A stretch of DNA of 64,000 nucleotides, from positions 1,116,001 to 1,180,000 of the forward strand of contig CP142729.1 in NCBI GenBank assembly GCA_036630325.1. Direction: 5' to 3'. The position numbers and the translations under genes were made by a program. The notes below the pieces were generated by a model. That model did not search any database. It saw only the letters and a program-made list of their open reading frames with translations, and had not been told where the DNA came from. This DNA is from Vairimorpha necatrix. Lineage: Eukaryota. Positions 1 through 64,000 of the stretch are shown one piece after another. Each line of letters begins with the position of its first letter. Position 1 is the first letter of the stretch.

Positions 1-290
1 TTGTTTGTTTATAAACAAAATTATATATGAAAAAAAATAAAATGCAGGAAATATAATTTGATTATTATTGTTGAGATGCATACTTTGCTGGATATTATGT
101 AATGATTCTTTATTTTGTCCATATATGGTCTAAAGTTTCTACACATACCACGCGATTTGTGTTGTTTGTAAATGATTTTTTGATATTGACAGATTTGTAT
201 TGCTTTTATATTTTTTTTGCTCTATATGACTTTTAATCTCATTTTTTTTCTTGATCTCTCTTTTTTTAGTTATTATTTGTTTTTTATCAA
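1..290 (-). repeat. Inverted copy of the region upstream of the M48 peptidase gene (matches ~39390-39740)
   Basis: The reverse complement shares long collinear blocks with 39390-39740, e.g. aaaatataaaagcaatac(a/g)aatctgtcaata, gaccatatatggacaaaataaag, tacataatatccagcaaagtatgcat and tataattttgtttataaacaaacaa. Confidence 0.85.
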
Positions 291-1204
291 TTATTGTTAA
301 AATTCTCTATTTATTATATATATATACTTTTCACAAAATGTAAAAAAATAAATGTTTCCATATGCTTATTTTCATACTTCGTATAGTTAAAAAAATCTAA
401 TTTTATTTTTTTACTTTGATTTTGTCTTAATATTCTTCTACTATTGTTTATATAAGGCATTTTTATGATATTAGATTTGTTTGTTGCTCATATTAAATTT
501 TTTTAGTACTTTTTTTTAACATTGTAAGGTTTTTTTATTTTACTCCAAGAATATGTTGCAATCTCATATTTACATGTCAGAAAATTCTCAGTCCGCTTAT
601 AATTATTTTTTTTAACAATGATGTTTTTTTTTATCACGTGAATACAATAAACATTTTCTATGGGTTCTTGAATATATGGCAGTATCAAGACCATTTTTAT
701 GCAGTGCGATTTATTCATTTTAAATTTCTTATCTGTTTTTATTTAGTTTTAAGCTTCAATATATATTTTTTATATTACTTTTTATAGTTTGCAAATTTAA
801 TTCTAGTATAAATGTATTAGTCGCAATAAAAAATTTGTTTTTTATAAGATATATTGTAGTTCGACACTATATTCTTTTATAGGTCGAATTTAGTAAAGCG
901 TTATTTTTTAAATTTTTATTGTACAAGCTAATTAAACATGTTTACTTTATTAATAATTGTAATTAAGATTCCGTAGGTATATTTTTTTATATGATCTTAT
1001 ATTAGTCCCAGTGTAATGATTTATTTTTCTAGTAAATATTAAACACAAAATGTATAAAATATTAATTATATTTCCTTAAGCTTTATTAAATACAGGTCTT
1101 AGTTAATATTTAAGTCTTTTTTGTATTTATAACTTTCTTATTATATGTATTTTAACTTTCTTATGTTTTATATATTTATCTCATATAAAATATACTTTCT
1201 AGTA

Positions 1205-4200
1205 TTATGACTCTTTATCTTGAAATATCTCCATGAAGTTATATCCACTATAAAATTCCCCTGGTATTCCCAGTTCCATTTTATATTTCATCTTATCATC
1301 ATATTCTTTTATACTCATATTATAGTTCCATTTCTCTACTGTATAAATATACCCTTCTTCTTTTATATATTTAATATTCCCTTTATTTATATTTATTTCT
1401 TCTGTTACTTTTATTATTAGTGGATCTTGTATTTTATATTTCTCTACTAGTGAGTTTATAATACTTTCTATATTTGTATTTATTATTATTCCTAGTATTT
1501 TATTAGAGATGAAGTCTACTGAGTGGACTTGTACATCTGAAGAGAATTGGGGGAGAAAACACATGGAGATGACGTCAGTGTCTTTTATAAGGAGAGTGAA
1601 AGAAATAGTATTTATATCTGTACATCTCTTGAATATCTTAATAAGATTACGGGGGATTTTTATATACTCATCTGGAATAATGTTATTATTATCTTCATTA
1701 TTATATGTATACTTTGTTTGTTTCTCAATAGTACTTACTTCTTTATTATATTTCTTATTACATATTTCTTCTTCTGTATTATCTTTATTATTATATTTCT
1801 TATTTGTACATATTTCACTTAGATCTCTAGTACATATTTCTTCTTTAATAGTATATTTCTTTTGTAGTAGGTAGTCACTCATTATTAAATATTTCTCTTC
1901 CCATGTATTTCTTCTATATCTTATTTCTTCTCTATTATCACTAAACCCGAATATTATATCTCTTATATCTGTACTCAGTAGTGTATATTTATTTATACAT
2001 TTCTCATTACAGTATTTATTAATTATGAAATCTTTACATTCTTTTTCTATTTTGATCCATTCTTGGTCTGACAAGATTGTATCAAATGAGATGTCTTGAG
2101 ATATTTCAGGGGCCTGGATTAGTAAGACGAGTCTACAGAATTTAGTGAAGGAATTTACCCCGAACCAGTTTTTATATAAATTTATAATAAATGAATCAAC
2201 TATATTATAATCTTGATTATTATTCTTAAATCTCTTACTATCATTATTATAATTCTTATTTTTCTTTTGTATAAGTCGCTCTAAATTGAGTCTGTTCTCA
2301 TATATTTTTATATTTATCTCTTTATATTCTATCATATGACTTTCTACCCCATCATATAAATCTCTTCTTACCAGTAAATTACTCTTCTTAAGTATCTTAC
2401 TCAATTCTAATACTATCTCCCCCGCTTTATATTTCTTATCTCTGTTTTTATTCCCTTCTATCTTTTTTATATACAAGTTCCCTGTCTCCGGGTCTAATAT
2501 CAAGAGTGTATTCTTATTGTATAAGATCTTATCTTCTACTATGAGAGACGAGTGATACATTTCCTTAGAAGAGACTACTGTCTCTATTTCTGGAGTGTAG
2601 AGGTCTAAAGCGCTTCTTATTCTTTCTCTTAAGATATGTAGACTTGTATTATTCTTAAGAATAATATTAAGAATATCTTTAAGATATTTAATATAATCAC
2701 AATAATCTAGTCTATTTGAATTATCTAATTTTTTGGAGTTATCTAGTCTATTTATATTATCTAATCTACAATCTAGTATATTTGAATTATATAAGCCTAC
2801 TGTATTATAACATAAATCAAATACAATCATAATACCATCTTTATCATCTATACTTGTCAATTTCTCATAATACTTAACTTTCGCATATTTATATGTGTCA
2901 TGTTTATTATAATTCCCCCATCTTAATTCGACATCTATCCACATCTTCTTTTTCTTATTAAAATTCCCTATTAGTTCATTTCCTTTACATTCACAATATT
3001 TACTCATCATTCTCATTATATCTTCCATTATACTTTGTTTGATTTTATCCCATAAATTATTCCTGAATATTTGTATAAATGATATCTTTAATGTTGGTAA
3101 TTTCCCATACATATTTATCTTAGTCTTGTCTATTTGACTTTCATAACCTACATACACTTCACTAGTGTTTATAGTGGGAGACCACCATAAAATGAATCTT
3201 CTGTTTGGGATTTTTGATAGACCAGATTTTTGAGCTTTAGTCATTTTTAGATTTGGAGATTTTTCATGCCAAAATAATTTTGAGAATTCTTTTAAACCGA
3301 CCGCATAAAATAGAGTATGATATTTTATATTATTTGTCGTGTATGAATTAATATTATTTGTTGAGGATGACAAGGACGTCTCTATTTTATTCGTGCATGA
3401 TGAATTATTCGTCAAGGTTGAATTTGTCGAGATTGAATTCGTAGTGTATGAATTATTCAAGCATGAATTATTTAAATTTGTCGAGATTAAATTTCCCATA
3501 CCCCCGTAATAAATAAGTAGATTATTATTATACTCTTCTAAATTATAAAGTTTCCCATCATGTACCAAATTTGTATAAATAAATGGGTCATATTTCGGAC
3601 TTATATATTTTCTGAATTCTGCTTGTAATCTGAAGTCTCTGTCGAAATATGAAGATTTATCTTTTTGAAGTAAAGTAGACATTCTTGGGAGACCTTTTTC
3701 AGGGTGAATTTTCTGAGATTTATAGAAGTCTCTCCATACGAGATCTGATTCCTTAAATTCGTCCTTCCATGATTTTATATAAGATCTAATATCGAATTCA
3801 TTTGTGTTTAATTTATTTATGTTCATGCTTGAATTTGATTCTTTTGAATTATTTATGTTCATGCTTGAATTTGTATTTGATTTATTTAATACATTTAAAT
3901 TTAATACATCTTTCTTTTCATCTTTATTATGACATATAGAGTACATGTTCAGTCCCCCATATTCCTTAGGAGCATAAAAGATTATCTCTGGAAATCTCAC
4001 TGGCATTTTACTATTTATTCCTTTTTTAATTTGATCTTGTATTTTATACTCATATTTCTTTATTTCTTCTATATCTTCTTCTCTTATATATTCCCTGTAT
4101 CTTGTTATAAATCCCAGTAGAGTATTATTCCACTTATTTATTGTTTTTATAAATGTACTCTGAGTACTGAGTCTTATTATTTGATTTATTCTACTTTTAA

Positions 4201-7053
4201 ATATTTCAAGAGTTCTTTCCGTGAGTGAGTATTCTATATTATATTTATGCATATTATGCATATTATACATATGTTCTTTTTTATTTTTATTATGCATTTG
4301 TTCTTGTTTATTTATGCAGACTTGTACTCCCGCATACTCAAATTTAATATTCCCAAAATTACTCTCTATATTATTACTCTCTATATTATTACTCTCTATA
4401 TTATTACTCTCAAATTTAATATTCCCAATATTAATCTTCTCTATGTTTATTTGTCCTATACTCCTTGGTAATCTTCTTCTTATATTGTCTTCTTCTTCTT
4501 CTTTATTATTCTTCATTATATAAAATCTGTTCATGTTTCTTATTAATATTCCTTTTCTTCCAAATACTACTAAGTCTATTACTAAAGTATAGAATTTATA
4601 AATAAATGCACTAAATTGAAATCCCTTAAGAAATCCCAAGTGATTTATAAAGGACATGTCTTTATAGAAGATCTTTATATTATTCCTACTTATCATGTAG
4701 TCTACTAGAGAAGGATCAATGAAGATCTTCAATAGTCTAGAGAGGAGATTATTATCAATATTCATCATGAGATCTGAGTAAGATCCGACTATTAAATATT
4801 TATTATTATAAATATTCTTATTATCTTGTATGGATTTGTCTTGTATTGATTTAGGCAAATTTGATAAATTTGATTCATGCAAATCTAAATTATTCAAATT
4901 TGTTTTATGCAAATTTGTTTCATGCAAATTTGATTCATGCAAATCTAAATTAGATAAATTTGATTCATGCAAATCTAAATTAGATAAATTTGATAATGTA
5001 ATTTCTTGGAGATCTCGCATCTCTAGATTATTCCCAGGCTTGATATATTCAGGCCATATCTTCTCACTCTCATAAAATAAATATGTACTCAAATATTGAT
5101 CACTAAGTCTCTCTATATAATTCACTTTATAATTACAAATATACTCCCCATAATTATAAACTATTTTGCATTCTACATCTCTAAACTTCCTCTGAGTCAG
5201 AAGATTCTTCTGTATCTGGAAAATATAATAACTGGGATTTAAGAGTACTTTATTATAGAAATCTCTCTCTTCTTCATTAGCAGTCATATTTAGAATATTA
5301 ATACTTATATTTAGTAAGTTTATATTTGTATCAGGAAAGGGTATCTTTTTTTTATTCTTGAAATATTTATAGGTTTCTTTGAATAACCTGCGGCTTCTAA
5401 AGAAGACAAAGATAAATTTAAAAGATAAGATTTCTGACGAAATATTTCTTCCTTAAAAAATAAGCGAGTTAATTTCCCCAAAAATTTAGAAAGAACTTTC
5501 TTACTTAATTTCTTACTTGTATTCTTACTTAAGTTAGAATAATTAATGACTTGATTAATGTACCAATGACTTTTTATATTTACATATTTCTTAATAAATA
5601 TATTTAACTTACTATCAAATTCTATACTATTATAGATAATATATTCTTGATTAGATTTCCATGATCTCCAGGATTCATTAAAATGTCGTAATATCATCTT
5701 TATTTGTCCTCTACTATATTCCCCTTCTAATTCATCTATCATCTTCTCTTTTATCTCTATATCAAATTCACTCTCTTTCCTCTGCTTAGTAATCTTCTTC
5801 TCTCTGTATTCCCTGCCATTTATTATTCTATCTGTCAGATTACTAATATACTTCTTTAATAAAGAATTATACCCTCTAGTCATGAAGACATACCTTCTCC
5901 AGAGATCTGGCCAACATGAGGAGAGACCTTCTACATCTTTATTGATTTTTATTTGTTTCATTATTTTGTATTTATATCTATAAATACCAGTGTAGATACC
6001 AACTCTACTAAATAAATCCCACATATTTAAACATAATTTGACATCTACACTATTTATATTATGTAAGTTTATTTTATCTATGTTACTACCTCTTTCTACA
6101 TCTTGAAGATGTAAATCACTTATAAATTTAAGAAGTTTTAATAATTCTCTTGTTAAATGGAAAGAAGTCCCCAATCGGGACTTCTTTCTTTGTTTCGTAT
6201 TCATATTCCCTGTATTTTTAAGATTAAAATTCTTATCTAAAAATATAAAAGGCAATTTCTTCCTTTTTAATATCTCTGATAAAATACTGTGTCCTTGATT
6301 TAAAATAATCAAGGAAATCTCAGGCCAGGACATTTGTGTAGTCTGGAAAAAACGAGTGTTTTTTAAATGTCTCAAAATATTTGAACATCTTTTGGATTTT
6401 CTGGGACTTTTTAAATTTAATTTGGTATTTTTTAATAAGTGGAATGTAGTGGAAGTAGGTGGTAAATGAAGGGGGATGTCATAATAATTAAACTTCTTAG
6501 AATTCTTATTTTCCAAATCTTTATTCAATATATCAGAATAATACTCTTTTATAGAATCATCTTCTATAGTAGATGATTCTATAATATTAGATTTATCATC
6601 TACTATAATATTAGATTTATTAGATTTATCATCTACTATAATATTAGATTTATTATGTTTTATAGAATTAATAAATTCATTAATATCATAATTAATAAAT
6701 TCATTTATATCATAATTATTAAATTCAATACTATCATTATTATTTTCTTCTCCATATACTGGATATTGATACTCAGGATTATCTTTCTTAAACTCTTCTA
6801 CTTTTTTACTTATCTCATCCCATCTTCTCATATATTCATACTTGGTCATCTTAGGCTTACTAAGTACAAAACTTATACTCCCATTTATATGGTAAAGAAC
6901 TTTATACTTCTTATTATATTCCCAGGGCATGGGAATAGATCTAAGTAAAGTGTGTATAGATAAAGGGAGATATTTAAAACAGCCTGGGGAAATATTAAGA
7001 GGGGATTTCATGAGGGATCTTAAGTGTTCAACAGGCATATCAAACTTCTTCAT
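1205..7053 (-). CDS. PRP8: Pre-mRNA splicing factor Prp8, one gene broken by a single frameshift at ~5320-5450
   Basis: Prp8 motifs in both ORFs: MPVEHLR, PMPWE, FFQTTQMSW, DKNFNLK, RKKSRLGTSFHLTRE, TGIYRYKYKIMKQI; then LLTQRKF, KGINSKMPVRFP, IPNRRFILWWSPTIN, GKLPTLKISFIQIFR, LRWGNY, LRERIR. ATG at 7053 follows a CCCC motif. The second frame is open upstream of 5287 and reads KKKIPFPDTNINLL, matching the Prp8 IPFP segment. Confidence 0.93.
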
Positions 7054-7579
7054 AATAAAATAATGGGGCAAAAAAAAACATGAGATAAAAATTCAAGAAT
7101 AAATTCAAATATTAAATGTATTTTGGTATTCACAGTGGAAATGTCACGACTCTAAGTCCACGCGGGAAAAGAAACTTGTGTAATATTAGAAAGAGGGTAG
7201 ATTATCACAATAAACTCAGTATGCGATAAATATGATCATATAGTACTCAAATTTATAAATTACACTCATTATTTATCACATATTTATAAACGCCCAGATG
7301 ATGTGCTAGTTCTTTATGTATCAACATATTACAATTTGTCATATGTAACTACGGGGATCATCAGAATCACAAATATAAATTTTCCATAATAAAATCTAGA
7401 TTGCTTTTATTCTACTTTTATTTCCCGACAAAATGCACAATTTAAGAATATTTTAGATTTACAATCTTCTAATAAGAAGTCTAACTTAGAGACCTTTTTG
7501 ATCTTTGGGTGTGTATAACATTAAATCAACTCTAAATATTGTTAATACACTTCTGTTTATTATTAAATAATTTTGAATT

Positions 7580-8357
7580 TTGAGCAAGAGGTAGGGGGGA
7601 ACAGTGAGATTAAGATATAAGTTCATTCTAACTGGTACTGTGAGATTCTTACACACTGAAACACCCTTATATAACTTGTCTGTCCATACAGTTCAGCTGT
7701 ATCCATTGGATTTTGGCTCCTAAGAACACTTTATACCCCAGATCAAGTCCAGGGGGACTCTGACGGATATATATATAACAGGCATGGTTCATCGTATTGA
7801 CTCAAAGATCCCTTCAGTACTTTTCGTACACAGACGTAATGCCTTGCCGGAAATTTCACTGGACTTTGTTGGCCACCATGTCACAGAATCTTGTAATAGG
7901 GTCCTAAGATCTTCTAAATTGGTTTCAAGATCTTCTATTAGGGTCCCATGATCTTCTAATAGGACCCCAAGATCTTCTAATAGGGTCCCAAGATCTTTCA
8001 ATAGAGTCTTAAAATCTTTCAATAGAGTCTTAAAATCTTCTAATAGAGTCCCAAGATCTTCTAATAGGACCCCAAGATCTTCTATTGTCCTACTTCGTCT
8101 AGTCTCTTAGTCAGCTCTAACTAGCCGTGTCCATTAGATACTTTTATGTATCATTTAAGTCACCATGAGGTAGATATTCTTTTTTGGCCTTGAGTGCGTT
8201 TCTACACTAGTTATGACTAAATGTTTTTTATTTAATGATTATCGTGGACATTTTCATCATCTGTGTTGTTCAATCTACATCATAGAAAGTAGAAACAATT
8301 TTGGGGACTCTAAGATTCAGATCCAGGCATTGCATTCTACCACTCGGCTAGGCCCCC
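7580..8357 (-). mobile_element. Dispersed repeat copy 1, tRNA-headed putative SINE
   Basis: Begins GGGGGCCTAGCCGAGTGGTAG...GGATCTGAATCTTAGAGTCCCC (A-box, B-box-like motif, GGGGGC/GTCCCC stem). The body is collinear with 11370-12080, 52306-53030 and ~57990-58660. The distal end is approximate. Confidence 0.6.
7897..8085. repeat. 21-bp minisatellite, 9 copies (consensus tagggtcccaagatcttctaa)
   Basis: Directly visible tandem units inside repeat copy 1. They explain the LEDLGTL heptad ORF 7789-8022. Confidence 0.9.
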
Positions 8358-8472
8358 TTCAATGTTTATGCTCTTTTATTTTTACTTTGTTTATGCTCCA
8401 TTTTTACTTTCTTTGTTTATGCTCCATTTTGTTTTATTTTATTTTATTTTGTTTTGTTTTTAAATATCCCCA

Positions 8473-9501
8473 ATGATTTCTCTTACTACAACTGAAAAAC
8501 TTCTCATTGCCACTGCTTACGATTTATACGGCGAATCAAACAATTCACAAATTTCTAAATTCCTAAAACACAATAATATTTTCTTCGAAAATATTCCAGA
8601 TCTTTACCACATAATAAAAAAAGAATCTTTTCAAAATGGTTACTCATCCCCAAGAGATTATTGTCAAGATTTAAGATCTCAAAAAGCAATTTGCGAATAT
8701 GAAAAATATAAAAATTTAATCTACGCCGTCTTAGAAAACAAAATAAATTTATCAAATTTCAATATCCCAGAATTTGAAATTATAAATCTCGGTCAAGAAA
8801 CTTCTTTATTCAAAAAGTATATTAAAGAATCTTTAGATACAAATTTCCTTACTGATTCTTTATTAAACCAAGAAATAAAAATTAATGATGTCCCACAAAT
8901 AGAACCCAAAAATATAAATAAAAATATAAAAATTAAAATAGATTCACCTAAGAATATTAAAGATAAAAAGAGATTTTATATAAGAATGGATGAAGAAGAA
9001 AAGATTATTGATGATTATTTTGATTATCTTGATGTTAAAAATTTAGAAGGTACAAAATTAGAAATTAATAAAATTAATAAGAATTTATTATTAGAAAATC
9101 ATCCACTTATAAATAAAATTAGAGAAAAAAAAGATAAAATTAATAAAGTTAAGATATTTACAGATGAGAATATTAAAAGAGAGAAGATTGAAGAGATACA
9201 AAGTCCTTTTGATAATTTGATGTATAAAATTCAGAATACAAAGAAGTTAGAGAAAGATAAGACGAATTGGAAAAATGAATTAAAAATCATTTTAGATCAT
9301 TTTAGTCCCATTTTTGGGAGAAATGGGAATTTTATTCCCATTTATGAGAATTTAGAGTTTTCTAATCTTCAGCAGACGATAATGGCAGTTATGTTGATAA
9401 TTCAAGATACAATGATACTAGAGGAAGATGAGGAGAGACTAGAAATGTGTAGTGAATATAAAAAGAAACTTGGATCATATGCTGATTATTACAAGAAATA
9501 A
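8473..9501 (+). CDS. Hypothetical protein with a possible N-terminal SANT/Myb-like helix-turn-helix
   Basis: 342-aa ORF with CCCC immediately before the ATG. The N-terminus LTTTEKLLIATAYDLYGESNNSQISKFLK fits a SANT-like pattern; the product call is tentative. Confidence 0.7.
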   Translation: MISLTTTEKLLIATAYDLYGESNNSQISKFLKHNNIFFENIPDLYHIIKKESFQNGYSSPRDYCQDLRSQKAICEYEKYKNLIYAVLENKINLSNFNIPEFEIINLGQETSLFKKYIKESLDTNFLTDSLLNQEIKINDVPQIEPKNINKNIKIKIDSPKNIKDKKRFYIRMDEEEKIIDDYFDYLDVKNLEGTKLEINKINKNLLLENHPLINKIREKKDKINKVKIFTDENIKREKIEEIQSPFDNLMYKIQNTKKLEKDKTNWKNELKIILDHFSPIFGRNGNFIPIYENLEFSNLQQTIMAVMLIIQDTMILEEDEERLEMCSEYKKKLGSYADYYKK

Positions 9502-9720
9502 AACTTAAATAAGTCATTGTACTATATATTATTTGTATTATAGATTTGGAAATTTGTATTTGTATTATATGTTTGTATTGTATTATGTATTATAAATTTG
9601 TAGATTTACTTAAACATACTTTTACATACTTTTACTTATCTACTTTTTACATACTTTAACATACTTTTTTATCTACTTTTTATCTACTTATTAGTGCTTC
9701 TTTTTCTTTACCCCCTTTTT

Positions 9721-10446
9721 ATGTCACATAGGATAGATATAGAATGTAACTCAGAAGTGGGTGCCTACTTGTCTCTCACTAATAATTACTGTCTAGTAGG
9801 AGAACTTAGATCTAAAAACACTCTAAAATATTTACTAGAAAACTTAGACATGCCTGTAGTGGAGACAAAGATAAATGGTATCCCCATGGTGGGCTCAATG
9901 ACTAGAGGTAATAAAAATGGCCTCTTAGTCCCAAGTACCACTTCAGACCAGGAATTGTACCACATTCGTAATTCTCTCCCAGAAAATGTACTAGTAAAAA
10001 GAATAAATGAGAGACTTAATGCCTTAGGGAATGTAGTCCTCTGTAATGACAATATTTGTATAATCCACGCCGATGTAGACAGAGAAACAGAAGAAGAAAT
10101 CCAAGACATTTTGAAAGTACAAGTCTACAGGCAGAATATCGGGAATGAGTCACTAGTAGGGAAATATGCAGCACTGAATAATCAAGGTATGCTTGTCCAC
10201 CCAGACACATTTGAAGAGAGCATGAAAGAACTTACAGAATTATTGGAGGTGAATGTCATCGCCGGCACCGTCAACTCGGGAATCTCTCGGATTGGAGGGG
10301 GACTTGTGGTGAATGACTGGACCTGCTTCGCAGGAAGAAAGACGAGTAATATAGAAATGTCAGTGATAGAAAGTGTATTCGAATTGGGAGAAGATATAGA
10401 TTTAGAAGGAAAAAAGAAATTTATTATTGATGAGATAATACAATAA
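9721..10446 (+). CDS. TIF6: Translation initiation factor eIF6
   Basis: Motifs EVGAYLSLTNNYCLVG, GNKNGLLVP, LYHIRNSLP, ERLNALGNVVLCND, GMLVHP, AGTVN, VVNDW. The likely start is ATG 9721 after CCCCCC, not the GTG at 9694. Confidence 0.96.
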   Translation: MSHRIDIECNSEVGAYLSLTNNYCLVGELRSKNTLKYLLENLDMPVVETKINGIPMVGSMTRGNKNGLLVPSTTSDQELYHIRNSLPENVLVKRINERLNALGNVVLCNDNICIIHADVDRETEEEIQDILKVQVYRQNIGNESLVGKYAALNNQGMLVHPDTFEESMKELTELLEVNVIAGTVNSGISRIGGGLVVNDWTCFAGRKTSNIEMSVIESVFELGEDIDLEGKKKFIIDEIIQ

Positions 10447-11369
10447 ACTAATAAAAAGAAATATTATTTTTATAAACAAATTTATAGTGCATTTATTATA
10501 AGCTAGAATATGTAAAATATATTGTAAATGGAACCTAAACAAATATATTAAGCATAATAATTTATTGTTATAAAAAAATATATTAAGATGGATACACAAT
10601 TAACTTATTAAAATAAGTCATAATACGAAAATAAGTGTAATTATCATGAAAATGTGCATTTCTTTTGGACTTATTGACAAACTGCAAATAATATTTAAAA
10701 AGGTTTATTGTGGCGGGAGTTAAGTAATAAAATAACCAACTGTAGATATTTTATAATAGTACTAGAAAAATAGATTTACTGGGATATTAAAGATCTTTAG
10801 TGCTATCAAATAAGAAAATAGTAGCAAGAGTAAACACTGAAATAAAAAGAGAAAACAAAGATGCGCAAGAATAAATTTAAAAGATAAAATATTAATTGAA
10901 TTATTCGTGAGCATTTAATCAACTATGTAGAGAGCACATATTTGGAACTTAGAAGTCTCGATTTTAATATCCAACCTGATTACTTAGCTACCAAATAAAT
11001 TTACAGCTTGAACTTTAAAATTCATTGTCAAATCTCGAAATGGGATACACATAGATTGAAATGTACTGTTATCTGCAAGACTTTAAATGAGTCTAAAAAC
11101 AGAAAAGTAGAGCGAATATGATATGCCCAACAAATAATACTTGAAAATGGAATCATTTTATATCTAAGAGATAACTCATAAAAATCATAAAGCACAGCAT
11201 AAAAAAAGACATTGGACTGTTGGAAGTCGGGGGAAATATTATAGTGTGCATGGAAGTATTATAAACCTAATTGATTCAATGATACATTTAGAAGATCCAA
11301 AGAAATTCATTGATTATTATTATAGTATACTGCTACATACATTTTGACGAAATATAATTTTTCCCCCCT

Positions 11370-12080
11370 ACAAGCAAGCGATAAACTTAAGAGGAACTCA
11401 GAAATAATTTGCATGTGATTTTTATCAACTGATACTGTGAAATTCTTACTTACTAAAACACTCAGAATAACTTGCAGGTACTGCAAGCTCAGTCGTATCC
11501 ATTGGACACTAATATGGGGAAAATTTCAGTTTAATCTCGAATCGCGCCAAAAAACACAGGTATATATATATATAGAGAGAACAGAAATAGTTTTAAATAT
11601 AGAAGAGATACATTATCGTACTGACTCAAAGGTCCAACGACCATCTGCATCCCCAAGCGCATTCTCTTTGCCGAAATTTAATCGAAACATTGAACATTAG
11701 TCTCCCACAAATTTAACACGTGCTACCAAATCAGCAAGGTCAACCCCCTTGAGACCATCTATTGTTCTACTTCGTCGGCCATTAGATCGACCTTATGATG
11801 CTCCGGCCATGGTCTTTAACTAGCCCAACACAGCAAATATTTAATGTATCGACAAGATAACCCAGGGCTAATCACGTTTCGGCCTTAAAGATGTGTATAA
11901 ACTAGTTTGTGAATTCCATGTTTGTTTGACACATACAAGTTTCATTGAATAAACTTATTTTTTATTGGTGTTATTGTTCATCTGAGTTGTTCAAGTATAA
12001 ATAGAAACTTTTAGAGCCCTGGATTTGAACTCGGCCACGAACAACGAACAAGCTCTGTCTTCGGCCGCATAGTCTACGGG
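11370..12080 (-). mobile_element. Dispersed repeat copy 2, tRNA-headed putative SINE
   Basis: Head contains a canonical B-box GAGTTCAAATCC. Shares blocks with copy 1 on the + strand: tactgtga(a/g)attcttac, gtatccattgga, atcgta(c/t)tgactcaaag, tctattgt(t/c)ctacttcgtc, catctg(a/t)gttgttcaa. Confidence 0.65.
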
Positions 12081-12781
12081 AAATGTTTTCATTTGGAATT
12101 GCATTAAAAGACTATGAACCATGTAGATATTAAGTCGAAACGAATGTGTAATGTTTGATTATATAAAAGACACAATAAAATTTTAAATGTAATTAACCTC
12201 TTATTATGCCTATTTATGATATTACGAGTCAAAAGAACATGTGAAATTGAGAATTTCAACAAATATTCAATAAATCTTAATAAGACTATAATTTTTGTGC
12301 TTGATAGAATAAAAGAAATATACAATAGTAGAAGTTAAATAAACCTAAGTTGATTTCTTACAGTCGAGAATCAAAAGATTGATCTTATTTTTACCTTGTA
12401 GATGTAACACAATTCCGGACATAATATTTCTTTGTGTGATGATATGGAGCAATATAATGACTCACATAACTGCAAGTAAATTAGAGATGACATTATTCAT
12501 TTAAGCATAGCCAGTTTTTTTACCAAAGATGTCTCTAAAGTCCAATTTATAAAACAGAGGAAGAATATACGAATAGGAAGAACATAAATTTAAATGGACA
12601 ATTCCACGGGGGTCAACATTATAAGTGATAATACAATTAAAATCGACAAAATAAATGACTCTGCTATAAAAAGACACAAACTAATTATTTTATCGCCAAA
12701 ACATAAAGTTACAACATGTTTTTTTTAAAATGACAAGTGTTCACTACGAATTTGTGTAAAATAACATTCTCTTTTATTTAT

Positions 12782-13357
12782 TTAAGGCTTTATTCCTTTC
12801 TTGGGCGCAAACATCATCTTTACTGCTTTTATCTTCGCCAATCCTACTAATATATACACCACTGGTATTATAAGCATAACATAAAGCCCTCTTATAATCC
12901 GCTGAGCTTCTCTAATATTATTCTCTTGTATAGTCTTAAGCCTCAAATACAAATCATAAAGTCGACTCAGTCTCCCTTCAATCTCATTAAACAGTGTCTT
13001 CAAAGCTTTGACATCTTTATCTTCATTACCAAGTACTTTATTATAAGTTGACTGTAAACTGACAAGACTGTCTTCATCTCCAAGATTGTAGATTACTAGA
13101 GTGTAAAGACCTTTATCAGTGTAAGTTTTCCTAAATTCCTTGTCTAAAATAGAGAGAGAATTTATATCATGGCCTAAAAGACGAGAGTCTTTTTTCATGT
13201 CAAATCTTATCTCATTTTTGGGATTTAGATTTGTTAAAGAGACAGTTAAATCACTGTGATCGTCTGTTAAAAGATAATCGATTTGGGTTTCTTTGTCTTT
13301 TTGGACATTTAGAAGTACTTTAGAAGAAATCGAAAATATAAAAAGAAGAAGATGCAT
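12782..13357 (-). CDS. emp24/gp25L/p24 (GOLD-domain) cargo receptor family protein
   Basis: Signal peptide, GOLD-like GLYTLVIYN, coiled-coil region, C-terminal TM segment and short basic tail. CCCCC precedes the ATG. Confidence 0.75.
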   Translation of the reverse strand: MHLLLFIFSISSKVLLNVQKDKETQIDYLLTDDHSDLTVSLTNLNPKNEIRFDMKKDSRLLGHDINSLSILDKEFRKTYTDKGLYTLVIYNLGDEDSLVSLQSTYNKVLGNEDKDVKALKTLFNEIEGRLSRLYDLYLRLKTIQENNIREAQRIIRGLYVMLIIPVVYILVGLAKIKAVKMMFAPKKGIKP

Positions 13358-15027
13358 TTTGAGGGGGAAAAATTAAAAGAAAAAAATCAACATAGAAAAG
13401 TAGCATCAGAAAAAAAACAAGTCTGGGATTAATCGGCATACAAATATGGTGTGTTTATAATTTGAAGAAACAAGACAAAGGTAAAATGATTGCTCTTCAA
13501 AACACGAGACTTAAAATGATTTTGGAAAGTAGAAATGGAAATACAAGATTTATTTACAGAAGTAGAGTTAAGTGTATGAACAAAAGGAAGCAAAGCTGCA
13601 TATCAACTTATATGTATATAATACTGAATTATTTGTGCTAAATTTAAACTTTAGATATATAAAAATGAAAACATGTTTACATAGTTTAAGCTTGTAAAAA
13701 TTGGACAATTAATCGAGATCTCTATTTAATATAGACAAGAATAATTAACATAATCATGATGAAATATAACAGTATAGAGACAAAATCAATTGATTGTATC
13801 ATAAACATACGTAAACTTTGAGCGTTAAATACACTTCATAAATCGCAAGGCAAATCTGCCTATGTAGAAAATATTAGAAATTTGACGAACTAGCTACGTG
13901 AAAGAAAGCTTATCACTGATTATAATGCGCCCTGAAAGTGATTAACATCTTTAGAGGATGTCTACATTGTATTTTGAACCCGAAAATGAATTGCAAAAAA
14001 AGAGGAGCAAATCCTGTTGGTTATGAATATAAATACATTCTTTATAAACTGGACTAAATTATTAAGCTTTTTTTTCAATATTAGAATGTATTATGTGTAC
14101 TATTGTTATATAGTGCCTTGTATTCCTTTTCTAAAAATATTTATTATTAGAAGGAGATTTATAAGCAAAAACCTTCTTCAAAATTAGACCAAACATTTCA
14201 AATAAAAAACAGGAAAAAAGAGCGAAAATATGCTTAATGTGCAAAACACTTGTGAAATTTTATTTAAAAACAGAATTTGCACATAAATTTTTTGTTTGTT
14301 CTTTTGCTATCATAAGCGCTTAGTAAGTTTCATCTCCTCTTTATAGGGTTAGAAGAAGTGAAAACCTTCCCGGTGGAGTAATTCGAACCTTTTACAACAT
14401 CCTTATAAAATTTTATTTCATGATATTGTAAAAATATTTCGTCCATCAATTAAAAAACAATACTAAATTTGCATCTAAATTTACATGTATAGGAAAATGT
14501 GATCCATTACATATTTAACATGTACGTCATCATAAATTATTGAAAATAAAAGATAAATCGCAAATTTAATCTTTTTTAGGTTGCTTAAGTTTTAAATTAT
14601 AATACAATTTAATTTAGATACTAATTAAATAATACATTACAATCGAAAGGTGGACATTTCGAATTTAAAAAATAATTCTTATGTGTGTATAATCCAATTA
14701 TAATATGCTTCTTTTTGTTTCTTAAATTCAAGAATTCCTCGACCACTCAATTTTATTTTAAACGACGACAAAATTTTTAGTGTACAAAAATGATTTTTTT
14801 ACTAATCTATATAATTTTTAATCATAAATAATTATCTTTTTGATAAATTGATTACGTGTCGTTATTTTTTTAATTATGCGTGTTGTATTTATTAGATATT
14901 TGACGAGATCTGGTAAACTATTATAGTGACATCAAATTTATAAGTCGTAGATTTTTTATTTATTTAGGAAGTAATTTATTCAATTGATTATATTTATGAT
15001 GAAGAATAACATTTTAAACGATTTAAA

Positions 15028-15551
15028 TCATATATATAAAAGAATTTTATTTAATTTTTTACCCCTCTTTTTTGTGATTTTGAAATTTCTAACGATACAT
15101 TTTGAGCCTTTTACGTTAATATAATATCATATATAGATTTAATGTTTTAATTTGATAATTGTAAGTGCATATATTATATATTAATGCATTTCCATTTTAA
15201 TTCTTTGTTTTGTAAAACTCAGTTCCAAAATATCGTCAGAATCGTTTTTTAGAATTTATTTAACCCTTCTAGGAAAAATTCACAAAAATATTAACCAATA
15301 ATGATTTTGAAGATAAGTGTCAAATTTTGAACGTAAAAACATAATAAAGTTATCAAATTAAATTTTATAGAATAATTTGATTTGAATTCTGTATTCAAGT
15401 TTTGTATTGGAAATAATTTTAATGTTGTTGAAAATTGCATTTCCCCTTTCTTTTCAAACCAAATATGGAAACTTAAAAAAAAAATTAAAGGAGGTATTAC
15501 CATAAACAAAACATTCAAATCCCGTTTTCAAAACGGGAAAGCATACGCTAG
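15028..15551 (+). mobile_element. Non-autonomous Helitron copy A
   Basis: 5' TC, 3' CTAG, subterminal palindrome tcccgtttt-c-aaaacggga (15520-15538), inserted between A and T with no TSD. Second copy at 25092-25610. Confidence 0.85.
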
Positions 15552-17025
15552 TACATAATAAAACTATATCATCAATGACATCTCCAATGAATTGCAATGG
15601 TAATTTGAACGTCTTTTACATTGAATATTCGTTGTATGTATAATATGCTAAATATTATAAGAAAGGGGTTTTATTTAAATATATCAGTCAAAAATACATA
15701 TTAAAAGCGTCTTTATATTGTTTGCAAAATTTTCATATTGTAATTCTAAATCAATTTCCCGTCATTTTATTGTTGCATTCGATAGATTTCTCGTAATAAA
15801 ACTATTTTACAATCTCTTTAATAGATTAGTTTTATATTAATTGTGTGGTCAATTTCCACTTTACATCCCTTCATATATAAATACCAATTTTTAAAAAAAT
15901 ATCCCTTTTCTGGAAAATCAAAACGTAAACAAAAAGGATGAGAGATTAAATAATTTATAAAGTAGAAAAAAATAGTTTAATAAGTTCTAATTTGACCATA
16001 TTATATGTAAAACATAATAAAAAATTAAAATGATGATTATTTTGTTTAAATTAGTAATACTAGATGTCTAAATGCATATTTTACCTTGGGGAGGTATGGC
16101 AAGCTGCGGATGCCGTAACATTTACGTTGAACTAGTTAGATTCAAAACTGAAAAGTGGGTCAGACGTGTATTCTCTTAGAAATATGCTGAACGCAGGTCA
16201 CAGACAGTAATTTTTGTGGTTCTAATCCTAATGGATACTTATTCTCCTACAAGCAAAGCCTTTATGGTATGATGATGCGTATCACAAGTTATTGGCTGTT
16301 AAAGTTTTTATTTGTTAGGCGGTTATTCTTTAATAACAATATTAGTTTTTTAGTTTTTTCTGTCTAAATGCATAAAAATATTTTTATTTTCTTATGTCAT
16401 TATAATTATATTCTAATGCCAATAATGATATTTTCTTTATTTTTATATTTTATAAAAACAGATTTTAGGTTTGGTTTTATTATTTTTTTTACTATCTATA
16501 AAAAATTAGATATTTGGAGAAATATTTGTTTTTATAGACGATGAAGAAGTTAAATTCATATTTGTGTTCTTTAAATTATTCGTATGTATTTTATATCAAC
16601 GAAAGGTGAAACTTAAAAATTTGCCCACTATATGAATAATTTCATTTTTTAATATTGATATATGTTTTTATTTATAGCATTATAATCACGCATGTTAAAT
16701 CTTTTATCTATATTCAGTATAATTACAGCTCCTTATACAATAAATGTATAAAAAGCACGGATTTAATCGAGTAGATAGTAGATTTAAGAAATAATAAAAC
16801 AGAATTTATTTATTTTGGTTAATGTTGTTTTATCATTTTTTTTAGATTCTTCTTCTTCTAGTTCTAATCGCTTTGAATTTTAAAAATCGGGGGATGTTAG
16901 GTTTAAAAATTTTTATTTATATATGTTTAGGTGTAAAGTCGAAATTCTCCAATTGTGTATCGTTTCTTTTGTTAACGCTTTGTCTTGTCTCTTATTATCC
17001 TCTTTTTTATACTTTTCTCTAATGG

Positions 17026-17187
17026 AAATTCAATTTTTATCAGTACTTTTTTAAAAATTCAATTTTTAATCAGTATTTTTTTGAAAATTAATTTTTAATC
17101 AGTACTTTTTTGAAAATTAATTTTTAATTAATACTTTTATAAAAATTCAATTTTTAATCAATATTTTTTTAAAAAATTCAAATTTTT
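17026..17187. repeat. ~30-bp AT-rich tandem repeat, about 5 copies (aaaattcaatttttaatcagtactttttt)
   Basis: Directly visible degenerate tandem units. Confidence 0.8.
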
Positions 17188-17744
17188 AAGGCAATAAGCA
17201 AATTTACATGTTGTAGAAGTATTTATATAACAATTATACATAAAATTTATAATAAATTATGGCAGCTCATTTCGATTTCTACAAAAAAAAAAATAAATAC
17301 ATCTCTTAGAATCGTGAGATATTTGAAAATACAACTTATTATTTTATTTTTTTTACAATATTTTTTAATTAAATTTTCATTAAAATGCAAATTTTTAAAC
17401 CCTAATTATGAGTTCGATACTTTATTATTTGCAAGTACTGTCATTTTTGCTTACTACAATAAAAGCGAGTGATGAAAATTTCTCGATGGATAAAGAAAAC
17501 AATCATAATATACCAAAAAACATCATACAAATTTTGAAAATTAATTTCAGGAGATCCCACTAGACTGTGTTTTTGAATTTGGTAATATGTTATTAGAATA
17601 TTTAAACGAACATGTAAGACCTAAAGAAATCCTAAATCAATTATATGTGGTTACATTGTCAGAAGAAGAAAGACAGCTAATGGAAAGAAACTCATATTAT
17701 AAAAATTGCAAATATTTAGGAACCGAAAAAAATAGAATGGTATG

Positions 17745-20700
17745 TGTCGTAGCCGATCAAATGCTGACCAATCATATTCTTACAAATGGACTGATTTGAT
17801 TGGCTACAAAAAGTATTTAAAAACATTTCCGAAAGAGGGGATGGAAAATCCAAATAAAACATTTGACATGGCGACAACGACAAACAATGTCGGATGCTTC
17901 ACAGGAGAAGCAGGTGAGGATGTAAATGTCTGGCTGAGAGACATAATGTTGGTAGGGGAAGTTTCGAAATGGACCAATGATCAATTCAAAACGGCATTGG
18001 TGAGCAAGCTCAGGGGGAAAGCATTATCATGGGCTTCCCAGACATTAGGCGGGAAAATGGAGACAGTCAGCTTAGAGGAAATACTTCATTTAATAAAGAA
18101 AAGATTTGGATCGTATAAGAACAACGATATAACACTAAGCAGGTTCCTCTCAATAATGGTCCCGGAAACGAGAGAAGATTACTCGCAGATGCTACAGGAA
18201 GCTACTGTAATATATGAGAGATCTCTTATAAATTTGGACGCTTTGTGCCAAATGGTAATTAATAAATCACCAATGGAGATAAAAGCTCTGTATACCAGAC
18301 CGCAACTATGGTCCAGACGTGGCAAGGATTTATACAAAAGGCGGAGGAGATATCGTGGATTTTATATCCCGATAAGATGTTAGCTAGGACTAAGCTACAC
18401 GACAACGCGGGCAGAGGGCCCCACACTAATTTTTACAAAGAAAAAGGATTTAAAAGAAACATAACCCATGAAAAACTACCGCGGCATACTAATAAACGGT
18501 GCACACTCCACGGGGAATGTAACCATTCCACAAGAGACTGCAAAGCACTTACCATAATACTCAATAGAGAAAGAAACAACTTGAAGAGAAAAAATATAAA
18601 TGCCGTTGAAGAATACGAAAGTGACGAGAAAGATCATGACAATAAAGAAATTGAATTCTATTTACATCATATACAAAATAGTTTTAACCCATTTTTTGTG
18701 GAAAGCCGTCTCTTTAATAAAAATACGAAAGTACTACTAGACACTGGGGCCGATGTTTCGGTCATAAATTACAATGATATTCCACAAGAAGAACGTAATA
18801 AGATTATTAGATATAATGGCGTAGTAAAAGGTATAGGAAATGAAATATTAAAAATAGAAGGCTATTTAAAAGACTGTATAATCGAAATCAATGGAAAAGG
18901 TGTGATCTTCTCACCCTTAATAATCAAAGACATAAAATATGTTATAATAGGAGCAAATGTAATATGCGACAATAAAAAACTGATTTTAGATATTCTAAAT
19001 GCACCAAAATATAGAATCAACCAAATGTCGAATTCCGCATGTGATTTAGAAGAGAACAAAATTTTGAAAGAGTACGAGGACGTCTTCAAAACAGAAATAA
19101 GCGACTATAACCTCTGCACTGCAGGTAGTCATCGTATACAGACGAACAGTACGAAGATAATTTGCCAAAGGAACGGAAGAATACCAGTATCACAAGAAGA
19201 AGCCGTAAATGAAGAAATCAACAAACTCCTAGAATTTGGAATTTTAAGGGAAAGCAGAAGTCCCTGGTGTAGCAGAATACTGATGGTACCGAAGCCTGAC
19301 AAAACATGGAGAATGTGCGTAGACTATAGAGGTCTGAATAGCATAACAGTAAAGGACGCATACATGACACCTAGAATCGACGAGATTTTTGACAGTCTAT
19401 CAACTGCAACTATTTTTACAATACTGGACGCGACTAGTGGATTCCATCAAATTCCTTTACAAGAAGAAGACAAGGAAAAGACAGCATTTTCGTATAGGGG
19501 GAAATTATACGAATTTAATCGTATGCCGTTCGGACTATGTAACGCCCCAGCAACATTTCAAAGGGCAATGGACAATATATTCAGGAAAGAAAACCATAAT
19601 TTTGTGATCCCATACTTAGACGATATTATAATATATTCAAGGAACAAGGAAGAACATAAGAAACATGTGAGAATAGTATTGGGAAAAATAAGAGCGGCAA
19701 ATCTATCGCTTAATAAGAAAAAGTGTAAATTCTTTAGATCGGAAATAAAGATCTTGGGGAACGTCATTGGAAACGGAATCATAAAGGTAGACGAAACGCG
19801 CATTAAGGATATACAAGCGTACCCAATTCCTACCACCATAAAGGAATTAAGGAGTTTTCTAGGAATGGCCAACTATTGCAGGGATTTTGTGACAAAGATG
19901 GCAGAAATTACGGGACCCTTGTATGATGTACTTAAGGGCGAAAAACAGACATCTGGTAAAAAAAATTAAACTTACTGACAAACAGCTGGATACGTTTAAA
20001 ACCGTTAAAAAAGTACTAAGCCAAAATACAATACGTACACAGCCAAATTTTAAAGCTCCATTCATTCTGGTTACTGACGCATCTGAAACGGGAATAGGAG
20101 CAGTGCTGCTGCAAAAGAACAAAACTGGAGCTGAAAAAATGATAGCCGCCTTTAGCAAAAGACTAGATAATTGTCAGAAGAATTATTCAGTTACCGATAA
20201 AGAACTTCTTGGCTTGGTTAAAGGAATAGAACATTTTAGACATTACCTTTTGGGAAGCAAATTTACGCTCAGAACAGACCACAAAGCCTTAATCTATCTA
20301 TGGACAGTGAAGGATCCAACTAGTAGGATTCTCAGATGGGCACTCAAATTGGCGGAATACGACTTCGAATTGGAGTATATAAAAGGAGAGCATAACATTG
20401 CTGATGGCTTTAGTAGATTTCACCAAGAGTGTGAAACATGTAACATTGATTTACATCAGTTATCGAATAATAATATCAACGACATACTAGAGGAGTACCA
20501 TAAAATATCAGGGCATGGGACATCAAATACCATGAAATTTATGATTTCACAGGCACATAAGTGGAAAACAATGCACCAAGACATTTCGAAATTCGTAAGC
20601 AATTGCAAAACATGTCTTCGTTCGGGATATCAACGCGTGAAGACAAAGAACAAAGTAATACTTTCAGAAAGACCCAATCAGCTGTGGGAATTTGATCTGC

Positions 20701-21599
20701 TTGGAAAACTTTCGGACAACAGCGGAAGCGGATACATATTTGTAGCGATCGATCACTACTCTAAATGGATAGAAACCAAGATCTTACGAAGCAAAAAGAG
20801 CTGTGAAATATATAAGGCGATCGAAGAATTAATCATTAGTAAGCATGGGATACCCGAAAGAATCTTGACAGACAACGGCTTAGAGTTTGACAACAGCGTG
20901 GTACAAGCATTAGGTTCAAAGTATAATATATCATGGGAATTTTGTTCGCCATACCATCACCAGACTACAGGCGCGGTTGAGAGGGTCATACAAACATTGA
21001 CGAACAAAATTAGAAAATTAGCAAACTATGGCGAAATTGGCTGGAGGAAAGTTGTCAAAGAAGCTACATTGGCAGTAAATCTATCGTTTAACCGATCAAT
21101 AGGAACATCGCCGTACATTCTAAAATACGGTCAGCAAATAACAACAGCCATAGATGAGAGAATAGGAGTTACCCCTAAGACCTATACGAAGCAAGAACTT
21201 TTACGGAAGAGGGACTTAAACTTTAAAAAATACAGCAAATACATCGTTAAAGGGAAAAAAGATATAAAGCAAAAGTTTAAAATAGGAGAAGATGTTTTAG
21301 TTTACAGAGATTACCCAGGAAGTGGAAAGTTAGAAGCTAAATGGTCACCTGGTTATATTATTGTCAAAATTTTAAGTGAAGACGCATTTCTGGTAAAAAG
21401 GAAAAATTCAGCAGGCGAATTGAGAGTTAACATAAGTCATATTAAGAAGGACACGTCGAAGACTGATTGAGGGGGTGTCGTAGCCGATCAAATGCTGACC
21501 AATCATATTCTTACAAATGGACAGATTTGATTGGCTACAAAAAGTATTTAAAAACATTTCCGAAAGAGGGGATGGAAAATCCAAATAAAACATTTGACA
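17745..21599 (+). mobile_element. Full-length Ty3/gypsy LTR retrotransposon, element 1
   Basis: 124-bp TG...CA LTRs (17745-17868 and 21476-21599, one mismatch), 5-bp TSD gtatg, PBS TGGCG, PPT gaggggg, and gag-PR-RT-RH-IN domain order. Confidence 0.97.
17868..21470 (+). CDS. Gag-Pol polyprotein of element 1, with frameshifts near 18290 and 19960
   Basis: Gag FTGEAGEDVNVWL; CxxHxxxxHxxxxC knuckle variant (CTLHGECNHSTRDC); protease LLDTGAD; RT MCVDYRGLN and YLDD; RNase H TDAS/TDHKAL; integrase HH-CC with DLLG/TDNG/VER. Confidence 0.92.
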
Positions 21600-22367
21600 G
21601 TATGTACCGAAGAAACCTTCCAAGGAAATCATGTTGCTCTTATTTTTTGCAAGTCTACTAATGTTACTGATAGTTTAGTTTCGATGAATTACTGCTTCAA
21701 AGATATGATTTACAACAACGCGTATGTACACGAACTTTTTAAAAATTATTCGAGTGAAGATATAGCTATAAAAGACGATGCACGTCGAAAGCTCCAAAAG
21801 CATGCAAAAGATCTAGGGGAATGTCTTCTATCCCGATATAAAAGTATTGTATCTGATGACTTGAAAGTGGACGCTGTAAGCTGTTATAAAAATGCAATAG
21901 ATTATGATGCAAGTGTTATGAAGAATGGGTCAGACAATGAAAAGATAGATCTCATATTTCAAAATAGAGATACTAAATCAGAAATCAATTATCCTTCATC
22001 AACTGAAAAATATACTTGGGTTTCGAACTTTTCTATTAATAATACAAAATGGATGTTTGCTGGTCTTGTTTTCTTTATATTTTTAGCTGTTTTCTTTTAT
22101 TACTTTATTAAAAAAATGACGAAAAAATCCCAAGTTAAAAATTTTAGTAATAAATTTCATAATAGTAAAACGAAAAAATCAGAAAATTTAACTGAGATTT
22201 TACTGAAGAAGGAGAATAAACATTAATTTTTACTATTCATTTTTTTTTATTGTTTGATCTATAAAAACGAAAATTACAAATTTTGATACTATAATTGTAT
22301 GTCGAAAAATAAAACAAAAAAAAATCAAAAAGCTTAATTATTTAAATCTGTTTTTTGCTTTAAAATT

Positions 22368-23116
22368 TGTTAAAGATAATTGTAAGTAAAGGGTTACATT
22401 TATCAAATATATATTCTCAACATTGCCGCGCTAAATAAAGAATTGGGCGATGAAATTATCTTTACAACTTCCTACGCCTACTACTTGGCTTACAAAAGAA
22501 AAGTGAATTTTTATAATATTTGACCATAGGTTGCGCTTCACTCTATCGCGTCTTACAATCCCTTCTATTACTGGTCTTGCGGTACTTTCTTTCCCTGTTA
22601 TAATACATAAAGTCTATGGGCATATGATTATTTTTTACACATGTCTTCCCAACAATGAAATCGAATTTTTTCCGCCTATCTCATTCTTCGACTACAACAC
22701 AGTTTTTTTTTGATTTTCTTCTCTTTTTAAATCTCTCTGGATTTTTAAACAGTGGTGGTTGTGCTGTCTTGCTACGATAGCTTTAATATGAATAGAGGGA
22801 TTACCACTACACTCAATCTCGACAACTCTTATGCCAGATCTTATTACAGTCAATACTGTTTTCCATAGCTCTTCATAGCTACTTTATGTCTTCACCTATC
22901 CAGGTCCCTCGACTGATGCAAGCCATCACCTTCTCTTCTGTTAGACAACCAACCATCCCCATTCTAACCTAAACTGCATTTTTTTTACGTCTAATGCCTC
23001 GACGGAACTTACAACCTCTTCTTTTGTTTTTGTTTGGATTCAATAATTTTATTCTCTACCATGTTAAAGATAATTGTAAGTTAAGAGTTAAATTTATTAA
23101 ATATATATTCTCAGCA
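22368..23116 (-). mobile_element. 749-bp non-autonomous LTR element (TRIM-like, decayed gag only), element 3
   Basis: 55-bp TG...CA direct repeats (22368-22422 and 23062-23116), 5-bp TSD aaatt, TGG directly after the 5' LTR. Internal VKKMQFRLEW resembles element 2 Gag IKRIVYKLEL. Confidence 0.85.
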
Positions 23117-25091
23117 AAATTCATTAATACAGGCTTTTAAAATTTATTTCAATGCAATCAATTTAATTTCTAAAAATTTTAAAAATGTTAATTCAATATT
23201 TTCGATAATTCAAAAATGTTATAATTGTTTATATATTATAGCTGTAAGAAAAAATACATAGAGACTCGAATAAATTTAAAAATAAATTTAATGTAAAAAA
23301 TTATATATTAATATATGTCTGTACCATACAACCCATCTATTACGTTCGAAAAAAAACAAATCATTTAGATTGAAGACTGATCATTATTGCAATCGAAAGG
23401 AAACAATAGAGATTGTTTTAAAGCTATTTTTAATAGCTTGAAATACTATTAAGACGTCAAGTATTCAATAAAAATTATGTTATGATTATTATGGTTTAAT
23501 ATTAATACATTTAAATTTTTTCTAGAAATGTGTACCATATTCTAAATAAAGCACGATAAAAAATTTATCTTTTTTTTGTAATTCGTAATTTAGGCATGTA
23601 TGTTTTTTAGAATTTTCTGTGTGTCCAAAAGGAATTGGTCGTTATATTTCCCCCGGTCTTAAAATTATGAATACTTTTATACCATTATATTGTCCGTGTA
23701 AATGTTTTCATTATACCTCGTACACACATTATTATACTAAAACGTATCTTTTTAAAGCTTTAATTTTTTTTATTAGATTAAAAAGTAATTATAAGTGGAT
23801 CTCATAATTGTGTAATTAATACATAGTTAATTACAAAAGCCAAATTAGTTACAGACAAGCCTCATTTTTCATATTGTAAAAATACGCGGAATCGTCCCAA
23901 ATGATAAAAAGTGAAAATAATATACGTCTATGTGATTCATGAAATTTGTTGCGTTTTGTCCGAGAAGATTTATATCTGATATAGTTTGTAAACTGTATTT
24001 ATAAAACATGTTTTTTTTCACATTATTGTTATAATTAGTGTCCAGAAAATAACGTAAACAAAAAACGAATAATGAGAGAGGAACTTAAATGGATAGATGG
24101 AACAAAAAATAAGCCAAAAACAATTTATGCGACTGTTGGATGATAATAAAATTATAGAATACTCATTATAATTAAATTATTATACGGCCTATCGTTTTTT
24201 TTTGATATATTTTTATGTTTCTTCCAGTTTGATATTCTGTATCATCTTCTATAACAAAATCAGAAGATGAGATTAATGCATATAAAATAGAAATATGAAA
24301 TCTTTAAGTAATCTAAAACTTCTTGGTGATCTTTCTCTGAAGTTTTACAAGTTAAATGCTATAGAAGGGCACATGCTTACCAGGAAGTGGTTTTCATAGG
24401 TCCCACATCTAGAAACGCACATAAGGTCAATGATATGGATTTGCTAAGATGTTCTATGGTGTACAAAAACACCAATTTAGCATGAAAGAACGAATTTGTT
24501 TCCTCTTCTTCGATGAATACTTTAGGCAAAAAAGACATACGGAGTAGAATGATGTCTGTTAACACAATACTACAAGGACATGTGTTATTTGAAAGCAACT
24601 TGCGATAAGAAGGAAGGTAAGTAGCAAATAAAATACAGGCCTAGCAAGCGAGACTGTAAAAATGTATTTAAATCACCTAATAACAGTGAGACGCTCATTG
24701 ACAAAAATGTTCCCAATGAGCGCATTGTGATTGTAATTTGATATCAGTTGTGAATCTTCTTATATAGAGAGTTGAAATGTTTTTGAATTTTTTTTGCTTT
24801 GGCAAAAGTACTATATACCTGTCCAAATTTCTGCACGTGCAAGTTTAATGTAAAACATCACTGAGAAAATTTCAAACGAAAAATATGATGTAATCATACT
24901 ATAAATTTTTCAGCTGCGCTCTGTGGATTCTGTTTTACTCTTACCTTCAAGAAGAAAATCAGAATTCTTAAGTATTTTGGAATAGTAAAACTTGTAAGAA
25001 CCAAATCTTCATAATAAAAATTCATTATTATATACATTCTATTTCTATAATTTTTTATATGCTAGATATATATATATCATATCATCATCAT

Positions 25092-25610
25092 TCATATATA
25101 TAAAAGAATTTTATTTAATTTTTTACCCCTCTTTTTTGTGACTTTGAAATTTCTAAATGATACATTTTGCCCCTTTTACGTTAAAATAATATCAAATATA
25201 GATTAGATGTTTTAATTTGATAATTATAAGTGCGTATACTATATGTTAATACTTTTTTATTCTATTTATTATTTTTTGAAAACTCAGTTCCAAAATATCA
25301 TCAGAATCGTTTTTTAGAATTTATTTAACCCTTCTACGAAAAATTGTAAAAATATTTAACCAATAATTATTATGAATGTAAGTGTCAAAATTTGAACTTA
25401 GAACTTCCCAAAATTATCTCATTGAGATTATTAAATGTTTTAAAACAACATTACTTCTTATATGTTGCTAAAAAGTATTTTTAAAAATCATGTCTAATCT
25501 GTCAAATTCAATCATCCTTAAATGGAAACTGTACAAAATTTAAGGATGAAAGACATATTATCAAACTAAATATTTAAATCCCGTTTTCAAAACGGGAAAG
25601 CATACGCTAG
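25092..25610 (+). mobile_element. Non-autonomous Helitron copy B
   Basis: Same 5' TCATATATATAAAAGAATTTT start and 3' hairpin plus CTAG as copy A. Flanked by (tca)n/(ta)n microsatellites; the middle part has diverged. Confidence 0.85.
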
Positions 25611-25809
25611 TATATATATATATATATATAGTTTCTATAAAATTCACCGAAAAACAATTCACAGAAAAATAAAATTTTTTTTTTGAGAGGATATTCATTA
25701 TTAAAAATTCAATTGCTATATTATACAATATATATGATTCATACATATTAAAGTTTTTATTATATTTATATATTTTAAATACCTAATGAATAACACACAT
25801 TTTTATTTT

Positions 25810-27610
25810 TCGATGAATTGAGGGATCGGAGAATTCACCGGACACCTTACAGGTTAGATGGATTACTTTATTAAGGGTTAGTGGGGCTGGAGATTGTAGA
25901 AAGCCAACGGAAATTATCGTATTAAAGCTTGTATTTATAAAAGACCGGATAATTTTAGTGAGCTACGTAGATTTTTTAAGTCGACAGGATGGTTCAATGA
26001 ATTTATAGGAAATTATGCTATGTGTAAAAAAGCGCATACGGGCTGAAAAAAAAGAGATAAAATGAGTGTAAATTTAATTTATTGAGGGACGAATTGAGAG
26101 ATATAAAAATGTAAAAACTCCCGATTATAAAATTTATTTTAATTGAGAACTATTGCCACAGACACAATATGGAGCAATATTAGCACAAAAAATAGGGAAA
26201 TGGTTTCTTAATCAGTAAATTTTCAAAAAGTTGACTCCAGCAAAACGAAAATACTGTATTGTTAAAAAGAAATGTAAGCAGCGTTTGGAGGTATAAAAAG
26301 TTTGTATACGAATTAAGAGGTAGAAAATTTGAACTACAGACAGATCATAAAGCTGTAGAAGCAATGAGATTTAAAGATTGCTTCAATAACAATAGAATAA
26401 AACGTTGGATCGTGAAAAAAACAGAGTTCGATCTTACAGTTAAATGAAAGAGAAGAAACGAAGGCAGATGTAGAGGCTTTAAGCAGACAATTTCAAGATG
26501 ACGGTAATTTATATAATTAAAAAGAGATTTTTAGAAAAAGAACTAAGGTAATAAGTAAAACATACACAAGAAGTAAATGAAAAATGTTATGGGAGTTTTC
26601 ATATAGACAAACTGCGATAGCTCAGATAGCTCAGATAGATAAAAGTTAATTAATGACAAACATATGGAAATCAATCATCAAGGAATGATAGATGCTTTAT
26701 TTGAGTTGAAAAAAAATGGTATTTGTTGGGTATGAAGGAAAATACAATTAAAATATAAGAGAGAATGTGAAACGTCAGACGTTTAACAGAAAGAACAGAG
26801 GCTATGTGGAATTTATCGCTACTCCACGAACAGGAGATAATTTTGGTAAAATATAATGGAAATGGGAGATCCAAAATGCAATGTTCTTGCAGACATCAAT
26901 TTAATTCGAAATATGCGATAGACCAGTATTGAATAAAAGACATAATATTAATGTTAAAAGACGATGAAAAACTGGTTCAAAGAAGAATGTGTATCAGAAA
27001 GGATAATTAATGTCAACGCAAAATCATTTTTTTGCAAAGAATTTCAAAGATCATTAAAGTATATAAGACGTATCATAAAGTAAGTGTTAAAAGTCATGGT
27101 AGTAATGGAAGAATAGAATGATTAATTAGACTTGTGCGAGAAACTATACTTAACCTAATTACGATATCTTTAAAGAGAAATTAAGCGCAATCGATGTATA
27201 TCCTAGAACGTACCACAGTGGAATAAAATGTAACTGAAATGAACCAAGGAGTGAAATTTCTAGCTACGGAAAATTAAGAATCTAAAATGAGAAAGATGGT
27301 GAGTATTCAAGGAAGTTTAAGTAACATTTAGGAAAATTTAAGCTGAGTTATAAGGTTTTTGTAGTGTGAGAAAAATTTAGCAAGATGAATGAAAGATAAA
27401 AAAAAAGATACGTAAATGAGGAAGTAAATATAGAAAAATGCGTAATCGTTTGTATTTAATAAGGTACTATAATGTTACGAAAAAAGAAGAGACTATGTGA
27501 TATAAAGGACTGTGTAAGGCGTAAGAAAGATTTAATGTAAATGTTAAGGAGAGTATCCATCTTGAGGAGGGGATGTAGGATTTATTTTATAGCAAAAAAT
27601 TGTTAGCATT
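25810..27610 (+). mobile_element. Decayed Ty3/gypsy pol remnant (RT thumb, RNase H, integrase, PPT), related to element 2
   Basis: Broken frames read SELRRFFKSTGWF and ELRGRKFELQTDHKA...FNNNRIKRWI, close to the element 2 protein. PPT cttgaggagggga followed by TGT at 27574. Confidence 0.85.
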
Positions 27611-27836
27611 ATATAACTGAAAAATTTGCATATATAAAAAATCGAATTAATCATTATTTTATAGTTTATTAGAAAATTATTTTTTATAAAAATTTTGTGT
27701 ACAATTAATGTATATATTTATCTGATATTTATAATTTCAACAGAGCTTAGTAAGTAAGTGCTAGAGCTGAATTTTTTTTGATTGGATTTCTAGGGTTCAT
27801 AAAAAAATTCCGTACTTATGGCCAAAATATATAAAT

Positions 27837-30800
27837 TGTATTTATTTATCATAATGAGGGTAAAAATTATCAAAATATATAACATCCCCCCTCCAAGACG
27901 GTTAGTCTCACTTTATCCTTAACCCAAGCAGACTTTTTAGATCATAGTGCCTTTTCTTTACATATCTTCCATTTACTAACTTAACTATATAAGAATCATT
28001 GCCACATCTCTCTATAACTTTCCCACTCTCTAAAAACCTACCTTTCGAATATTTATCCGCACCTTTCAAGTTTTCCTTCTTAGCTACTCTCACGTACTCA
28101 CCTACTTTAAATTTTTCCCTTTTCCCCCTGTTAAACAGTTTTCCATATTTCCCTTGTGGGCTATTTTCAATCATTACATGTCCAGTTTTATCCTCTGTCG
28201 CTTCTATTGGTGTACATTTTAGTGCCGTGTGGTAACTCATATTATATTTTTCAATGCTTCCCATGACCTTCTCTGCAAATGTACCTTCTTTAGTCTTCAG
28301 AATGCTCTCTCGCAGCGTACCTATAACCCTCTCGACTCTGCCATTACTCCTGTGTGATTCGACACTTACTTTCCTATGTTTAATTTCTAGTCTGTTACAC
28401 AACTCTCTAAACCCCTCATTGATAAATTCTCGCCCATTATCCGTTATAATCTCTTCGGGCTTTTTTCCTTGTTCACACAACTTACTTAAAAATTCTGTCA
28501 CATTCTTTCCAGTCTTGTTCTCCATTACCGTGCCCCATACTCTTCGAGTGTAATAATCTATCGCAACCAATACGTATTTACCTGCGTCTCTAAAATCAAT
28601 GAGATCCAAAGCAACCTTTTCTAAATAACGTGTAGTATCTACAAACTCACATCCACCGAGTCTTTTTCTATTATATATTTGACATTGTACACACTTTCGA
28701 ATTGTCTCATTTATGTCTTTCTTTATTCCGGGCCAATAAAATCTTTCCCGCATCGCGTAATATACACTTGTCATACATCTATGTCCAACTTTTTCGTGGT
28801 ATTCCTGCATCAAACTTTCCCTTGACTCTTCTGGTGGTATCTCGACTTTCCGTCCTGAATCAAATCTCCAATATTTTTTCCCTTCTGCGTCATCGACGTG
28901 CGCTTTCCATTTGCCCTCTATCTGCTTGGCGGTCCTTTCTCTGATTTTCTTTTTCCTTTCATCGTCTTCCATATGTATCCTGCTTAACGCGTCAGCCACC
29001 ACCATTTCTTCTGGTTTCTTATATTCTATGGTGAAGTCAAATTCCTGGATCTTTTCAATCCATCTATTTATTCTATTGTTATTAAAACACGGTTTATTTC
29101 TAATCTCAACCAAGGCTTTATGGTCCGTCTCGATTTTAAACTTCCTACCGCGCAACTCGTATTCAAATCTTTTTATCCCCCAAAATACCGCGTACATTTC
29201 TTTCTCCGATATAGTATATCTGGTCTCTGTAGGTGTTAACTTTTTTGAACTCCATTGGATTGCTACCCATTCATCTTTATCGTTCTTCTGAAGTAACACG
29301 GCTCCTATCCCTACATTGCTCGCGTCCGTTCTCAATATAAATTCCTTCCTATAATCAGGCAATCTAAGTTTCCCCATCGCTCTCAAAACTTCTTTCAGCT
29401 CTAAAAACTCTCTATTCATTTCAACCGTCCATTCCCACTTCTTATCTTTACCTCTCAAGCTATCTGTCAGATGAATAGTTAATCCCGCGTAATTCTTTAT
29501 AAAGTTCCTAAACCATCCTGTCATTCCTAGGAATCTTCGTGTTTCACTTACACTTGTCGGCTGCGGGAATTCTAACGCCTCGTTCTTCTTTATTTCATTC
29601 GCTTCAATATCTGTACCATTCAATGTGACTCCTAAGAGCTTAACTAACTGTTGGCTAAACTGTATCTTCTCAATATTCAATCTCATTTTATGTCTTTTTA
29701 ATCTTTCCAATGCTTCCATAACTAGCTTGTCATGCCTTTTTTTAGTTCTAGCGTGTATAACGATGTCGTCCATATATACCTCCACTCCTTCTCCTTGTAA
29801 ATCTTCAAATATTTGGTTCATTATTCGTTGTAATATCTGCGGGGAATTTTTATATCCCATTACCATACTGTTCCATTCATATACCTTTCTGTTAAATTCA
29901 AAGGCCGTTTTGTGCTTATCCTCTTCTTCAATCTCTACGTGGTAAAAGCCTTCCTTCAGATCTATAACGGTAAACCATTTAGACCCCTGTGTGGCTCTAA
30001 CGATGTCCCTAATATTTGACAACTCATACGGATCTTTTTCAACTAAGTCATTTAAACTCATTAGATTACTTACAAGCCTTACTCCTCCGTTAGGTTTTAC
30101 TATAGCTCTAATTGGGTTCCTCCACTCGGATGTTGACCTTCTTATAATCTTTCTTTCTTCCAAACTTTTTATATATTTTTCAGTTTTTTCCATCAACGCC
30201 TGTGGGATAGTTTGTCCTCTTTTAACTACTTTTTTCCCTGGTGGCGTCTCAATTTTACATTTCTCTATCTTACAGTGTACGATCTCTTCCTGCTGCAAGT
30301 CAAAAATTTCTCTAAACTTCGCTTTTATATCTTCAATGACAAGGCCCTCTTCTATTCTATCCTCTCTCATTCCTCTCCTTTTTGAATTTTGTTTACGTTT
30401 TGCTTCTCCGCATTTCCTATATTCTTGTGCGCTAAGTTCTGTGGTTGTAGATCCACTCTCTTCATGAACCCTTAAATACTTGTTAAAATGTTTATTTTTA
30501 TTATCTTCTTCTTTCCTCTTCCTTACGAAGCAATCTCTTGCCATGTGCCCAAATCTACCACAGTAAAAACAATCTCTACTTCTTACTCTCGTAGTTTCTT
30601 CCCTTATTTTTCCTAATGCTCCTCTATTTACCAGCTCCTCTCGAACTGTTCCTCTAACCGACTCTGCAATTATTTCCATCATCTTACTTTTGTCTTCTTC
30701 TTCATTCTTTTTTAATTCGTCCTTTCTAACCTCCTTTTCCATTTCTTCAATAATTAAGGACCAACTATCTTTTTTTTAATTCTTTCTACCATAAAGTTCT

Positions 30801-31010
30801 TTACTTCTTCCGAACCCATTTCATAAATTCTTGCCTTCCATAGAGACTCATCTACTCCATCCAACTCTAGCTTATAAACTATTCTTTTAATTTCTTGTAA
30901 CATTATTCTGGCCTCTTGACCACAGCCATCACTTGTTGACTCTCGATTTGGTATCGCCCCCATGTAATTATTTATCATAATGGGGGTAAAAATTATCAAA
31001 ATATATAACA
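27837..31010 (-). mobile_element. Compact Ty3/gypsy LTR retrotransposon, element 2 (3174 bp, 48-bp LTRs)
   Basis: 48-bp TG...CA repeats at 27837-27884 and 30963-31010 (2 mismatches), 5-bp TSD taaat on both sides, PBS TGGGGGCG, PPT ggagggggga. Confidence 0.95.
27908..30963 (-). CDS. Mini-Gag / RT / RNase H / integrase polyprotein of element 2, with a -1 shift at the A8 run 30770-30777; no protease motif
   Basis: CCHC knuckle CFYCGRFGHMARDC, RT YMDD, RNase H TDAS/TDHKAL, integrase HEKVGH...CVQC with DLID/TDNG/VER. The 944-aa ORF is uninterrupted from before the knuckle to the end of integrase. Confidence 0.92.
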
Positions 31011-31928
31011 TAAATATTAAATTGTATAAATTTTTTTAATAAGCTTTGACCCTAGTAATGCCATATTATGATTTAAACATATGCTTAAATATTTTAAATT
31101 TATGCCAACCTAATCTCATCATCGTTACCATAAATGAATTTAACCATTTATAAAATACAATACATATGTTATTATTTTATCTATGTATTAAATTAAAAGA
31201 TAACATATCTAATATAAATACTAAAATTATAATTTATTACGCTGAACACATTATAACTAATTCCAAGAAAGTTATCAATAGACGTTTTTATATAACCGTT
31301 TATATCTTTATTTATGTGTTTAGGCTGGTCTATAATTTTTCAACTAATGTCCTTTGACAAATAATTTTATGCAAATGGCCTAAAAATATAATCTGTGACG
31401 TAAAAATCATGCCATTTTTTCTTAGTAGCCCATACTTTATATCACAATATATATTTTATTTTTGATATATTCAATGGAATAAGTTCTTGAAATTATATAT
31501 TGTGATTTTTTAAATTTTAGATTTCTTAAATCGTAATAATTATGACACTTTTTCAGAATGTAATTTTTTAAAAAAATTTTAAACTGGCGTGCTGCATAGG
31601 GATGCAGCATTTCAGAAGGAATAATTTAGAAAAACATATGTTTTGCCACCTGTCTCTGGCAGGCCTTTTGCGCTTTGGAAGTAACCTGTTTATTTGGTTG
31701 CTCCTTGTATGGCATTGTGTGGTTAAAAATAAAGTATTTAAAAATAAGCAGTAGGATGAAATATTTGGAAATTGTAATGTACATCCGATAAGAAATAGAG
31801 ATGATCATTTGGTCATAATATCACATTTTATATGCCTATAAAACACAGAATTTAGCATTGTGAAATTTTTATATACGTTAAATGTGGACTGTTCCACATT
31901 AAAATAAATAATATACAATATTTTTGCA

Positions 31929-32864
31929 TGGAGCTATGGCAGTCTGGTGGCCAAAAATCCCTTAAAAGGAATTTTTAAAAAAATCACCCCAAAAATGAAA
32001 AGCCAAGAGGAAAAACTTTTTGAAATTTTTAAAATATATTGAAAAAACAAGCAAATCATGTATAAAATGTGGTCCTATAAGTAAAAAATATTATGAAAAT
32101 GTTATTTTTCGATGTACTTGGTCTAAATGTAGAAGTAAATGGTCTTTATTAAAAAACACTCCATTCTACAATAACAAGCTTGGAATTAATACTATGTTAT
32201 TAATTATTAAATCATGGTCTGTTAATGTAAAGTATAAAGCTATTGCGGAATTTCTTGGAATTAGCATTAAAAGTGTAAGAAAAATCATTTCTTTAACAGT
32301 AAATTCCATCGAAAATTCTGTTTACGTTGAAACAGGTATAATAGGAGGACCTGGGATTGTTGTGGAAATAGATGAAAGTAAGTTTGGTAAATTAAAATAC
32401 CATAGAGGCCATGGGTAGAAGGAGTTTGGATTTTCGGAATGGTAGAAAGAACACCTCAAAGGAAAATTGTGTTTGTTCCTGTTGATAATAGAAGAGCAAC
32501 TACACTAGAAGAACTTTTAAAAAAAATATGTTCACCCAGAATCTATCATACATAGTGATTGCTTCTCTTCATATTCTAGCTTGTTCAATTTTCAACAACA
32601 TAAGACGGTTAATCATTCAAAAGAATTTGTTAATAAAAATAAATATGCCATACTAATACTATCGAAGGTAATTGGAGCGCTGTTAAAAGTGAAACTTCCA
32701 TAAGGCATAGAACAAAAAAATTAATAAAGAGTTCTTTGTTAAGATTTATGCTTAGAAGAAATTTTGAAGGGAATTTGTTTGATAAAATTATCGAAATGAT
32801 TTTTAAGTTTTTATTTTTTTCATCTTAACTTTTCATTTTTGGCCACCAGATTGCCCTTTAACCA
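31929..32864 (+). mobile_element. Merlin (IS1595/IS1016-like) DNA transposon with a frameshifted transposase (~31995-32808)
   Basis: Inverted repeats ggcagtctggtggccaaaaat / atttttggccaccagattgcc, flanking duplication tttttgca, and motifs VEIDESKFG..KYHRG, WIFGMVER, IHSDC..SY, VNHS..F, HTNTIEG.W. Confidence 0.93.
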
Positions 32865-34319
32865 TTTTTGCATTGTAAACTAGGATAATAAATGCGTTTT
32901 ATAAAAATTAATAAAGAATTTCCATATCCTGTGCTTCCTCTGCGTTTAACATGTACAAAATAATATACGAACAATTAGAGCCAAGCTCAATATTTTTATA
33001 CATTTTAAACATTTAATAGTTGTCTTTTTTGATGGACCAAAAGCGACTAACCCACATATTTTGTGTGTATCATGAAATATTTTTGATCTTTGTCAAGAAG
33101 CTACAAACATACTATAAGGTAAAATATATAAGAAGACAAAAAGCTTAAATATTATACATGAAGAAAGTTTAGCAATACGATTTGAACAAATGTTTTAAAT
33201 TTTAACCTCTGAGGATATAATTCTAAAAAAATTTTGTTTCTTTTTTCTGTGCATCTAACTTAGGCGCAAAAAATATGAAAGTTTCGGGTTTAGAATATTG
33301 CACCACTGTATTAAAACTAAAATGAGGATTTGAGGTTTTAAAACGGTACTTTATAGCAACTAAAATGTAGAATGCCTTAAATTTACATAAATTTTAGATT
33401 TGATAATTTGGCGAATGATTTTGAAGCTTTATGTATATGTAAAATTTTATATTACGTTTTGTAAATATTTTCTTAAAATATTATAAAAAATAATATATTC
33501 GGGCTTCGACTAATAAGTCGATTAATATTAAATTTGATTAGAGCGTAATATCTGCCTGTAAATATTAATATGTAGCGAGTTTTGTTTTTCTGTATTTTAA
33601 AGCGTTAAAAAACTTTTTTATATATTGATATATTAAATATGTTTATACAAGTGGAGCATTTATTTCTTTGCAGTTGATAGATAATTAAATTATGAGCCTA
33701 ATTATCGTTTTGGCGAAACGGCCTGAGCCAAGAACTCTTTATTTTTTTATGTATTGATTATGGGCACAGACCGTAAAGTGAAAAATTGTTTTTTACGAAC
33801 CAAATCCCCAAGTGTCAAAATTTTAAAGATTTTTAAATTTCATTTGAATATACATTTCTTGAGCTATGAACTTTTTTGTTTTTTTAATGTTTTTTTTCCA
33901 AAAATATTTAACCCTTATAGTAAGTCTGGAGCCGCTTGAAAGTAGGTCAAAAATCTTCCCTGACCCACACGAGGTAATATGTTGGCTAGTGGATTTTAAT
34001 TTACTAAAACAACCATGGAATGTACGAATTATCCTGGTATAATGGTATTAAGTTGGGATGATTCATACATAGGCTGCCATCGGTTTCGGTGCAGGGAAGG
34101 ACGGGATATGGAACATCAATGATAGTTTTTGATAAAACTTTATTTTAATGCCCCTAATACCTATACATTATTATTTGTATATTCTGTATTTATTCATTGG
34201 AAATCACTCTACACCAAACCTATACAAAAATTTCGCGTGTCAGCTCTCAGTGTCTTCAGAGCTAAAAAAAAAATATACGAAGCACTGAAAAAGTAAAACA
34301 TCAAGCACCAAAAATTATA

Positions 34320-34720
34320 AGGGGTTGAAAAAGTGGCACAGCCCGATGAGGGTTATAGTAAAGGGGGAATTTGCCAAATTACCATCAGAAAGATATGACA
34401 CAGTCAAAAATTGTACGTGGTTGGATATAGACGAGCGAACGTTAGAATTGAGAATAGAGATAGTACCTAGCGGTACTATCAAGATGATGACTCATTTTTT
34501 TAAAAAAAACATAAAAAGCGAAACGATTTGAATAACTGATGGGCATAAATATTATTCCGCAGCAGTAGAATCTATCAACGGGAATCATTGCGTTGAAGCC
34601 CATGATGACAGCTTTAATATCGATGCGTGAGAGAACACAAATTTATTAGAAAGTGCGAATTTAGATTTTTGGAGCAATAAATTGAGAAGAAGGTGCGCAA
34701 TATATAAAAATATCAAGAGT
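34320..34720 (+). mobile_element. Second, older Merlin/IS1595-like transposase remnant
   Basis: Broken frame LRIEIVP...KNIKSETI*ITDGHKYYSAAV...H..EAH..SF...TNLLE follows the TDG..Y / H..VNH..F / HTN.IE pattern. Ends not found. Confidence 0.6.
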
Positions 34721-35176
34721 TGCAGAAAATTTTTTAAGAAAATATGCTTTTATTATTATTCTCATTTTTTCGTTTCTCTCTGATGGGGTCCCTTAGAGAG
34801 ACATTAGTCCGGGCTCGGACCGTTGCGTCATCTTTGCAACATTAAGTTTTAATACTTGCAATTATAATTTTTTTTTAAAAAAATACATGAAAAATTGTTC
34901 ATAATGATAAGTATTATTAGACGGCGATACTCATTTTTTATCTTATGCTACTGAGTACTAGAGAAAAACTAATATGTATGATTATACAAGTATATATACG
35001 TATAAAGTCGCTACAAAAGAATTATAAATACCAAACGAGAAGCTTTTGATGCCTTTAGTAAACTATGTTTCTATTTAATATGAGAAAAAAAAAATTTGGG
35101 CCATGACTAGATCCAATATTGTTTTACCTGTAAATCTCATATATGAACAATAAATGTTTTTTAATGTATAATTTTA

Positions 35177-35773
35177 TTATATATTAAATCTTTTATCAAT
35201 AATACATGTATAATCAATTTTAAGCCTATCACATATCCTATCATGTGGTTTCACTATGTCTTTAACTTTATCTTTAGGAGGTATAACAAAGTAAAGATTA
35301 CGAACTTTCGTATTTAAGAAATTAAGAGTTACGGTGATTCGATCTGGTGACACGACATTAGGATTAAAAACTTTAATCACGTCAGATTTATAATCCAAAT
35401 CATCCAGATCTGGAAATAAAGAACAAATATGTCCATCGCCACCAATACCTAGGAGACATAGATCAATGGGCTCCAATAAATTAGTATAATGTGCCACAGG
35501 ATCGTCAACTACAACATCAATTTTATTAATGTTATTAGTCTTCAAATGAGAGAGGAATGGTTTTGAGCCAATGTAGTTTGAATGAGTTATTTGACATCTC
35601 TCGTCAGCATAGAATATTTTCCATTTTGAGGAATCGAGAGTGGAAATTTTATTATTGTCCAGGATTGATAAGAGTGATCCTCCGGCTATCATTAAATTTA
35701 AAGGTTGTTTGTCACAATTTTGAAGAAGATTGAAAATTTCCAATTTAAAATCCTGCGTCAAACAATATTTCAT
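35177..35773 (-). CDS. 6-phosphogluconolactonase
   Basis: Motifs IAGGS, FYADER, SNY, DLCLLGIGGDGHICSLFP, RITVT. CCC precedes the ATG. Confidence 0.92.
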   Translation of the reverse strand: MKYCLTQDFKLEIFNLLQNCDKQPLNLMIAGGSLLSILDNNKISTLDSSKWKIFYADERCQITHSNYIGSKPFLSHLKTNNINKIDVVVDDPVAHYTNLLEPIDLCLLGIGGDGHICSLFPDLDDLDYKSDVIKVFNPNVVSPDRITVTLNFLNTKVRNLYFVIPPKDKVKDIVKPHDRICDRLKIDYTCIIDKRFNI

Positions 35774-36000
35774 TTTAGGGTAAGAAAAAACAAACTAATT
35801 TAGTTTTCAAAAAAACATAACTTGTTATGTTTTTTTATATATTTCAAGTAACAGACAAGGCATCAAATTAGGATAGTCGATATAAAAAAATTTTGTACAT
35901 TAAAATATTTTTTGTTAAATATAATTAAGATTATTTTTTTTGATCCTATATTTCTTTTTTTTTTGTTTTATTTGTTGTAATTTTTGCTCGATTTTTTTAC

Positions 36001-36006
36001 CCCCAA
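36001..36006 (+). promoter_or_regulatory. Microsporidian CCC-like core promoter motif (example; present before most genes here)
   Basis: A T-rich stretch and CCC(C) within ~15 nt of the ATG at PRP8, 8473, eIF6, p24, 6PGL, RPL22, TFB1, IMP4, TK, ELP4, 54144, MCM2 and the Merlin transposase. Confidence 0.8.
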
Positions 36007-36330
36007 ATGTCCAAAGATAATTCTCAAAAGAAAGAATACAGCATCGACTGCACTCACCCCGCCTCTGATAATTTACTGAGTCCTTCAGATTTACAAAGCC
36101 ACTTAGAGGAAAAAATCAAAACTTACACTGGCAAGAAAGAGAAGTTATTAGAAGTATCAGTCAATGATACAACAGTAGTAGTGAAAGTTAATGAAGATAT
36201 TATTAATAAACAAGGACTTAAGAATGTCATAAGAAGATTTTTACATGCCAAGAGATTATCTGCGTTTATAAAAGTTTATGGGGATAAAAAGAATGGATTT
36301 GAGTTCAGATACATGAATGTAGCAGAATAA
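36007..36330 (+). CDS. RPL22: 60S ribosomal protein L22 (eL22)
   Basis: [14 protein letters not shown]...[21 protein letters not shown]; size fits. CCCCC precedes the ATG. Confidence 0.9.
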
Positions 36331-36435
36331 AAATAAATTATTTATTTTAAATTATGTACACTTATTTTAAACAATTTATATGTTTATTTACAGATTAATA
36401 CTTGTAATTATATTTGCAATATCCCCTTTGAAGCT

Positions 36436-37251
36436 ATGCAGGGACTAAAAGCAGAATTTAATAATCAACAAGTTTTCTTAGAAATAAAACACAGAAAACT
36501 AGAAATAAAAAATGCAGAATTGAAAATTCCATTGACCGAAATAGTTTCTCTTAAAACAAAAAACGAAGAAGAATCATTTTTCTTAATGATTGTTACAAAG
36601 TTAACTGACAATCCAAAAATTATTCTTAAATTTGCAAATTACAATGTCAGAGATTTATGTAAGTCATTAATCCTGTCTTCTATAAACGATTCAGGAATTT
36701 ATAAAGAAATTGACTACGACACTAGTAAATTCATTACTTCCTTGTCTGCGCCACTTCTTACTATCTTCAGTGATATGAACTGCACTGTTTCGCAGTTCTA
36801 CAACCACTTTATGCAGAGTAATTTTTACGACGTGCGAAACAAACCAACATTCTTGGACAGACTTATAACTGAGAAACTAAGAGAAGACTTCTTAGATAAT
36901 TCTAATAATCCTAGTCTTACTAGAATTAATAACTACTCATTATTAATGATTAATGAGGACACAGTGTCTAAACCACTTACTTATACGACGAAAGAAATTG
37001 CTTTTGAACCAATCTACGACGTACAACAAGACACTGTAGAAGAAGACGACACACTTGATTTGGAAATAGAAGACAGTGTCAGTGAAATAAAAATAGATAA
37101 AAAAGAACTCAAAAAAATAATAGAAATTAGTAAAAAAATATACAGAGGGGAAGAAATAGACTCAGAGTGTAAAGAATTTATAGATAAATATAGAGATAAT
37201 AAATACTTAAAAAGATTAATAATAAAAATAGAAGAAATAAAAATATGTTGA
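36436..37251 (+). CDS. Probable TFIIH p62/Tfb1 subunit, reduced
   Basis: N-terminal PH-like beta region, a BSD-like segment (QFYNHFMQSNFY) and TRINNYSLLMI, which resembles the Tfb1 RFN.HS..VL segment. Product is tentative. Confidence 0.6.
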   Translation: MQGLKAEFNNQQVFLEIKHRKLEIKNAELKIPLTEIVSLKTKNEEESFFLMIVTKLTDNPKIILKFANYNVRDLCKSLILSSINDSGIYKEIDYDTSKFITSLSAPLLTIFSDMNCTVSQFYNHFMQSNFYDVRNKPTFLDRLITEKLREDFLDNSNNPSLTRINNYSLLMINEDTVSKPLTYTTKEIAFEPIYDVQQDTVEEDDTLDLEIEDSVSEIKIDKKELKKIIEISKKIYRGEEIDSECKEFIDKYRDNKYLKRLIIKIEEIKIC

Positions 37252-38574
37252 TAATTATAAAATATTTTAAGAAAACCAAAATAAAATTATTGTTTTATAC
37301 GCACATATCAGGCTTAAATAAAAAAAATTTATTGTGTCATTTTTAATCATTAAATAAGATTTATTTAAATAAATTTAAATTTAGCATAAAAAAATATTTA
37401 AGAAAAAAAAATCCATATTCACAAAAAATAGAATACTAAAGATGCAGCATATGAATAATATGGCATTTCTTAAATTCAAAATCACATGGATTAAAAATGA
37501 ACATGAACTTGTTTTGTAAATATTCTAAAATAAAAATGCTTTAATGCATCATGATACAGATTTTAAGACAAGAACTTTTTTGAACTCCTTAAGTGAAGGT
37601 TATAAAATTTCACAGCAAAATGTTTTTTGAAAAAGAAACAATCATAGAATACTTAAAGGCTTTAACTTATAAAGAAATATGTCAAATGAAACTATTTGTA
37701 ATATGAACTTTGTAATTTCACTTTCAAAAGACATATGCTATTGTTTTACAATTAGAGGCATAAAGGAAGAAATATTAAAAATGATCATCTTTAGTGAGTC
37801 ACAATCCACATAATAATATAACTTATAGTGATGAATTGCTGTGCACTTAAAAGGTCGACCATATAGTTATATAATGTGTGAATCTTATAAACACGGATGT
37901 ATTTCTTCTTATAACTATATTTAAAAGAATATAAACATTTTTTGCTAAAAATAAAGAGAAAAGAAGAATTATTCAAAAGGTAAGATCGAAATATTGCACT
38001 TATTATCACAAGAATATGATGTGCCAAGAACAACGTGTTTGATGGGGGACATGTGTAGCAATATAAAATAACTTGTTAAGAAAATTGTGCTTAAGATAAC
38101 AGCCATGCAATGGCAAGCTAATTGGGGGAATGTGTAATGAAAGAAACTACAATAAGAATAGTATTACCTTGTATCGCCCCTTAGTCCTGTTGCGACTTTG
38201 AAAATATCTATGAAGTTGAAAACATAATATTGAGGATACTAATAATTTAGGCCCGTACAATATATAGTAGAAAATCATTTATGATATTTAATTAAAAAAT
38301 AAAGGAACAGCGGAAGTCTATGTTAAAATATTTGTTGTGGATCGACGATTCAAAGATAATTTTGGTAACAAAATTCCCCTTCACTTAAAATTATCTTTTA
38401 CAGTATTCCATTATGAATTGTAATTTGAAATATAATATTCAAAAATATTATACTCTGCGGGGAGGTATCAAAAAAATAAAATTTTTGCTAGTTAAATGTT
38501 TTTTAGTTGCTTTACACTTGTGTGTTTGAATTAAATCCCATAACATTACTGTTTCACAAAATTTTTACCCCTAA

Positions 38575-39378
38575 ATGCTTAACAGACTAAGAAAGAAAAA
38601 AGAATATTTACTAAAGAAAGAAAATGAATCAAGACAAAAAGAAATAGAAAATAAAAAATCAAGACTGAAATCACATCTCAATGATACAGAAAGGCTTAGT
38701 CATGATCTGAAAAAGGATGGTAAAGATTTACTTGACGAAATTATTTACGAAAACGACGAAGAAGAGACAATTCCATACCCTAAAATTTTAGTCACTACAA
38801 GTAAAAATCCAAGCAGCAAATTGCTCGAATTTACAAAACACATTTCATTGATTTTCAATGGAATCTTTCAAATGAGGGGTCAAAGTACCAAGGAAGAAAT
38901 AAGTGATATGATGTTTAAATCTGGGTTTACTTCTTTAATAATGATTCATGAAAACAAAGGTACACCTTCGTCATTAATTATATCTAATTTCCCATATGGA
39001 AATACATTTAAATTTAGTATAAGTAATTACACTATATGCCGAACTATAAACTTGGGGGAATATTGTCATTTGGTGTGCGATAAACTAAATGAAAATTTAA
39101 AAGATTTATTTTCAAAAATGCTTCCGCGTTATCCAACTAGTAGAAGAATATTGGCTTTGAGTAATGTTAATGATAAAATAGGATTTAGACATTATCTTAT
39201 AAACAAAGGGAAAAGAGTGGAATTGAAATTAGATTTGGGATGTGACCTTAGACTATACGAAATACGGAAAGGAACATTTGAACAAGATGGAGAATTTGAA
39301 TGGATTTATAAACCATTTATTAATTCGGAGAAAAGTAATATTTATAATAAAACTGAAATAGAAACAGAAGAAAATTGA
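38575..39378 (+). CDS. IMP4: U3 snoRNP protein Imp4 (Brix domain)
   Basis: RKKKEYL N-terminus, PKILVTTSKNPSSKLLEF, IHENKGTPSSLIISNFPYG, FRHY, LRLYEIRKGT, EWIYKPFIN. Confidence 0.92.
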   Translation: MLNRLRKKKEYLLKKENESRQKEIENKKSRLKSHLNDTERLSHDLKKDGKDLLDEIIYENDEEETIPYPKILVTTSKNPSSKLLEFTKHISLIFNGIFQMRGQSTKEEISDMMFKSGFTSLIMIHENKGTPSSLIISNFPYGNTFKFSISNYTICRTINLGEYCHLVCDKLNENLKDLFSKMLPRYPTSRRILALSNVNDKIGFRHYLINKGKRVELKLDLGCDLRLYEIRKGTFEQDGEFEWIYKPFINSEKSNIYNKTEIETEEN

Positions 39379-39771
39379 AATATTATCAAGTGATAAAAAA
39401 CAAATTAATAACTAAAAATAAGAGAGATTTGGAAAAGACTAGATTATAGAAAAGAATAAAAGTCTAATGGAGCAAAAAAATTACTTAATCTTAAAAAATA
39501 TAAAAGCAATACGAATCTGTCAATACCAAAAAATCAAAATATTATTTTATAAACAAAATATTATTGCGGAGTGGTAGAAACTTTTGACCATATATGGACA
39601 AAATAAAGGATCTTTACATAATATCCAGCAAAGTATGCATTTCAACAATAATAATCAAATATTGGTAAAATTACATTTTTATACAAATAAACTACATTTT
39701 ATGTTTTTTTCAGATATAATTTTGTTTATAAACAAACAAATTTAATAAATAATAATAGACAATATAAACAA

Positions 39772-40962
39772 ATGAATAAGCTTTTAAAATATTTTGTATA
39801 TTCTTGCCTGACCATTCATTTTTCTATAGTCTCATATGAACTCGTTCGTATATTTTTCACATCTATACCTAAGTATCTTCTACCTTATGATTTATCATAT
39901 AATAAGCTACAATACATTAAATTTGTCATTTGTAAAATGCTAAAACTATTGTCGTTTTATTTGATTATGTTTATTGTAAACTTAAAATCTAAAGATGAAC
40001 ACGTTAAAGATCCAAATATATCTGAAGATTCAGTTATATTAGATTTGCAAAATCTTAATGAAAGTGTACAGTCATCATATAATGATAGATGGGAAAGAAC
40101 ATCACGATTTATCAAATCTAATAGAGCTTTATTATCAGTATATTTGTATTTAATATCTATTGATCTTGATACATTCAATCCCATTTTATATGTAATAGCT
40201 CCTTATCTCATGTATAAAATTCTATATAAATTATATAGTAGACACAAATATACTAAAATATTTTTTTGGTCTGCTATTTCTACTATCGCAGCTGCTTTAT
40301 ACAAGTTTTTAGCTCATAAAAAAAGTAAATCACAAATTATTGAAAATGATAAGTTGCCGAAAGAAATAATGCGATACTTGATAAAAAATGGTTATGAAGT
40401 TGTTACATTCAATATAGAATCTGATGTTTACAATGTAGGAGTTATCGAGGCTATGAATAATGTATCTATATTTATATTTGGTAATATATGGGAAATATTT
40501 ACAGATGACGAATTTACAAGCGTGTTGTATCATGAAATAGGTCATGTAGTAAACAAAAGTTTATTGAGCAGGATGTTAATTTCCAAAGCTTTAGATATAT
40601 TTATGTATGTAATCGAATTCTTTATGATTTATAAGAATAGAAGTTTATTAAAGCAAGATAATACATCTAATACAGACGAGGATAGAGATATAGAAATTAA
40701 GAATATTATATGTTTGTATGTAATTCTTTGCATTTCGATTAGTCCATTTATAAATATGATTAATAATATTTATTCATTTATTGATGAAAGTGAGGCAGAC
40801 CTATTTAGTGTGAAAAACTTTGATAGAAAACATCTTATAAGCGCTCTTATAAAATTTACAGTGGAAAATAAGGCGAATTTTGATTCGTCTTTATTATTTA
40901 ATTTCATGTACTTTACGCATCCTTGTTTAAAAAGACGTGTTGAGCTTATTAATGAAATGTAA
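39772..40962 (+). CDS. Peptidase family M48 (STE24/CAAX protease-like) membrane zinc metalloprotease
   Basis: Several TM segments, HEIGH zinc motif, ESEAD, and THPCLKRRV. Confidence 0.88.
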   Translation: MNKLLKYFVYSCLTIHFSIVSYELVRIFFTSIPKYLLPYDLSYNKLQYIKFVICKMLKLLSFYLIMFIVNLKSKDEHVKDPNISEDSVILDLQNLNESVQSSYNDRWERTSRFIKSNRALLSVYLYLISIDLDTFNPILYVIAPYLMYKILYKLYSRHKYTKIFFWSAISTIAAALYKFLAHKKSKSQIIENDKLPKEIMRYLIKNGYEVVTFNIESDVYNVGVIEAMNNVSIFIFGNIWEIFTDDEFTSVLYHEIGHVVNKSLLSRMLISKALDIFMYVIEFFMIYKNRSLLKQDNTSNTDEDRDIEIKNIICLYVILCISISPFINMINNIYSFIDESEADLFSVKNFDRKHLISALIKFTVENKANFDSSLLFNFMYFTHPCLKRRVELINEM

Positions 40963-41598
40963 AAAATATCAAATTAAAAAATAAATGAACTTCATAAATA
41001 AAATTAAAATTTTGTATAGTAAATTAAGGAAGCTCTATGAAAGTCTAAGAAAACATCCATTGAATTTGTTAAAAATATTTTTTCTTATATTCAAATATTT
41101 AAAATAAAGAATGATGATTTAGTTAGAATATTGAGAAATAATCTAATTTAGACGCATCGTGTTACATTAATTTTTAATCAAATTAAGTAAAAATTTTCAA
41201 TTCCGTTTTTTTAAGAAAAAATATTGAAATACTTCTTACGTTTAATTTTCTGAGGTCTCAAATTTTTTATAATTTGATATTTTATAATTTCTTAAGTTTT
41301 TTTTCATTGCTTATATATTATAATTAAAGAATAATTTTTATTGTCAATCTATAATTTGCACTATTTTAAACATAAAACTGTAGAAATTACGTAATTGTTT
41401 CGGTACACGTTTTTTTATTTCATGTATTTTTTATTTAGCTAAAAAAATTCAGATGTTTATTATACTATAGTTATTCATGTATTTGCGATTTAATTTGGCA
41501 TGTATTGTCATCTATTTCGTAACACGTTAAGAATGCTTATTGTAGTAAAAAAAGAGTTTTAACAGATTTTTTATTGATATGAATAATAAATTTATTTA

Positions 41599-42174
41599 TT
41601 ATTTTTTATAGAGCGTATCATGGCATTCAAGACAACTTCCATAATACTTTTCTGATTCGCCATCATTTACCGTGTCTATTAGTTGTGTTTTTTGATTTAA
41701 ATCGGCTCTAATATTGGTTTCGGCAGGTTTACTACAATAATGGCACTTCGATTGAATTCTTATTGTAGAGTGTAGCTTATCATTAAGATATTTTATTGTA
41801 TCCCATGTATTGTTATCATGAGTTTCTGAAATTCCGCAAACATATATCTTCACTCCATACTCTTGGTTTATTTTAGTCAGTTGGTCAATATGTTTTCTTG
41901 TAAAAAACTGAATTTCATCACAAAATACTGCTTTTATCTTGTTTTTATGTTCGAGTTTTTTAAATTTCTCAAACAAATTCATATCTTCAGTTACTATCTC
42001 ATCTGGATTTACTTCTTCAGTAAAACGAGCTCTCGATTGGATTTTAAATTCTCCATTGTGATTTGGAAAATCTCTTTGCAATATCCAACGGGCATCTGGG
42101 TCTACTAAGGATATTATCTCTAACAAAAGCATAGTTTTCCCAGATAACACACTACCAGTGATAAACTTCAACAT
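41599..42174 (-). CDS. Thymidine kinase (TK1-like)
   Basis: P-loop GSVLSGKT, SR motif, DEIQFF, and lasso zinc cysteines CHYC / CLEC. CCCC precedes the ATG. Confidence 0.92.
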   Translation of the reverse strand: MLKFITGSVLSGKTMLLLEIISLVDPDARWILQRDFPNHNGEFKIQSRARFTEEVNPDEIVTEDMNLFEKFKKLEHKNKIKAVFCDEIQFFTRKHIDQLTKINQEYGVKIYVCGISETHDNNTWDTIKYLNDKLHSTIRIQSKCHYCSKPAETNIRADLNQKTQLIDTVNDGESEKYYGSCLECHDTLYKK

Positions 42175-43954
42175 GGGGTAATCTAATATAAAATATTTAT
42201 AGTACCGAAAAAAATTGCAAATTACAAAATCATGTATAAACTCTAATTATTGACTATAATATTTCATATTAATTTCCCTCCAAAAATTGAAAAAATTTGA
42301 CGTTTGTTTTTTTTGTAAAAATACTTATAATATTTCAATTTTATAAATAATCGTATATTTAAATAGTCCTATTATATTGCCTTTGTAAAAAATAAGAAAA
42401 TGACATGTAAAATATAAGATTATTTTGATGAAACATCAAGACGATTATTGTTTAAGGCATTATTCGTAACAAGAAAAAATTGATGCTGAGAATGTAAATG
42501 TTATTTGAATCCATCTTTATTGTTATTAATTAGTATTGTCTGCTATTATATAATGAGAATTTGCACTGTTGACAATATTTTAGCAAAATTTGATTTATAG
42601 TCTTAAAAGATTTATAATCAGTACATATTTTTATTTACTTGCGTTGATGATTCTAGTCATTTTAAATAAACATTTGAATGCAGAATTTTTAGTAATAATT
42701 CACAAATTAAAATTAAGTAAGTAAAAATATTCACAAATAGATTACATAGCTAGAAAAGCACAAACCGACGAAAAGAGAAATTTAATATAGGCAAATATAT
42801 AGCTATAAATCATCGTCATAACGAAATTTAATATTGAAAAAATTAGTTTAATTTTAAATATTTATTACCCTTTTTTTGTCGGCATAAAAAATTTTATTTC
42901 ACTTGTTGCGACGAAAAAAAGAATTAATGCATATTGCTCATACTTTCTGATTATTAAATGTTTTGAGAGTTTGTGGTCTTTTTTTTGTATTTTTGTTATG
43001 TTTTTTTTAGATATGATCATCTGTCGCTGATAAAAATTTTAATTACAAAAATTTATATATTGAGTCATGTAACTCAACTTTCTCAAAATTGCTTCATTCA
43101 ATTGTAAAAGAATTATTTGAGTTTATCAAAAATGGAGAACTTGAATATGGCTTGTCAATATAATGGGTATAAGCAAAACATTGTAAAATATGTTTATATA
43201 ATTAGAAAATACAATATACATGCATAAAACAACATTGATTGCTAAAAAAGATCTAATATGCACGTCGTAAAAAATAATTAAATCTATGTTCAATAATTCT
43301 GCTTTACTACATATAGGCAATTTTATGCTAAAAAAATTGTTAATCATATTTAAAAATACTATTCGAAAAGAATTAGATAAATGCAATACAATATAATATT
43401 CGAATGAAAAAAAAGTAAAAGAATTTTTTATGTTTTTGTATAGAACGCTTTAATCGTAGTTGTTAAAATAAAAAGTATTTTAACACTGTTTAAATTTTTT
43501 CTTTCACTTAAGTAATCATTAATCTAAATTTTATAAGTTTTTATGAGAAAATGTATATGTGCAATATGATTTTGTCTTAGTAATTATAAGCACTGGGCAA
43601 TTTTTTGCAGATTTTCGTTACTATTAAATAATGTAGTTTTAAATTTGATATCGTATTTATTAACATGCTAAAATCAAAAGCAATTTCTAAATTTGTTTAA
43701 TTGTTTTAATTTACAATTAATGCATTATTTATGCACATAATTACTTTTGGAAAAAATTATTGACTATTTAAAATATGCAACATCAAAAATTTTACATGAT
43801 CTTATATTAAACAATAAATCAATATTATACATTAACAAAATAATTCAGAATAAAATCAAAATAAATTCACATACAGATAACATTAAAACAAATTATAAAA
43901 CATTTTTTTTTTGCAACATGATAATCTATTAATAAAATGATATTTTGTTTATAT

Positions 43955-45660
43955 ATGAAAAAAAAACATCAGGAATGTAAGAAATTTTGTAGTGGAAATG
44001 GTACAAAAAGATAAAAGCGGCAATTCTGGACATCCACATAGATTTAAACCTTTTCTATGTTACTTTATACATATTATCTGAGCAAAATCCTCTAAATACT
44101 ATCTGGATCGGCCGCAATATATTTATATTATTAAATAAACATTTGAGTGGTTTGCAATATGTAATGAATTACCTGCTAGGTTATTATAATACTAAAAAAA
44201 TATTAGCCAAGCAAATAGGTAAACGGTTGACATCCAAAACAGAAATCTTGCGACATAAAAACTATGACAGGTTAATTGGGACAAGGGGCCGAAAATTTGT
44301 AGGATTTTACATATCCTTAAAAAACTTCGAATGATAATGAGTATTATTTCCAGGGAGATGGCTGTTTTATTGAAGATATTTCTCAAAAATCGGGGGAGGG
44401 TTGGCTTTATATTTACTTTAAAAACATCACTTTTATTTAAAATTAATTAAATTAACATTGACGGTTAAAATCTTAATCTTTTAGCAAGAATCTCGTTTTA
44501 GAATTCGAAAGTCTAAATTACAAAATCTGGAAGTTGACGGAAAAAAACATTGAGAAATAAAAAAAGCTTTAAATGTAAAAACTGAAAAAAAATTATAATG
44601 ATGATTTTATGTACGTAAATATGCAATTATAGTATTCTTGGAGGAAAGGGCGAAAGTACACGTTAGTCCAATAAGTGAAATAGGAGTGCAACCTTTAAAA
44701 CAAAACTATGAAATACCTCTAGATGATTTTTATGTTTCAGATAAACTTTTAAAGAATGGCTAGACATTTACAAGTTAAAAGTAAAAAATTAAAATTAATG
44801 TAAATAATTTTAAACAAGAGAAGTTTATTGTTGATGACTTATTTGACAATAGGATATTAGCTACTCGTAAAACATTTTCAATATAATTGAAAATTTTTTT
44901 ATGTATATCAAAATTTATTTGTGGTAGGGCTGATTTGGTCGTGTGTGTTATTAAAGATTTTAAGATGCCTAGATTTTTTTTGCTAAAGAAGAACAGGCGA
45001 TTATATTAATTTTGGTAAGAGAACGTCGATGTTGGTATTATGAATAGTATATCAGGATGTGCATATTACATACCGATTTCAAACACATTTTTAACTTTTT
45101 ATTTATAGAACTCCTTCAGTAAGGTTTGCATCATTGGACAAATTGAAAAAAATGTATATTTCTACACATGATTCAAGCGGACTTGCGAAGATGGACCGAC
45201 ATATCAATAATAGAAGTATTTGTTGCAAGAGCTACTCCAAGAAATATCGCCATGCTCGAATGTTATATAAAAAATAAAATTTTTTATCTTTCTGTTAAAA
45301 ACTTAATAATCCGAAAGCAGTGATTTTAAGTTGTCAGAAACTTCCATTAATTGTTTATTCTTGTAAGGATAAATGCCAACATGGAGCACATTATCTTATA
45401 AAACATGATTTTCCTGGTTTCATTTTATGTGAACTGAATCAGAAATAAAATCTGCATAAAAATAGTGTATGAGTTCAAGGATTTGAATACGTCAGTAATT
45501 TTTTTTCTTTTAGTTTATATTTAAATGCGACACACAGAATATAAAAAAGCATTTTAATCGAGGAAATACGAAAGATTAGTATTGAATCTTTGATGTTATA
45601 CTTATAGGGATTATCAAATTGGTCTATATAGGTTAGGATGAAGTTGGTTTCTGAGGCATT
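43955..45660 (+). pseudogene. TKL1: Decayed transketolase pseudogene
   Basis: Collinear motifs across broken frames: VEMVQK...SGHP, WIGRNIFILLNKH...LQYVMNYLLGY, GDGCFIEDIS, KVH.SP, LATRK, ICGRADL, YINFG.RE...GIMN, TFLTF, THDS.GL.EDGPTYQ, PKAVILSCQKLP. Many stops and frameshifts; the 3' end is approximate. Confidence 0.9.
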
Positions 45661-45830
45661 ACCCGGGAGTTGGCCATTCCTCGGATAACATTCTATGATG
45701 CTTCTCCCGGCGCCAGAGTCTTGTTATAACTAACGAGGATTTATTTAAATTGTCTACTTATGCATCAGTTTCCCTCCTCTGAAGATATAGCGAATGATAC
45801 TGAAGTTTGGTAGACTCCATGCATTTTCGT
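45650..45830 (-). repeat. Internal fragment of the dispersed putative SINE family
   Basis: catggagtctaccaaac and ttagttataacaagactctggcgccgggagaagcatcatag resemble copy 2 catggaattcacaaac and ctagttaaagaccatggccggagcatcataag, in the same order. Confidence 0.45.
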
Positions 45831-45971
45831 GTATAAAATAAAAGAAAATATTAAAGAAAAATAACCTCACGAAAATTCATTTGAATGGGAAATAAAATAA
45901 TATTACAGTTCAAAATAGTTAGGTATTGAGTAGATCAACACGTTTTTATAAAAAGGATTTTGTAAATATTT

Positions 45972-47192
45972 TTAATTTTTTTTACTGCGCTTAACATCAT
46001 TTTTATCGTCATATTTTTCAGAATTTTTAATCAAGAACTTTGACTTCACAGTGACAGATTTTTTTGGTTTACTTCTATTTTCTAAATTTTTAATTCTGTT
46101 CATTAATTTGTTCTTTGAATCGAGACCAAATGATCCTGATTGGTTATTCGGCGAGGCATCTAATTTGGCACATAATGAAATTTTAGCAGCGAGTGAACGA
46201 GCAACTTTTCCTTTGTATTCTGGTGCTACTTGACCAAGTATAGAAGATTCAAAAATTAAGCCATATTTAGGTGTGTTTGATTTATTTCTTAAAGATTGAA
46301 ATAAACTCTTTTCAGCTCCTAAGAGTTGCACAGTGGAAGAAGGATATTTAGCTAAAGTATCCAAAGATCCAGCTTTACTTAACAATCTTGCGCCCATAAA
46401 TTCTCCTATTAGATTAGTTAAATTTGGAGCAACTACTACCATTTTCTCTTTAATGTAATTTGATAAATTTGTACGATATTCAAAATTTTTTATTACACTT
46501 GCGCAATCATTTATAATGTTAATTAAATCTTCATCTGATAAATCTGTACCCATTGAATTTTTTGCTAATTTAAAAATTTTTTCGGCCTGTTCACCTGTTA
46601 CATTTTTTAATTTTTCAAGTGTACAAGTGTTTCTGTTTTTAATTTCCGAAACTACCTTGAGATATTGATAATTATCATCTATTATTAATGATAATTCGGG
46701 AAAATGAGATCCATACCATTCCCTTAGTCTCATACAATGAAGATTTATATCTTTATCAATATCTATTAAAAGATTTATAGATTGGATTATCATTGCATCA
46801 AGCTTATCAGTATTGTAAGATATTTTATCCAATGCTAATTTGTGTGATAAGAAAAGTGTTTTAATTTTATTTTCATCGTCAACAAATTTATCAAGTTCGT
46901 TTTTAATTTGTTTAAAATCTCCTTCTTTATCAAATTGTACAGAAATTCCGCATTTCTCACTTAAAAGTGATTGTAATTTGTTGTCTCGGACACATAAAAC
47001 TTCATCCAACTTTGCAAATTCAGAACTTATAAAAATTTCCAAATTTTTTGGTAATTTATTTTTATTTAGTAAAGTATATGTTTCAAGCAGTTCATCATTA
47101 TTTTTAAAGTCGTATGAATTAATTTTCTTAACTTTTGAGTCCTGCTTTTTAAATAGTGTGAAACCAGTTGCATTTTCAAATAGATAAATCAT
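45972..47192 (-). CDS. NOP58: Box C/D snoRNP protein Nop58
   Basis: LFENATG, MRLREWYGSHFPEL, SMGTD, APNLT, PSSTVQLLGAEKSLF, TPKYGLIF. GKVARSLAAK is the Nop58-type rather than Nop56-type signature. Confidence 0.9.
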   Translation of the reverse strand: MIYLFENATGFTLFKKQDSKVKKINSYDFKNNDELLETYTLLNKNKLPKNLEIFISSEFAKLDEVLCVRDNKLQSLLSEKCGISVQFDKEGDFKQIKNELDKFVDDENKIKTLFLSHKLALDKISYNTDKLDAMIIQSINLLIDIDKDINLHCMRLREWYGSHFPELSLIIDDNYQYLKVVSEIKNRNTCTLEKLKNVTGEQAEKIFKLAKNSMGTDLSDEDLINIINDCASVIKNFEYRTNLSNYIKEKMVVVAPNLTNLIGEFMGARLLSKAGSLDTLAKYPSSTVQLLGAEKSLFQSLRNKSNTPKYGLIFESSILGQVAPEYKGKVARSLAAKISLCAKLDASPNNQSGSFGLDSKNKLMNRIKNLENRSKPKKSVTVKSKFLIKNSEKYDDKNDVKRSKKN

Positions 47193-47335
47193 TTTAACGG
47201 TAAAAAAATAAAATTTATTAAAAACGGATTTATCTTTAACGGTAAAAAAATTATTTTTTTAAACTAAAGTTAGATTTTGCGTTTTTAAAAAAGAATTTAT
47301 TTGCTTACGTACAGTTGGTAATAAAAAAGTTTTTA

Positions 47336-48139
47336 TTAAAAATTCATACACCCATTAGATTCTGCTATATCTTCAGGAGGTATATCAATTTTTTCTATAA
47401 TAATTCTATTTTTTGAAAATTTAATTCCATATTTAAATGTGTCAATTTGATTTTCGCGAATTTTATTAACCAATGATATTTTTTCAAAATGAAGAATGGC
47501 TTTATAATTTGGTAAATAACCAGTAAAAATATTTGAATCTAAAGATAAAACGACATCAAAAAATTGATTAAAATTAATATTGGGATAAAAAAATGTGGGA
47601 ATCGATACCATACAAATATGATTATTTTCTCTAATAAATTTTCTGATTTCATAAAGATTTTTTTCAATATTTTCGCAATCATAGGATGGCGAAAAAAGTG
47701 AATATAACGATATTCTAAAATTTTTCGTATTTTTTAATTTTGAAATTATATTTGAAAGTGTAGTATCTTTTTTTAACAGACGTTCGTGCTTGGCTTCTAG
47801 ATAATTTGTCAATGAATATTCGCATTCTTCATTCTTTCGACGTAAATCCTTGTATCTCCAAGCAATGTACATTTTACTTAATTGTTCTGTGCATTCCAAA
47901 TTGTCAATTCTATCATAAATTTCCGGTAAGCCATCTTTATTAACGGTTAATAGATTTTTTTCATTTTCATGTACACCTTCCGACATAAAGATGTTTAATA
48001 AGAAGTTATGCATATAAGAGTATTCATCTTCTTTTATTAAAATAAAAATGCCGTTATCGAGAGTATTTATAAAAGTGTCAAATATCGGAATTCCCGTTTT
48101 CCGTTTTTTTAAATTTTGATTTCTTATAAACGAGCTCAT
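47336..48139 (-). CDS. ELP4: Elongator subunit Elp4
   Basis: TGIPIFD N-terminus, LIKED, the MYIAWRY signature, and C-terminal IEKIDIPPE...CMNF. Confidence 0.82.
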   Translation of the reverse strand: MSSFIRNQNLKKRKTGIPIFDTFINTLDNGIFILIKEDEYSYMHNFLLNIFMSEGVHENEKNLLTVNKDGLPEIYDRIDNLECTEQLSKMYIAWRYKDLRRKNEECEYSLTNYLEAKHERLLKKDTTLSNIISKLKNTKNFRISLYSLFSPSYDCENIEKNLYEIRKFIRENNHICMVSIPTFFYPNINFNQFFDVVLSLDSNIFTGYLPNYKAILHFEKISLVNKIRENQIDTFKYGIKFSKNRIIIEKIDIPPEDIAESNGCMNF

Positions 48140-48153
48140 GAAAGGGCCAAGTA

Positions 48154-49560
48154 ATGTGTGGAATATTAATAACAGAATGTTGTGATGAAGACACTATTCA
48201 AATGGTGTTTAATAGAGGAGGAGATATACAAAAATCTATTAAATATTCAAATTTATATTTATATTCTTCAGTGTTGGCCATAAGATCTTACGTTGAACAA
48301 CCCGTAAAAACAAATGATTTCATTTTTTTGTATAACGGCGAAATTTATAACAATCTGGAAAGTGACACGATTTTTTTAAAAAATATTATCAGTGAAGTTA
48401 TAAAAGATTTGGGAATAAAGAGCTATGACAACGATTTAGCTGAAATAAAGGATCCATCTGAAACATTACAAAAAATCTATTCTAAAATTAATTTTTACCA
48501 AAACGAATTGGCTCTAGCCATTGTATTCAAAAATGTTTTATTGTTTTTTAAAGATGACGTCGGAAAGAAAAGTCTTGGTCTGTGTAAAGACAAATTTCAA
48601 TTGTCCTCTGTAAATTATGATATAGAACTTAATTCTGCTTTTTTATATTCATATGATATAAATTCTAAGGCATTATCAAGTTATAAGAAAAAACTAGTCT
48701 CGATCAAATATCTTCTCGAAACATGTGATTATGTGGCAAAATATTTGTTAGATCCGTCTTTTGTTTTCGAAACTATTCTTGGTTTTGATGAAATGACAAA
48801 AGAAACAGATATAAAAAAATTTGACATTAAATTTAAAAGTGCTTTTAAGACGAGATTAACTACTAATAATCTCGTAGTTTTTTTCAGTGGTGGAGTTGAC
48901 AGTGTATTAGTTGCTCTTTATCTTCATTTAGTTAGCAAAAAAGATCAAGAAATTTATTTAATTAATACTGGATTTGCTAACTCACACGATAGAAAAACGG
49001 GAGTTTCTGCATTTAATGAACTAAAAAGAGTTTTTCCTAATAGGATTTGGCATTTTATAAAAGTAGACTTAAACATTGAAGATATTTTCAAAATTAAACA
49101 GTCGATTTACAAATTAATTTATCCAAAAACAAGTAAAATGGATTTAAACATAGGCATTATATTGCATTTTACGTCATTGGAGGCAAAGAAATATTCTAAA
49201 GTTTGTTATCTTGGAAGTGGAGCAGATGAATTATTCTGTGGATATAATAAATATAAAAAAGAAGGCTTTAGACATAGAATGTTATTTGATACTTTAACCT
49301 TGTCCTATCATAACTTATTAAGAGATGATAGAATTATATCTAATAATAATATTGAACTGAGACTTCCTATATTAGATACTGAAATAATAAACGAATCTTT
49401 TTTGTTGGATGAAAATTTTTTATATGATGGTAAACAAAATAAAATTATGATCAGAGAACTGTTAAAACTCCATGGATTGGAATCGGTGTGTTTTGTATCA
49501 AAGAAAGCCATGCAATACGGCACAGGACTTAATAAATATGAAGATAAATTTTCTAATTAA
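48154..49560 (+). CDS. Asparagine-synthetase-domain protein (ASNSD1/YML096W-like)
   Basis: Ntn start MCGI, YNGEIY, DDVGKKSL, FSGGVDS, GSGADELFCGY, NLLRDDR, KKAMQYGT. Confidence 0.9.
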   Translation: MCGILITECCDEDTIQMVFNRGGDIQKSIKYSNLYLYSSVLAIRSYVEQPVKTNDFIFLYNGEIYNNLESDTIFLKNIISEVIKDLGIKSYDNDLAEIKDPSETLQKIYSKINFYQNELALAIVFKNVLLFFKDDVGKKSLGLCKDKFQLSSVNYDIELNSAFLYSYDINSKALSSYKKKLVSIKYLLETCDYVAKYLLDPSFVFETILGFDEMTKETDIKKFDIKFKSAFKTRLTTNNLVVFFSGGVDSVLVALYLHLVSKKDQEIYLINTGFANSHDRKTGVSAFNELKRVFPNRIWHFIKVDLNIEDIFKIKQSIYKLIYPKTSKMDLNIGIILHFTSLEAKKYSKVCYLGSGADELFCGYNKYKKEGFRHRMLFDTLTLSYHNLLRDDRIISNNNIELRLPILDTEIINESFLLDENFLYDGKQNKIMIRELLKLHGLESVCFVSKKAMQYGTGLNKYEDKFSN

Positions 49561-50046
49561 ATAAAAAATCTGGATAAAAATTGTTAATATATTGTAACCT
49601 ACGTAATTATTTGTCTAGTTTTATTATCTAATTTTTTAGAAAAGTACTGATACATTCAGCCCAACATGAATTCACTACAAGAACTTTATGTTTATAATTG
49701 TTGATTATAATAAGACATTCCTGATAAAGAAATTAAGATATTTTCATTGAAAGTACTCTTTAATAAATTTTTATTTTGCAATTGTCGTAATCTTTCCCCA
49801 TGAAGACCGAGATTAAACAATGAATGCTTTATTTGTACCTCTTCTAATTTTTTTTGTTTGCACTTTATTTAAAAAAAAAAAATTTTAAGATGATAAAATA
49901 CGTTTTTTATAATAAACCTTTTATAAAGACATAAATATAGTTTTGATGGGTTTAGCTCTATTAAAATCGTTGGGCGTGATCTTTCATTGTAATTAGTTTT
50001 GATAAGGTAGTGATAATAATATTAACCGTATTTTGTTTAGAAAATA

Positions 50047-51069
50047 TAAAAGATTTATTGAGTTAATTTTCAATTATGTTTAGATATTCATAGCACAGCT
50101 TTCCCCGGTATCGCTCATGGGATTCAGCTCTTCACAGACTTTGGTTTCTGTGGAATTATTAATGTTTTCCAACTTCACTTTAGCAGCTTCATTCCCCTTT
50201 GCCGACACCATTTCTTTAACAGTCGCCATATTCGCTAGTGCGCTTACAGCTCTAGCCACTTCTTCTTCTCCTGCATCCTCCTGGTCGTATCCTCGTCGTC
50301 GTTCCAAAGAGATGGACTCTAGAGTCTTCTTCATCACAATAGACTGGATATATGCTTCCAGGTAGGGTTGGATTTCTAGCTCCCTGATGTACTTTCTGTG
50401 ATATTTGGTCACCACTCCATCCCATGTCATTACATAAGGAACTATTCTTGTCCGGGATTTATGTATTAGTCCCAGTTCATTTGCAAGAAGGTCATATTTT
50501 CTTAGTTTTTCATTCTCAACTATAGTAAGTCGATCCTGGTTGGTTATACCAACTTCAACTATTAAAATTTCTTTCTTCTTCTTGTCAAACACAAGAATAT
50601 CAGGCTTATTATGGGTTACCTTTATATTAGTGGATATTCTCGTATCTACTCTTATTTCTGCACGATCATTTTCCATGATCTCTTGTACTGAGTGTCCACG
50701 TATTTTCTTTGTCTTCTTAAACCCATATTTAATACATAGTAAGAGATGAATGCATCTAACTACCTCGTTGTGTCTTTTCATATAATCAAAACCCAACATT
50801 CGATCACACTTGGTAGCTAAATGATCCACGGTCTTCCTATGAGATCCACAATGGGGACATTGTCCCTCTTGTCCACAGAAGATATTTCTATCCTGTAGGA
50901 AGCAGTAAATTGCTTCGGATCTAGCCTGATTGTTTCCTTTAACCAGCCAGGTAGAAGAGTCCCTAATGCTTACTAAATCATTGTCCCTAGCTTTAAACAA
51001 CTTTCCATGGTTTGTCCTTATGTTAATTTTGTTGTAAAGCGCTTCTTTTTGGGATTCTATTAGCATTGC
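50047..51069 (-). mobile_element. 5'-truncated non-LTR retrotransposon with a restriction-like endonuclease (R2/R4/NeSL-type); ORF remnant 50080-51066
   Basis: CCHC finger CPHC...H....C, RHNEV, and PD-(D/E)xK nuclease KPDILV...IVEVG...EKLRKY. No RT domain. GC-richer than the flanks. Candidate TSD ttagaaaata at 50037-50046 and 51070-51079. Confidence 0.88.
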
Positions 51070-51313
51070 TTAGAAAATAAAAATTGATTTATAATATTTA
51101 CGAATTTGATAAGAGATTACAAAATTTTTTAGTTAAATCTTTAACATTTTTTTACTTGTATTTTTTTAAGTTAATTTATGTTATGGGGATTTTTCTGGGA
51201 AAGATCTAAATAAATTCTTAAAATCGATTTTGTCAATATTATAGAATTCTGTTTTACGAGAATATATGTGGCTCATATTTTTAAAGTGCCTAAAAATTAA
51301 ATTTTAACCCTTC

Positions 51314-52260
51314 AATGGTAAGAATGAATGAACCCCCTTACTGCCTTAAAGAGTAACTTCGTTTTAAAGTTAGCAAAACATGAAAAACGATCTAATGTCG
51401 AAAAAGCGAATATAGTTGATTTACATCGTAAAAACTTTGCATCCATCGAAGAAAACAGCACAATCAATCTGCTAGGTCTACTCAACAATTAGGCCATTGC
51501 AAAATACTTTCAAGGCAGATCGTGTTATTAATAATAATCGAGATTGTAAAAATGGTTTGACTTTGAAGAAATTTATAACGAGTTAAATACACGAATAATG
51601 CAAATTTAACTATATCTTTAATATCAAAAAAACACAAAAAAAGACTCTATTTTATTCCAGTTAAACGTAATTCAACAGGCAAAATAGACAAAAGGAGTAT
51701 ATACGCCTCCAAAATTAGTAGGTAAATTTAAAAACCTGGTTTTCATTTCAAAATTGTGGATGTCCTCACACTGCACAAAGTTGTTGATACTTAGAAAAAC
51801 AACTATAGCCTCTAAGAATGAGAGTAAATTGTGGCCAAAATATTTGCTTCACATATGCAACAATTATAATAAATGGATTGTTTTGTTTGTGCATAAAAGT
51901 GGACGTAAAACTCCGTGAGTTTATGAGCTTTATAACGAATAGGTTGTCTATGCTCTTCTGGAATAATCCTACATGGGGTTATCATGGACGATGTTACTTA
52001 CATTGTTCACGAAAATTTTTACAAAAATTAAATTATAATAATATCAATCAATAATTTTTGCCACCTTATTCTTCACAGTTAAATCCCATCGAATAATTTT
52101 TTGATATTCAAGACAAAGGTTGATCTTTTAATTTACAGATTTCATAATTGAAACAAGTCTTAAGAATGTTAGAAGTTATATTTTAGTCATGTGTGTCCTG
52201 AGGTTTCTAGAAATATGATAGACTGCCTAGAAAAAGCAAGAGCAAAAAGCACTTTGCTTA
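51314..52260 (+). mobile_element. Decayed IS630/Tc1/mariner transposase remnant
   Basis: VIMDD (usually MDN) near 51980 and LPPYSSQLNPIE*FF near 52058-52100. Ends uncertain. Confidence 0.75.
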
Positions 52261-52305
52261 ATAAATTTTTTTATTTAAATGATATGGCCCTATAGAAATT
52301 CATAA

Positions 52306-53030
52306 GGAGGCTTGGCCCAGTGGTCGAAGGTAAAGCTATCAGTGAGCATGACTGAATTCAAGCACTAAGGCTATAAAAATAAATTTACCATCTATGATGC
52401 ATTTAGAACAATTCAGATGATAAAAATGACTAGACAATAATTGAGTTGATTATGAAACTTGTGTATGTCTATCCGTAGTGGTATTGGCATCTAGCGTAGG
52501 ACTTCATTTATAAGCACAAACAATAAAGTCCTTGTGATGACTTTTCGATGCATAAAATTTTAACATATTGATGTTACAGTGAAAAAATACTCTGTGGCAT
52601 GATACTTCAGCTACTAAAAGACTAGAAGAAGTAGAGAAATAAAGGGCCACGTAGCTCCTGTCCTACAGGATTCTGTAACACGGTGACTAAAACTCGAGAA
52701 AGACCCTGTCAACGCAGTCTAATAAAATGCCGAGCATGTAAGGAGCCTTGTGTGGGACACAGATGATAATGGAATATTTAATTTCAGATGATGTCTTTCT
52801 CAAGTTATTAAAACAATGCTTATTAAGTACATCCGCTATGAGGTCACTCTGGATGTGCTTTGAGGTTAAATAGGAAAATGTCTTCCTGATGCTAAAGTCC
52901 AATGGATATGGCGATCTTGTTGCTCGGAGAAGTTATAAATAAGAAAGTTTTAGTGCCTAAGAAGCACAAGTATCAGTTGGATAAGTTTTACGATCCCGAG
53001 TCCCCTATGTTTTGTTCTTACCACCTTTTA
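52306..53030 (+). mobile_element. Dispersed repeat copy 3, tRNA-headed putative SINE
   Basis: Head GGAGGCTTGGCCCAGTGGTCGAAGG...GAATTCAAGC. Blocks gaacaattcagatga, actagaagaagtag, caggattctgtaaca, tccaatggata and agtatcagttg occur in the same order as in copies 1 and 2. Confidence 0.6.
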
Positions 53031-54143
53031 CTTGCAAAGAAAAAAATGAAAAAGAACATGGCACTCTAATGATTCAGCCCCCGTAATAAATATAATCTGC
53101 CGTAACATGATGTATACACACTTATAATTATCAAATTGTTTGACATTTTTACTGTTGGGGTCATTTTTAAAATTTCTACTTCGAGCACGTCGCCCAATTT
53201 TTTTTCCGAACAAAAAAAGCATGTCATTAGTAACAAATTCGATCTATTCTTTTTGTTTTGTCCTTTATGGTTTTTTGCTTAACGACATCTGCAAAGCAAA
53301 CAATTGCTGTTATTAGTTATAAAATAAACATATAATCACCTAAGTAGTTACATTAAATTTTTAGAAGATCAAAACGACCAAATGTGTAATTTAAAGTGGG
53401 CGGCGCTGGCTGATTAGGAAAATTCACTTGCCCATATAAGTAACATGGCAGTCAACGTGTTGATGTTCACCTCTTTCGAATTTTATTTTAAAATTTAGAA
53501 AAAACTTTTAAAATGAATCTATAAATCTCATCAGCCGTTTTGGGAATTTGTTCATTCTTGATAATTATTATTCATACTTTCAAACTATTTTTTAATTTTC
53601 ACCTCTAAACAGAAGAAACATGAACAAAAGACGTATTAAAAAAACCAAAAAAATATTACAAAGTAGCGAAGAATATGTTAAACTCATATTTATTTATTAT
53701 ACCATGAAATTAACTTAATACATATTTTTATTATTTTATAAATGGAATTTTTTTACTTAGAAAAAACAACTAAATAAGTGTAATAATTTAATTTTGTAAT
53801 TATTACATAAAACATAAAGCTATTATAACTTTTATTATATAATTAACTTATAAATATAGATAAAAGTTATTATAAATTGCGGGCTTTCGAAAATCAAAAA
53901 ATATAAATTAAAAGTCTAACTTAGGAATAAAAAAATTTAATTCAAAAGATGAAAGCACATTTTTATTCTGTTGGAAATGAATTAATTGCAAATTTTCTTA
54001 AAGTAAAAATTTTACTTAAAATCTTAATTTTATTTAAAAATTATAGTCTATATTTACAAGGGTTAAAAATTTTATCAACTAGTTTCTTTTTTTAGAAGAG
54101 CTTAAGTTGACAATAATTATTTAACTAATGAAATTTCCCCCAT

Positions 54144-55933
54144 ATGATTTTTTTTAAAATTTTGATAATGTTAATAAAATTGAGTTGCGCGTCAAATTCA
54201 CAATTTTTAACAAAAGATGTTATTCTAAATAAAATAGATTATTCAGATTATAAAATATTTAACCATAATGATGCATATTGCAAAGTGACATTATCATATA
54301 ATGGGGCGTATTGTATTTTTTCTGCAATAATAGGAGAAATAACGGGTTATTTTGAGATTCCGTTAAGTAATGAAAATGATGAGACCAAAGACGGTTACAG
54401 GAATCTAGAAACCATTGCAAGTGATATCGAGAAAAAAATGTTTGAAATTGATATCAATATTAATAATTATTGCATTCTGCTAATTTATAAACAAAATGAT
54501 ATAGAGAACTTTAGTATTATGAATGATATCATACACTATATAAAAAAAATTAATTCTGAAAAAAAAATAAAAACTGAAATTTATTACGATTTCATACTTG
54601 AAGATGATTGTATAATGAAAAGAACCATTATCGATAGGAATAATATTAGAAGCAAAAATAATAAAACGGGTAGATTTGAAATTTCAATGGTCAGTTACAA
54701 AATAAAAAAGGATTCACTAAATTTTACGATTGAGATTTTTCAGAATGATATAAGTTATTTTTTTGAAGTACAAAAAAAGAATTTATCATTTATTGTTCCA
54801 AAACCCTTGATAAATATTATTACGATGATGAAAAGAAAATAGAACTATTTGATTATATACCTAAATTGATGACAGTACTTGAAACTAATAAAAGTAACCA
54901 CTATGCGACAATTGAAACGAAGATCGTTGGAATTAACAAGATCAAAAATGAGAAACCAGAGTTTGAAATCAATATAAAAAATAACAAAATAAACATCAGA
55001 CAAGAAAAAGTTACCTATTTTTATTCATATAAAGATAATCAAAATTCTAAAAAAAACATCGCTATAAGTAGAGACTGTTTTGTTAGGTTTGGTGAAATCT
55101 TACACTTCTTATACGAAAACAAAAAGGACTGCTTCGAATGTATTAACTTATTTTATAAATTTTTAGAAATTAATAATTTTGTTAAAATTTTTATAAACAA
55201 AATTATAAAAAATGAAAATTCGGCTCTAAATATATTATTTAAGCATATTTGTGCAATCTTTAATGAAAAATTAATAAACAATACAGGAGCCATTAATAAA
55301 AATTTAATCGGGAATCGAGCAGAAAAAAATAAATTAACAAAAAAAATCGTTAAATATTTACGTGGTAATGATGCTTTTTCATTTACCGGATTGATGATAA
55401 AAACTTGTTTGTTTTTAGAAGGAGATATATACATCCGAAATAATACTAAAATAGAGAATACAATATTGAAACCTTTTAATGAAATTAGAAATATTATTTT
55501 GATAGATGTATTATCAATAAGATCACCTATAAAAAGGAAAAATACAATTAGAAAAAATATACCTTATTTATTAAAAATATGCAGAGAAGTGTATGATGGA
55601 TTAAAAGATATAAATCAATATAATGATAGGTCCGCAAAGTACTACAACGCGATATTCAAATTTTTTCAGGAAATTGAGAATGGCATCAATGAAATTGAAG
55701 AGGATAGAAAAGATAGTTACAGAGAAAAAAAAATTAAAGAGTTTATGAAATTAAATTTTAACCAATGCGAGGCTATAAATGAAATTAAAGAGAAATTAGA
55801 AAAGATCACTAAACAAAATATAATTGATAAAAGATCAAATATAAGCAGGAGTTTATATGAAAAAAGATTTACAAGTAGCGAAAGAAATTCAACAGAGAAT
55901 TCGTTAGATTATGACTATAATAAAACTATTTAA
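54144..55933 (+). CDS. Hypothetical secreted protein of ~595 aa, split by one frameshift near 54760-54780
   Basis: CCCC-ATG and signal peptide MIFFKILIMLIKLSCA. The downstream frame is open back through the A7 run at 54772-54778 (KKEFIIYCSKTLDKYYYDDEKKIELFDYIPKLM), so the two ORFs overlap and join. Confidence 0.7.
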
Positions 55934-57989
55934 AACTATAGATTTTTTATTTAATAAACATTTATATATGAAAAAAAATAATTTGTCTTAGTTAAAAAAA
56001 ATTTAATTTTTTATCACACTCTTTTCGGTGTTTATATTGCAACTTAACAAATTATAATTATAAAAGATTGTATTACTTGTTATGATTTAATGTCTAAATA
56101 TTAAATAGATTTACATTCAAGAAAGACTTTTGGTGTTGTTTTTAAGCTAATGCATTCACAACTGCTTCTAAGGCAATTTTGTGCCATATTCGATCTATCA
56201 TGATGAGGTATATATGAGGATTTACCCACATATTTTGACTTTTGTTAAAATTTCGATTAAAATTCGCTTCTGTTGTACTTATTGTTTCATCTGGAAAGCC
56301 TAATTATATCTTTACTATGTATTAAAAATGACACAATTATTTCAACATTTTTGATTTTTTACAGAAATTAATAGTATAATATTTTCTTCACGTCACAGAA
56401 AAGCATTTATTTGTTGATTATAACAATATTCACAAAAGGTATATCACTTTTTTTTTTGTAAATACATGATCATTTCGCTTATAATTATTTAGTTGATAGC
56501 ATATAAACTGCCTTATTGGCTATATTTTAAGTAATTTTTAGATGTCCTGTAATAACAGGGAATTGTTTTTTGTCTTTTTTAGAGCGATATCAATATATAA
56601 CGATAAATGAATACAGGTATACAAAGAATTGTCTTTTAATACTTTAAAAATCGACATATGATTATATTTGGCAGCCAAATTGTCGACATTCATTGTATAT
56701 TTTTAGATACACTAAACATCTTTCGGCAATTTATTTCTACATGTTAAAATGGTGAATTTTTTTGGATTGGTAAAATTGTTTCTATATTTTGTCATTATGC
56801 TAAATTAACCTTGTGTTAATTAAATGATTATTTTTAAACAATTTAACTATGGGTTGTTCATATAATTATTATGTTCTATATCAATTTATTAATGAATAAA
56901 GAGTTTTTTTGAGGACACATCACACAATGTAACACAATAAAAATATATATCTAATTTATATGTGTTTTGCCATACTAAAATCAAAATAACTGCTTGGTAA
57001 ATGTTCAAAAAAATTCTAATTTCGTCTCGTAGTGCATCTTTTAATACTATTGATGAGTTTTTTTCTATCATAGTTGAGAAACGATCATACACAGCTTTTA
57101 GAATTTTGCTCAGAAGTTAATATGAGTAAGAATGCGTTTTTTAAAAAAATTTATGAGCAAGTTTGCGTCACTTTTTCTAAAAAAACCCACATTACGAAGA
57201 TATATTATAGAACAATATTTATTTTACCGATAATGTATAGCAACAATATGATGTCTAACCCTTTCGTATCGATAACTTAGAAAATATAATTGGTTATTAT
57301 GTCTCAAATTCTCTTACAGGTCTTTCTTATATGTTTTTGCAAAATAAATCATAAATGGCAACGCAATCTATGTATCGATATATATTACAACCTGAATATT
57401 TGAAAGTTCTTATTTGTTTGAGACATCATATGTAAAGATTTAAACACCTTGTATTAGTAATATAATTAAAAATTTTAATATAAATTGGTAATGGTATCGG
57501 CCAAATATTACTGCATTTTTTGCGGTCTACTACTTAGAAGTCTCGAAACAGGTAAAAAACGTCAGTGATATTCGTCCGCTATTCCGATAAAAGCCTTATA
57601 TCATCTAGTTTTTCAGTTAGTATTAATGTATCAAAACGCGCCAGGACATCGTACCGTAACCTTTGCATACATAACAACTCTTGTACGATTCAAAGGCCTA
57701 TAATGGAAAAATCTCAGTCATACTGCTACGAGAATTGTTAGTTCTATAAATATGCAATATTGTATAGGCGAGAATGTTTTTTTAAAAAAAAAGAAGAAAA
57801 AACAATTAAAAGGGTAAATGTTACTGGTACAAAAAAATTTAATCCATAACCAATTGAACCCTTAAATAAAAATTTAATATATTAATTAATGCGTTTATAG
57901 TTCGCATACTACTACAGATCAATTTTATTAAAAAAAAATTTTCAAAAAATACAGTTCACTAGCTATAAACGATTAACTTCTTAAAATTT

Positions 57990-58660
57990 AAAACATAATC
58001 ATGGCGTTATTACAAAAGAACTTAACGATCCCGGGCAGACATACAAAATGTTTTCTATTACTAATATCTGTTTTGCCTTCTCAGATAATGTTATGTTAAC
58101 ACAAAAAAGTTAAGTCGATTAATAAATTGTGTACGTCCTGCCACAGGTAGTGAATTACAACTAGTTAAACAAACACTTTTGGAAAATTGGAAAAAAAGAT
58201 CTAGTGCTACAACTTTGTACGTAAAGTACTTTAAGAAAGGTATAAAGCTCTGTCGATGCATCGTAAATGAGTTCCATCTTGCTAACCTAAAAAACTATAC
58301 AAAGGATATCACGTTATGGCGTAAATCATATCCCGGTGGATTCTGTAGCATACTGATTCACTTTTGGAAGATAGATAAAAACACAGTACATACCATGCAA
58401 TGTTAAAGATTGAATACAAAGGGAGGATTTTATGGGATACAAATAATAGTTTGTGCTTTCGTGTTAATATGTTGACTTCCTTTCGGATTAACCAATTGAG
58501 CTCATTAATTATACTTATTGTTAATTATTTTGAGACGCATTACATATGGTAACTAATTCTTTAAAAAGGTCTACTGAAATACGGCAAAATTTGCCGCGCC
58601 TTCTATTGCCGAGATTGCCAAAATGAGTAAGAATCTCACAGAATTAACGTGAAAAAATTA
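57990..58660 (+). mobile_element. Dispersed repeat copy 4, putative SINE family with a degraded head
   Basis: Ordered blocks aaaatgttttcta, tcagataatg, caactagtta, tcgatgcat, ggattctgta, tgggataca, and gtaagaatctcacag (identical to copy 1). Confidence 0.5.
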
Positions 58661-61557
58661 TAATCTTGAGTTTTTGAAATCATATGCAAGGATCTGCACA
58701 CGCTTTTTTATATAGAAAAAAAATTAATAGCCGAAAGAAACACTGTCATACATACTCGCAATGCTCCTGATATATTCTAACTTTTGACATCTTTTTACAC
58801 AAGGGAGCACAAAGCGTTGTCTCAAGTGATAACAATGTTGTTCCTTTGTTTAACGCTGGTTAAATTCGAATTCAAACAGAAAATTTTTTAAGTTAAAAAT
58901 TTTTATTTTCGAGACTATAAATGAAAAAAAATTTGAAGTTTTATAGCAGGGTTATATGGCGTCAACCCCGGGTTGTAAATTTTCACAGTGCCGTAATAAG
59001 ACATAGCAATGCTGGGTTGGCATGACAATTTGGAATTCCCATAGCATTTGTAGTTTTCATTGGAAATCATTCTAAAGAAAAACACATCTAAAAATATACA
59101 CATGAAAACTATAAAAAGCTATGAATTTTTGAATTCTTACTAAGAGGGCATAAGTTGATAATGCTTACATCATATATCCGAACACTGATTCTAGTGAATC
59201 ATTTAGTTGGTAAGCATAATACTATTTATCGGTTATATATGTAAAAAATCACTACTTCGAATTTTATCAAAATATGTTATAGATGACATATAATATGCTT
59301 GCGAATATGTGCAAATATATAGATACAGGGATAAAGAGATTTCTAAGGCAATAGATGTACTGGGAATATATATATATCGGATAACTGAGATTTTAAAAAT
59401 TTTATAATATTATATGCATAATAAGTAAAGAAATTTTGCAATAAGATCAATTAATAAATAAGTTGTATATTATTATGCACCAAACGACTAGTCCTGTCTT
59501 TTTAGTATGAGTTGAACAAACGACTTTTAAAGCTTTCACCTAGAAAGTAAAAACATTTGTGGGATAATAATCTTAGACGCCATTGGGGTATTCGATATCT
59601 CAAAGTGGCTCAATTGATTGCATTTATAAATGAGATGAGATGTTTTATGACGTTTCAACGTTTTAGTTTTGCGAAGTATATACTTAGATACATAATTCCT
59701 GGCGTTTAATAACGAATTAAACTAAAAGAATCGCTTTTGCCAATATGTCAAACGATTTCTTAAACAAATATGAATTTCGAGCACCATTCCATTTTTAAAA
59801 AAGCCAGCGCATGTTCCTAATAAAAACAATGGTCGTTCGGCGGAATCGTCAATTTTTTATAAACACTCGATTTTGACTACTTAATAATTTTTGTTGAATT
59901 TCTATGGTTAGCGTCAAAAAGCTATATACAAATATTAGTTGTCACAGTTTAAATAATTGGGCTACTTATATTAACTAATTAAATTTTTTTTGAATTAAAT
60001 GTGCGCTGTATAAAATATGTATTTTATTCCTAAAAATTTTTTATGTGTGGGATGAAATCACACAAAATATAAGACATACCTCGGAACAATTATATAATTT
60101 TTTAAGGGACTTTTTATCTTTAGTTTAAAAATGTGCTATTTCAATTTAACATATAATATAAGGCTCAGTGCGCATAAAATAAATATTGATTCTTTAAGCT
60201 TTTAATATGTTGCTAAATATCAATCGCAAAGGATCAAATTACGTTCTTTAGATCTTGTTTAATGGTCAATGTTTGTGCTCTGTAAGTTATATCTTATGAC
60301 TTCAAATGATGCATATTTGCTCTATATGTTGCTGATAACTCCATTACAAAGGTCTTTAGGTATAATTTCTAAATTTTTGTCTTTATGTCAGATTTACAAT
60401 TTTTTAATAGCTACAATTTTAATTATACAGAACTAGAATTATATAGAACTTCTCAATTTAATACGATTTTTTACCATACGCTTTACATGGATTTAAAGAT
60501 ATATTTTTCGACTTTTTACATCAGATCGACGTTTTTATGTATAAATGACCTTTTTGTTCGTAAATATTTAATTAATTTAATATATGATTTTGATTTCTTA
60601 TTTACATTCCTTTTTCAGAACTCGACATAAAAATTGTAGTTTTGACCACACTAGCATATACACAAAGTTTTCTATAGATATTCGATTGAGTTTTTTTATT
60701 GTCAACGAGAAACGTTATCATGGAGTTTTGATCCAAACCCCGTCATATTCTTACTTCGAGTTTATTCTTTTGATTATATACGTATAATAATTTCATATAA
60801 AAAACATATGAAAACTATTTATACATTCAAATAATTTACCTGCTTGATATAAAAAGATGTTCTATATTTTGAGAATTTTTCAGAAGCCACCAAGAGGACA
60901 CCAATAACTATATATAGTGAAAAAAACATTAACAATCAAACAAAAAATATTAAGCATATAAAATTTTTTTTTAACAAATCATGAATTTCATGACGTCGAT
61001 TTGCGTATGTTTATTTGTCATAACAATTTAAAAATATCACATGTCGATTTCAGAATGTTGTCTTACTTCATTCGCTTCTCGATAATATTTTTTTATTACT
61101 AAACATTTTTACGCTACAAGTTATACTCGATCTCAAATCTGTTTATAGATCGACACTATTAATAGTTGATACATAAGTAAAAAATACTTAATAAATTTTT
61201 TAATGATATAAAAAGTATTAATTATAATATTGATGTTTCTTACAGGGAGCAAATGTTTTACAAAACCAGGTAAATAATACGTAAAATGGGGTTTGCACAA
61301 AAATTTTTATGAGACACATCCTCCATTTTATAAAAAAAATTAATAACGTGTAAATTTTTTAAAAAGAGTATATATCTAAACTAAATAGGCTTGTCATTCA
61401 GTTCTTAATCTTTAGGTTTTTTTCATGTAGTAACACATCTATAAATCCATTTCTCAATATTTTTTTTTATAATTTACGCAATTCTATACATTAAGAAATC
61501 ATATTATATAAACAGTAATAAATACATTAAAACATTTTTAAATTAATATTCTTTTAT

Positions 61558-63873
61558 TTAAATACTTCTCGTTACTAAATTTTTCTCTTTGTCATATAAA
61601 AATCCATTATCCAAAAATTCCTTACTTCCGAAGATATCTACTGGGCAACTTATCCCATATCCTTTTAGTTGTTTATCAAGTTCTTCCAGTAAAATATAAT
61701 TAGAATTATATGCTCTAATTCTCTCATTAAACATTTCTTTTAAGATGAATATTATGACGTCAGCATTACTCTTCTTGAAATATTTTAAAAATTTCTTCCT
61801 CATGTTTTTAGTTACTGAATATTTCTGTGCTCCCATGAAAGAATCTAATACAACAGAGATTGCTTCGTCGATATCTTCAAATGATACATAATTTCTTAAT
61901 TCCATCTTAGCAAATGCTTCACTTATTCTGATAATACACTCAATATGTCTGACAGTTATAGGCAGACCAGAAGAAATGCTTTCTCTTCTTAATTCTGAGT
62001 ATAAATTAGATATTTTGTCTACATTCACATTAGAAAATACAGGAGTGATATGTGTCTTGGCATATAAAATGTATTTCTTAAGGAATTCGTGGTCCAAAGA
62101 CTCGGCGTAATCAGAGACATTTCCTCTGTGTGAATTGAGAATATGATTGGCCATTATTTCATCTTCCTTAGAGTCAATATTATCCTTAACTACGCACAGG
62201 ATATCAAATCTAGAAAGAATAGGATCACTGAGATTTACATTCTGAGCAAAAGTAAGGGACGAATTATAAACACCCCTGGTAGGATTAGCTGCCGCTATGA
62301 CAGTGCATCTTGCATGTAAAGTGGCCACAATCCCCGCTTTAGAAATAGAAATAGACTGTTGTTCCATGGCTTCGTGGATAGAAGTACGATCATGATCATT
62401 CATTTTATCAAATTCGTCAATTAGACACACTCCATTGTCCGCTAGTACAAGAGCTCCACCTTCTAAGGTCCATTCCTTAATTACAGGATCTCGCCTTACA
62501 GAGGCAGTCAAGCCTACAGAACTCGCCCCTTGACCAGTGGCGAGTACTGCTCTATTACTAGTCTTCTCGACATATCTTAGAAATTGAGACTTGGCTGTCC
62601 CAGGGTCTCCTAGGAGTAAAACATTTATGTCTCCTCTGACCCTATGATTATTCTTCTCTTTCATTACTCCTCCAAAGAGCGCTATGGCTATAGCCCGCTT
62701 TACATTAAAATGTCCACATATAGAAGGCGCTATAGAATTAAAAATAATATTCTTCACATTTGGATTCTTAGAGAGTCTTTTAATCTCTTTTATATCTTCC
62801 TCATTTAATTTACATTGATTGACATTCTTCTCTATAAAAACACCCTCTATAACAGTAAAAAAGACAGGGAAGCCATTCTTAATATTTAATGATACATTGA
62901 AATTATTCTTGTAAATTCCTATAACTTCTATTTCTTCTCCAGGTTTGGCTGTATCAATCAAATCATAAAAAAGTAAAACTTCCTTGGATCTAGGCAGAGT
63001 ACCAGGCGGGACTGTACCTGGTACTTCCTGAAGAGTCAACTTCTGGAAATCCTTGTAAACTGTCTCGGAACTATTAATTGTAAAAGGACCCCTGCTCTGA
63101 CACTCGTAACAATGTGTGGGCTTTGATGAACTGGCCGAAAATGGGCCAAATACTGCTTGACACTTCATGCAAGTGTATTTTATAATAAAGAACTGGGGAA
63201 AGACACCAGTCCTTCTGGTGACTACCCCTTTAATCCTGACTAATTTATTAAGATGATTATTCCTAAGAGACCTAATATTTTCACTAATAGGGAGATCAAT
63301 AATCCTACAATGTAATTTCTTCTTGATCTGATCATAATTTGGGAAATATACTTTGACCACTTGCTCTAAGCCACTCTCAAATATTTCCAGAGTCTGCTCT
63401 GGATAACAATCTAGCAATTTCAATAATGTCTCATTGAAATCTGAAATGTCCATATAACTTACTCTGAGACTTTCTAGATTTTCAGAACACATTTCCTTAA
63501 TACATTTTATATATTTCTTATTTTTATGCGAATTAAGAAATTTTATAAATAAATTCTTGACTGCATGAATAAAAAATGTTTTCTCAAAAAACTTCTTGCA
63601 TAAATTATTTTCAGAAATAATTTTCTCTACGTCTACGTCCTGGTAATCTTCCTCAGATGGAGGATCAATTACTTCATTATAAGACGAATTTGTAGTGAAA
63701 TCCAAACTACTCTCTTGATACGCATCTGAAAATGATTCATTTACATTTTCATCTATGAAGTTTTCTTCTATTATTTCATCTTCACTGTAAGAGTCATTTT
63801 GTTCTCTAAATGGTTCCTCACTGGGCAATTCTTCCATATTTTCTTTTTCTTCATCAATTTTTCTTTTTGACAT
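61558..63873 (-). CDS. MCM2: DNA replication licensing factor Mcm2
   Basis: GVVTRRTGVFPQ, zinc finger C..C/C..C with QSRGPF, QEVPGTVPPGTLPRSKEV, GDPGTAKSQ, ATGQGASSVGLTA, IDEFDKM, SRFD, AQKYSV. The likely ATG is 63873, after CCCCC. Confidence 0.96.
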   Translation of the reverse strand: MSKRKIDEEKENMEELPSEEPFREQNDSYSEDEIIEENFIDENVNESFSDAYQESSLDFTTNSSYNEVIDPPSEEDYQDVDVEKIISENNLCKKFFEKTFFIHAVKNLFIKFLNSHKNKKYIKCIKEMCSENLESLRVSYMDISDFNETLLKLLDCYPEQTLEIFESGLEQVVKVYFPNYDQIKKKLHCRIIDLPISENIRSLRNNHLNKLVRIKGVVTRRTGVFPQFFIIKYTCMKCQAVFGPFSASSSKPTHCYECQSRGPFTINSSETVYKDFQKLTLQEVPGTVPPGTLPRSKEVLLFYDLIDTAKPGEEIEVIGIYKNNFNVSLNIKNGFPVFFTVIEGVFIEKNVNQCKLNEEDIKEIKRLSKNPNVKNIIFNSIAPSICGHFNVKRAIAIALFGGVMKEKNNHRVRGDINVLLLGDPGTAKSQFLRYVEKTSNRAVLATGQGASSVGLTASVRRDPVIKEWTLEGGALVLADNGVCLIDEFDKMNDHDRTSIHEAMEQQSISISKAGIVATLHARCTVIAAANPTRGVYNSSLTFAQNVNLSDPILSRFDILCVVKDNIDSKEDEIMANHILNSHRGNVSDYAESLDHEFLKKYILYAKTHITPVFSNVNVDKISNLYSELRRESISSGLPITVRHIECIIRISEAFAKMELRNYVSFEDIDEAISVVLDSFMGAQKYSVTKNMRKKFLKYFKKSNADVIIFILKEMFNERIRAYNSNYILLEELDKQLKGYGISCPVDIFGSKEFLDNGFLYDKEKNLVTRSI

Positions 63874-64000
63874 TAAAGGGGGAAAATTAATTAGGAAATT
63901 ATGAATTATCATCTTCATAACAATATGTATAAAATACGTTAATTATTATCATCTCTGTTGTATATATTATATAAATTGTTTTCTTGTTTCTAGATAATTA

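Follow-up and report, generated by a model that had tools for sequence, protein, structure and literature searches.

A protease is treated as obligatory in LTR retrotransposons and retroviruses, on the view that reverse transcription and integration depend on Gag-Pol maturation. Ty3 of Saccharomyces cerevisiae has LTRs several hundred bp long and produces its Gag and Gag-Pol through a frameshift. Tf1 of Schizosaccharomyces pombe also has a protease, and it is self-primed, by the first 11 nt of the transcript. DIRS/Ngaro-type retrotransposons do manage without a protease, and they have a tyrosine recombinase and odd terminal repeats. Among elements with small LTRs, FRetro129 has 85-bp repeats, which were termed 'very short' (PMC3281118). 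The microsporidian Ty3/gypsy groups are described as microsporidia-restricted and as encoding a single polyprotein with no separate gag and pol (Parisot et al. 2014, PMC4202319); the word 'protease' is absent from that paper. According to a passage in PMC2474625 that cites Xu et al. 2006, the Nbr polyproteins of Nosema bombycis have five domains, including a protease in 'nearly all'. The literature searched held no protease-less Ty3/gypsy lineage and no LTRs as short as those described here, and an earlier description might stand in Xu et al. 2006 or in supplementary material.

The element considered here lies in a 64,000-nucleotide stretch of Vairimorpha necatrix DNA (contig CP142729.1, positions 1,116,001 to 1,180,000), the whole of which we call the window. 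Sequence matches place its descent in Ty3/gypsy by its reverse transcriptase (RT), RNase H and integrase, and its best PDB sequence matches are Ty3 Gag-Pol (7q5b, E 9.5e-68) and Ty3 RT/RNase H (4ol8, E 4e-57), with residue 161 of its main ORF aligning with residue 585 of Ty3 Gag-Pol. It resembles Ty3 in the order of RT, RNase H and integrase, in an integrase with H2C2 and DDE motifs, in LTRs with TG..CA ends and in a target-site duplication (TSD) of 5 bp. Ty3, however, carries a retropepsin and its capsid has two lobes, whereas the window element belongs to a one-ORF family with no protease and has LTRs of 48 bp. Its features, and a second Ty3/gypsy element in the window, are as follows.

27837-31010, minus strand: whole element, an LTR retrotransposon of 3174 bp
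31011-31015, no strand assigned: TSD on the 5' LTR side, TAAAT on the plus strand
30963-31010, minus strand: 5' LTR, 48 bp, TGT..ACA
30940-30962, minus strand: stretch resembling a primer-binding site (PBS), starting with TGG and abutting the 5' LTR
30769-30978, minus strand: gag part 1, a small helical domain whose frame differs from the remainder in the window copy
30770-30777, minus strand: run of 8 A on the minus strand, one base short in the window copy
30572-30775, minus strand: gag part 2, a long helix (ORF aa 2-40), then a low-confidence stretch up to the knuckle
30530-30571, minus strand: CCHC zinc knuckle, aa 58-71 (PF00098, E 8.6e-05)
30329-30529, minus strand: linker between knuckle and RT, aa 72-138, basic, of low complexity and predicted to be disordered, at the usual position of the protease
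29447-30328, minus strand: RT, aa 139-432, by Pfam and alignments to RT homologues
28973-29431, minus strand: RNase H, aa 438-590, by Pfam
27911-28945, minus strand: integrase, aa 600-944, with HHCC zinc domain, DDE core and C-terminal beta domain
27908-27910, minus strand: stop codon of the 944-aa ORF
27885-27910, minus strand: 26-nt block with a terminal polypurine tract, GGAGGGGGGA (27885-27894), which abuts the 3' LTR
27837-27884, minus strand: 3' LTR, 48 bp, with an exact AATAAA and 2 differences from the 5' LTR
27832-27836, no strand assigned: TSD on the 3' LTR side, TAAAT on the plus strand
17746-21599, plus strand: protease-bearing Ty3/gypsy neighbour, 3.85 kb, with 123-bp LTRs and a 5-bp TSD

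The original prediction of a 3174-bp element with a TSD, 48-bp LTRs and a polypurine tract was borne out. The LTRs form a direct repeat identical at 46 of 48 positions (27837-27884 against 30963-31010) with TG..CA ends, and a 39-nt LTR pattern occurs at two places in the window, namely both LTRs, against none expected from 100 shuffles. The TAAAT duplication is within the 4-6 bp expected of Ty3/gypsy. A 443-nt contig from sequencing run X1, of a related organism, joins position 27832 to 31012 and retains a single copy of TAAAT; the 3179 bases it skips equal the 3174-bp element plus one TSD copy. Because this empty-site contig joins both flanks exactly across the element, the element is a real insertion. 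The polypurine block is identical at 23 of 26 positions in the relative L003, despite only ~50% protein identity. Coding sequence makes up 97% of the element, which has a complete RT, RNase H and integrase. Since these enzymes are encoded, a non-autonomous miniature LTR element (TRIM, SMART or LARD) is ruled out: the window element has the very short LTRs and 5-bp TSD of SMART/FRetro129 and the plant TRIM elements, but those are non-coding and helper-dependent, whereas this one codes and its LTRs are shorter still. From DIRS/Ngaro elements it differs by its DDE integrase, plain direct LTRs and TSD.

As predicted, the knuckle, RT, RNase H and integrase share one uninterrupted frame, an ORF of 944 aa (27908-30742, minus strand). 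Pfam places zf-CCHC at residues 58-71, RVT_1 at 215-374, RNase H at 438-568 and integrase at 636-790, the domains running in the order RVT_1, RT_RNaseH, RT_RNaseH_2, Integrase_H2C2, rve. Gag opens with 73-78 codons (30769-30978) that in the window copy stand in a different frame from these domains; they are homologous to the N-terminal ends of relatives with a single ORF. The split comes from the loss of one base in the homopolymer run at 30770-30777; other copies (one contig in run X1, three in run X2) have the extra base and a single frame throughout. This frameshift had been missed, and because of it the ~130 aa originally counted ahead of the knuckle stand as a sum (73-78 plus 57) only when both frames are combined. 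A programmed -1 frameshift at the A-run was rejected, given the one continuous frame in relatives and in a second copy; that single ORF is also a likeness to the groups of Parisot et al. 2014, and a single gag-pol ORF is likewise found in Tf1 and Tf2.

The second copy is a 3101-nt contig collinear with 27880-30979, from which it differs by 13 substitutions and by one extra base that closes the frame, and the frame-closed copy is present in runs X1 and X2. The 12 substitutions listed against it (4 synonymous, 8 non-synonymous) are indistinguishable from neutral decay. Further copies are represented in runs X2 and X3 by contigs that leave the LTR end at 27839 and continue into dissimilar flanks. 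In run X2 the element is present and its flanks are absent, with very uneven word depth; no run listed as containing the element is recorded as an RNA run. The window copy is crippled by the one-base loss in gag, and in the family's other copies one ORF extends over ~1,020 codons. As it is frameshifted, the window copy provides no evidence of its own competence. It belongs to a multi-copy and recently mobile family of a Nosema/Vairimorpha-type microsporidian.

A Pfam scan of the window element found no protease family at E <= 1, and no D[ST]G motif precedes the RT, so on both counts the original prediction held. It had put the distance from the knuckle to the conserved pre-RT helix at ~50 aa, which is too short: the gap between knuckle and RT measures 64-67 aa, with RT homology from aa 139. 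AlphaFold models the linker with pLDDT ~30 over aa 81-132, no strands and no folded domain. The ordinary protease predicted for the neighbouring element is indeed there, as an RVP domain at aa 134-219 of ORF 18308-19969. In a gapless RT alignment the window element begins at aa 139 and the neighbour at aa 252, and the spacing from the knuckle (or knuckle-like motif) to the RT is 67 aa in the former versus 172 aa in the latter. The two elements share a host, compactness, a 5-bp TSD, a gag start codon across the LTR/PBS border and RTs that are 32% identical over 293 aa; the neighbour differs in its RVP domain, 123-bp LTRs, longer gag and position outside the protease-less RT branch.

The same absence extends to the relatives. 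The precomputed Pfam lists of the 54 closest show a protease family in none, but only 10 of 66 more distant matches list any protease family. Because Pfam silence alone is weak, the argument rests on missing space and on a custom retropepsin profile. The gap from knuckle to RT is 32-112 aa in 42 of the 43 measurable relatives (172 aa, of low complexity, in the remaining one) and 50-85 aa in four further gag-to-RT fragments from a gag profile search; the linker of 32-112 aa is little conserved across the lineage. At E < 0.05 the custom profile matched none of 56 clade targets versus all 5 held-out controls. The four members with the longest gaps or with a stray DSG or DTG gave no protease family at E <= 1, and the stray DTG of P0011 and DSG of P0004 were rejected as protease motifs since the gaps are too short and Pfam finds no match. 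A search for sister copies with an intact protease yielded none among the 54 relatives, and the second copy is collinear over 3100 bases; nor did a retropepsin fold come to light in the linker, whether by profile (0 of 56) or by AlphaFold. There is no protease domain in the window element or in its lineage, and this is no one-off deletion. With no Pfam protease, a disordered gap of 67 aa and no profile match, the element is classed as a protease-less Ty3/gypsy derivative, a non-canonical member of that group.

The 54 closest relatives are 36-94% identical and come from Vairimorpha, Nosema, Enteropsectra and many unnamed sources. In an RT tree, 49 usable rows (48 relatives and the window element) fall on one branch with SH-aLRT support of 100, by which the protease-less lineage is monophyletic, and the reduced lineage first proposed is confirmed. 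Many of its families have uninterrupted ORFs of ~1,000 codons at 44-66% identity. In 24 sequences the invariant residues are C58, C61, H66 and C71 of the knuckle; D261, D325 and D326 of the RT; D473, E513, D540 and D584 of RNase H; and H649, H654, C684, C687, D713, D768 and E804 of the integrase. These long intact ORFs, with every catalytic residue of RT, RNase H and integrase invariant, indicate that the lineage is functional. Its members lack a protease domain, carry only ~125-165 residues of gag ahead of one knuckle and have little but coding sequence in their internal region.

Individual relatives vary in condition. The annotated P0002 (94% identical) has an internal gag deletion and a mutated knuckle His and is truncated, and P0006 is labelled 'Transposon Tf2-9 polyprotein' by one source. 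A metagenome scan gave DNA copies of two relatives (L001 and L002), decayed, truncated and without repeats, and the viral collection held no DNA copy of the relatives. The genome collection yielded three contigs in bins labelled bacterial, of which L003 is intact but 5'-truncated and L004 and L005 are decayed; those bins hold many other retroelements and no further clade member with both LTRs. LTR lengths of 38 nt in L003 and 47 nt in L004, each read from one LTR end, suggest that relatives have LTRs of 38 and 47 bp, the directly measured LTRs being only the 48-bp pair of the window element.

The N-terminal part of gag has a high-confidence AlphaFold model, with three short helices plus one of 45 residues. 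Its best Foldseek rows are Arc lobes, weak at E ~4, and VIA-align gives Arc rows Z 5.7-5.8 amid many unrelated helical proteins; language-model scores for resemblance to Arc or a capsid lobe (0.84-0.87) are likewise a weak lead. Against viral predicted structures the model gave only weak rows (best E 0.08, TM 0.19). Pfam found no gag family at E <= 10 in 11 N-terminal parts, where the zinc knuckles alone were convincing. A profile search with the gag alignment, in which the knuckle was kept, was swamped by multi-knuckle proteins (7585 matches) and added only 21 single-stretch gag fragments, four of which reach the RT.

The 5' LTR carries a TATA-like TATATAT (31007-31001), a T-run with CCCCC (30992-30982), an in-frame ATG (30978-30976) and a signal resembling AATAAT or AATAAA. 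A T-run with CCC and ATG precedes 5 of 10 long ATG-start ORFs of the host in the window, against 151 of 2375 ATGs overall. Nosema ceranae is reported to have such a T-run and CCC motif, along with a TATA peak near -27 (PMC2685015). The LTR resembles a core promoter of host type (TATA, T-run and CCC, ATG) with an added AATAAA. The 48 bp would then be essentially that promoter overlapped by the AATAAA signal, laid out with TATA ~29 nt and the T-run and CCC ~4-8 nt before the LTR-internal ATG, and only some 20 nt of the LTR would be left as the repeat for strand transfer.

Judged from the reading frame, translation probably begins within the LTR and would read on through the predicted PBS, which would thus itself be translated. 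A second in-frame ATG (30963-30961) straddles the LTR/PBS border, and the in-frame translation of the PBS-like stretch, M-G-A-I-P-N-R-E, is also the N-terminal peptide of the relatives P0002, P0033, P0125 and P0269. Extra M-x-x-x-x-x codons stand before the junction Met in 17 of 23 aligned relatives, and P0017 has the upstream Met only. N-myristoylation of the M-G-A start is disfavoured, because most relatives have M-A and an upstream Met precedes. The 64-kb window holds no tRNA gene to match the PBS-like stretch. Tf1-like self-priming looks doubtful: CCCCCA(U) of the LTR can pair with (A)UGGGGG over only 6-7 nt (z -2.1), in contrast to the 11 nt of Tf1, and no LTR-PBS pairing was seen in L004. 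The probable LTR-internal start, the promoter-like LTR and the gag frameshift are new beyond the original prediction.

How might such an element work? The intact family would make a single polyprotein of helical gag, knuckle, disordered basic linker, RT, RNase H and integrase, with no retropepsin of its own. This polyprotein of ~1,020 residues most likely works either uncut or clipped non-specifically by cell proteases in disordered linkers, for which aa 81-132 and 583-597 of the 944-aa ORF are the two candidates. As an overall explanation, a protease-less Ty3/gypsy lineage with a promoter-like LTR and an uncut or host-clipped polyprotein is the one we favour, and we consider it somewhat probable. 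The lineage could instead be semi-autonomous, relying for cleavage of its polyprotein on a retropepsin supplied in trans by protease-bearing Ty3/gypsy elements of that cell. The neighbour, 6 kb away, is an available helper in the genome and likewise starts its gag at the LTR/PBS border, and an N-K-x-x-x-N-Y-like motif shortly after the knuckle in ~15 of 24 aligned members is a candidate cleavage site. However, the lineage comprises dozens of families in at least three named genera, so that dependence on a foreign enzyme would have been needed all along, and the linker ranges over 32-112 aa and is little conserved. In protease-bearing Ty3/gypsy elements the retropepsin travels inside their own Gag-Pol. 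A profile of the window gag has no similarity to the gag of the neighbour (hhalign probability 0.3%), and since the retropepsin sits in the neighbour's Gag-Pol and the gags are dissimilar, co-assembly is not expected. We therefore regard help in trans as unlikely, though worth keeping in mind.

The polyprotein might also conceal a protease of an unrecognised kind, perhaps within its helical N-terminal domain or the integrase tail. The first ~120 residues have no Pfam family (in none of the 11 N-terminal parts, beyond the knuckles) and the fold matches there are weak, which leaves some space for one. The helices as modelled, though, would correspond to no known protease architecture, the only columns invariant before the RT are the four knuckle ligands rather than any Asp, Ser, Cys or His set, and the remaining protein is fully explained by the RT, RNase H and integrase folds; such an enzyme is very improbable. 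Still harder to credit is that the loss is private to the window copy or that the lineage is a dead relic. That copy does have its gag frameshift and two LTR differences, and P0002 is damaged as well, but all 54 relatives have the same architecture, many with their long ORFs uninterrupted, the site is empty in a related organism and the frame-closed copy exists in two runs. The favoured reading, a lineage whose polyprotein goes uncut or is clipped by the host, has a bolder form that we put forward tentatively, as possible and rather doubtful: that these are the smallest self-sufficient LTR retrotransposons known (~3.1-3.2 kb, with LTRs of 38-48 bp) and have abandoned maturation for one uncut gag-knuckle-RT-RNase H-integrase molecule. 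Binding of its own RNA, copying and integration of the DNA would all fall to that molecule, much as they do to the protein of a non-LTR element, with LTR, PBS and polypurine tract chemistry still in use, and the LTR would have been pared down to no more than a host core promoter and poly(A) signal, as microsporidian transcription permits.

LTR finders that work by structure generally require a protease domain and LTRs of at least ~100 bp, and elements of this type would then be missed or called fragments in microsporidian annotations. A long-lived, diversified protease-less lineage is a natural system for asking whether cleavage is required at all, and it could reveal how small an LTR, a gag and a leader can be. 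An LTR mimicking the start-site motif of its host would be a compact case of the adaptation of a mobile element to extremely streamlined transcription.

The structure at 27837-31010 is an LTR retrotransposon of 3174 bp on the minus strand. Its parts are listed here with the protease-bearing Ty3/gypsy element of the same window (the neighbouring element); domain positions are Pfam matches in residues of the 944-codon ORF.

Features of the element and of the neighbouring element
30963-31010 (5') and 27837-27884 (3'), minus strand: LTRs, 48-bp direct repeats, 46/48 identical, TGT..ACA ends
27832-27836 and 31011-31015: target site duplication (TSD), TAAAT on the plus strand, five identical flank bases
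30962-30940, minus strand: PBS-like stretch starting with TGG, directly inside the 5' LTR
27885-27894, minus strand: PPT, GGAGGGGGGA, directly before the 3' LTR
27908-30742, minus strand: 944-codon ORF holding knuckle, RT, RNase H and integrase
aa 58-71: CCHC knuckle
aa 215-374: RVT_1
aa 438-568: RNase H
aa 636-692: H2C2 zinc domain
aa 712-790: integrase core
17746-21599, plus strand: neighbouring element, 123-bp LTRs (99% identical), TSD GTATG, RVP at aa 134-219 of its second ORF

Searched across the window, a 39-nt LTR pattern hits the two LTRs and nothing else, and it is absent from 100 shuffles. The best solved-structure matches by sequence are Ty3 Gag-Pol (7q5b, E 9.5e-68) and Ty3 RT/RNase H (4ol8, E 4e-57). 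Contigs from four public runs were compared with window positions 27600-31300, and a 443-nt contig of run X1 joins 27832 directly to 31012, skipping 3179 bases that correspond to the element plus one five-base TSD copy. In its flanks, 20 of about 340 positions deviate from the window, which places its origin in a related strain or species, and its empty site makes the element a genuine insertion. Another X1 contig, of 3101 nt, is collinear with 27880-30979 apart from 13 substitutions and one added base; the 12 substitutions listed (4 synonymous, 8 non-synonymous) are too few to judge selection. Word depth, which does not equal copy number, is 20.4 for this contig against 3.9 for the empty-site contig, only a hint of several copies in X1. 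In contigs of runs X2 and X3, the LTR end (27839) adjoins sequence that does not resemble the window flank. Over 27724-31071, X2 contains the element without flanks in 945 contigs, with very uneven and very high word depth.

The first 73-78 gag codons of the window copy (30769-30978, minus strand) are out of frame with the 944-codon ORF, the switch falling in a homopolymer of eight A (30770-30777, minus strand). In relatives the ORF is continuous: its N-terminal sequence corresponds first to the upstream gag piece and next to the beginning of the long ORF. One extra base in the A-run, present in the X1 contig and in three contigs of X2, merges the frames. The family thus has a single ORF of ~1,020 codons, from which the window copy, or its assembly, lost a base. 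A programmed frameshift at the A-run is not needed, since other copies and relatives read in one frame. The ~130 aa that the original prediction placed before the knuckle stand if the two gag pieces are joined, but do not form a single frame in this copy.

The prediction that the element lacks an aspartic protease was borne out. Pfam finds no protease family in the 944-codon ORF even at E <= 1. The RT aligns gap-free with that of the neighbouring element (aa 139 onward against its aa 252), whereas the spacing from knuckle to RT is 67 residues, versus 172 from the knuckle-like motif of the neighbouring element. AlphaFold gives this linker a pLDDT of ~30 and no strands; elsewhere the RT, RNase H and integrase folds are predicted confidently, apart from another short stretch of low confidence (583-597).

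That the loss is a one-off deletion of the window copy is unlikely given its relatives, for which the same absence was found. A protein search returned 54 at 36-94% identity, beyond which identity is <= 35%, and no protease family is given in the precomputed Pfam annotation of any of the 54. This silence is weak by itself, because such a family is listed for only 10 of the next 66, more distant matches. However, the gap between knuckle and RT is 32-112 residues in 42 of the 43 relatives where both ends could be placed (the other 11 are fragments without a knuckle); in the remaining one, P0042, it is 172 residues of Glu/Lys-rich low complexity. Four further gag-to-RT fragments from an exhaustive search have gaps of 50-85 residues. 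In the four members whose gaps are longest or that carry a stray DSG/DTG, Pfam detected no protease at E <= 1, nor was one among 25 of the 57 families listed for 24 aligned members; the sole "peptidase" name there, Peptidase_A17 (3/24), sits on the RNase H part, below its cut-off. A retropepsin profile built from six protease segments (from distant matches and the neighbouring element) recovered 5/5 held-out controls (E 3e-5 to 4e-29) but not one of the 56 clade targets scored below E 0.05; the strongest, with filters off, reached 0.058 (5.4 bits). In a maximum-likelihood RT tree (quick search, 294 columns, 116 of 122 rows, six with short RT matches being omitted), the 49 protease-less rows group together, set off from the neighbouring element by a branch with SH-aLRT 100. 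Judged by this tree, the protease-less lineage is of one origin; its named members come from Vairimorpha necatrix, Nosema granulosis and Enteropsectra breve. The lineage looks functional: in 24/24 sequences, 43-62% identical to the window's, RT D261, D325 and D326, RNase H D473, E513, D540 and D584, and integrase H649, H654, C684, C687, D713, D768 and E804 are invariant. About 15 of the 24 aligned members share an N-K-x-x-x-N-Y-like motif 8-20 residues past the knuckle, with a K/R-rich patch further on (linker aa 80-95 in the element); the motif may act as a cleavage site, as a nuclear signal or within the RNA-binding region.

Most likely, to judge from these sequences, the polyprotein is independent of retropepsin: it would remain whole, or undergo loose cleavage of its disordered linkers by proteases of the cell. 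Avian retroviruses have active RT-integrase fusions, and the RT of Ty1 functions as an integrase fusion. The chief alternative is that protease-bearing elements in the cell, one of which lies in the same window, cleave the polyprotein in trans, but the gags of the two elements are unrelated (hhalign probability 0.3%), the lineage has endured across genera and the linker is highly variable. A new protease hidden in the polyprotein is unlikely: the helical N-terminal model is no known protease architecture, the invariant columns ahead of RT are limited to the four knuckle ligands, and the rest of the protein is taken up by the RT, RNase H and integrase folds. A classical particle seems doubtful, because gag and pol would be made 1:1 and the gag is so small.

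For the gag, the first 230 residues of the relative P0005 were modelled with an 11-row alignment, giving short helices at 13-34, 39-49 and 52-61 and a long helix at 68-112 (pLDDT > 90), followed by the knuckle and a disordered stretch (146-198). The best Foldseek rows were Arc C- and N-lobes and the Ty1 capsid domain, all weak (E 3.7-10), and VIA-align placed Arc C-terminal domains (Z 5.7-5.8 over 63-70 residues) amid many unrelated helical proteins. A language-model search returned gag/Ty3-capsid/Arc-like clusters at 0.84-0.87, under the level that counts, and none of 11 N-terminal parts has a gag Pfam family. The model could represent a single capsid-like lobe with a coiled-coil-like helix behind it.

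The LTR reads like a host promoter. Counted from its first base, it has TATATAT at 4-10, a T-run then CCCCC at 19-29, and an ATG at 33-35 in frame with a second ATG made of the last LTR base and the TG of the putative PBS; the eight codons directly after that ATG are the PBS itself. This arrangement is described for Nosema ceranae (Cornman et al., PMC2685015), where a T run and then a cytosine triplet lie at most 15 nt from the start codon and TATA peaks near -27. The T-run and CCC also precede host genes of the window, such as TTTTTACCCCTAAATG upstream of the Brix gene, and CCC lies <=20 nt upstream of 5/10 long ATG-start host ORFs against 151/2375 ATGs across the window. The motif stands a few bases before host ATGs at 38562, 9707, 35992 and 54134 (plus) and 63886 and 7078 (minus), and for eIF6, MCM and Prp8 it indicates a start codon other than the first from the ORF finder. 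The LTR-internal ATG is probably the real start, since 17/23 aligned relatives have a short M-x-x-x-x-x extension ahead of the junction Met and P0017, another relative, has the upstream Met only. In a predicted RNA hairpin of the leader (30957-30986, minus strand; energy z -2.1), CCCCCAU from the LTR is base-paired to AUGGGGG, which comprises the second start codon and first PBS bases; the hairpin might hide the PBS or start codon, or be chance.

About the first 25-30 nt of the LTR would be U3, and the last ~20 nt would serve as the repeat for first-strand transfer, with the poly(A) site at the LTR end or just past it; about 100 of the 3174 bases would be non-coding. The first codons are overlapped by an AATAAA in the element's 3' LTR and likewise in the LTR of each of two contigs with relatives' DNA, L003 and L004. 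In L003, a 26-nt block (2698-2723) matches the block ending in the PPT (27885-27910, minus strand) at 23/26 positions with protein identity of only ~50%, which suggests a conserved cis signal reaching past the purine run. It is followed by a 38-nt TGTT...AACA, and the decayed L004 (44% identity) has a 47-nt TGTT...CACA before TGG/ATG; both lengths are provisional, one LTR being seen in each. The bins labelled Clostridium and Turicibacter that supplied such contigs (L003-L032) gave 52 and 16 polyprotein-profile matches and dozens of eukaryotic retroelement contigs; they are contaminated by eukaryotic repeats.

The window itself has a G+C of 22-38% and ordinary eukaryotic genes (e.g. Prp8, eIF6, Brix, Nop, MCM), and the element's nearest named relatives are from Vairimorpha necatrix, P0002 being 94% identical overall and 98% over the RT part. 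Together these mark the host as a microsporidian of Nosema/Vairimorpha type. Prp8 (1205-7071, minus strand) is read as two ORFs, 1205-5287 and 5320-7071, separated by 32 bases; an intron, a sequencing error, or a stop or frameshift could account for the gap. The neighbouring element, itself unusually compact (3.85 kb), has its coding region split by frame changes into three ORFs, and a tandem array with an AT-rich unit of ~29-30 nt (17004-17175) lies just upstream of it.

The element shares RT, RNase H, integrase, LTR ends, TSD and PPT with Ty3/gypsy but has no protease and only a putative capsid, so we name it a Ty3/gypsy-derived protease-less variant rather than a canonical member. We found no description of a protease-less Ty3/gypsy lineage in the article texts searched. 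Microsporidia-specific Ty3/gypsy groups with a single polyprotein are described by Parisot et al. (PMC4202319), who do not mention a protease, and nearly all Nosema bombycis elements are stated to hold all five domains (PMC2474625). The 85-bp LTRs of a non-coding plant element are termed "very short" (PMC3281118), and nothing shorter under that term was found in the literature searched. The neighbouring element has RVP and 123-bp LTRs in contrast to no protease and 48-bp LTRs, yet its gag ATG also straddles the LTR/PBS border, so that habit is wider than the protease-less lineage. The lineage is distinguished instead by protease loss, a small gag and still shorter LTRs. The element is a recently inserted member of this old, diversified protease-less lineage, whose enzymes are intact.
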